DNA of 36,695 bases, taken from the IMG/VR virus record IMGVR_UViG_3300037043_000064, positions 1 to 36,695 of that record; one strand, 5' to 3'. A program made the position numbers and the translations under genes. Below the pieces are notes generated by a model. That model saw only the letters and a list, made by a program, of their open reading frames with translations, had not been told where the DNA came from and made no database searches. Below are positions 1-36,695 of the stretch, piece after piece (the first letter of the stretch is position 1; the number at the start of each line of letters is the position of its first letter). The DNA comes from a virus. Taxonomy: Duplodnaviria; Caudoviricetes.

Positions 1-22
1 AGGGCGGCGGCGGCGAGGACGA

Positions 23-967
23 TCACGGCAGCCCGATGTTCCCGGTCGAGCCGTTCACCTGCGTCACCTGTGGCCGGCGGCGCTCGTCGACCCACTCAAC
101 GCCGCTGAAGTCATTGTTGCTGGAGCCGTCGAGGTAGCCGAGTTCGCCCCCGGTGCCGCCCTGCGCGATGAGGCCGCCGAACTGGGCGCCGTTGATGCCC
201 TTGGCCCAGACCATCTGCGCGACCGGCTTCATGTCCACGTCCTGGTGCGTCACGCGGGCGTCGAGCACGATGTCGCGGAAGACGTGGCCGCTTGGCTGGC
301 CGTTGCCCTGCAGGTTCAGCGAGTGCGAGCGGCAGCGGTAGATGGTGAGGCCGTCGACGTAGAAGGCCTTGGGGCCGTTGATCTCCAGCCCCGCCCCCCA
401 CGGCTCGGTGAGCACGGTCCCGGCCCCGGCCACGGTCACGCCGTCGATGACGCAGTTGGCGGGAAGGCCGGGGCCGTCGTAGCTGATGGCCTCGTTCCCC
501 TGCGGATCGTAGGTGACGCTGTACTGGTCGACGTGCTGGTAGACGCGGGTGCCGGTGGTGCGGTCGGTACACTCGAAGCCCATGCGGGGCTGGCTCTTGA
601 CGTGGCCGCGCATGAAGGCGACGTTCTCGATGACGACTCCCGCACAGGAGTTCAGCGTGATGCCGTTCTGCGGCCCGCGCTCGACCACGAAGTCCTCGAT
701 GAGCACGTCCCTCAGCGAGTAGTCGATATGGAGGACGCCGCGGACGCCGGAGCCGCCGGCGAAGATGACGTTGCGATACGACTTCCCCGACTCCAGCCTC
801 ACGTTGTTCAGCACCGTCGGCGTGACCGGCCGCGGGTACACGGGCGGGTCCGGCTCCGGTGGGTCTGGTGTCGGCGGCTCCGGTTCGGGTTCCGGCTGCT
901 TCGGGTACAGGATCGTGTGCCGCTGCCCGCAGTCCGGGCACAGGTGCGTCTTCTGCCTCTTTCCCAT
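23..967 (-). CDS. Right-handed parallel beta-helix (pectin-lyase-like) protein with N-terminal CxxC knuckle and Pro/Glu linker
   Basis: ORF MGKRQKTHLCPDCGQRH, then PEPEPEPPTPDPPEPDPP, then coil-like repeats (DVLIEDFVV, GVVIENVAF, NCVIDGVTV, FYVDGLTI, HVFRDIVL). GGGGAG RBS precedes the ATG at 967. Confidence 0.6.
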   Translation of the reverse strand: MGKRQKTHLCPDCGQRHTILYPKQPEPEPEPPTPDPPEPDPPVYPRPVTPTVLNNVRLESGKSYRNVIFAGGSGVRGVLHIDYSLRDVLIEDFVVERGPQNGITLNSCAGVVIENVAFMRGHVKSQPRMGFECTDRTTGTRVYQHVDQYSVTYDPQGNEAISYDGPGLPANCVIDGVTVAGAGTVLTEPWGAGLEINGPKAFYVDGLTIYRCRSHSLNLQGNGQPSGHVFRDIVLDARVTHQDVDMKPVAQMVWAKGINGAQFGGLIAQGGTGGELGYLDGSSNNDFSGVEWVDERRRPQVTQVNGSTGNIGLP

Positions 968-1049
968 CACCACTCCCCCTCGTTATTGCACGGGTATTGC
1001 CACTTATTGCCACCCTTATTGACGCATGGGCGGTGCATCACCACTCCCC
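965..1049. repeat. 14-bp direct repeat CATCACCACTCCCC flanking four TATTG(C/A) repeats
   Basis: Copies at 965-978 and 1036-1049. TATTGC at 984, 995 and 1005; TATTGA at 1017. Confidence 0.85.
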
Positions 1050-1442
1050 ACTGATTGAGTACACGATCGCGTCCGCCAGCTCCTCGTGGATGTTCCGGCG
1101 GCGGAAGTCGGCATCCCACTCGAACATGGTGCTGCCGTACTCCATGTAGCCCTCGCGCAGCCGCTTGGCACAGAGGTCGAGGAGGTCTGCGTTGTCCAGT
1201 TCGTCGAGGAGGCGCCCGACGGCTTCGGGGTACCCGCCGTACAGCAGGCTCTCCTGGATGTGCAGCGGGATGTTCACCGGCATGTTTCCTGAATCAGGAA
1301 AGTTGCCCTCTTGGAAAACATGGCCGGAATCAACGTACTCGATGTCCGTCACCGTCCCGCAGGCCGGGCAGGATTCAACGGAGCAACCCTCCCGGTCGTT
1401 GTCGTCGCGCTCGCTGTAGTCTTCAGCCTTGTCGTAGCTCAC
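1038..1442 (-). CDS. Hypothetical protein; C-terminus resembles all-alpha NTP pyrophosphohydrolase (MazG-like) phage proteins
   Basis: 134-aa ORF with a CPAC motif and GYMEYG...IHEELADAIVY (EExxD-like). Confidence 0.45.
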   Translation of the reverse strand: MSYDKAEDYSERDDNDREGCSVESCPACGTVTDIEYVDSGHVFQEGNFPDSGNMPVNIPLHIQESLLYGGYPEAVGRLLDELDNADLLDLCAKRLREGYMEYGSTMFEWDADFRRRNIHEELADAIVYSISGEW

Positions 1443-1518
1443 CGCTCCCCCTCCCAGTTGCGTCCGCGTACCGTGGATAGCCCCCGAGGGCGATGAATGG
1501 GACGCGGTTGCAACCGGG

Positions 1519-1986
1519 TCACTCCCCCACCCCCATAGCCGCCTCCATCTCGCGCCGCTCCCGGAACATGCGGTTGAGGTGGATTGCCGAGTCGTCGGCC
1601 ACCGCTGTCGAGGCGATGGGCACGACGTTGCGTTTCGGGTAGAACTCGCGCACGTCCCAGCACACGAGGCCGTACCCGGGCTCGACGACGCAGGCGGCGT
1701 CCTCGTACCGCAGCCACGCCTGCACCGGCCCCCAGCCCACGTACCGGGGCACGTCCTGGAGTCCGTCCGCGTACCCCACCTCGATGCGCCAGCCGTCCGT
1801 CATGCCGCAGTACGGGTTCCGGTGCTGGAACGCGAGCAGCTCGTCTTCGAAGACGCAGATGCAGTGCCAGACGGGGTAGGCGTCCGCGACCATGATGGTG
1901 AAGCGGTCGAGGCGGCCGATGTCGGCGAGGGCCTTGACCAGCTCGGCCGGCCACTCGGCGCAGGGGGCGCGGGACTCGACGATCAC
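1519..1986 (-). CDS. Hypothetical protein
   Basis: GTGA overlap with upstream stop at 1983-1986; GC3-rich codons; begins VIVESRAPCAEW. Confidence 0.7.
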   Translation of the reverse strand: MIVESRAPCAEWPAELVKALADIGRLDRFTIMVADAYPVWHCICVFEDELLAFQHRNPYCGMTDGWRIEVGYADGLQDVPRYVGWGPVQAWLRYEDAACVVEPGYGLVCWDVREFYPKRNVVPIASTAVADDSAIHLNRMFRERREMEAAMGVGE

Positions 1987-2459
1987 TGGTCCTCCCCGGC
2001 GCGGGCGCGGAGGTCGGCGAGCATCTGCTTCCACTGTTCGCTGTCCCTAGGCTGATACAAGGTCTTGAGAATCAAGTCCCGCTCAGCCAGCTTGGCCTCC
2101 AGCCACTCCACGCGAAGGCGCCTGCTCTCGTTCTCAAATCTAGCGGCGGCCACCTCGGCCTCGGCCGCCTTCACCCGCTCATTCGCCGTGTTCCACGCGC
2201 TGTTGAGGATTTCGGAGCGGTCGGCGCGGAGCTTGTCCAGCTCCAGTTTGTATTGCTGGGCCTTGCGGCCCCGTCGCTCGGCCTCCTCTCGCCACGACTG
2301 CCGGGCGTCCTCGCATAGATCGCGCCGCCTGAGCGTGTCCGCGAGGTCCAGTTGCAGTTCGCGGTTCTCGGCCTCCAGCTCCTTGATGCGCACGATTGCG
2401 CAGTCGTGGTGCGCCTCGTAGCAGCCGTCCCAATGTGAACCGTAACCACCCCTGCTCAC
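1983..2459 (-). CDS. Coiled-coil hypothetical protein with N-terminal HWxGCxxxHHxCA motif
   Basis: GTGA overlap at 2456-2459; SHWDGCYEAHHDCAIVRIKELEAEN followed by heptads. Confidence 0.7.
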   Translation of the reverse strand: MSRGGYGSHWDGCYEAHHDCAIVRIKELEAENRELQLDLADTLRRRDLCEDARQSWREEAERRGRKAQQYKLELDKLRADRSEILNSAWNTANERVKAAEAEVAAARFENESRRLRVEWLEAKLAERDLILKTLYQPRDSEQWKQMLADLRARAGEDQ

Positions 2460-2674
2460 AGCTCCCCCTTCCCGACCCGGACCTCGGTCGGGTCCATGTA
2501 CCACCACTGGTCCACCTCGCCGTCGAAGTCGACCCAGAGGCGCAGGTAGTCCGTCCCCTCCAGCCGCCAGTCGAGCACGTTGCCCGCGAACACGGCCCCG
2601 CTCTGGTTCTTGGTGAAGACGACGACGTACCGCTGGAACCAGCGGCGGCGGATGGCGGCTTCGAGGCGGGTCAT
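2456..2674 (-). CDS. Hypothetical protein (72 aa)
   Basis: Fills the gap in the operon, coupled to the downstream gene, GC3-rich. Confidence 0.7.
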   Translation of the reverse strand: MTRLEAAIRRRWFQRYVVVFTKNQSGAVFAGNVLDWRLEGTDYLRLWVDFDGEVDQWWYMDPTEVRVGKGEL

Positions 2675-2683
2675 GTCACGGCC

Positions 2684-3166
2684 TCAGTACGCCGTCGGCC
2701 AATGACGCCAGCCCACTGCATTTACAGAGTTCAGACACCTTCGCAAGGACTCTTTCGGATCAGTTCGCCAGTCCCGACCCTTCACCCATGCTGGCGAGAA
2801 TTGGAGCAGGCCAAGGTACGGGGGGTTCTTGTCCGCCTTGGGGTCGCCCTTCGACTCCCGGTAGATGACCTTCATCAGTCGAGGGAGCTGTGACTTCGGC
2901 CAGCCGACACGACGGGCCAGCCCGACCCATCGCCCAACGGCTCGTCCATAGCGGGCAGAGTAGAGGCGAGTCTGACGCTCGACATAGCGCTCCTTGCACG
3001 TTGGGCCTGCTCGCTCAGCGGCCGCGGCTCTGGCCTCGGCCAGGGCGGCAGCGCGGTGGGCGGCCGTCCTCTCGTTAGCCTTCGCATGAACAGCAGCAGG
3101 CAGGGAAACGCACAGCAGCCCGCCAAGAACGAACGCCAGGGCAAACGCCTTGAGTCCATGTCTCAT
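2684..3166 (-). CDS. Secreted lytic transglycosylase (SLT/lysozyme-like) protein
   Basis: Signal-peptide-like N-terminus (MRHGLKAFALAFVLGGLLCVSLPAAVHA); VIYRES (catalytic Glu-Ser) and GLLQF motifs. Confidence 0.7.
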   Translation of the reverse strand: MRHGLKAFALAFVLGGLLCVSLPAAVHAKANERTAAHRAAALAEARAAAAERAGPTCKERYVERQTRLYSARYGRAVGRWVGLARRVGWPKSQLPRLMKVIYRESKGDPKADKNPPYLGLLQFSPAWVKGRDWRTDPKESLRRCLNSVNAVGWRHWPTAY

Positions 3167-3194
3167 CTCTGCCCTTCACTCGCTGACAGGGGGC

Positions 3195-3235
3195 GCGGCG
3201 GCCGGGGGAGAGAGGGGGAAGACCCCGGCCGCCGC
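3195..3235. other. 13-bp perfect stem-loop with 15-nt purine/pyrimidine-skewed loop
   Basis: GCGGCGGCCGGGG (3195-3207) pairs with CCCCGGCCGCCGC (3223-3235). Confidence 0.75.
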
Positions 3236-3260
3236 TGGTCGGGGTGAGGCGACCTGGCAG

Positions 3261-3290
3261 GAACGTAGCAGGGGGGGGTGTAGGAGGAGC
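3261..3290 (-). promoter_or_regulatory. Phage promoter-like motif TCCTCCTACA-N8-TGCTACGTT
   Basis: Intergenic; same boxes and 8-nt spacing recur at 27202-27228 and 36609-36636. TGnTACGTT fits an extended -10. Confidence 0.65.
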
Positions 3291-4568
3291 TCATGCTGCG
3301 CGCCCGTAGATCGTCGGCGTCCGCCGCTGGCCCGGCTCGAGGACCAGATAGGCCGTCTCGGCGAGCCCGTACTCGTGGCTCATGTAGAGCAGCGTCTGCG
3401 ACGGCGCCGAGGTGGTCATCACGGCAGCCTGCGTGAGCTGGTTCGCCCCCACCATGGTGCCGTTCACGACGCGCATCCCGCGGCCCGCCGGCAGCGTCGC
3501 TGCCTGGTGCCAGTGGCCGAGCAGCCAGAAGGAGAACAGCGTCTCGAGCTCCATCGTGAGCTTGGCATGGGTCTTGTCGAGGCCGTAGAAGGGGAACCCG
3601 CCCCAGCCGCGCACCTCGTTGCCGTGCGTCATCAGGCAGATCTGCTCGGCCGCCGTGAAGAGCAGGCGCCCGGCGGGCTCGACGGCGAACTCCCTGATCG
3701 GCCAGTTGGTGAGCTGTCTCTTCAGGAGCTCGTACAGCAGGAGGTCGAAGGAGAACGTCACCGGCAGCGCCCCGGCCTTGCGCCCGCCCGGCTTGCCGTG
3801 GTTGCCTGGCACGGCATACACATCGACGGTGAGGCCGCCGGGCAGGAACGGCTCGATGATGGCGGTGAGCACCGAGGCGAGCAGGTCGGCGCCGTCGACG
3901 GCCTGCATGGCGGCGTCCTTCTCGAGGCTCCACGGCTGGCCGTTGAAGATGTCGTGACCCTCCACCATGTCTCCGATCAGGGCGATGACGAGGCGGGTGA
4001 TCCGGTAGGCGCGCATCTGGTTCTCGAGGTTGCCGACCACGGCGTCGACGAGGCGCCGCGCCCGCTGCTCGGCGACGGCCCAGCTGTAGGCGTTCACGCC
4101 GCCCGTCTCGATTTCGTGGACCAGCTCGCCGAGCTGCCAGTCGCTGAGCAGCAGCACGGCCTCGCGCTTGGGCAGCTTCGTCGCCGGCGGCTTGCGCCGC
4201 CTGAACACCGGACGGGGGCGCGGCTGGAAGCCGGCGGACACCGACTTGCAGATGTCCTCCTGCGAGGCGATCTGCGTGATCGCCTCGTTGTACATGCGCT
4301 TGTAGTGGTCGCGCTCGGCGGAGACGCGGACCAGGGCGGTGTCCTCAGGGATCCGCTCGGCGGGGTCTTCCTCCGTCTCGGGGATCTGGCTGCGGCCCGG
4401 CTTCGTGCTCGCCGGCGACAGGTCGATGCCCTGCTCGGCGCAGTAGCGGCGCAGCGTGCGGTCGGCGACGCCGAGGCGACCAAGGAGCTGGCCGAGCGAG
4501 GTCGCCTCGGCGATCGCGGCGACGACCGCCTCTGGGCCGCCCTCCGGCTTCCATCGAGGCGCGGCCAC
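3291..4568 (-). CDS. Calcineurin-like metallophosphoesterase with N-terminal HTH-like and coiled-coil region
   Basis: Motifs SDWQLGE, GDMVEG, GNHG, THG and GHWH in canonical order. Confidence 0.8.
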   Translation of the reverse strand: MAAPRWKPEGGPEAVVAAIAEATSLGQLLGRLGVADRTLRRYCAEQGIDLSPASTKPGRSQIPETEEDPAERIPEDTALVRVSAERDHYKRMYNEAITQIASQEDICKSVSAGFQPRPRPVFRRRKPPATKLPKREAVLLLSDWQLGELVHEIETGGVNAYSWAVAEQRARRLVDAVVGNLENQMRAYRITRLVIALIGDMVEGHDIFNGQPWSLEKDAAMQAVDGADLLASVLTAIIEPFLPGGLTVDVYAVPGNHGKPGGRKAGALPVTFSFDLLLYELLKRQLTNWPIREFAVEPAGRLLFTAAEQICLMTHGNEVRGWGGFPFYGLDKTHAKLTMELETLFSFWLLGHWHQAATLPAGRGMRVVNGTMVGANQLTQAAVMTTSAPSQTLLYMSHEYGLAETAYLVLEPGQRRTPTIYGRAA

Positions 4569-4771
4569 TAGCCGTGACTCCGTTCATTCCGCCAGAAGGC
4601 AGCGCAGTCCAGGGTGACCTCAGCCGGCGGCATCTTGAGCTCGTGCCGCGTGGCCCTGCAGTTCGCCTCGGCCACCGCGCGGCTGATCTCGGTGCGCAGC
4701 AGCAGGCAGGCGTGGTCGCCGCTGCGCTCGCAGCGTTCACAGCGTTGCAGGAGACGGAAGGGGACGGTCAT
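4568..4771 (-). CDS. Small Cys-rich hypothetical protein
   Basis: 67 aa with CERC...C...C; coupled to the downstream GTG. Confidence 0.6.
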   Translation of the reverse strand: MTVPFRLLQRCERCERSGDHACLLLRTEISRAVAEANCRATRHELKMPPAEVTLDCAAFWRNERSHG

Positions 4772-4774
4772 GGG

Positions 4775-5311
4775 TCAGCTCGTCGCCCGCCGCCACGCCG
4801 TGAGACGCGCCCACCATGCGGGCTTCTTCTTCGGCACGGCCACGCGCACGTACTTGCCCGTGGTCTTCGCCGGCGGCGTCTTCACCTTCGCTGTCGGGTA
4901 GTGACGGCCGGGGCAGGCGGTGGCGGTGACGTCGCGGTGACGGAGCACGATGATGCCGGGGAAGCTGTGGCGCATGCGCTCGACCAGCCACCGCAGCGAG
5001 GCGAGCTGCGCGGGCGGCATCGTCTGCTCGTTGTCGTAGTTGCCCTCGGCGCAGATGCCGATGCTGGCGTTGTGGCCGGGGGCGTGCGCGCCGATCGCCC
5101 AGATGGGACGGCCCCGGTAGATGGCACCGCTCTTGCGCACGTAGAAGTGATAGCCGACGCCCGCCCACCGGTTGTTCAGGTGGATACGGTGCAGCTGCGC
5201 GGGCGTGAGCGTGGTCGCGGCGGCGTGGTGCAGGATGACCTCGCGGGGCTTGCCGTCGCGGCGGGCCAACCCGTAGGCCCATTTCCAGTCCGTGTTGATG
5301 ATGCTGGGCAT
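4775..5311 (-). CDS. Endolysin, N-acetylmuramoyl-L-alanine amidase (Amidase_2, T7-lysozyme-like)
   Basis: VILHH, GYHFYV, GAHAPGHNASIGICAEGNY and HRDVTATACPG Zn-ligand motifs; AGGAGG RBS; basic amphipathic C-terminal tail. Confidence 0.9.
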   Translation of the reverse strand: MPSIINTDWKWAYGLARRDGKPREVILHHAAATTLTPAQLHRIHLNNRWAGVGYHFYVRKSGAIYRGRPIWAIGAHAPGHNASIGICAEGNYDNEQTMPPAQLASLRWLVERMRHSFPGIIVLRHRDVTATACPGRHYPTAKVKTPPAKTTGKYVRVAVPKKKPAWWARLTAWRRATS

Positions 5312-5381
5312 CTTCACTGCCTCCTGGTTCTTGGCGGCCGGTCGCAGCCAGAGTGACTTTTATCGTTGTAGGAGGAGCCTC

Positions 5382-5834
5382 CTAGCTGCGCAGTTGCAGC
5401 ACCACATACGGCGTGGCGGCGGCGAGTAGGGCCAGCAGCGTCGTCGTGTCGTGGTCCGTGATGGCGGCGACTCCGGCGGCGACGAGAGCGACGACGACGA
5501 GGATGCGGAGGGCGACGCGGAGCTGGACGCTCATAACGGCCCGGTTCGTGCGCCGGGCCTTGGCGTCGGAGATGGCGTCGGCGGTGATGCGATCGTGGTC
5601 GCTGCGGCAGGCGGCAATGCGGGCGTCGACGACGCAGGGGACTTCAGACACGGCGGCGGAGACGTTGTCCATGCAACGGTAGAGCTTGTCCGTCTTCTCC
5701 TCCATCCTGTCGCGCCAGTGCTCGTCCTGCTGCCGGAGCAGCGCCCGTGCCTTCTCCGACTCATCCCAGCGGGCGTTCATCGCCGCGACTTCCTGTACCA
5801 GTTGCGTGATGATGCTCGCCTCGCCGCTTGTCAT
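5382..5834 (-). CDS. Membrane protein upstream of endolysin (holin-like or lysis accessory)
   Basis: Coiled-coil N-terminus and two hydrophobic C-terminal segments; sits between the tail tip gene and the amidase. Confidence 0.55.
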   Translation of the reverse strand: MTSGEASIITQLVQEVAAMNARWDESEKARALLRQQDEHWRDRMEEKTDKLYRCMDNVSAAVSEVPCVVDARIAACRSDHDRITADAISDAKARRTNRAVMSVQLRVALRILVVVALVAAGVAAITDHDTTTLLALLAAATPYVVLQLRS

Positions 5835-5870
5835 GGCCTCGCCTCTTTCTGCGTCGTCGTCTATGGGGAC

Positions 5871-5899
5871 GCCCCCGGCCCCTTCACGGGACCGGGGGC
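5871..5899 (-). terminator. GC-rich hairpin after the last tail gene
   Basis: GCCCCCGGTCCC-GTGAA-GGGGCCGGGGGC on the minus strand; no U tract, as is common in actinobacteria. Confidence 0.5.
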
Positions 5900-5934
5900 T
5901 ATGCGCCGGAGGGGGAAGCGGCGCCTGGGGGAAG

Positions 5935-8900
5935 CTATTTCCGGTACGGCCTCTTGTTCTTGCGCCGGTCTGCCGTCGTCGCCACGCGCCGCATTCGCAG
6001 CACGTCCGAGACGTCCCACGGCCAGCCGACGGTGGCGCTGCCGGTGTGGCTGGTCCAGTTGTACGTCGTCTCGACCACGTACAGGTCCGTGGCCCCGTCC
6101 AGCGACGGGACGCTGAGCCGGTCGCCGGGGCGCACGTGGTAGCTGTGGCGCACGACTCCGGCCGTCGTCGTCGCGGTCGCGGTGAGCGGGACCGTGCCCG
6201 TCCATTGCTGCGCCTGCCGCCGCGTCCACAGCCTCGCGGCGAGGGCGGCGGCCTCGGCCTCGGTCATCACCACGTCGCCGTAGGCGTCCTCGACGGACAC
6301 GCGGGCGTCCCACTCGGCGGGCGGCTCGGGGTGCCAGACGCTGACCGGGGTTCCGTTCGGGATCCCGCTGATGCCCGAGGACAGGAACAGCAGGCGGATG
6401 TAGTCGGGGGCGACCTCGGTGTCGCGCTCGAGGCCGGACTCGTCCTCGCCCGCGCGCCCGCCGTAGCTCCAGTGCGTGTTGCGGGTCGGGTCGACGGCGG
6501 CGGGGAGCTCCTGCGCGTAGAAGACGTCCACGCCGTCGGCCCCGAGGCGGAACTCGTACTCGACCTCTTCGTCGTGATAGCCCGCCACCTCGCGCAGGCC
6601 GTCGGCAGCGGTCTTCGGCCAGTCGGGGCGCACGACGAGGTGGCCGAGGGCGCTGCCGATGGTGGCGACCTCGGCGCGGCCGGCGAGGCCCGGCCGCGTG
6701 GCGACTTCGGCGAGGGCGTCGGACACGGAGGCGTCGGCGGTCGCGGTGATGAGGCGGTCGACGCGGGCGAGGCGGTAGCCCGAGCGGGAGACGTAGACGT
6801 ACTCGTTCGCGGCCGCGCCCATCGGCCCGGCCCCGACGTTCCACTCGCGCACGTAGGTGCCGTCGGCCTCGAACTCCTGAACGCGCGCGTTGTCGCGGTC
6901 GACGACGAAGACGGTCCCGCCAGAGCCGATGGCGACGCCCGTGGGGGCGTCGAACTGGCCGTCGCCGCTGCCGCTTGAGCCCCACTTGTCGGTGAAGGTG
7001 CCGTCCGCGGCGAAGTACTGGACGCGGTTGTTGTCCTGGTCTGCCACGTACACGGCACCACTGGCCGCCACGGCGACGCCGCGCGGGTAGCTGAACTCGC
7101 CGTTCCCGCTGCCGCTCGTGCCCCACTGGCCGGAGTAGGTGCCGGTGGCGGTGAAGTACTGGACGCGGTCGAGGTCGGAGTCGGTGACGTAGACGGCGCC
7201 GCCGGGGGCGACGGCGACCGAGTCGGCGACGCTGAACTGCCCGTTGCCGGTCCCCGCGCTGCCCCACTTGCCGAGGTAGGCACCCTCGGCGGTGAAGTAC
7301 TGGACGCGGTTGTTGTCCTGGTCGACGACGTAGACGGTGCCGCTCGCGGCCACTGCGACGTCGCTCGGGTAGTTGAGCTCGCCGTCCCCGCTGCCGTTGC
7401 TGCCGAAGGCGCGGACGAACGCACCCGCTGCGGTGAACTGCTGGACGCGATGGTTGGCTGAGTCGGCGACGTAGACGTCTCCGCTCGGCGCGAGTCCGAG
7501 GCCGAGCGGAACCTTCATCTGCCCCGGCTCGCTGCCGTACTCGCCGAAGGCGACGGAGTTGCCGCCGCCGTGAGCGACGACGTCGGTGAGGATGCAGTGC
7601 TGGGCGGCGGTGTAGGTAGTCTTCGTCGAGCAGGTTAGGCGCAGGCGAACGCAGCGGGTGCCGGGCGGGAACGAGCCGCTGGCGGGGACGCGCTGGCCGG
7701 ACAGCGTCGTCGTCGCGTTCGTCTTCGTCCAGTCGGTATCGGCGAAGCTGCCCCACGGGGTCGTGCCCGCCTGCACCTTCGCGGTTAGGGTCGCGGGCAG
7801 CTTGATGTCGGCGGCGAAGGTGAGGTGGTCGATGTCGCCCTCGCCGAACCCGGCGCTGACCCAGTAGGCGAGGCTGAAGCTGCCCGCCGCGAGCGTGTCC
7901 CCGTCCTCGACGCCGATGTAGAGGCGGCCCTCGGTGTCGCTCGCCCACTGCTGCGAGTCCTGCACCGTCGGCTGCCACTGGTCGTAGTCGGCGTCCTGCC
8001 AGACGTGGCAGAAGTCCTCGCGCCGGGCGGCCCATGCGTGGACGCCGCCGACGCCGATGGAGAGGCTGTCGCTGGGGCCGCTGCGGCTGTGGCGGATGGG
8101 GTCGGAGAGGACGCGGCCCCCGTAGGCGCCCTCGCCCCCCACCATGAGCCGGACGCGGGCGCCGGGCCGGAGCTGGTTCCGCGCCGCCGATGCGTCCCTC
8201 GCCGAGAGCTCGAACTCCAGCGAGCCGTCGCCGCCGGGCATGGCGCGGGTCATCTCGCCGATCGCGGCGACGGGGCCGAGGTCGCGCCAGCCGAGGGTGT
8301 CGGAGCCGAGGAGGAGGGAGGGGCGCTGCTGCTTGTGCCGGCGCTCAGTCTTCTCGAAGGTGCGCGTGGTGAAAGTGACCTCGGAGCCGTAGACGGTCCC
8401 GGCGGCGCTCGTCGCGTAGGCGCGGACGTAGTAGGTCGTCTTCGGACTCAGGCCCGTGATGGTGCTCGTGTACGCGCCCGCTCCGCTGCCGTCTGTGGTC
8501 TTGTCGTCAGCCGTGGTCGGACTACCGGTGGCGTTCCAGCAGACGCCGCGCGCGGTCGCCGTCTCGCCGCCGGGGAGGACGGTGCCACCGCTGGCGGCGG
8601 CGGTCGTCGTGGCGCCGGTGACGGCAGCCGTCGTGACTTCGAGCCAGCCGGTCCCGGCGGCGTAGTTCTGAGCGACCTGCTCGGGAGTGAGGGCGAAGGG
8701 GTAGACGCGGGCAACGGCGATTGACCCTGGGAAGGGGTAGGTCAGGGACGAGAGCCGAGTGGCAGTTGCCGTGATGACTCCGGGGGCGATTCCGACTGAC
8801 CCGCCGGCAACGCCGTCCACCCACGCCACAAGATTGACGCCGTTCAGCGTGACGACGCCATGGTGCCAGTTCCCGTCGTTGACCGGCACGCTCGGCCCGG

Positions 8901-9357
8901 AGCGTGATGATGTCACGCCGTCATCGTCCCTGGAATAGCTGTAGAGCCTGCTATTTCCAGCTGGCGCGATCCACATCGAGACCTCGCCGTAGGGCGGGCC
9001 GGTGGGGCTGCCATCATATATTAGACGAGGGTACGAAGCCCCGGCGTAGGTCGTGCGGAACCAGACCTCAAGCGTCATCGTCTTGGTGGTGGCTAGGCCG
9101 AGGGATGCCCGGTTCACGTAGTCAATCGGCGCGGCCGGATCGAACGCGAGCTGATACGGGTCCGCTGTCGTGCCCGCACCAGCGTAGCCAGAGGCCGTGG
9201 TCCCAGCGAAGTTGGTGAGGGTGCCGTGGTTGTCCTCGCCCGATGTGTCGAAGAACTCCGTCGTCAGCGGGTCATTGATGCCCGGCGACTCACCGAGCTT
9301 GGCGCGGGCGGCGTGGAGTTCAAGGACGGCGCCGGGGACGGTGAAGGGCTGGGTCAT
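5935..9357 (-). CDS. Multidomain tail tip/baseplate hub protein: LamG (ConA-like), FN3, hub, NHL beta-propeller
   Basis: VNDGNWHHGVVT...VAWVDG (LamG); RGVCWNATGSPT...ITGLSPKTTYYVRAYATS (FN3); five 47-aa NHL repeats (GSGDGQFDAPTGVAI...VFVVDRDNARVQEF) plus a partial sixth; position downstream of the tape measure. Confidence 0.8.
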   Translation of the reverse strand: MTQPFTVPGAVLELHAARAKLGESPGINDPLTTEFFDTSGEDNHGTLTNFAGTTASGYAGAGTTADPYQLAFDPAAPIDYVNRASLGLATTKTMTLEVWFRTTYAGASYPRLIYDGSPTGPPYGEVSMWIAPAGNSRLYSYSRDDDGVTSSRSGPSVPVNDGNWHHGVVTLNGVNLVAWVDGVAGGSVGIAPGVITATATRLSSLTYPFPGSIAVARVYPFALTPEQVAQNYAAGTGWLEVTTAAVTGATTTAAASGGTVLPGGETATARGVCWNATGSPTTADDKTTDGSGAGAYTSTITGLSPKTTYYVRAYATSAAGTVYGSEVTFTTRTFEKTERRHKQQRPSLLLGSDTLGWRDLGPVAAIGEMTRAMPGGDGSLEFELSARDASAARNQLRPGARVRLMVGGEGAYGGRVLSDPIRHSRSGPSDSLSIGVGGVHAWAARREDFCHVWQDADYDQWQPTVQDSQQWASDTEGRLYIGVEDGDTLAAGSFSLAYWVSAGFGEGDIDHLTFAADIKLPATLTAKVQAGTTPWGSFADTDWTKTNATTTLSGQRVPASGSFPPGTRCVRLRLTCSTKTTYTAAQHCILTDVVAHGGGNSVAFGEYGSEPGQMKVPLGLGLAPSGDVYVADSANHRVQQFTAAGAFVRAFGSNGSGDGELNYPSDVAVAASGTVYVVDQDNNRVQYFTAEGAYLGKWGSAGTGNGQFSVADSVAVAPGGAVYVTDSDLDRVQYFTATGTYSGQWGTSGSGNGEFSYPRGVAVAASGAVYVADQDNNRVQYFAADGTFTDKWGSSGSGDGQFDAPTGVAIGSGGTVFVVDRDNARVQEFEADGTYVREWNVGAGPMGAAANEYVYVSRSGYRLARVDRLITATADASVSDALAEVATRPGLAGRAEVATIGSALGHLVVRPDWPKTAADGLREVAGYHDEEVEYEFRLGADGVDVFYAQELPAAVDPTRNTHWSYGGRAGEDESGLERDTEVAPDYIRLLFLSSGISGIPNGTPVSVWHPEPPAEWDARVSVEDAYGDVVMTEAEAAALAARLWTRRQAQQWTGTVPLTATATTTAGVVRHSYHVRPGDRLSVPSLDGATDLYVVETTYNWTSHTGSATVGWPWDVSDVLRMRRVATTADRRKNKRPYRK

Positions 9358-9449
9358 GGCTCAATCTCCAGCGAGCCGTCGCCGATGACGGGGCCGAGGT
9401 CGGTCCAGCCGAGGGTGTCGGAGCCGAGGAGGAGGGAGGGGCGGGTCAT
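9354..9449 (-). CDS. 31-aa mini-ORF, relic duplicate of an internal segment of the tail tip gene
   Basis: MTRPSLLLGSDTLGWTDLGPVIGDGSLEIEP; ATGA overlaps at both ends; 9366-9443 matches 8215-8325 with two in-frame deletions. Confidence 0.65.
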   Translation of the reverse strand: MTRPSLLLGSDTLGWTDLGPVIGDGSLEIEP

Positions 9450-11032
9450 GTGATGGCGCCTCGGATGTAGACGCGGCCGTGGGCGACGACGGACTCCTTG
9501 CCCTCGGAGTCAAGGACGCGGAGCTGCGAGCGGTACCAGCCGGGGGCGAGTGGCGCGGTATCGGTGCCGTCGATGGAAACGGTGAGGACTCCGCTCGCAG
9601 GGTCGCTCAACTCGATGCCGCCGCCAGCGGTTGTGTACTCAATGAGGCTTGCGCCCGAAGTCGCCGCCAGGCGCCACGAGACCGAACACCCAGAGATGTC
9701 GTTACCGACCGTGAACCGGGCGTCGATGTCCTCACCGGCCGTGACGCTCAGGTCGTGCGTCGCAGGTGGCGCCCCCAAGGTGAAGCTGCGGTCGTTGAGG
9801 CTGATGCCCGTCATCACGCCAGCGAACGGCGCCCACTCGTCCAGCGACATGATGGGCGTCCCCTCGGCCTCAATGTAGGCGACGAGGTCCTGGAAGTTCT
9901 GCCATCCCCACTGCTGCCCAGAGGGTGATACGGCCAGCGATTCCAGGGCGTAGATAATGCTGCGCCCCGCGGCGCGGCAGGCGTCGTGGTAGTCCTTCGC
10001 CTGCTGGAGGGTGATGCCGGAGTTGACGGTCAGCGGGGTTTGCGCGACGCCGAGCGCCATGTCGCGCGTGAGCGGGGTCGAGACGCCGACTTGCAGCGGC
10101 GACGCGGAGTACGAGCGGTCGCAGAGGGCGATCCCCGCCCGCTCCATCTCCATCTGAATGAACGGCGTCATGCGAACCGGCGCCACAGTCCAGAAGCGCG
10201 GCCTGCTGATGCCGTGGCTCGCGTACCAACCAACCGCGTAGTGCAGGCAAAGCCTGAGTACGTCGCGGTCGCAGGCGTCGAGGCCGGTGGCGTGTGGGAT
10301 GCCGACGCCCGAGTACCCGGCCGAAAGGTGACCGATAGCAGTCCAGCCGAGGGCGTCCAACTCGTGATGATCATCGAGGGTCGGCTTGTTCTCGATGCCG
10401 ATGTCCTCAATCGAGATGTCACGCGACGCCCTGACGCCGAGGCCCGTCAGGAAGGGTACGGCGTTGTCCATGATGCTGTGATACCAGTTCCCGAACCAGA
10501 AGAGGGCGGCCGGGGCCGTAACGACGCCGGAGGCCATGCCGAGGAACGCCACCTGGGGCATGAGGCCGTAAAACGTCGGCTTCAGGCCGAAGCGCATACG
10601 CACCATCGTGTTCGACCACGACTCGCCGTTATTGTTCGTCCACTCGCTCGGCCCGATGAGCAATCGCTGCTGCCCGCGCATGATGGTCGGTGACGTGTAG
10701 ACCATCGATTTGCTGAAGTCGGTTTCAGAGGAGAACTCGACGACCAATTGGAGCGCCGACGAGAGGGTGTTCCGCATCGTCATCCACTCAACGGCAAGGT
10801 CAAGCGACAGCGCCTTCGTGGCGAGCGCCGAGATATCGAGGGAGATGGTGCGCTGGAGGTAGCCGGTGGTGATCGTCGTGGCCTGTAGGAGCTGAGCACG
10901 AACGCGCGTCTCCCCGTCGGTAGTGTAGTAGGACGCCAACGTGCCGAGCATCGAGTCCTTCGTCCACTCGGTGCGGTCGACGAGCAGGGCGTCGTGTGAT
11001 GTGCCCGCATCAATCACGCAGGGAGCTGCCAT
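9446..11032 (-). CDS. Minor tail protein with degenerate polysaccharide deacetylase (NodB-like) domain and C-terminal BppU/Ig-like domain
   Basis: NAVPFLTGLGVRAS...ELDALGWTAIGH...FQDLVAYIEAEGTPIM resembles NodB; DISGCSVSWRL...SGVLTVSIDGTDTAPL...YRSQLRV resembles BppU-N. Confidence 0.55.
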   Translation of the reverse strand: MAAPCVIDAGTSHDALLVDRTEWTKDSMLGTLASYYTTDGETRVRAQLLQATTITTGYLQRTISLDISALATKALSLDLAVEWMTMRNTLSSALQLVVEFSSETDFSKSMVYTSPTIMRGQQRLLIGPSEWTNNNGESWSNTMVRMRFGLKPTFYGLMPQVAFLGMASGVVTAPAALFWFGNWYHSIMDNAVPFLTGLGVRASRDISIEDIGIENKPTLDDHHELDALGWTAIGHLSAGYSGVGIPHATGLDACDRDVLRLCLHYAVGWYASHGISRPRFWTVAPVRMTPFIQMEMERAGIALCDRSYSASPLQVGVSTPLTRDMALGVAQTPLTVNSGITLQQAKDYHDACRAAGRSIIYALESLAVSPSGQQWGWQNFQDLVAYIEAEGTPIMSLDEWAPFAGVMTGISLNDRSFTLGAPPATHDLSVTAGEDIDARFTVGNDISGCSVSWRLAATSGASLIEYTTAGGGIELSDPASGVLTVSIDGTDTAPLAPGWYRSQLRVLDSEGKESVVAHGRVYIRGAIT

Positions 11033-11046
11033 GTCTTACGCCTCCT

Positions 11047-12279
11047 TCACAGCGCCGGGAACTGCTCCCACCGCGGTTCGTCTGTCACGGTCATATCCGC
11101 CGCCGTCGTCGCCGCGGGCGTCGCCAACTCGGCCACGGCCACCAGGCAGCCGCCCTTGCCAACGATGCGCCTGCCGCCGAACGCCTCACCCAGCGCGCCC
11201 ACGTCGTCGGCGTAGAGCATGTCGCTGGACCAGCGCAGGGCGTGGGCGTGGCCGGTGGCAGCCTGCCAGCCGATGAGGCCGCCGAAGCTGGCGGGGACGA
11301 GGTAGAAGGCGTTCGCGCAGGCGTAGTAGGTGTCGTCGCCGCGTAGGTACACGGTGAGCGTCGCCGCCCCGGCCCCGCGCACGGCGGCGGTGGGGAGGGT
11401 GACGGTGCCCAAGGGGTAGAGGGCGAGGGTCGTGCCGGTGAGGCGGACCGCCGCGCCGTACTGCTGCCGCGCGTAGACGACGCCCGCGGCGTTGCTCGAC
11501 TTGCCCCGGCAGAGGACGAGGTACTCGCCCGGCTCGTAGTCGGTCACGTCGATGGCGGCGGAGACGCCCGCGGATGCGTCGGCGCGCCAGATCGTGTTGC
11601 CGACCCCGTCGGGGTAGCCCGCCGCGTCGGTGGTGGCCGCGCCGCCGGACCAGGAGAGGGCCGTGGCGAGGTGGACGAAGTCGCCGGTCGCGGCGCCCGC
11701 GTCCGGGTAGCGGCCGGCGAAGAACTGCGTGGCCTCGCCCGCGCCGAAGTCGGCGAGGATGTCGAGCGGGGCGGGGTGGTCGCCGGTCTGGGCCGAGAGG
11801 TCGATGACGGCGGGGAGGTCGTAGGCGGATGCGTCGGCGAGGGTCTCGGTGGGGCCGTAGACGTAGGGGTCGCGCTTGACGGTCACCTCCACCCGCGTGC
11901 GCTCCCCCCGGGCGAGCATCGAGCGCCACGGCTCGTCTGTGGGGATCTCGATGCAGCTTCCGAGGACCGAGACCAGCGTGCCCGTGTAGGCGCTGCCGCG
12001 CAGGCCGATCGTGATGGAAGCGCGTTCCCGCACCGATGCCGAGATCTGCGAGACCGTGGCAACGATCGAGTCGGGGTCGGAGCCGAAGACGTCGATGACG
12101 AAGCGGCTCTCGACGAGGCCGCTCATGTCGACGGCGCCAAGGCGGGCGATGTCGAACCCGGGGCCGCCGTACTCGGCCGCCTCACGCTTGGGGATGCCGA
12201 GCTCCATCTCGACGAGGCGGGTGGTCACGCCGTCGTTCCAGTCGAGGCCGTCGCAGACGATGATGGTGCGGTCGTTCAT
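11047..12279 (-). CDS. Distal tail (Dit-like) / minor tail protein
   Basis: Immediately after the tape measure gene with ATGA overlap; VEVTVKRDPYVYG and GDHPAP motifs. Confidence 0.65.
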   Translation of the reverse strand: MNDRTIIVCDGLDWNDGVTTRLVEMELGIPKREAAEYGGPGFDIARLGAVDMSGLVESRFVIDVFGSDPDSIVATVSQISASVRERASITIGLRGSAYTGTLVSVLGSCIEIPTDEPWRSMLARGERTRVEVTVKRDPYVYGPTETLADASAYDLPAVIDLSAQTGDHPAPLDILADFGAGEATQFFAGRYPDAGAATGDFVHLATALSWSGGAATTDAAGYPDGVGNTIWRADASAGVSAAIDVTDYEPGEYLVLCRGKSSNAAGVVYARQQYGAAVRLTGTTLALYPLGTVTLPTAAVRGAGAATLTVYLRGDDTYYACANAFYLVPASFGGLIGWQAATGHAHALRWSSDMLYADDVGALGEAFGGRRIVGKGGCLVAVAELATPAATTAADMTVTDEPRWEQFPAL

Positions 12280-14210
12280 GTGGGTGCCAGTCCTAGTGTG
12301 CGGGCGCGGGTGCGGGCGCGGCGGGCTTGCCGGACCTCGACGCGGGCGGCGACGGGTTCGGAGTCGAGGTAGACGGCGACGTAGGTCGGAGCGAGCGAGT
12401 AGCCCGCCGGGCCGGACAGGTCGACCTGCTGCGACCCGGCGACCTGGAAGCGGCCGGTCACCAGGCCGAGCTGCCGGTCGAGAGCGCCCATCTGGTCGTC
12501 GATGCCCTGGATGAGCCCGCCGATGATGGCCTGGCCGGCGGGGCGCAGGAGCTTGCGGTCGTAGTCGAGCGGGCCCTTGAGATCCTTGATCCGCCCACCG
12601 ATGTCCTTCACCTTGCTGTAGAGCTCACCGAGCTTGCCGGTGATCCCGTTGATCAGTCCCTGGATGAGCTGCCGGCCTGCCTCGAGAAGCAGCGAGCCGA
12701 GGTTCCCGAGGGCGCTCTTCACCTTGCCCGGCAGCTCGCGCACGAAGCTGACCACGCGCGAGACACCGCTCTTGACGACGCCGACGATGGCGTTCCAGGC
12801 CGCGCTGGCCGCAGCCTTGATCACCGTCCAGGCCGCCTTCAGGATGGCGACGAGCAGCTTGCCGAGGCCCTTGACGATGGCGACGATGATCTGCCCGGCG
12901 CCTTTGAGTATCTGCTTGACGCCGTTCCAGGCCGCCCGCCAGTCGCCGCGGATGAGCGCCATGACGACGCGCACGACTCCGGCGATGATGTTGAGGGCAC
13001 CTTTGACGATGCCGATGACGACGGTGAACACCCCGCGCAGGACGGACGTGATGACGCCGAGGATCTGCTTGATCGTCCCGCTGTGCCGCCGAATGAAGGC
13101 GACGATGTGAGCGAACGTCTTGCCGACCTCTTGGGCCACCGGACGGAACGTCTCGATGAGGTACTCGGCGCCGGCGACGATCATGTCGAACGCGGTGCCG
13201 GCGACGGCGGAGATCATCGGCCAGGCGTCGCGCAGCCAGGCAAGTCCCTGGCCGATGAGCGGGAGCACGGTGGCGAGGACGCCGAAGCCGGTCTGCGCGA
13301 GGGTGATGACGATCGGGGTCAGCGTCTTGACGGCCGACTTGATCCCCTCGAAGATGCTCGCCGCCTGGTCGCCCTTGAGCCAGTCCTGCAGGGCTGCGCC
13401 CATGCGCTCGAACACCGGCCCGACCATCTCGCCGAGCGCGTCGAGCCCCTCGGTGATCTTGTTGAACAGCGGGCCGATGAGGGGGAAGATGCCGGTGAGC
13501 AGCGAGGCGCCGAAGCGGGAGAGCGCGGCGCCCACGTTCTTGAAGGCGCCGACCGTGGTGTTGCCGCTCTTTAGAGCAGCGCCGCCGAGGCCCTGCTCCA
13601 TCGCCGCCGAGAACTCCTTGAAGCCGATCTGCCCCTTCGAGGACATCTCGAGGACCTCGTCGGTGGTCTTGCCGAGGCTCTTGGCGAGCAGCTGCACGAT
13701 CGGGATGCCCCGCTCGTTCATCTGCTGGATGACCTCGCCCTGCACCTTGTTGGAGGCGGCGACCTTGTTGAAGATGGTGCCCATCTCGCCCATCGTCGTG
13801 CCGCCGATCGTCGCCGCGTCGGCGACCAGCTTCAGGGTGCTCTCGAGCTGCTGCCCAGGCTTGATTCCGGCGGCGACCGCGGAGGCGGCCACGTTGGCGG
13901 CCTCGTCGAGGCCGAAGGCGGTGCCCTTCACCGAGGCGAGGGCGTTGTCCATGATGCCCTTGACCGTGGTCGCGCTGTGCCCGAGGCCCTCGAGCTTGGC
14001 AGTCGCGTTCTCGATTGAGGTCAGGCGCTGGAAGCCCTTGACCACGGCGGTGCCGACGATGCCGGCGACGGCGATGCCGGCACCGAGCGCCGCCTTCTTC
14101 ACGAAGCCGCCGAACTTGGAGAAGCGGCCCTCTGACTTGCCCAGCTTGGAGTTGAACTGCTTATCGTCGACGTCGAGGTAGGCGACGAGCTCGCCGACGG
14201 TCATGGCCAT
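12276..14210 (-). CDS. Tape measure protein
   Basis: MAMTVGELVAYL start; SVKGTAFGLDEAA...ERGIPI TMP_3-like motif; Trp/Phe-periodic Ala/Gly/Ile-rich helices (GDWRAAWNGVKQI). Confidence 0.93.
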   Translation of the reverse strand: MAMTVGELVAYLDVDDKQFNSKLGKSEGRFSKFGGFVKKAALGAGIAVAGIVGTAVVKGFQRLTSIENATAKLEGLGHSATTVKGIMDNALASVKGTAFGLDEAANVAASAVAAGIKPGQQLESTLKLVADAATIGGTTMGEMGTIFNKVAASNKVQGEVIQQMNERGIPIVQLLAKSLGKTTDEVLEMSSKGQIGFKEFSAAMEQGLGGAALKSGNTTVGAFKNVGAALSRFGASLLTGIFPLIGPLFNKITEGLDALGEMVGPVFERMGAALQDWLKGDQAASIFEGIKSAVKTLTPIVITLAQTGFGVLATVLPLIGQGLAWLRDAWPMISAVAGTAFDMIVAGAEYLIETFRPVAQEVGKTFAHIVAFIRRHSGTIKQILGVITSVLRGVFTVVIGIVKGALNIIAGVVRVVMALIRGDWRAAWNGVKQILKGAGQIIVAIVKGLGKLLVAILKAAWTVIKAAASAAWNAIVGVVKSGVSRVVSFVRELPGKVKSALGNLGSLLLEAGRQLIQGLINGITGKLGELYSKVKDIGGRIKDLKGPLDYDRKLLRPAGQAIIGGLIQGIDDQMGALDRQLGLVTGRFQVAGSQQVDLSGPAGYSLAPTYVAVYLDSEPVAARVEVRQARRARTRARTLGLAPT

Positions 14211-14214
14211 AGCG

Positions 14215-14532
14215 TCATCCCTCCTCGTCCTTCGGTGGGAACATGGCGTAGCGCAGGCGGCTCTTCACCGGGAACAGGCCGAGGATGCGCACGCGCAGCC
14301 AACGGCCGGTCCTTGCGTCGAGCAACCCCGGGGCCTCGCAGTCGATGTGATATCGCTCCTGCATATCGGCCTCGATCAGCTCCCAGTGGTAGAGGATCTC
14401 TTGCCAGGACGCGCTTTCGCCGGGCCGGCCGACTGACGGGGAGTCGATGCAGCGCGGGAGCCCCGTGACCGGGTGGACGTCGCCGGCGTCTTCGCTCGGC
14501 GGGTCTCCCGGTTCGGGGCCTGCGCTTCCCCC
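14215..14532 (-). CDS. Tail assembly chaperone frameshift extension (GT-like, -1 frame)
   Basis: The -1 frame is open from G GGG GAA (14532-14526) to TGA at 14215; encodes WQEILYHWELIEADMQERYHID...WLRVRILGL. Confidence 0.75.
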   Translation of the reverse strand, partial: GGSAGPEPGDPPSEDAGDVHPVTGLPRCIDSPSVGRPGESASWQEILYHWELIEADMQERYHIDCEAPGLLDARTGRWLRVRILGLFPVKSRLRYAMFPPKDEEG

Positions 14533-14891
14533 TGGGCGTTCCAGACGTTCTCGGCCGTCTCGCGGTCGACCAGGTGGAAGGCGATGAGGGTGACGAGGAC
14601 CGCCTTCAGGTGGGCGCTCGTGAGCCCGTCGTCGAGCATATCCTGCAGGGCGTCCCCACAGAGCTCAACCATGAGCTCTTCCTGGTCGACGTCGGAGAGC
14701 GCCTCGCTGTCGGCGTCGAACTCCTCGCCGGCGGACTTGGCCGCCATCGCCTGGTTGATCTCGGGGCCGAGCCGCTGCACCTTCAGCCAGGTGCGCGCGC
14801 TGATCTCCCCGGGGAAGGCGTAGTCCCGCCCCCGGATGGGTAGCACGAACGGCTCGACGACGAGGAAGTCGTCAAGGTCACGAAGGGCCAT
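14376..14891 (-). CDS. Tail assembly chaperone (G-like)
   Basis: Between tail tube and tape measure genes; acidic body with a basic tail PNRETRRAK after the slippery site. Confidence 0.8.
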   Translation of the reverse strand: MALRDLDDFLVVEPFVLPIRGRDYAFPGEISARTWLKVQRLGPEINQAMAAKSAGEEFDADSEALSDVDQEELMVELCGDALQDMLDDGLTSAHLKAVLVTLIAFHLVDRETAENVWNAQGEAQAPNRETRRAKTPATSTRSRGSRAASTPRQSAGPAKARPGKRSSTTGS

Positions 14892-14903
14892 GATCACCTC
14901 CCG

Positions 14904-15659
14904 CTAGGCGACGGTGTAGGTGAAGGTGGCCGTGCTGGTGCTTGGTCCGGTGGCGTTGGTGACGACGACGTTCACTGCGCCCGCGGCACGGGCCGGGGCG
15001 ACGGCGACGATGAGGTGGTCAGAGAGCACGATGAAGTCGGCGCCGGATGCGCCGAAGTCGACGTCGGTCGCTCCGGTGAAGTTGCGCCCGGTGATCTTGA
15101 CCAAGGCGCCGCCGGCCTCGACGTCGGTCGCCGGGACGAGGGCGTAGACGACCGGGACGGCGGCGACAGCGTCAGGGTGGGCGATGGCGGAGCGTTCGCC
15201 CTGGCCGGTCAGGGTGACGGTGACCGTGTCGAGCGCATCCATGCTGCCCCCGTCGGGCACCCAGGAGACGGTCGCGTAGCCGCGGTACGCCTCGACCTTC
15301 GGCCCGCTTGAGGTCACTTCGTACCAGCGGATGTCGATGGTGTTGCTCACGCCGAGCAGGTCGGAGGCGGCGCGCAGCACTTCCTGGCCGGGGTCGTAGA
15401 TCGTCGGGGCCCCGTCCTTGACCTTGCGTTCGAGCTTGAGCTCGAGCGCCCAGGCAAGCGCCGACAGGGTCGAGCTCTTCCAGCCGCCCGAATCGAAGTC
15501 GGCGTCTTCCTGCAGGCTGGGCTCCTTCGTCGCCTTGAAGTCGGAAACACCGAAGACGCCGACCCAGGTCGGGTTCGCGTAGGTGTTCGTGTTGACGTCG
15601 ACGTACCACTTGCGGTTGAGCGTGGCCGCGCCGAGCGGCACCTTTGGGGTGGAGGGCAT
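14904..15659 (-). CDS. Major tail (tube) protein paralog with C-terminal IPT/TIG Ig-like domain
   Basis: First ~164 aa closely match the upstream tube gene; C-terminal GGALVKITGRNFTGATDVDFG...GAVNVVVTNATGPS...FTY. Confidence 0.85.
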   Translation of the reverse strand: MPSTPKVPLGAATLNRKWYVDVNTNTYANPTWVGVFGVSDFKATKEPSLQEDADFDSGGWKSSTLSALAWALELKLERKVKDGAPTIYDPGQEVLRAASDLLGVSNTIDIRWYEVTSSGPKVEAYRGYATVSWVPDGGSMDALDTVTVTLTGQGERSAIAHPDAVAAVPVVYALVPATDVEAGGALVKITGRNFTGATDVDFGASGADFIVLSDHLIVAVAPARAAGAVNVVVTNATGPSTSTATFTYTVA

Positions 15660-15672
15660 CTCTCAACCCCCC

Positions 15673-16167
15673 TTACGCGTCGGGATGCGTGATCACGTTG
15701 CGGGCGCCCTGCCCGGTCAGCGTCACGGACACCGTGTCGAGGGCTTCCATGTTGCCGCCGTCGGGGTTCCAGCTGACGGCCGCGTAGCCCTGGTAGGCTT
15801 CGACAGCCGGGCCGGCGTCGGTCACCTCGTACCAGCGGACCTCGACGGTGTTGGTGACGCCCATGTTGTCGGACGCCTCGCGCAGGATCTCCTGACCGGG
15901 GTCGTAGGCGGTCGGGTCGGCGACCGTGACCTTGCGCTCCAGCTTGAGCTCCAGGGACCAGGCGAGGGCACTGACCGTCGAGCTCTTCCAGCCGCCCGAG
16001 TCGAAGTCCGAGTCCTCCTGCAGGCTCGGCTCCTTGCCGGCCTTGAAGTCGCTCACGCCGAAGACACCGACCCAGTCGGGGGCGGCGTGGCTGCCGTCGT
16101 TCACGTCGAGGTACCACTTCCGGTTGAGCGTTGCCGCTCCGAGTGGGACTTTGGTCGTTGAGGCCAT
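15673..16167 (-). CDS. Major tail (tube) protein
   Basis: RKWYLDVN...DFDSGGWKS...DPGQEILR...VSVTLTGQG; position after the tail terminator gene. Confidence 0.85.
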   Translation of the reverse strand: MASTTKVPLGAATLNRKWYLDVNDGSHAAPDWVGVFGVSDFKAGKEPSLQEDSDFDSGGWKSSTVSALAWSLELKLERKVTVADPTAYDPGQEILREASDNMGVTNTVEVRWYEVTDAGPAVEAYQGYAAVSWNPDGGNMEALDTVSVTLTGQGARNVITHPDA

Positions 16168-16264
16168 GCGCCGCTCTCCTATCGGTCCATCGCGCTGCTG
16201 CGCGGGTTGCGTGATGCGTGGCTTGACGAGTCGCTGTGCCGGCCGCCACGGGCCGACCGGGTAC

Positions 16265-16714
16265 TCATGTGCGGTTCGCGCTCGGCCGCCAGACCGAGCA
16301 GTAGAAGTTCTGCACGTTGCTCCAGCGGTTGTTCTGGTCCTGGCCGAGCGTCGCCGCCGACTGGCGCAGGCACTGCGTGATGCGCACGTCCGCCGGCGAG
16401 GTGCCGACGGTGAAGTTCGTCTTGCCGTGGAGCAGGGCGAAGATGGAGTCGGCGAGATCGTCGACCGCCCGCTTGTCCTGACCGCTCCAGCGACAGCGCA
16501 CCTGCACCCCGATGACCGAGTCCGAGAGCGCCGGCGAGTCTTCGACGCCGTAGGCGGTCAGGGTGATGATGCGATCCGGCGACTGCGGCACGTTGCCGAG
16601 GACGATGCCGGTCTGCAGCGCGGTGTAGGCGCCGCTTGAGTTCCAGGTGCCGACGCCACCCGTCTGCAGATAGGCAGCGAGGCCGGTGAGCAGGTCGGTC
16701 TGGAACCCGGACAC
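16265..16714 (-). CDS. Tail terminator (A118 minor capsid 3-like)
   Basis: PQSPDRIITLTAY, VQVRCR, LGQDQNNR motifs; synteny. Confidence 0.75.
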   Translation of the reverse strand: MSGFQTDLLTGLAAYLQTGGVGTWNSSGAYTALQTGIVLGNVPQSPDRIITLTAYGVEDSPALSDSVIGVQVRCRWSGQDKRAVDDLADSIFALLHGKTNFTVGTSPADVRITQCLRQSAATLGQDQNNRWSNVQNFYCSVWRPSANRT

Positions 16715-16715
16715 G

Positions 16716-17069
16716 TCAGCCCCCCAGGCTGGACTTGATTTCACGGGCGATAAGCGTCTCGACGCTCTTCTTCACGCCGCCGTCGTTGATCGGTGTCTCG
16801 AGGTACTTGGCCTGCCGGCCGGCGTCGTGGCGCCAGGTGAGCTCCTCGTGCTGGCGGCAGGCATAGACCGTGTCGTAGCTGACCGCGGCGCGAAGGGCAC
16901 CATCGTCGACGCTGGGGACGCCGGAACGCAGCAGGGTCGCCTCTTCAATGGGTACGAGGCGGTTCGCCTCCTCGAGGACGTGCTCGGCGCCCTTCATGAG
17001 CCCGCGCGCCGCGCCCTTCTTCTTGGCCGCGGTGACCTCCCTGCCGTACCACTTCATGCGCATGGTCAT
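16716..17069 (-). CDS. Tail completion/neck protein (HK97 gp10-like)
   Basis: VPIEEATLLRSG...VSYDTVYACRQHE...AKYLETP. Confidence 0.75.
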   Translation of the reverse strand: MTMRMKWYGREVTAAKKKGAARGLMKGAEHVLEEANRLVPIEEATLLRSGVPSVDDGALRAAVSYDTVYACRQHEELTWRHDAGRQAKYLETPINDGGVKKSVETLIAREIKSSLGG

Positions 17070-17377
17070 GAGCAGGTCACCTCGATGTGACTGGTGCTGC
17101 CGCGCAGCGCCAGCGGGCCCACGGAGATGACCGTGCTCGCCCGTCCGTCGATGGTCAGGCGTGACTCAGGGGTGAATGAAGATGCATCTTCGGGGTGGAC
17201 GATGACGACGGTTTCCGCCATGACCTCGTCGCCGTTTCCGTTGCGCACGAGGCGGTGCCTGCTGTCGACCGCGCAGGGGACGGAGACGGCCGGCGCATAC
17301 ACCGGTCCGTAGGCTCCGTCCCCGGCGTAGGTCTCTACCAGGGCGACGCTCTTGAGCAGCGAGCGGCGGACCTTCAC
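17066..17377 (-). CDS. Head-tail stopper/closure protein
   Basis: YAGDGAYGPVY...RLVRNGNGDEV...PESRLT; synteny; GTGA/ATGA coupling. Confidence 0.75.
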   Translation of the reverse strand: MKVRRSLLKSVALVETYAGDGAYGPVYAPAVSVPCAVDSRHRLVRNGNGDEVMAETVVIVHPEDASSFTPESRLTIDGRASTVISVGPLALRGSTSHIEVTCS

Positions 17378-17982
17378 AGGACCACCGGCTCGCCTGAGTA
17401 CAGGTGAGCGTCACGCAAGATTCGCGCGGCGCGCGGGGCGAGGACGAGCGGCTCGGCCGGCTCGGCGCTCACGCTGCCGATCTTGATCGCCTTCAGCGGC
17501 CCGAGCACGTCGTCTTCCTCGTCTCCGGCAAGCCAGAACTCAACCTGCGCGCAGGTGGCGTCGCGGAGGGCGGCGGCAACGCCTTCGTCGGTCGGCAGGT
17601 CGTCATCGTCAACGTCGTAGCGGGCCGTGCGGCAGTGGTCATCGATGAGCTCGGACGCCCGTTCGAGCAGGCGCGAGAGGTCGGCCGGCGGGTCGATGGT
17701 CACCGCTGGCGGCTCGGCGCCGTACCCGCTGCCGCCGCTGGTGAGGGTGAGCAGGGTGACGACGCCGTTGGCCACGGCGGCCGTAGCGGTGGCGCGCACG
17801 CCGGTCTCCGGCGCCCCTATGAGGACCGAGGGACTGACGACGTAACCCGATCCGCCACCAGCGCCGATGACAAGAGCAGTCACCGCACCCTCTTCTACCG
17901 TCGCGGTGGCCGTGGCGGTGATGTGGGCCGGTGTGAAGCCGGCATAGCCGGCAAGGTCGGCGCTGGTGGCGTAGGCGGTCAT
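17374..17982 (-). CDS. Head-tail adaptor with inserted GGSGY-repeat domain
   Basis: MTAYATSADL...RLLERASELID...LRDATCAQVEFW...IGSVS...LAPRAARIL, interrupted by ~75 aa of ATATA..GGSGY repeats. Confidence 0.75.
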   Translation of the reverse strand: MTAYATSADLAGYAGFTPAHITATATATVEEGAVTALVIGAGGGSGYVVSPSVLIGAPETGVRATATAAVANGVVTLLTLTSGGSGYGAEPPAVTIDPPADLSRLLERASELIDDHCRTARYDVDDDDLPTDEGVAAALRDATCAQVEFWLAGDEEDDVLGPLKAIKIGSVSAEPAEPLVLAPRAARILRDAHLYSGEPVVL

Positions 17983-17983
17983 G

Positions 17984-18166
17984 TCAGCTCGCCTTCTTCT
18001 TCGCGGCGGGCTTCTTCATGGGCTCGGGCGGTTCCGGCTTCACGGCAGCAGGCGGCGCAGGGATGCGCGACCAGTTGGCCGCGTTCTCCGCATAGAAGTC
18101 ATCCTCTTCGAGTGTCTTGACTTCGACCTGCTCACCGGTGAGCACGTTCTGGTACCAGCGGGCCAC
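17984..18166 (-). CDS. Small head-associated hypothetical protein
   Basis: 60 aa with a Lys/Pro-rich tail; fits the operon tightly. Confidence 0.6.
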   Translation of the reverse strand: MARWYQNVLTGEQVEVKTLEEDDFYAENAANWSRIPAPPAAVKPEPPEPMKKPAAKKKAS

Positions 18167-18168
18167 GG

Positions 18169-18552
18169 TCAGACCACCGGGAGCTGGACCCAGTACATGA
18201 AGCCGGTCATGCTGGCGGCGACGGTGACGCGCAGGGTGCCGTTGTCCTGCAGGAAGCGCGCCGACTCGAGGCCGCCGATGATCTCGGCCGCGAACGAAGC
18301 GTCGCCGTCGGCGACCGACACGACCAGGTTGCCCTGCCCGGCGGACATGGCGGGCGGGTCATCCCCCGCGAGCAGGGTGACGGCCTTGGCGCCGTTGAAG
18401 GTGTTCTGGACGACCAGGAAGCCGTTCTCGAGCGGCCCGCTGGGCGTGATGACGTGCGTGTTGGCGGCGACGATCGCGGTGCCCACACCCGTATCGATGG
18501 TGTAGTCACCGGCCTTCGCCAGGTTGACCGTTGCGACTGCGGTGTCAGCCAT
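18169..18552 (-). CDS. Putative capsid decoration protein
   Basis: Beta-rich 127-aa ORF right after the MCP; LESARFLQDNGTLRV; AAGGAG RBS. Confidence 0.6.
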   Translation of the reverse strand: MADTAVATVNLAKAGDYTIDTGVGTAIVAANTHVITPSGPLENGFLVVQNTFNGAKAVTLLAGDDPPAMSAGQGNLVVSVADGDASFAAEIIGGLESARFLQDNGTLRVTVAASMTGFMYWVQLPVV

Positions 18553-18602
18553 GTTCGTGTTCTCCTTCGCTCAACTCAGGGGGTCGGCTCTCCTGCTCAG
18601 GC

Positions 18603-19448
18603 TCAGGTCTTCGAGCAGAGGGTCATGCAGATGGCGCTCGGGCGGATGACCTTGGCGCCGTAGACGTGCAGGCCCTTGAGCGCGTCGGAGAAGGCGGACT
18701 CGGGACGCAGCGCCTCGATCTTGTCGATCTGGTTGGCGAACGTGATGGCCGCCGGGTGGCCGCTGTAGACGTACCAGTCGTCACCGGTCGAGAGCGCGTA
18801 GTTGGCGACGATGATGTCGAAGCCGAGGACGCGGCCCATGACGCCGTTTTCGAGGCGGTTGCCGCTGGAGAGCGCGTCGTACTGCATGTAGTTCGCGTCC
18901 AGCACGAGCAGGCTGTTGAACCAGCTCGGGACGATCGTGTAGCGGCCTTCCTTGGGCACGTTGTTCTCGTCGAGCAGCTGCCCGTGGGCGACGAGGCGAG
19001 CCATGGCGAGGGCGCTCGAGGTGATGGAGGTGGCCCCGACCTTGTTGCCGGCGTCGACGTCGGCCTCCATGATCGTCTGCACGTAGGCGTCGGCGTCCTC
19101 GGCCAGGCCGGCACCGGCCTCGCGGGCGGCCTCGCTCATGAGGGCCCCGCCGTTGGCCGACTGCGCCTGGGCGATGTCGCCGACCTGGAAGGCGAAGTAC
19201 TTGTTCTGGTCGATCGCCAGCGTGCGCTGCGCGTCGGTCAGGGCCTCGTAGGTGATCGACGTCGAGCCCTCGGTGTAGGGGGCGATGGTGGGGCGGCTGA
19301 TCGAGGTGATGCGCACCGACTTGGCGCCGGCGACGTCGCCCTCGTAGCTGCGGTTGCAGACGACGGTCGAGCTGAACTTGTTCTGCTTGAGGAAGGACTG
19401 GAGCAGTTCGGCTGCCCAGACTTCCCGCTGGAAGTTCGTGATGGCCAT
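18603..19448 (-). CDS. Major capsid protein (HK97 fold)
   Basis: EVWAAELL...NRSYEG...LAIDQNKYFAF...LDENNVPKEGRY...FSDALKGLHVYGAKVIRP. Confidence 0.9.
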   Translation of the reverse strand: MAITNFQREVWAAELLQSFLKQNKFSSTVVCNRSYEGDVAGAKSVRITSISRPTIAPYTEGSTSITYEALTDAQRTLAIDQNKYFAFQVGDIAQAQSANGGALMSEAAREAGAGLAEDADAYVQTIMEADVDAGNKVGATSITSSALAMARLVAHGQLLDENNVPKEGRYTIVPSWFNSLLVLDANYMQYDALSSGNRLENGVMGRVLGFDIIVANYALSTGDDWYVYSGHPAAITFANQIDKIEALRPESAFSDALKGLHVYGAKVIRPSAICMTLCSKT

Positions 19449-19548
19449 TGAGAGGCTCTCCTGTTTCGATGTGTACTGGTACGAAACGGGAGGCTCCTGG
19501 CCTCACGTCACCCCGGCTCCCGGCCGGGGGCAGCGCGGTCTGCGTGGT

Positions 19549-20217
19549 CTACTGCATGATGCCGAGCAGCCGGTTCAGCCGCCCGTCTTCCTTGGCCTTG
19601 ACGATCTCGGCCGGGCTCATGCCCTTGAGGTCGTCTTCGCCGAGCTGCCCGGCCACAGGGGCGCCGCCGCCGACCGGTCCGCCGGACCGCGCCGGAGCTG
19701 CTGCCGCGGGCGGGGCGCTCTTCAGGTTCACGTTCGCCTCGACCGCCGTCTTGATCGCGTTCTCCACCTGCTCGGCGAAGTCGTCGGCCGCCGGGTCCAT
19801 GGCGTCGAGCGCGTGCATGAACGACCGCGAGTCCGTCAGAGCCTCGGGGTTCGCGCCGTGCTTGGTCGCCATGCGCAGGATCGCGTTCTCCACCTTGACT
19901 GCCTTGGCCTCCTTGCGCGCCGCGTCCCGCTCCTCGGCTGCCGTCTGGGCGGCCTTGGCGGGGTCGTCGTCGTCCTTGAGGCCGAGCGCCTTGGCGATGG
20001 CGTCCATGGTGGACTGCCTGGTCTGCTCGGCCGCCGACGCCTTGGTACGGTTCGTCGCCGCCTCAGCGCGCAGATCGCGGATCATCTTCTGCGTCCAGTC
20101 GGGCAGACTCGCCACGTCCTCGGGGGCGTCGGCAGCGGTGGTCGTCGCAGCGGGCGCAACGGCAGCAGCGGCCTCCGGGGCCGTCTCCGTCTGCGTGGTG
20201 GCTGCTTCATCGGTCAT
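19549..20217 (-). CDS. Capsid scaffolding protein
   Basis: Acidic/Ala-rich; LPDWTQKMIRDLRAEAATNR; coiled coil; directly upstream of the MCP; AGGAGG RBS. Confidence 0.8.
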   Translation of the reverse strand: MTDEAATTQTETAPEAAAAVAPAATTTAADAPEDVASLPDWTQKMIRDLRAEAATNRTKASAAEQTRQSTMDAIAKALGLKDDDDPAKAAQTAAEERDAARKEAKAVKVENAILRMATKHGANPEALTDSRSFMHALDAMDPAADDFAEQVENAIKTAVEANVNLKSAPPAAAAPARSGGPVGGGAPVAGQLGEDDLKGMSPAEIVKAKEDGRLNRLLGIMQ

Positions 20218-20311
20218 GTCGATAGCCTCCTGGGCTGTCGGTGCCGCGGCTCCGGGCCGCGGACGTTTGGTCAACGCTACGGTCTGTCAAGGGATGAGGC
20301 GACGCCATTTC

Positions 20312-21355
20312 CTACAGCGCCCCGAGACGCTCGCGGTGCGGCTGGCGCTTCGCCGTCGTCGTGTCGACGTGGTGGCGGATCTTCGCCTGGTAGGAGCGGA
20401 CCCTCGCGCCGGCTGCCTGGGCAGCTGCGTCGTCCATGGCGGCGGCCTGCACGCGCTTTGCCGCCCGCGTCTGGCGCTCGAGGTAGCGCAGCCGCTGCGT
20501 GTCGGCGTAGCCCTGCGGGTCGGCGACGTCGCCCATGGGCCGGGTGATGCCGGGCTGGTAGGCGGCGATGGAGTGGCGGCAGTTGACGTGCTGCAAGCCC
20601 TCGGCCCGGGCGCTCTCGAGCGACGGGTACTTCGGGTCGGTGCCGCTCAGGCTGTACACCTTGCCCTCGTGTGGGCGGCAGAGCGGGCACTCCTTCGGCG
20701 CGTCCGAGACGATGACGAGGTCCATGCCGTTGGCCTGCAGCCGGTCGACGTGACCCTGCACGGCGGCCCGGCCCGTCCCGGTGCGCATGGCCATCTCGGC
20801 GTAGGACTCCATCGCCCAGCCGCGCCCCGCCCTGTCGACGAACCCGGTGATGCCACGGGCGGCGAAGCGGTCGAGCGCCGCCTGCGCGGCTTGCAGGCGG
20901 GTCTGCGTGCCGAGCAGGACCTGCTGGGCCGTCTCGGCGATGACCGAGCGGTAGGCGTCCGTGGTCACGCGCAGGATACGCTGGTGCATCGCCGTCAGGC
21001 TGGCGACCGTCTCGGCGGTGAGCGCCTGGATGGCGCGCAGCCCGGCGAGCGGCTCGACCGTGGTCTTGTTCAGGCGGCGCAGGTCGGCCACGGCGGCCAT
21101 GCCGCCCCGCTCGTACGCTTCGGTGAGCGCCGTAGTCGCGCCGGTCGCCGCCTTGCGCTCGAGGTCGGCGAGCAGGGCCTGCGCCTGCCGCTGGTACTCC
21201 TGCAGCTGCGCCAGCTTGAGCTCCGCCCACCGCGGCGATTCGACGCCGGCGGCCAGACGCCTGGCGATGCGCTCGATGAGCAGGCGCTCGGCCTCGGCGT
21301 AGTAGCCGGTGACCTCGCGGGCGAGACGCTCGGCCATGGCTGGGCTGGCGGGCAT
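20312..21355 (-). CDS. Minor capsid protein (Phage_min_cap2 / MuF-like)
   Basis: GFVDRAGRGWAMESYAEMAMRT, ECPLCRPHEGKVYS, GLQHVNCRHS, QRLRYLERQTR. Confidence 0.88.
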   Translation of the reverse strand: MPASPAMAERLAREVTGYYAEAERLLIERIARRLAAGVESPRWAELKLAQLQEYQRQAQALLADLERKAATGATTALTEAYERGGMAAVADLRRLNKTTVEPLAGLRAIQALTAETVASLTAMHQRILRVTTDAYRSVIAETAQQVLLGTQTRLQAAQAALDRFAARGITGFVDRAGRGWAMESYAEMAMRTGTGRAAVQGHVDRLQANGMDLVIVSDAPKECPLCRPHEGKVYSLSGTDPKYPSLESARAEGLQHVNCRHSIAAYQPGITRPMGDVADPQGYADTQRLRYLERQTRAAKRVQAAAMDDAAAQAAGARVRSYQAKIRHHVDTTTAKRQPHRERLGAL

Positions 21356-22728
21356 CAGGCCCTGCCCTTCAGGTGACCCGGCCACCGCCTGACGCGCGCT
21401 GCGATCGGCCAGGGGCGTGGGGCGACGGTGACCGGCCAGCTTTTGCCCACCTGGACCGATTCAGCAGATCTCCACGATGTCCCTGATACTGCTGCCGCGC
21501 GGCCCGAGACAGGAAGCGCGACATTCACTGCACATGCGGTCATGCTGACGACCGCGACGGTGCCGGAGACGGCGTTCGTCGCGTCACTGACCGCCACGTT
21601 GCCGCTCGTGCCGCTCGTCGCGGACACCACGCCCGCAACCGGCAGAGCGACGTTCGGCGCGGCAGATCCGCCGGAGGTGGCAGAGGTGACCCCCGTGACG
21701 GGCAACGCCACGTTGACCGAGCACGACGTCCCGCTGGTGGCCGTCACGGCCCCAGAAACCGATGTCGAGCCGGCGACATCCACGCTGCCGGACGTGCCGC
21801 TGGCGGCCCCCGTGCTGCCACTGACAGGCAGAGCGACGTTCGGCGCGGCGCTGGTCGTGCTCACCGTCGCAGCAGTGCCCGATGCAGGCAGCGTGACGTT
21901 CACCGCTCCGGCCGCGGCGCTGGTGGCCGGTGCGGTGCCGCTCACTGGAATCTTCACATTGACAGCGGCTGCGGTGCCACTGGTGGCCGCGACGGTGCCG
22001 CTCGCTTCCTCCGAGGCCCCGCTGACAGTAACGGAACCGGAGGTCGCCGAGGACGCCGAGACAGTGCCGGATACAGGAACGGCTACATTGACGGCAGCGG
22101 CAGCGCCGGTCGTGGCGGGCGCAGTACCCGATACCGGGACGGCGATGTTGACGGACGCGGACGTGCCACTCTCTGCGGACGCAGCGCCTGCGGCGTTGTA
22201 TGTGGCCTCCGAGTACGTGACCTCGATGGTGAGGTAGTCCACGTACATGGTGCCGAGGCCGTTCTTGTCGTTCGCGGACGAGGCTGTGAGCGAGATGCGC
22301 AGGTCGGCGTTACCGCTCGCGGCCTGCGGGGTCGTGAGAGTCCGCTTGTCGCCCGCCGCGCCGGTCTGCCAGCCCCCGTCGGCGACCGTGCCCGAGCGCG
22401 TCCACAGACTCTGGTAGCCCCCATCGGCGACCGCGACTGTGGCCGAATGACCGTCATGTGATGTGCCGCCGAGGCCCGCGTAGGTGCGCAGGCCCGCGAC
22501 CACCTGCACGTCGGTGACGGTAGTGCTGGAGGCGATGCCGAACAGGGTCGCCCAACTGACGCTGTTTAGGACGGCGGTGCCCGACACGTCCTGGTTGCGG
22601 CCGACGGGCGTGGCTGCGAACAGGGATCCGTTGTTCGGGCTACCCTGCGCCGTCGAGCGCGTGACCGAGGACAGCGACCATGATTCGGTCGAGGAATCCC
22701 ACGTCCATGTCTTCTGCGCGGTTGCCAC
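21355..22728 (-). CDS. Putative virion fibre/spike with ~11-12 tandem 20-23-aa S/T/A/G/V repeats
   Basis: Repeat unit like VSGTAPATSAAAGAVNVALP; N-terminal jelly-roll-like region ending YVDYLTIEVTY. Confidence 0.6.
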   Translation of the reverse strand: MATAQKTWTWDSSTESWSLSSVTRSTAQGSPNNGSLFAATPVGRNQDVSGTAVLNSVSWATLFGIASSTTVTDVQVVAGLRTYAGLGGTSHDGHSATVAVADGGYQSLWTRSGTVADGGWQTGAAGDKRTLTTPQAASGNADLRISLTASSANDKNGLGTMYVDYLTIEVTYSEATYNAAGAASAESGTSASVNIAVPVSGTAPATTGAAAAVNVAVPVSGTVSASSATSGSVTVSGASEEASGTVAATSGTAAAVNVKIPVSGTAPATSAAAGAVNVTLPASGTAATVSTTSAAPNVALPVSGSTGAASGTSGSVDVAGSTSVSGAVTATSGTSCSVNVALPVTGVTSATSGGSAAPNVALPVAGVVSATSGTSGNVAVSDATNAVSGTVAVVSMTACAVNVALPVSGRAAAVSGTSWRSAESVQVGKSWPVTVAPRPWPIAARVRRWPGHLKGRA

Positions 22729-22931
22729 TACTCACTCACCCATCGGTAGGTACAGGTCGGGTCGAGGCGGTCGGTCGACTTCGGGTAGTCACGACAACAG
22801 CCGGGGCGATCCTCGTAGGCGGCGCAGGCCGGGGGCGTCCCCTCGACGAAGTCGGGGCAGAACGCGCCGTCCAGCGTGACCGGAGGGCGGCAGCAGGCGC
22901 CGCAGCGGGAGCAGTTGCCAACGCGACGCAT
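22728..22931 (-). CDS. YkgJ-like CxxCxxCC cysteine-cluster protein
   Basis: CSRCGACC...CPDF...CAAYEDRPGCCRDYP. Confidence 0.75.
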   Translation of the reverse strand: MRRVGNCSRCGACCRPPVTLDGAFCPDFVEGTPPACAAYEDRPGCCRDYPKSTDRLDPTCTYRWVSE

Positions 22932-22935
22932 CGAC

Positions 22936-23286
22936 TCAGGTGAGCGTGACCGTGATAGCCCCGTCGGCGATGGTGATCTTCCCGCCGCTCGGGAGCGTGC
23001 GCGCGGCGTCAAGCGCCGTCCAGTCCGTCTTCTGCGTCGAGCCCGCCGAGTTGAACACGGCGTAGTGCGTGATGGTGCAGCCGCTGCTCGCCCCCGCCGA
23101 CTCATACGCGCCGTCGTTCGCGCGCACGGCCGGGTCGGCGTCGGACGCGGCCTTCCATGTGGTGATCGTGGTCTCAGTGAGGTTGGCGGAGGCGCTGGAG
23201 CCGTTCTCGCTCCAGTGCACCTTGTCGCCGTTGGCGATGGCGCTGTCGAGGGTTGTGCGGCTGAATGCGGTGGTGAATCCTGCCAT
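22936..23286 (-). CDS. Small beta-rich virion structural protein (fibre-anchor type)
   Basis: TITHYAVFNSAGS...LDAARTLPSGGKITIADGAITVTL; AGGAG RBS. Confidence 0.6.
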   Translation of the reverse strand: MAGFTTAFSRTTLDSAIANGDKVHWSENGSSASANLTETTITTWKAASDADPAVRANDGAYESAGASSGCTITHYAVFNSAGSTQKTDWTALDAARTLPSGGKITIADGAITVTLT

Positions 23287-23312
23287 AGCTGGTGTCTCCT
23301 GTTCTGGGTTGG

Positions 23313-24845
23313 TTATTCAGCTGACTCCGGCAGCGGCCCGAGGTCCGGCACCATCGCGCCGCTCTCGGCCCTGACCAGCTCGACTTCCTTCTCGATCTGC
23401 TCCTCGTCCCAGTCGGGGTGGAGCATCCTGACCTTCGTGTCGGCCGAGACGGCGAGCGCCCGGTTCAGCGTCTCGATGGTGCGCGAGAGCGCCTCCTGGT
23501 CGGGCTGGCTCTCGTCGGCCCACTTGACGTGTACCGAACCCTGCGCGCCGCCGCCGAAGACGAGGGCGTCGAGCTCGAGCCACGTCGTGAGCAGTGGTTC
23601 CAGCGCCTGCGAGAAGTAGCGCGTCTTACGGTCGCGCGTCCGCGCCGACTGCTTCTCCCGGGAGACCACCTCGGTGGCGGTCGCCATGCCGCCGTCCTTG
23701 CCGAGACCGAAGGTCGAGGGCGAGTAGCCGGCGGCGCGCAGGATCTCGTCGGTGAGTTGGCGCGCCGTCTCCTGGTGTTCGGCGACGCGGATGTCGAACT
23801 GCTGCGGGGTGATCTGCTTCTCCGCCGCCGTGGTCGGGGCCACGCTGAGCGCGGCGTAGACCTCCTTGTCCTCGTCCCAGGCGACGCCCTTGCCCTTGCC
23901 GAGGTCCGTGAGCATGAACTCGGGCACAAGGATGCGCGCCTTGGCGAGGCGCACGTCGCGCATCCAGCTGGTGTAGCACTCGTCGAGTGCATCCATCAGG
24001 GGCTCGGTTCCGTCGAAGTCGGAGCGCCCGAGGCGGGCGAGCTCCTCGATCTTGCGCCAGCGCCGCTGCGGGCGCATGTTGGCGACGTAGGCGGCGGTGA
24101 GCGAGTCGACGCCGGTGGGGATCGCCCCGTCCTCGTCGACCAGCTCGGCGTATGGAGCGGTGGAGGGGTGCTCGGTCAGCGCCTCTGCGCGGCCCAGGGA
24201 TTCGGCGTTGCCGACGTACAGACCATGGAATACGGCGCCAGGCTCATGGCGCTCGAGATGGCGGATCACCTCCTGGTCGTGGCTTCCCTGCGTGTACTCG
24301 GTGAAGAAGGTGACGGCGGCGAGCAGGCCCCAGCGCCACTCGCCGATCGCCGCGTCCGCCGGCACCGCGTCGACCATGACCGTGTCGGCGACCTCGGTGT
24401 CCCAGACCAGGCGCAGCCAGCCGCCGCCCAGCCCAGCGACGATCTCCGCCGCCTCCACGAGTGTAGCGTGGAAGTCGCCGTTGTTGAGCAGCTCGTCGAT
24501 GCGCACCTTCGCGGCCTCGTTGCCCTCCTCGCCGACGATGAACTGCGGCGGCTCGGAGAAGAGCAGGTCGGCCGAGGCTGTGGCGATGTCGGCGGCCAGG
24601 GGGACGTGCAGACGCGCCTTGCGCCCGCCGCTCAGGTTCGGGCGCCCCCAGAAGAAGCGGGCGACGGCGGGGATGACGCCGCCCTGGCGACTGAAGAACT
24701 CGTGCCCGGGGGCGCCGGCCGAGTTGCCGTAGACGCGCAGAAGCGCCTCCGGGTCGCCCTCGAGCCAGGCGGACCAGACCGCCATCTGCGCGAGCGCCTT
24801 ACCGTGGGGTGGGGGCGGCCATGGACCGCCGAACGGAAGGGTCAT
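23313..24845 (-). CDS. Portal protein (SPP1/A118-like)
   Basis: LHVPLAADIATASADLLFSEPP, LGRSDF, ALDECYTSWMRDVRLAKARILVP, GYSPSTFG, TATEV, LHPDWDEEQIEKEV. Confidence 0.92.
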   Translation of the reverse strand: MTLPFGGPWPPPPHGKALAQMAVWSAWLEGDPEALLRVYGNSAGAPGHEFFSRQGGVIPAVARFFWGRPNLSGGRKARLHVPLAADIATASADLLFSEPPQFIVGEEGNEAAKVRIDELLNNGDFHATLVEAAEIVAGLGGGWLRLVWDTEVADTVMVDAVPADAAIGEWRWGLLAAVTFFTEYTQGSHDQEVIRHLERHEPGAVFHGLYVGNAESLGRAEALTEHPSTAPYAELVDEDGAIPTGVDSLTAAYVANMRPQRRWRKIEELARLGRSDFDGTEPLMDALDECYTSWMRDVRLAKARILVPEFMLTDLGKGKGVAWDEDKEVYAALSVAPTTAAEKQITPQQFDIRVAEHQETARQLTDEILRAAGYSPSTFGLGKDGGMATATEVVSREKQSARTRDRKTRYFSQALEPLLTTWLELDALVFGGGAQGSVHVKWADESQPDQEALSRTIETLNRALAVSADTKVRMLHPDWDEEQIEKEVELVRAESGAMVPDLGPLPESAE

Positions 24846-26119
24846 GCCGCCTCCAAGTCAGTCGGGAGTGTCATCGGGACGAGCCCTCCCCAGAGGGCCC
24901 TGGTGGACGCCACCGCGTAGCGCAGCGCGTCGCAGGAGTCGTCGTTTGCCTTCAGCGGGGCGTCCTCGCCGCGCGCCGTCGCCTTCGGGTCCCAGACGTA
25001 GCCGGGGATCTCCTTGACGAGCTCGGCGCAGGCGTCGGAGACGATGAGCGTGCCGGTGGCGAGCAGGGAGGCGATGGTGCGGATGCCGTCGAGCACGGCG
25101 TTGTGCGCGTCCATCACGTTGGCCAGGCCGTCGCTGAACAGCTGCAGCTTGAACGAGGCGGCCGCGGGGTCGACGCAGACCCACTCCGGGCAGCGACCAG
25201 CGACCCAGCGCCGGTAGTCGGCAGAGAGACCTGAGTCGGTCATCTTCGGCGGGGCCCACTCGTCCATGACCACGAGGCGCGGCCGCGGCTCGGCCGACAC
25301 GCCGAGCAGGTAGCCGCGCGTCGGGTGCGTGGTGCCGTAGTCGATGCCGACACTGAGCGTGCGCGCTACCGGCGGCAGCGCGGCGGCCGGGACGACGTGG
25401 CTTGACGGATCCCACTCCTCGTAGACGGCGCCGGCGGCTACGCACCACTCGCCCTCGATGAGGCGGCGGCGCCAGAGGCCGCTGTACTCGCGGCTGATCG
25501 CGCTCACGTAGTCGGGCGGCAGGTGCGGGTTGTCGGGCAGGCGGAAGGAGAAGCGCGCCAGGTCGAGCGCCTCGTCGTCGCCGGTGACCATCTCTCCGTC
25601 GCCGCGCACCCACACCGCGGCGTGATCGAGGTAGTCGACCTTGAGCCAGTGCTGCGGACCCTCCGGGTTCGTCGTGGCGAAGAGCTGGGCCCCGTCGACG
25701 GAGAGGCGCGAGAGGAGCATCGTCCAGAAGGACTCGGGCAGCGTCGACGCCTCGTCGACGTAGGTGCCGACCAGGGTGATGCCGCGGATCTTCTCCTGGG
25801 CCCGCTCGTCGTTCGCCCCCGCCACGTAGACGCGCCGGCCGAGCAGGCGCAGCTCGCCCGAGCCGAGGGCATACGAGCAGTGGGCACGTCCGAGCACGTC
25901 GGTCAGGGGGTCGATGACGTTGCGCTTCAGGGTGCGCTCGGTCTTGCCCGCCATGAGCAGGTTGCCGGGCGGCCCGTGGCGCACGAACTTGAGCCAGCGC
26001 AGGTCGGCGGCGACCGACTTGCCACTGCGCACCGAGCCCTCCCAAATGTTGAGACGCCGGTCGGCCGCCTCCACCGAGAGCAGCTGCTTGCCGGTGAGCG
26101 GCTTGATACCGAGGCTCAC
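24842..26119 (-). CDS. terL: Terminase large subunit (PBSX-like)
   Basis: Walker A EGSVRSGKS, Walker B YVDEA, TTNP, nuclease GIDYG, VDPAA and DDSCDALRY; GTGA start overlap at 26116-26119. Confidence 0.95.
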   Translation of the reverse strand: MSLGIKPLTGKQLLSVEAADRRLNIWEGSVRSGKSVAADLRWLKFVRHGPPGNLLMAGKTERTLKRNVIDPLTDVLGRAHCSYALGSGELRLLGRRVYVAGANDERAQEKIRGITLVGTYVDEASTLPESFWTMLLSRLSVDGAQLFATTNPEGPQHWLKVDYLDHAAVWVRGDGEMVTGDDEALDLARFSFRLPDNPHLPPDYVSAISREYSGLWRRRLIEGEWCVAAGAVYEEWDPSSHVVPAAALPPVARTLSVGIDYGTTHPTRGYLLGVSAEPRPRLVVMDEWAPPKMTDSGLSADYRRWVAGRCPEWVCVDPAAASFKLQLFSDGLANVMDAHNAVLDGIRTIASLLATGTLIVSDACAELVKEIPGYVWDPKATARGEDAPLKANDDSCDALRYAVASTRALWGGLVPMTLPTDLEAA

Positions 26120-26604
26120 TTGTCTGCCCCGGGGATCATCGCCGAGAGGAAGCGGTCGAAGTCGGAGAGGTCGGAAGGCTGCCGGTTGTCGTAGTCGTGC
26201 AGCTGGCGCATCGTGGCGACGAGGCTGTAAAGGGAGCGCGAGAGCTCGACCAGCGTCTTGCTGTCGGGCGCCTCGAGGACGTGCTCGTTGTAGAGGTTCT
26301 CGCGCCCGCCGAAGGACCAGACCTTGGTGGGCTCCCGGTAGCGGGAGACGATGCCGTCGATCTCGGCGGCCATGCGCATGATCTGGTCGGCCCGGCGTTC
26401 GGCGCCGTAGGCCCGGTTCGCCTTGGCCGCCTTGCGCGTGTTGACCGCGCCCCAGGTGTGGCCCTGGTCCCTGGCGATGGTGCTCACGGTGCTCTTGCTC
26501 ATGCCGAGCTTGGCGGCGATCTGGCGGCAGCTTGACCCCTTCTTGGCAAGGCGCATGACCTTGGCGATGACTTCGGGGTCGTGCCGTAGTGGGACGGATG
26601 GCAT
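26116..26604 (-). CDS. HTH protein, probable terminase small subunit
   Basis: SCRQIAAKLGMSKSTVSTIA HTH; coupled to terL. Confidence 0.7.
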   Translation of the reverse strand: MPSVPLRHDPEVIAKVMRLAKKGSSCRQIAAKLGMSKSTVSTIARDQGHTWGAVNTRKAAKANRAYGAERRADQIMRMAAEIDGIVSRYREPTKVWSFGGRENLYNEHVLEAPDSKTLVELSRSLYSLVATMRQLHDYDNRQPSDLSDFDRFLSAMIPGADK

Positions 26605-26610
26605 AGCGAC

Positions 26611-27054
26611 TCATCCTCGCTGTCCGGTGGCGTCGGAGGCGACGCCACTTAGCCGGTAGGTGCCGTCGTGCCCGCCCTCAATCGCGTAGCCGCGACGCCG
26701 GAGGCGCCGCACGTGGGCGCAGACGCAGTGATAGGTGACGCGGTCGGGGGCGACGATGAAGAGCTCGCGGTAGACGTTCAGGCGCTCCCCCGGCCGCGAC
26801 AGGAACAGACGCAGCAGAGCGTCGCCGAAGCCGGGGTCATGACAGGGGTTGTAGCCGCGCCTGGCGGCCACGCAAGGGGAACAGAAGGCGTCGTCGTGAT
26901 CGTGGGCGAGCTCGCAGCCGCAGGAGCGGCACCTACCCGGCGCACTCCCGGCAGATGCCCCAGAGGAGCGGTGTGGCGTCGACGAGGAGGTGCTTCTTGT
27001 ATGAGGAGGAGTCGAGCTTCGGCTCGTCTTCTTCCCAGACGATCTTGCACTCAT
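26611..27054 (-). CDS. Zn-finger plus winged-helix DNA-binding protein (start uncertain)
   Basis: CRSCGCELAHDHDDAFCSPC, then AHVRRLRRRGYAIEGGHDGTYRL (BirA/HTH_11-like wing). Confidence 0.65.
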   Translation of the reverse strand: MSARSSGKKTSRSSTPPHTRSTSSSTPHRSSGASAGSAPGRCRSCGCELAHDHDDAFCSPCVAARRGYNPCHDPGFGDALLRLFLSRPGERLNVYRELFIVAPDRVTYHCVCAHVRRLRRRGYAIEGGHDGTYRLSGVASDATGQRG

Positions 27055-27142
27055 CCGGGTCGACCTTGCAGCCGCAGACCTCGCAGGTCACCTGTGGCTC
27101 GAGGAAGCGGGCGCCGAGGTCGCCGGTCAGGGGCGGGTTCAT
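26933..27142 (-). CDS. Small Zn-ribbon protein, probably leaderless
   Basis: CEVC...CREC; TGGTACGAT extended -10 ends 6 nt before the ATG. Confidence 0.55.
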   Translation of the reverse strand: MNPPLTGDLGARFLEPQVTCEVCGCKVDPDECKIVWEEDEPKLDSSSYKKHLLVDATPLLWGICRECAG

Positions 27143-27201
27143 GCGCTGATCGTACCACCGTCCATGTCGCCTCTCTTCACCCATCGTTGGCAGGTGACGG
27201 C

Positions 27202-27228
27202 AGCGTAGCAACGAGGCGTGTAGGAAGA
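27202..27228 (-). promoter_or_regulatory. Phage promoter-like motif upstream of the packaging/structural operon
   Basis: TCTTCCTACA-CGCCTCGT-TGCTACGCT; same architecture as the copies at 3261 and 36609. Confidence 0.6.
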
Positions 27229-27323
27229 GAGCCGCACGAGATGTGCCCGCTGATGTGCCCGAATCCGTCCACGGGCGGTGTGGACGCGCACGCACGGCAG
27301 GCATGACCGCCGGGCACGTCCGA

Positions 27324-27383
27324 GCCTAAAGACGCCGCCCTCTCACGGCGGTAACACGGGTTCGAATCCCGTATGCGCTACCA
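27324..27383 (+). other. 3' part of tRNA-Glu(CTC); attP-like core
   Basis: Anticodon arm CCGCC-CTCTCAC-GGCGG, T arm ACGGG-TTCGAAT-CCCGT, then ATGCGCT-A-CCA. No complementary 5' acceptor strand. Flanked by TGTGCCCG repeats. Confidence 0.8.
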
Positions 27384-27464
27384 GCGACTTTGCCGAATCC
27401 GACACTCTCGATGTGTCAGATTCTGTGCCCGTTTCCCTCAGCGATCGCCCCGCCGAGGCCCTCT

Positions 27465-27803
27465 TCAAGCCTCGTCACCGGCGCCGCACCAGCGCCCGCA
27501 CAAGAGGTCCGCGAACTCCTGCTCGGTGGTGATGACGTAGGTGGGCACGCCCTCGTCCTGGCGGCAGCGCATGGCGAGCACCTGCCCGTTGCTGAGCCGG
27601 CCGCCGTCGGGGCGCTTGAACTCGATGACGTGGGTGCGGCCGCGGCGGTAGAGGATGGCGTCGGGGGCGCCGACGGTGGTGCCGGAGTTCTTGGCGCGGC
27701 GCTGGCCGATCACCTCGAGGTAGCCACCGAAGTCGCACACGAGGCGCTTGCAGTTCGCGACGAGGGTGGCCTCGGGGGCGGGGTCGGTGCGGGTGCGGGT
27801 CAC
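27465..27803 (-). CDS. VRR-NUC domain nuclease / Holliday junction resolvase-like
   Basis: GAPD...IEFKRPDGGRLSNGQ, a PD-(D/E)xK motif. Confidence 0.85.
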   Translation of the reverse strand: MTRTRTDPAPEATLVANCKRLVCDFGGYLEVIGQRRAKNSGTTVGAPDAILYRRGRTHVIEFKRPDGGRLSNGQVLAMRCRQDEGVPTYVITTEQEFADLLCGRWCGAGDEA

Positions 27804-27991
27804 GACTCCACCTCCACTTTCGTCATCGCGTCCACTTCCATTTCCGCCCCCGTCTCCAGCAACAGCCTCACCTTGTTCCCGTGCTCGGTCGCCGCCACGA
27901 TCCGCAGCCGCCGGCCGCTGTAGGGGCTGAGGACGGACCAGGAGCGGGAGCCGGTGCCGTGGCGGGCCAGGTGGCGGGCGGTGCGGGTCAT
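27800..27991 (-). CDS. Hypothetical protein (63 aa)
   Basis: Coupled by ATGA and GTGA overlaps on both sides. Confidence 0.6.
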   Translation of the reverse strand: MTRTARHLARHGTGSRSWSVLSPYSGRRLRIVAATEHGNKVRLLLETGAEMEVDAMTKVEVES

Positions 27992-28635
27992 GGTGAGACC
28001 GTGCATGTGTTTGTCTCATAGGGACGTCTGGCGCTGTCGCTCGGCGCAGCCCGCCGTTCCTCAATCCACTTGGTCTGAAAGTCGCCGAGCGGATCCATGA
28101 GGAAGAGCTCCTTGACGAAGTCCGCATAGAAGAACCCGTCAGAGGCGCGTTGACCAGGAGTCAGTTGTTCCACTGAGGCGACCACCCAGCGCTCGATTGC
28201 TGCATACGGGAACCACCGGTCCTCATCGAAGAGCCCCGTCAGCCAGTTGCACAGCGCAATCGTCACGCCGTCGTCGTCGAGCGCCTCCACCATGCCGACG
28301 GCACAGTCCCCGTCGTCCAGGCCGAAGGCATATACGGACCCGACGACGATACCACAGCGACCGGCGGTGCGCTGGGGTGCGGGCCGCGATCCTCCGTTGC
28401 CGTTGTTCATCCTGATGTTGTGGACGGGCTTCTCACTCTTGATCGCCTGGCGTTCGGCTTCTCTCAGCGCATCGATTGTCGGGTGGTGCTCCATCTCGAT
28501 GCGTACCACATCGGACCACCAGCCCTTGGTGTAGCCGTGCTTCTCGAACCGACGGGCGGGGTTCTTGGTCATGCCGACGTAGAGGAGCTGATCGTCCGCC
28601 CCGAAGAAGCGATACAGCACATAGGTGTCACTCAT
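27988..28635 (-). CDS. GIY-YIG nuclease family protein
   Basis: VLYRFF...LLYVGMT...RFEKH...EAERQAIKSEKPVHN. Confidence 0.85.
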   Translation of the reverse strand: MSDTYVLYRFFGADDQLLYVGMTKNPARRFEKHGYTKGWWSDVVRIEMEHHPTIDALREAERQAIKSEKPVHNIRMNNGNGGSRPAPQRTAGRCGIVVGSVYAFGLDDGDCAVGMVEALDDDGVTIALCNWLTGLFDEDRWFPYAAIERWVVASVEQLTPGQRASDGFFYADFVKELFLMDPLGDFQTKWIEERRAAPSDSARRPYETNTCTVSP

Positions 28636-28660
28636 CTCTCTCCCCCCAACCTGGGCGCCG

Positions 28661-28883
28661 AAAGGTGCGCACGGGGCCCTCTCTTAAGAGAGGGGCCCCC
28701 TGCGTGCGCATCTTCGTCTGTGTGCCGTAGGAAAGCTGCGCAGAAAGGTGCGCAGGGTTCTGCGCATCTTGATTCGTCTGTTTTGCAGGTACTTTTCTGA
28801 AAGGTGCGCAAGGTGCGCACGGACCGCTGCGCACCTTTCGTCGGAAAGGTGCGCAAGGTGCGCAAACCGCCCTGCGCAGCTTT
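28661..28883. repeat. Iteron-like repeat cluster; putative replication origin
   Basis: 11 copies of TGCGCA, mostly as (A)AAGGTGCGCA in direct and inverted orientation, plus the perfect 18-bp palindrome CCCTCTCTTAAGAGAGGG at 28677-28694. Directly downstream of the helicase gene. Confidence 0.7.
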
Positions 28884-28903
28884 CACTGGTGCATAAACGG
28901 TAT

Positions 28904-30307
28904 TCATTCGTCTTCCTTCAACCAGTAGACGTTGGCCTTCCCGCCACGCTGTGACGGGCCTAGGCCGCGGGCGACGATGCCCTCTTGAACGAGCCTTGTG
29001 AGAATGCGGTCGGCGGTCCGCCGGCTCACGTCCCCGCGGATCTCGTTGATAGGCAGAGCTCCCGCTTCGCCGTAGTTCAGGGCGTCGATGATCTGGCGTT
29101 CCTCGCCGAGCCGGCGCAGGTCGCCCGGGTCGCCGAGCATGGTGAACTCGCCAGACGAGAAGTCGATGACGCGCTCTTCCGGCGTCTCGTCGTGGCGGCC
29201 GATCGCCTCGAGTGAGCGCTGCGTCTTCTCTCCGGGGATCCGCCGCACGGCGATCACGGTGTCCATCTCGCCCGTCCAGGCGGTGGACCCGCGGCCGGCC
29301 TGTCCGACGGCGCCGCCGGCCTTCCGCTCGTGGCGGATGACAGCCACCGCGCACCCCGTGCTGGCCAGATGCTGCAAGGGCGTGATGGTGGTCATGGCGA
29401 CGCCGGCCGAGAACTCGTCGTCGCCGTGTAGCCCGGCCCACTTCGACAGGGTGTCGATGACGACGAGCCTCGCCTTGGTGTCTGCCGCCAGGCGGGCGAT
29501 CTCCTGGGCCACTTGCTCCCACCCCATGCGCCAGGCCGCCTCGTGCAGGAGTACGACGTGGAGGTTCTCACCGGCGCCGTGCCCCGTGCGGTCGAGCGCG
29601 CCGAGGAATGTCCCGACGCGCTCTTCGGTGCAGTAGAGGACGGGCCCCGTGGCCGTGCGCTCGCCGAGGAAGTGGCCGCTGCTCGAGATCGCATGGACCA
29701 GGGCCAGGACGAAGGTCGTCTTGCCGTCCTTCGGAGGGCTCTCGAAACTGACCACGTCGCCGACGGCGATGTACGGGTAGCAGACCCATTCGACCGCTTC
29801 CGGCTGGCGCTCAAGGAGCTCGGGGAGGGCGTAGGCGGTGAGTGAGCTCTTCTGCTCCTCGCCCCCTCCGCGCCCGCGGATCTCCGCCGCGGCCTCGGCG
29901 GCGATCCCCTCGATGGTGGCGGCGAGGTCGGCCCGGTCTCCGCTTCTGGCCACCTCTGCCATGGACTTCGCGGCCGTGGCCGCGCGCCGGCGGGCACTGG
30001 CCTCGAGGATGCTCTCGACGTACTCGGGCGCGTTCGTCGTGACGACGAAGAGCTCGGTCAGGTGAGCGGCGTAGGCGGCGGCGCGCTTGCCGCCCCCGCC
30101 GTTCCGCAGGGCCTTGCCGATGGTGACCGCGTCGACCGGCCGGCCCTCCGAGCGCAGGGCGGCCGCGGCACGGAAGACCGCCACCTTGTCGCCGTCGAAG
30201 TCGCTCTCGCGCAGGCGTCCGACGACGTAGTCGCAGGCCGCCTCGTTGGTGAGGGCGGCGATGAGGGCGGCTTCTTCGGCCGCGGCGTCGTGGAGTGCGT
30301 CGCTCAC
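28904..30307 (-). CDS. Replicative helicase: DnaB N-terminal domain, RecA/RepA-type (AAA_25) ATPase and C-terminal wHTH
   Basis: AEEAALIAAL...LRESDF...GRPVDAVT; Walker A SPPKDGKTT; Walker B LVVIDTL; IRHERK; GRGSTAWTGEMD. Confidence 0.85.
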   Translation of the reverse strand: MSDALHDAAAEEAALIAALTNEAACDYVVGRLRESDFDGDKVAVFRAAAALRSEGRPVDAVTIGKALRNGGGGKRAAAYAAHLTELFVVTTNAPEYVESILEASARRRAATAAKSMAEVARSGDRADLAATIEGIAAEAAAEIRGRGGGEEQKSSLTAYALPELLERQPEAVEWVCYPYIAVGDVVSFESPPKDGKTTFVLALVHAISSSGHFLGERTATGPVLYCTEERVGTFLGALDRTGHGAGENLHVVLLHEAAWRMGWEQVAQEIARLAADTKARLVVIDTLSKWAGLHGDDEFSAGVAMTTITPLQHLASTGCAVAVIRHERKAGGAVGQAGRGSTAWTGEMDTVIAVRRIPGEKTQRSLEAIGRHDETPEERVIDFSSGEFTMLGDPGDLRRLGEERQIIDALNYGEAGALPINEIRGDVSRRTADRILTRLVQEGIVARGLGPSQRGGKANVYWLKEDE

Positions 30308-30462
30308 GGCGTGTGGCGCCCTCTGGCCGCCTGCTCCTTGCGCGCGATCTCTGCGCAGCGGCGGCACTCGTCCTCGCGTCGGCCGGACGCGAGGGCCGAC
30401 GCGGCGAGCAGGCCGATCGCGCCGCCGGCGATGAGCCCGGCCACGAGGGCGAGGACGGTCAT
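30304..30462 (-). CDS. Small membrane protein
   Basis: MTVLALVAGLIAGGAIGLLAASALASGRRED; coupled on both sides. Confidence 0.65.
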   Translation of the reverse strand: MTVLALVAGLIAGGAIGLLAASALASGRREDECRRCAEIARKEQAARGRHTP

Positions 30463-30656
30463 GACGCCACCGCCTTGCGCCGGCGGTAGCTGGCCTTGTC
30501 CGTCTGCGATCGGCAGGCGCGGCATTGGCTGACCATGCCGCTGCCCCTCCAGTGGTCGGGGGCGAAGAAGTCGGTGCAGGCGGGCAGCTCCTTGCCGCAG
30601 AGGCTGCAACGCTTCTTGCCGAAGAGCAGGTAGTCGGTAGTGGTGGGGGCGATCAT
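30459..30656 (-). CDS. Small Zn-finger protein
   Basis: KRCSLCGKE...FF...QCRAC...YRRR. Confidence 0.65.
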   Translation of the reverse strand: MIAPTTTDYLLFGKKRCSLCGKELPACTDFFAPDHWRGSGMVSQCRACRSQTDKASYRRRKAVAS

Positions 30657-30667
30657 CCGCCGCCCCC

Positions 30668-31084
30668 TCAGAAGGGCACGTCGTCGTCGCCGAAGTCCTT
30701 GGCGGAGACGGCGGCGGGCTTGGCCTCCTGGCGCGGCGCGGCGTCCTCGCCGGTGCGCGGGCCGAAGATGACGCTCTTGGCCACGACGATCGGGGTGACG
30801 CGCACCTCGCCCTCGTCGGTCGTCCAGTGGCGCGGCTTGGCCATGCGCCCGTCGACGATGACGAACGAACCGGAGTCGAGGTACTTCTCGATCGCGTCGA
30901 CGATGGCGCCGTAGACCTTGACGTCGGTCCACATGGCCTCGTCCGTCCACTCCCCGTCCACCTTGGCCGGGTTGTTCACGGCGAGCGCGAGGATGGCGCT
31001 GCGGCTGCCGTCGTCGTTGTCGAAGACCTTCGGTGCGCGGCCGAGGTAGCCGGAGATGCAGACGCTGTTCAGGCTCTTGCTCAT
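30668..31084 (-). CDS. ssb: Single-stranded DNA-binding protein
   Basis: LNSVCISGYLGRAP, LAVN, GSFVIVDGR and acidic DDDVPF C-terminus. Confidence 0.92.
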   Translation of the reverse strand: MSKSLNSVCISGYLGRAPKVFDNDDGSRSAILALAVNNPAKVDGEWTDEAMWTDVKVYGAIVDAIEKYLDSGSFVIVDGRMAKPRHWTTDEGEVRVTPIVVAKSVIFGPRTGEDAAPRQEAKPAAVSAKDFGDDDVPF

Positions 31085-31314
31085 GCGGTGTCCTTTCGGG
31101 GCGCCTCGGGCGCCGAAGCGTGTCTGTCGTCGCCGATGACGAGGCCGCCGGGGCAGCTGCGCACGGCGTGCAGCCACTCCGCGGCCTGGGCGCGGGAGAT
31201 CTCGCGGCCCGCGTCCTGGTCGGCGAAGTAGGGGAGGAGCAGATAGCCGCGGGCCGTCCGGCGCAGCTCGTAGATCGGGGCGTCGGGCCGCGGGCGCGTG
31301 AGGATCGCGGTCAT
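31081..31314 (-). CDS. Hypothetical protein (77 aa)
   Basis: ATGA overlaps on both sides. Confidence 0.6.
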   Translation of the reverse strand: MTAILTRPRPDAPIYELRRTARGYLLLPYFADQDAGREISRAQAAEWLHAVRSCPGGLVIGDDRHASAPEAPRKDTA

Positions 31315-31688
31315 TGTGACCACGCCCAGCACCACTCACCGGGGGAGACCGGGCGCCCCTTGAGGCGCCGGCAGGTGCCGATGACCGAGCGGGCCCCGCA
31401 GCTCGCGCAGCGGCGTTCGTCGCTCGCCGGCACCGGAACCAGGAGCACGTAGCCGCCGCGGATGCCGCCCCTGCTCAGGATGTGCAGCCCGAAGGCGCCC
31501 GAGCGCAGCCGCGCGGCGGCATTGCTCACGGCCTGCGGGCAGACCTGGAAGCCGACCACGTCGCAGACCTCGCGGTGGCTGATCATCCGGTTCGGGTAGG
31601 TGGTCAGCAGGTAGCGCAGGGCCCGGCTCGCGTGCTCGGCCCCCTTGACCGCGTCGTAACCGGCCGGGGCGGTGATGATGCTGCTCAT
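31311..31688 (-). CDS. Winged-helix plus Cys-cluster protein
   Basis: ISHREVCDVVG...AVSNAAARLR...GGYVL, then CASC...C...C. Confidence 0.65.
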   Translation of the reverse strand: MSSIITAPAGYDAVKGAEHASRALRYLLTTYPNRMISHREVCDVVGFQVCPQAVSNAAARLRSGAFGLHILSRGGIRGGYVLLVPVPASDERRCASCGARSVIGTCRRLKGRPVSPGEWCWAWSQ

Positions 31689-32092
31689 GACGCAACCATG
31701 CACTCGAGCAGCGTAGGAGGAGCGAGGAAGGCGAGCTCGACCTCCAGCAGGCTGCGCTGGCAGGGCGAGCAGTAGCGGTCCTCCCGGTGGTCGCGCGCCA
31801 AGCGCACGCCGCAGCTCTCGCAGTGGGCCGGCGTGGCCGGTTCCGGGGCGAGCTCGCGCGGGCGCGTCATGAGCACGTAGAGGCCGCCCCGGTGTGAACC
31901 GGGGGGCCTCATGTTGCTGAACCCGTAGCCGCGGCCCGTGAGGCGGGTCAGGGCGACCGTCACGTAGGTGCGCCCGGCCCTGCTCCCCTCGTCGTAACCG
32001 CAGGCGTAGAGCAGGTCGCTCATCGTCTGCGGCCCGCGCTCGAGCGCGTCGACGATCGCGCGCTGCTTGACCGTCAGGGGGCGCTGGCTCAT
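31685..32092 (-). CDS. Winged-helix plus Zn-finger protein
   Basis: QRAIVDALERGPQTMSDL...ALTRLTGRGY...GLYVL, then CESCGVRLARDHREDRYCSPC. Confidence 0.7.
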   Translation of the reverse strand: MSQRPLTVKQRAIVDALERGPQTMSDLLYACGYDEGSRAGRTYVTVALTRLTGRGYGFSNMRPPGSHRGGLYVLMTRPRELAPEPATPAHCESCGVRLARDHREDRYCSPCQRSLLEVELAFLAPPTLLECMVAS

Positions 32093-32730
32093 GACCCACC
32101 ATCACCATTGACGACCCGGAACGTCCCCCAGCCCACGCCCGCGCTCTTCTTCGAGTCCGGGCGACCCTCGCCGACCCCGACCTGCAGACCGGCTCGTGCG
32201 AGCAGGTTCGCGACGTCGACGAGACCGAGCATGTCTGCGTCGAACGTCACCCTCACCTGGGCCCGCCAGCCCTCGCGCCACATCGGTCGGACGCGGATGT
32301 CGACGACTCCGGTCTCGTTGCGCGCGTAGCCCTCATGCATCTCGGGCTCGCCAGCGGCGATACGCACGAGTGGCGTGCCGTCATCGGCGTCGAAGCCGTC
32401 AGGCTCGATGAACACAGCCAGCTTGGCCCGCGTCATCACAAACCCGGCCGCCCGGCAGGCGCTGATCATCGCGTTGCGGAAGGCCGGGGCCGGGATGCCG
32501 GCCCAGCCGTCCGTCGAGACGTGCATGGCGCCCCGGTAGTCGGCCTCGAAGTCGCGTGCCGCGCGGGTGTTCTTTCCGCGTGCCGTCGAGCCCGCGGCTT
32601 GCTTCTCCATCATCTTGAGACGTGCCTTCTGTGAGAACTTGTGCGACACGTACGGAGCGCTGCCCTCGATGGTGAAGGCGGCAGTCTGGAAGTTCGGTGC
32701 CGCGATTGTGATGGTGTCGTTGTTGCTCAA
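32089..32730 (-). CDS. Stand-alone RAMP-superfamily (Cas7-like) RNA-binding protein
   Basis: TTG start after AGGAGA RBS; beta1 FTIEGSAPYVSH; GIPAPAFRNAMISA (cf. RAMP IPgss.kGa.R); C-terminal Gly-rich loop GVGEGRPDSKKSAGVGWGTFRV. Confidence 0.75.
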   Translation of the reverse strand: MSNNDTITIAAPNFQTAAFTIEGSAPYVSHKFSQKARLKMMEKQAAGSTARGKNTRAARDFEADYRGAMHVSTDGWAGIPAPAFRNAMISACRAAGFVMTRAKLAVFIEPDGFDADDGTPLVRIAAGEPEMHEGYARNETGVVDIRVRPMWREGWRAQVRVTFDADMLGLVDVANLLARAGLQVGVGEGRPDSKKSAGVGWGTFRVVNGDGGS

Positions 32731-32755
32731 GGTGTTCTCCTGTGAGTGTGTGTAT

Positions 32756-32843
32756 GCCGTGCCGTGCCTCGCCGCGCCTGCCATGCCTTGCCCCGCCGGG
32801 CCCTGCCCATCCTTGCCATGCCCAGCCGGGCCGAGCCTGCCGT
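32756..32843 (-). ncRNA. GGC-NN pentamer array; candidate guide RNA for the adjacent RAMP protein
   Basis: Intergenic. Minus strand reads AC GGC A GGC TC GGC CC GGC TG GGC AT GGC AA GGA TG GGC AG GGC CC GGC GG GGC AA GGC AT GGC A GGC GC GGC GA GGC AC GGC AC GGC. The repeat is directly visible; the RNA role is inferred. Confidence 0.7.
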
Positions 32844-32844
32844 G

Positions 32845-33330
32845 TCAAACGCCGACCGGCTCAAGCGCGGAACGTGCCTCCTCGACGGCTGCCCACACGA
32901 CGGACAGCTCGTCGAGGTAGCGGAAACGGTGCGCAACCCCGTTGAGCAGGCGTAGCGCCTCGGCGACCGCGGCCGCGTGTAGTTCGTCGTCGTTCGCGAT
33001 GTCGACGGTCGCCACGTAAGCTGAGCCGCCGCACTTCTCATGCACGACGTGCACGACCAACGGCTCAGTCTCGCCTGTCTCTGTGACGACACGCACGGAG
33101 CGCGAGAGATGGCGCGCCTGTTCCAGCCGGTACTGCTCGGCCGCAGCCCCGTCGTCCCACTCGAATACGGGATGCAAGGGGTGGCTCTCACGCCGGGCGG
33201 CGTTCAGTACGCGTTCGGCGGTCAGTGGCCCGGTCTTCAGTAGCCGGGCAAGTGCCCGTCCCGCGGTGTCGGCGTCGACTCCTCTGACCTTGGAGCTGGG
33301 GGCGAATTGGTATGCAGTGACCACGCTCAT
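32845..33330 (-). CDS. Conserved phage protein, likely accessory to the RAMP/array cassette
   Basis: LTAERVLNAAR...HPLHPVFEWDDGAAAEQYRLEQARHLSRSVRVV; stop codon 1 nt from the array. Confidence 0.7.
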   Translation of the reverse strand: MSVVTAYQFAPSSKVRGVDADTAGRALARLLKTGPLTAERVLNAARRESHPLHPVFEWDDGAAAEQYRLEQARHLSRSVRVVTETGETEPLVVHVVHEKCGGSAYVATVDIANDDELHAAAVAEALRLLNGVAHRFRYLDELSVVWAAVEEARSALEPVGV

Positions 33331-34736
33331 GCCGCCCTCCCACCCGGCGCCTCGACGCCGGTCGAGACGTCGGTGATCCACCGCTGCAGGTAGTCGATGA
33401 CGCGCGTCGCCGCCGTCTTGGTCAGCTCGGTGCGGCTGGCGACCTTCTCCTTCTCGAACATGTAGAGGCGCCACTCGTCGCGGCCGACGCCGAGGCGCTC
33501 GAGCTCGGCGCACTGCGCGCCGAGGCGGGTGAGCTGGGCGGCGGTGACGGTGCCCTTCTTGCGCGGCTTGTCGTCCTCCGGCACAGCCGCCTTCTTGCCG
33601 TTGCCGGCCGTCTGGTCGAGGAACGCCCTGTCGGCCTCATCGAGGTCGTCGTCCCCTTCAGGGGCCTCTTGACCCTCACCAGTGGCCAAAGCGCCGCCAG
33701 GGGCCCTCCCTGCGTCTCCTGCGGCCTCCTCGAAGTCTTGCGCGCGCACGGGCGCGTCCGCGCGGGGCTTGACGCCCTCCGGGTCGGCGAATCCGCCGAT
33801 GATCTCGAGCAGACCGTCGAACTCGCTTGAGGGGATGCTCGTTAGGTGCTCGCCGTCGCCTATGCCCTTGCCGGCGAGGACGGAGAGGAACCACTTGCTC
33901 TCGCGTCCCTTCGCGAGGAGGCGCTCGTGCAGGTCGCGCGCCTGCGTCTTGGTGATGTGCCCGTTGCCCTGCGGCTCTTCCGCGCGGTCCTCCTGCTCGT
34001 CGCGCATGACCTGGCGGACCGGCCGTGGCGGCTCGGGTGAGGCGCCGGCGAGCCATGCGGCCAGCTCCTTGCCCGTCTTCTCGCTGGGCACCTCGAGGCG
34101 GTCGTCGAAGAGGCCGGTGCGGTCCTTCGACGCGCTGGCGATGTGTTCGCGCGAGAGGTCGAGCACGAGGGTGAACTCGTACTCAGCGTCCTTGCGCTGC
34201 TCGGGCGCCAGCCCGACCTTCTTCGGCACCTTCTTGCCGCGGTCGTTCTCCTCGATCACGTACTCGACCTTGGAGCGCATCGTGGCGATGACGTGGCACT
34301 TGCTCGCCAGCATCGCGTCGAAGAGCTTCTTCTGCAGCGGCGTGCCCTCTTTCCAGGCGGCGAAGCTGTTGCCGCTCGACTTCGCCTTGGCGACGCTGTC
34401 GACGAAGTCGAGGATGCCGCCCTCGCCGCTCCAGGCGTGGGTCAGCGAGTCGATGACGATGACCTCGAAGCCTTCCTCCTCGGCGGCGCCGATCGCCTTG
34501 ATGTAGCGGGCGACGGAGTAGGGCGGCTCGAAGTCGAGCACGGCGTAGGGGCCGAGGTCGGCATACAGGCTGCCGCTGCCGCGCTCCGTGTCGATGAGGG
34601 CGACCTTGGAGAGGTCGCCGCCGGTGAGGCCCTTGGCGATGAGCAGGGCGGAGTAGGTCTTGCCGCTGCCGCTCGGGCCGTCGATCGCCAGGCGCAGCTT
34701 CGCCTGGGTGCGTTGTGCTGTCTGGAACAGGGTCAT
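33327..34736 (-). CDS. AAA_24 / Sak4-like P-loop ATPase (recombination) with long C-terminal extension
   Basis: KLRLAIDGPSGSGKTYSAL, IDTERGS, IVIDSLTHAW, HVIATMRSK, EYEFTLVLD, SKDRT. Confidence 0.85.
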   Translation of the reverse strand: MTLFQTAQRTQAKLRLAIDGPSGSGKTYSALLIAKGLTGGDLSKVALIDTERGSGSLYADLGPYAVLDFEPPYSVARYIKAIGAAEEEGFEVIVIDSLTHAWSGEGGILDFVDSVAKAKSSGNSFAAWKEGTPLQKKLFDAMLASKCHVIATMRSKVEYVIEENDRGKKVPKKVGLAPEQRKDAEYEFTLVLDLSREHIASASKDRTGLFDDRLEVPSEKTGKELAAWLAGASPEPPRPVRQVMRDEQEDRAEEPQGNGHITKTQARDLHERLLAKGRESKWFLSVLAGKGIGDGEHLTSIPSSEFDGLLEIIGGFADPEGVKPRADAPVRAQDFEEAAGDAGRAPGGALATGEGQEAPEGDDDLDEADRAFLDQTAGNGKKAAVPEDDKPRKKGTVTAAQLTRLGAQCAELERLGVGRDEWRLYMFEKEKVASRTELTKTAATRVIDYLQRWITDVSTGVEAPGGRAA

Positions 34737-35098
34737 GCTTTCCCCTTCATTTCGCGTACCACCGCGCGTTCGGCGTCGAGGCCGGCGCGGTGAGCTTCAT
34801 CGTCCGTCTTGCCGTCGGCCAGAGCCGCGCGCAGGGCGGCGGCGTAGGCGTCCTGGCGGCGACGGCAGGTCAGCGCGGCTTCCTCGAGGGCGAGCGCCAG
34901 CTCGTGGTCGCGGTAGGTGGGACGCGCTGGCGGGTGGGCGGCGACGGCGGCGATGCCGGCGCCGAGTGATCCGGCGTCGCGGAGCGCGTCGAGGTACTCG
35001 TCCTCGGTGCGTGCCGCGCGGGCCGCATGGCGCACGTCGCCCGCGGCCTGCTCTTCATCCCACTGCTGCCACTCCGACCAGGCATCGGGCTCACGCAT
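34733..35098 (-). CDS. Hypothetical protein
   Basis: Ala-rich helical ORF overlapping the stop of the upstream gene and coupled to the ATPase. Confidence 0.65.
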   Translation of the reverse strand: MREPDAWSEWQQWDEEQAAGDVRHAARAARTEDEYLDALRDAGSLGAGIAAVAAHPPARPTYRDHELALALEEAALTCRRRQDAYAAALRAALADGKTDDEAHRAGLDAERAVVREMKGKA

Positions 35099-35324
35099 GG
35101 TGACCACCCCGGTCCGGCCGGATCCCGGCCAGCGCGGCGACGTCGTCCATGGTGAGGTTCGTGATGTCGACCCTGGACGGGCAGCAGGCCGCGCTCATCG
35201 GCTCGCCCTCGTCGCGCATCTCGACGGCGATGAGGCAGTCGGGTGCGGTGAAGGGGCCGATGCAGAACTCGCAGGCCAGGCAGTGCAGCTCGGAGCCCGG
35301 CGTGAATGTCGAGATGCCGGTCAT
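35091..35324 (-). CDS. Cys-rich hypothetical protein (77 aa)
   Basis: ATGA start overlap; CLACEFC...C...CC. Confidence 0.6.
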   Translation of the reverse strand: MTGISTFTPGSELHCLACEFCIGPFTAPDCLIAVEMRDEGEPMSAACCPSRVDITNLTMDDVAALAGIRPDRGGHHA

Positions 35325-35416
35325 GACGCTGCCGCCAGGGCGAGCAGCGCGATCGCCGCGCACAGGCCGATGAGGCCGGCGGTGAGGATGACGATCGTCC
35401 ATCCGAGGGTGTTCAT
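35321..35416 (-). CDS. 31-aa hydrophobic membrane peptide
   Basis: MNTLGWTIVILTAGLIGLCAAIALLALAAAS; ATGA overlaps at both ends. Confidence 0.6.
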   Translation of the reverse strand: MNTLGWTIVILTAGLIGLCAAIALLALAAAS

Positions 35417-35721
35417 CGCCGGCCGCCTTCCCGCGCCAGGTAGAGCACGCCGAAGATGAGCACGGCGAGCAGGCCGGCGACGAAGAGTTCGGGAGGCGTG
35501 TGGTCAGCGATGATGCCGCAGATCACGACCAGCGCGCTGATGACGAGGGGGAAGGCAGCGGCCGCGAGAATGTCACGAACCGTGCGTGAGAACGGACGAC
35601 TTGCCGTTGCATTGGTGTTACAATGCGCGGCGCCCTCGTCTTCTGTAGCGGTTGACTGTGGGCTGGTGGATGCGCCCCTCTCTGCCAAGGGAATGGGGCG
35701 CTCCGCCGTTAAGCGGAACAT
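35413..35721 (-). CDS. Two-TM membrane protein, first gene of the early operon
   Basis: TAAGGAG RBS; two hydrophobic segments in the C-terminal half. Confidence 0.65.
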   Translation of the reverse strand: MFRLTAERPIPLAERGASTSPQSTATEDEGAAHCNTNATASRPFSRTVRDILAAAAFPLVISALVVICGIIADHTPPELFVAGLLAVLIFGVLYLAREGGRR

Positions 35722-35806
35722 CTGGTCTCCTTATGTCGCGTTCACCCCTGCCGGTCCTTCCTTGGCGTCACCTCCTAGAAGTCCACTACTCCTGTTGACG
35801 GAACAG

Positions 35807-35835
35807 ACCCTACACGGATGGTATAGAGATGTCAA
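35807..35835 (-). promoter_or_regulatory. Housekeeping-sigma promoter for the early operon
   Basis: TTGACA (35835-35830), 17-nt spacer, TAGGGT (35812-35807). Confidence 0.8.
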
Positions 35836-36050
35836 GCGCCAGACTCAATAACTCTGCGAACGGCTTTCGCCGTGACGAGGCGGTCTCCTTTGCCAGGGCC
35901 GGCCGCCGTCCAGCGCCAGCCCTTGCCCTCGGGGCCGAAGTAGCCGTGTTCGATCCAGCGGATGATGGTGCGACGGTCTACCTCGAAGAGGACGGCGAGC
36001 TCGCCTGTCCTGTAGGGCTTCCTGCGCGTATTGTCAAATGTCGGACTCAC
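35832..36050 (-). CDS. MerR/BldC/excisionase-like HTH protein
   Basis: YRTGELAVLFEVDRRTIIRWIEHG...GDRLV; GGAGG RBS. Confidence 0.75.
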   Translation of the reverse strand: MSPTFDNTRRKPYRTGELAVLFEVDRRTIIRWIEHGYFGPEGKGWRWTAAGPGKGDRLVTAKAVRRVIESGA

Positions 36051-36145
36051 TCACCCTCCCGCAAGGCCGCGGCTCGGCGGCCCGCACACTCTACCATCTC
36101 ATCGTCACGGAAGCCGTTGAAATTGAATCGACTGCGGTGACGTTG

Positions 36146-36178
36146 AGGCCCCGGACGCAGCGTTGGCGCCCGGGGCCT
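36146..36178 (-). terminator. GC-rich hairpin after the small membrane protein gene
   Basis: AGGCCCCGG...CCGGGGCCT inverted repeat just downstream of the stop at 36192. Confidence 0.55.
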
Positions 36179-36191
36179 GGTCGGGGGGTCC

Positions 36192-36392
36192 TCAGAGCAG
36201 GGTATCGGGCCAGATGTACTTCTTGAGCCCGTACAGCACCGCGCCAAGGCCGAGGGCGAGCGCGGCGTTGGTAACGCCGACGCTCTCGAGTGCGCCGGGT
36301 TCGAGCAGGTAGGCGACGAGGCCGCCGATCAGCGGGAACACGACGGCCCAGAAGGCGCGGATGATGGCGGCGGTCAGTCTGCCGGTGTCCAT
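36192..36392 (-). CDS. Two-TM small membrane protein (holin-like)
   Basis: MDTGRLTAAIIRAFWAVVFPLIGGLVAYLL...ALALGLGAVLYGLKK. Confidence 0.6.
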   Translation of the reverse strand: MDTGRLTAAIIRAFWAVVFPLIGGLVAYLLEPGALESVGVTNAALALGLGAVLYGLKKYIWPDTLL

Positions 36393-36399
36393 TGTTGAT

Positions 36400-36603
36400 T
36401 CACCCCCCTTGCATCTTGAGCAGTTCCGAGCGGACGAACGAGCCGAGCACCTGGTAGGGGCGGCCGCGACCGGGGCTGGCCGAGCGCACCGGCCAGGTGC
36501 CACGCTGACACCGCTTGGTCGCTGTGGCGCGCGAGATCCCCAGCATGTCGGCTGCCTCAGCCGCCGTGTACCAGCGGCGCCTGGCTTGTTGGTGCTCGTC
36601 CAT
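36400..36603 (-). CDS. HTH_17 / excisionase-like DNA-binding protein, probably leaderless
   Basis: WYTAAEAADMLGISRATATKRC; ATG 6 nt after the TACGTT -10 box. Confidence 0.75.
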   Translation of the reverse strand: MDEHQQARRRWYTAAEAADMLGISRATATKRCQRGTWPVRSASPGRGRPYQVLGSFVRSELLKMQGG

Positions 36604-36608
36604 GCCGC

Positions 36609-36636
36609 GAACGTAGCAAGCAGGGCTGTAGGAGGA
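36609..36636 (-). promoter_or_regulatory. Phage promoter-like motif TCCTCCTACA-N8-TGCTACGTT
   Basis: Boxes identical to the 3261-3290 copy with a different spacer. Confidence 0.7.
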
Positions 36637-36695
36637 TGCTCAACCGTCGAGCCAGCGGTAGACGGCGATGACGACGACGCACCAGAGGACGACGA

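Follow-up and report, generated by a model that had tools for sequence, protein, structure and literature searches.

The window, the whole 36.7-kb virus record that was analysed (36,695 nt), carries terminase, portal, capsid and tape-measure genes. Its closest terminase matches were those of Streptomyces phages (46-48% identity), which together with a G+C content of 69% suggests an actinobacterial host. A locus of about 1.25 kb, both genes included, holds a vap-like gene, an array of GGC/NN pentamers and a vipr gene in that order, all on the minus strand (Table 1). The array begins 1 nt past the stop codon of the 161-aa vap-like gene and ends 12 nt ahead of the AGGAG that precedes the 213-aa vipr gene. 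With vipr, an array and an accessory gene in a viral genome, this is a minimal VIPR-type locus. Its neighbours were recombination and replication genes, and the flanking genes gave no cas matches in Pfam or PHROGs.

Repeats of other kinds were seen elsewhere in the window. The 141-bp tandem repeats at 6853-7490 are ordinary coding repeats: they encode the NHL repeats of a virion protein of 1140 aa, which also has a laminin-G-like domain. Short AAGGTGCGC direct repeats at 28731-28884, just past a DnaB/AAA gene, are possible replication-origin iterons.

Table 1. Features of the vap-array-vipr locus in the window, and blocks of related loci that match vipr genes
Feature	Position	Strand or match orientation	Basis
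vap-like gene, 161 aa, PHROG 15946, conserved HPxFEWDD motif	32845..33330	-	co-occurrence in 66/79
array of GGC/NN pentamers, predicted vrRNA precursor	32754..32843	-	between vap and vipr; relatives have the same architecture
5' GGCAGGC junction (1-nt register shift), likely guide boundary	32835..32841	-	parse; GGCA step common in relatives
11-unit block, predicted single guide	32783..32837	-	parse; length within the 7-13 mode of relatives
3' GGCAGGC junction, likely guide boundary	32776..32782	-	parse
5-unit tail, GC GA AC AC AT	32754..32778	-	parse; remnant or 3' flank
AGGAG, likely vipr RBS	32737..32741	-	sequence; 12 nt past array
vipr, 213 aa, TTG start, single-RRM RAMP fold with thumb and G-loop	32089..32730	-	PHROG 4652, hhalign, model
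L010 block	L010:3621-3676	vipr sense	score 26.0 at motif VRPMWREWE
L101 block	L101:3190-3250	vipr sense	score 25.2 at DVANLLARAG
L204 block	L204:2643-2685	vipr sense	score 17.5 at YVQNKFSAK

Layout of the array

Read on the minus strand from 32843 to 32756, the array parses as AC-GGC-A-GGC-(11-NN block)-GGC-A-GGC-GC GA AC AC-GGC. The sequence-only reading had described 18 triplets at period 5 with two 1-nt spacers, each forming GGCAGGC, and this was exact on the minus-strand parse. Seventeen of the triplets are GGC and one is GGA, which precedes TG, the sixth dinucleotide of the block; an extra unit, AT at 32755-32754, directly follows the stretch described in that reading. The dinucleotides of the block are TC CC TG AT AA TG AG CC GG AA AT. 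Their A+T content of 12/22 was likewise confirmed, and is mildly unusual in a window whose overall A+T is 31% (binomial P = 0.018). That adjacent units differ was true inside the 11-unit block but not in the tail, which holds AC AC.

The best 12-unit stretch on the minus strand had a period-5 GGY score of 11, while 100 simulations of the window with an order-4 Markov model reached no more than 7. Four DNA runs, of which two are possible sources of the window, yielded contigs with the array unchanged, and the array is therefore not an assembly artefact; no RNA data set was listed alongside them. Predicted RNA pairing falls mainly inside the repeat tract, and only 12 nt of C/A-rich sequence separates the array from the vipr RBS. 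No terminator-like or sigma-70-like sites were found at the array ends. No sigma-70-like promoter was found in 31900-36695 either, a search that says little for the host of this window, and a search of Rfam returned no family of note. The 5-unit tail is probably too short for a guide; related arrays, like this one, often end in short stretches past the last junction.

The proteins beside the array

The start chosen for vipr by the ORF caller was an ATG within the array, at 32784. The TTG at 32730 is the likely start, because AGGAG lies 6 nt before it and homologues begin at about this position. The 213-aa protein has 2,735 homologues and no Pfam or PADLOC family. PHROG 4652 was matched both by this protein (E 2e-13) and by agp039 of Escherichia phage SUSP1 (E 1e-96), and hhalign of the window protein with SUSP1 Vipr gave 88% (E 3e-6) over 53 columns. 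We took agp039 as the SUSP1 Vipr; it fits the residue numbers of the structure preprint, and the listed T175 is V in the record. SUSP1 H17, R138, D177 and R179 align with H30, R148, E188 and R190 of the window protein, the last three of which are invariant across 113 close homologues. R138 and D177 read GGY and were shown to be essential (10.64898/2026.04.26.720927, available in part), and both equivalents, R148 and E188, are present. The stacking residue W178 of SUSP1 is Gly in the window protein. The predicted structure (pLDDT 88) matched Csm3/Cmr chains best, with Z 10.9 and an rmsd of 4.0 over 149 residues. By profile, aligned residues and predicted fold, the 213-aa protein is a Vipr homologue, a small stand-alone RAMP. 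Among its relatives, the mycobacteriophage homologue at L082 bears the VGDWRP of SUSP1.

Of the 79 viral loci, 66 have a homologue of the vap-like gene close to the vipr match; among 178 related loci only 4 have it upstream of vipr. Its model (pLDDT 94) gave weak winged-helix-like matches (Z 5.6), a fold search that was not decisive. We found no similarity to SUSP1 vap1, and nothing above cut-off in Pfam or PADLOC.

VIPR is a CRISPR-related DNA-silencing system borne by phages and published in 2026 (10.64898/2026.04.26.720920), with further literature in 10.64898/2026.10.21.760802 (available in part). Its vrRNAs consist of 9-16 YNNGG units that repress with a 1-nt skip and wobble alignment, and seven types are recognised (10.64898/2026.04.26.720920). 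The sequence-only reading had placed the information of the array in its dinucleotides and had proposed a one-base skip that ignores wobble positions; both agree with this published code, and the gene adjoining the array is the Vipr homologue. The 11-unit block, inside 18 triplets and on the strand of the adjoining vipr, lies within the published range of units.

The window system shares with type II VIPR, that of SUSP1, the Vipr PHROG, the equivalents of R138, D177 and R179, and a unit number within 9-16. However, its Vipr is 24% identical to that of SUSP1, with Gly for W178 and an 8-residue G-loop insertion, its triplets are GGC where those of SUSP1 are mostly GGT, no structured tail stands between array and RBS, and its vap belongs to PHROG 15946 rather than 5926. 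Because vap1 similarity and a structured 3' tail are absent, the system is not type II VIPR. The Cas7-group RAMPs of class 1 CRISPR (Csm3, Cmr4/6 and type VII Cas7) have the same RRM, thumb and G-loop (Z 8-11) but are only 7-14% identical to the window protein, and class 1 CRISPR has contiguous spacers, long repeats and multi-gene cas operons in place of a pentamer tract. The closest parallel in layout is with 'staggered' arrays with 1-nt overlaps, described in the main text and the legend of fig. S18 of 10.64898/2026.04.26.720920 (available in part). Like them, the window has a phage locus with vipr, one accessory gene and YNNGG repeats and, as far as the legend text allows comparison, guide-length blocks split by a 1-nt register shift; unlike them, it holds just one full block, and its order is vap-array-vipr. 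In every sequence and structure test of VIPR membership that could be run on the letters of the locus and on the predicted model, the search for a natural target aside, the locus came out as VIPR.

Arrays and junctions of related loci

Related loci were chosen by protein alone and comprised 80 viral, 60 genomic and 80 metagenomic loci plus two annotated phages. One viral locus was identical to the window and was set aside, leaving 79. Arrays were present in 72 of 79 viral, 48 of 60 genomic and 51 of 80 metagenomic loci (many of these on short contigs) and in both annotated phages; only identical arrays were dereplicated, and near-duplicate loci inflate the array and junction counts somewhat. 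In the viral set the array lay on the vipr strand in 72/79 loci versus 2/79 on the opposite strand. Over 3,985 units of the viral loci, 3,327 triplets were GGC and 341 were GGA, and the entropy of the dinucleotides was 3.85 of 4 bits. The dinucleotides are thus near maximal entropy and far from invariant between relatives, and none of the 317 blocks compared from relatives has more than 4 of the 11 dinucleotides in the block of the window.

These data bear on whether the tract could be a GC-rich microsatellite, or a coding low-complexity stretch forming an N-terminal extension from the ATG at 32784. The vipr frame is open across part of the array, as such an extension needs, but the period-5 score is far above the Markov null, the dinucleotides are near maximal entropy, and the arrays of relatives keep to the vipr strand in 72/79 loci while lying out of frame with any shared protein. 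The arrays of relatives and their block lengths effectively refute this explanation, to which we assign next to no probability.

The four-nt steps in relatives read GGCA in 951 of 1172 cases. Blocks between junctions were 7-13 units long in 589 of 731 cases (81%), whereas 1,000 shuffles of junction positions put 27% of blocks in this range on average and 33% at most. Many relatives carry several blocks, and the window carries only one full block. Three loci have variant junctions with a common core GCAGG (ATCGCAGG in L003, ACCGCAGG in L018 and TGACGCAGG in L066), and the arrays of L003 and L066 are rich in GGA triplets. The closest homologue in an annotated phage, that of cyanophage Cy-LDV1 (L081, 61%), is accompanied by unannotated arrays past both vipr and vap. 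In Mycobacterium phage Donkeykong an annotated 'hypothetical protein', gp48 (L082:1492-1878), covers a VIPR array of about 70 units and is probably not a gene; a search of viral contigs with one block of this phage gave no exact match.

Guides that target vipr are known (10.64898/2026.04.26.720920; 10.64898/2026.10.15.759431, available in part). We scored 406 blocks against a codon-position profile built from 201 vipr genes, which took in the guides' own loci, with 8,120 shuffles as the null. Three blocks beat all shuffles (null maximum 16.6), each of them on the sense strand and skipping the wobble base; four of the 406 were above the 99.5% threshold, with 2 expected. In the remaining five combinations of frame and strand, real blocks scored 13.7 at best, with null maxima of up to 18.6. 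The L010 and L101 blocks clearly spell conserved vipr motifs at the level of sequence; L204 is borderline, because its score lies below the highest of these null maxima. The fit to the vipr of the same locus was 14/18 for L010, 14/20 for L101 and 15/18 for L204, and the best fit among about 220 other vipr genes was 16/18, 18/20 and 17/18, respectively, a comparison in which taking the best of many favours the higher values. Beyond the junctions only 1.0-4.1 of 10 still matched, and the A of the junction was not read; L010 and L101 have array on the downstream side only, and the upstream junction of L204 is the variant CGCAGGC. These three blocks are candidate anti-VIPR guides, and they give modest but direct support to the view that the blocks of relatives act as separate guides bounded by GGCAGG.

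Other tests were less informative. In a test on exact vipr genes, six blocks came within 2 mismatches in the sense wobble frame where shuffles led us to expect 3.0, a weak excess. No block matched vap genes in the exact-gene or the profile test. When 319 blocks were compared without restriction with 2 Mb of local sequence, a skip of 1 gave no clear excess over skips of 0, 2 or 3 or over shuffles.

The sequence-only reading had also taken GGCAGGC as a guide boundary or processing site. The boundary role fits the staggered arrays as their legend describes them, the block lengths and the anti-vipr matches that end at the junction. GGCAGGC likely bounds the guide, either by cutting of the RNA or by a break in register. 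In the latter case, the same VIPR system would operate on uncut RNA: filaments would form on a long vap-vipr transcript, and each 4-nt step would confine a filament to one block. The array is intercistronic, with neither terminator-like nor sigma-70-like sites at its ends, no nuclease has been identified, and block lengths and match boundaries fit a register break and cutting equally. On the other side, the legend of fig. S18 mentions individual processed vrRNAs (10.64898/2026.04.26.720920, available in part), and the nearly fixed base at the junction (GGCA in 951/1172) better suits a recognised site than a mere shift of frame. We regard a register break with uncut RNA as possible but somewhat unlikely. 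In that paper, confirmation by sRNA-seq is given for the ribozyme-interspersed and single-guide layouts only and not for the staggered one (10.64898/2026.04.26.720920), and the parts of the VIPR literature available to us gave no account of the cutting of staggered arrays, although one may exist elsewhere.

Target and function of the predicted guide

The sequence-only reading had proposed that the dinucleotide string spells a gapped target and, speculatively, a peptide on the reverse complement. For the guide of the window, neither the target nor the putative peptide reading drew a significant match in the collections or the window itself. At a skip of 1 nt, the skip used for the collections (skips of 0, 2 and 3 were tested on local sequence), there were no exact targets in the viral, metagenome and genome collections. 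Sub-patterns of the guide matched 14, 4, 25 and 0 loci in viral contigs (43 in total), one of them at 20/22 and five at 19/22; we estimate that the best of these are at chance level for the size of the collection, and seven ORFs inspected at partial matches were unrelated to one another. The best match within the window was 14-15/22, inside the range of shuffles. The target was also absent from the record of L001 and from two MAGs, 401 genomes from the phylum of G002 (the host phylum being a guess) contained no match at up to 2 mismatches, and the guide did not match the vipr and vap profiles. A likeness of its reverse reading to the N-terminus of a DNA methylase was considered and found no support. 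Just downstream of vipr, 36 nt at 32034-32069 were matched at 31/36 by a deeper-covered contig in four runs; this likeness is probably a common gene motif and is too far from the guide pattern to be a target.

One could take the absence of a target, together with the single full block where many relatives have several, as signs of a decaying or shrunken VIPR array whose sole remaining block now lacks a target. The GGA triplet might point the same way, GGY>GGA being among the perturbations reported to abolish silencing (10.64898/2026.04.26.720920). However, neither vipr nor vap is disrupted, all but one of the 18 triplets are GGC, relatives themselves have GGA at 341 of 3,985 triplets, and single-guide systems are published (10.64898/2026.04.26.720920); the rival phages of this habitat are presumably poorly sampled. 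Decay appears to us quite improbable.

The best explanation, to which we give a probability of about 0.88, is that this repeat serves a phage VIPR system as its guide-RNA tract, which would load the adjoining Vipr and silence DNA, likely that of a rival phage, by a gapped code. The array would be transcribed together with vap and vipr. Each GGC-A-GGC would shift the register by one base, so that one guide ends and the next starts, and the 11-unit block would be the functional unit. Vipr would coat this block with one protomer per GGC, in a filament of some 11-12 subunits that reads 22 bases over 32 bp, and the 22 NN bases would bind a 32-bp gapped site in the DNA of a rival element and cause repression. 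Beyond the anatomy of the locus, these steps are carried over by analogy with SUSP1.

The idea of the sequence-only reading is supported and was right, yet it had already been published: both the class and the code are known, and the locus itself would not surprise a VIPR specialist. The anti-vipr blocks of relatives add some support, at the level of sequence, for GGCAGG bounding independent guides. The locus is a very compact staggered one, with one 11-unit block and two junctions, and is well suited to studying how guides are delimited. Vipr homologues also occur in phages of Mycobacterium (25 records) and Gordonia (4 records), which are culturable test systems. A more speculative proposal, unlikely on present evidence, concerns the clade with Gly for SUSP1 W178, an extended G-loop and a distinct vap. 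In it GGCAGGC would be a cut site for Vipr or a partner, freeing tail-less guides from the mRNA of the operon, and loading or cutting would also set the translation of Vipr itself, since just 12 nt lie between the end of the tract and the RBS of vipr. If true, this would be a self-processing, self-regulating minimal RNA-guided system.
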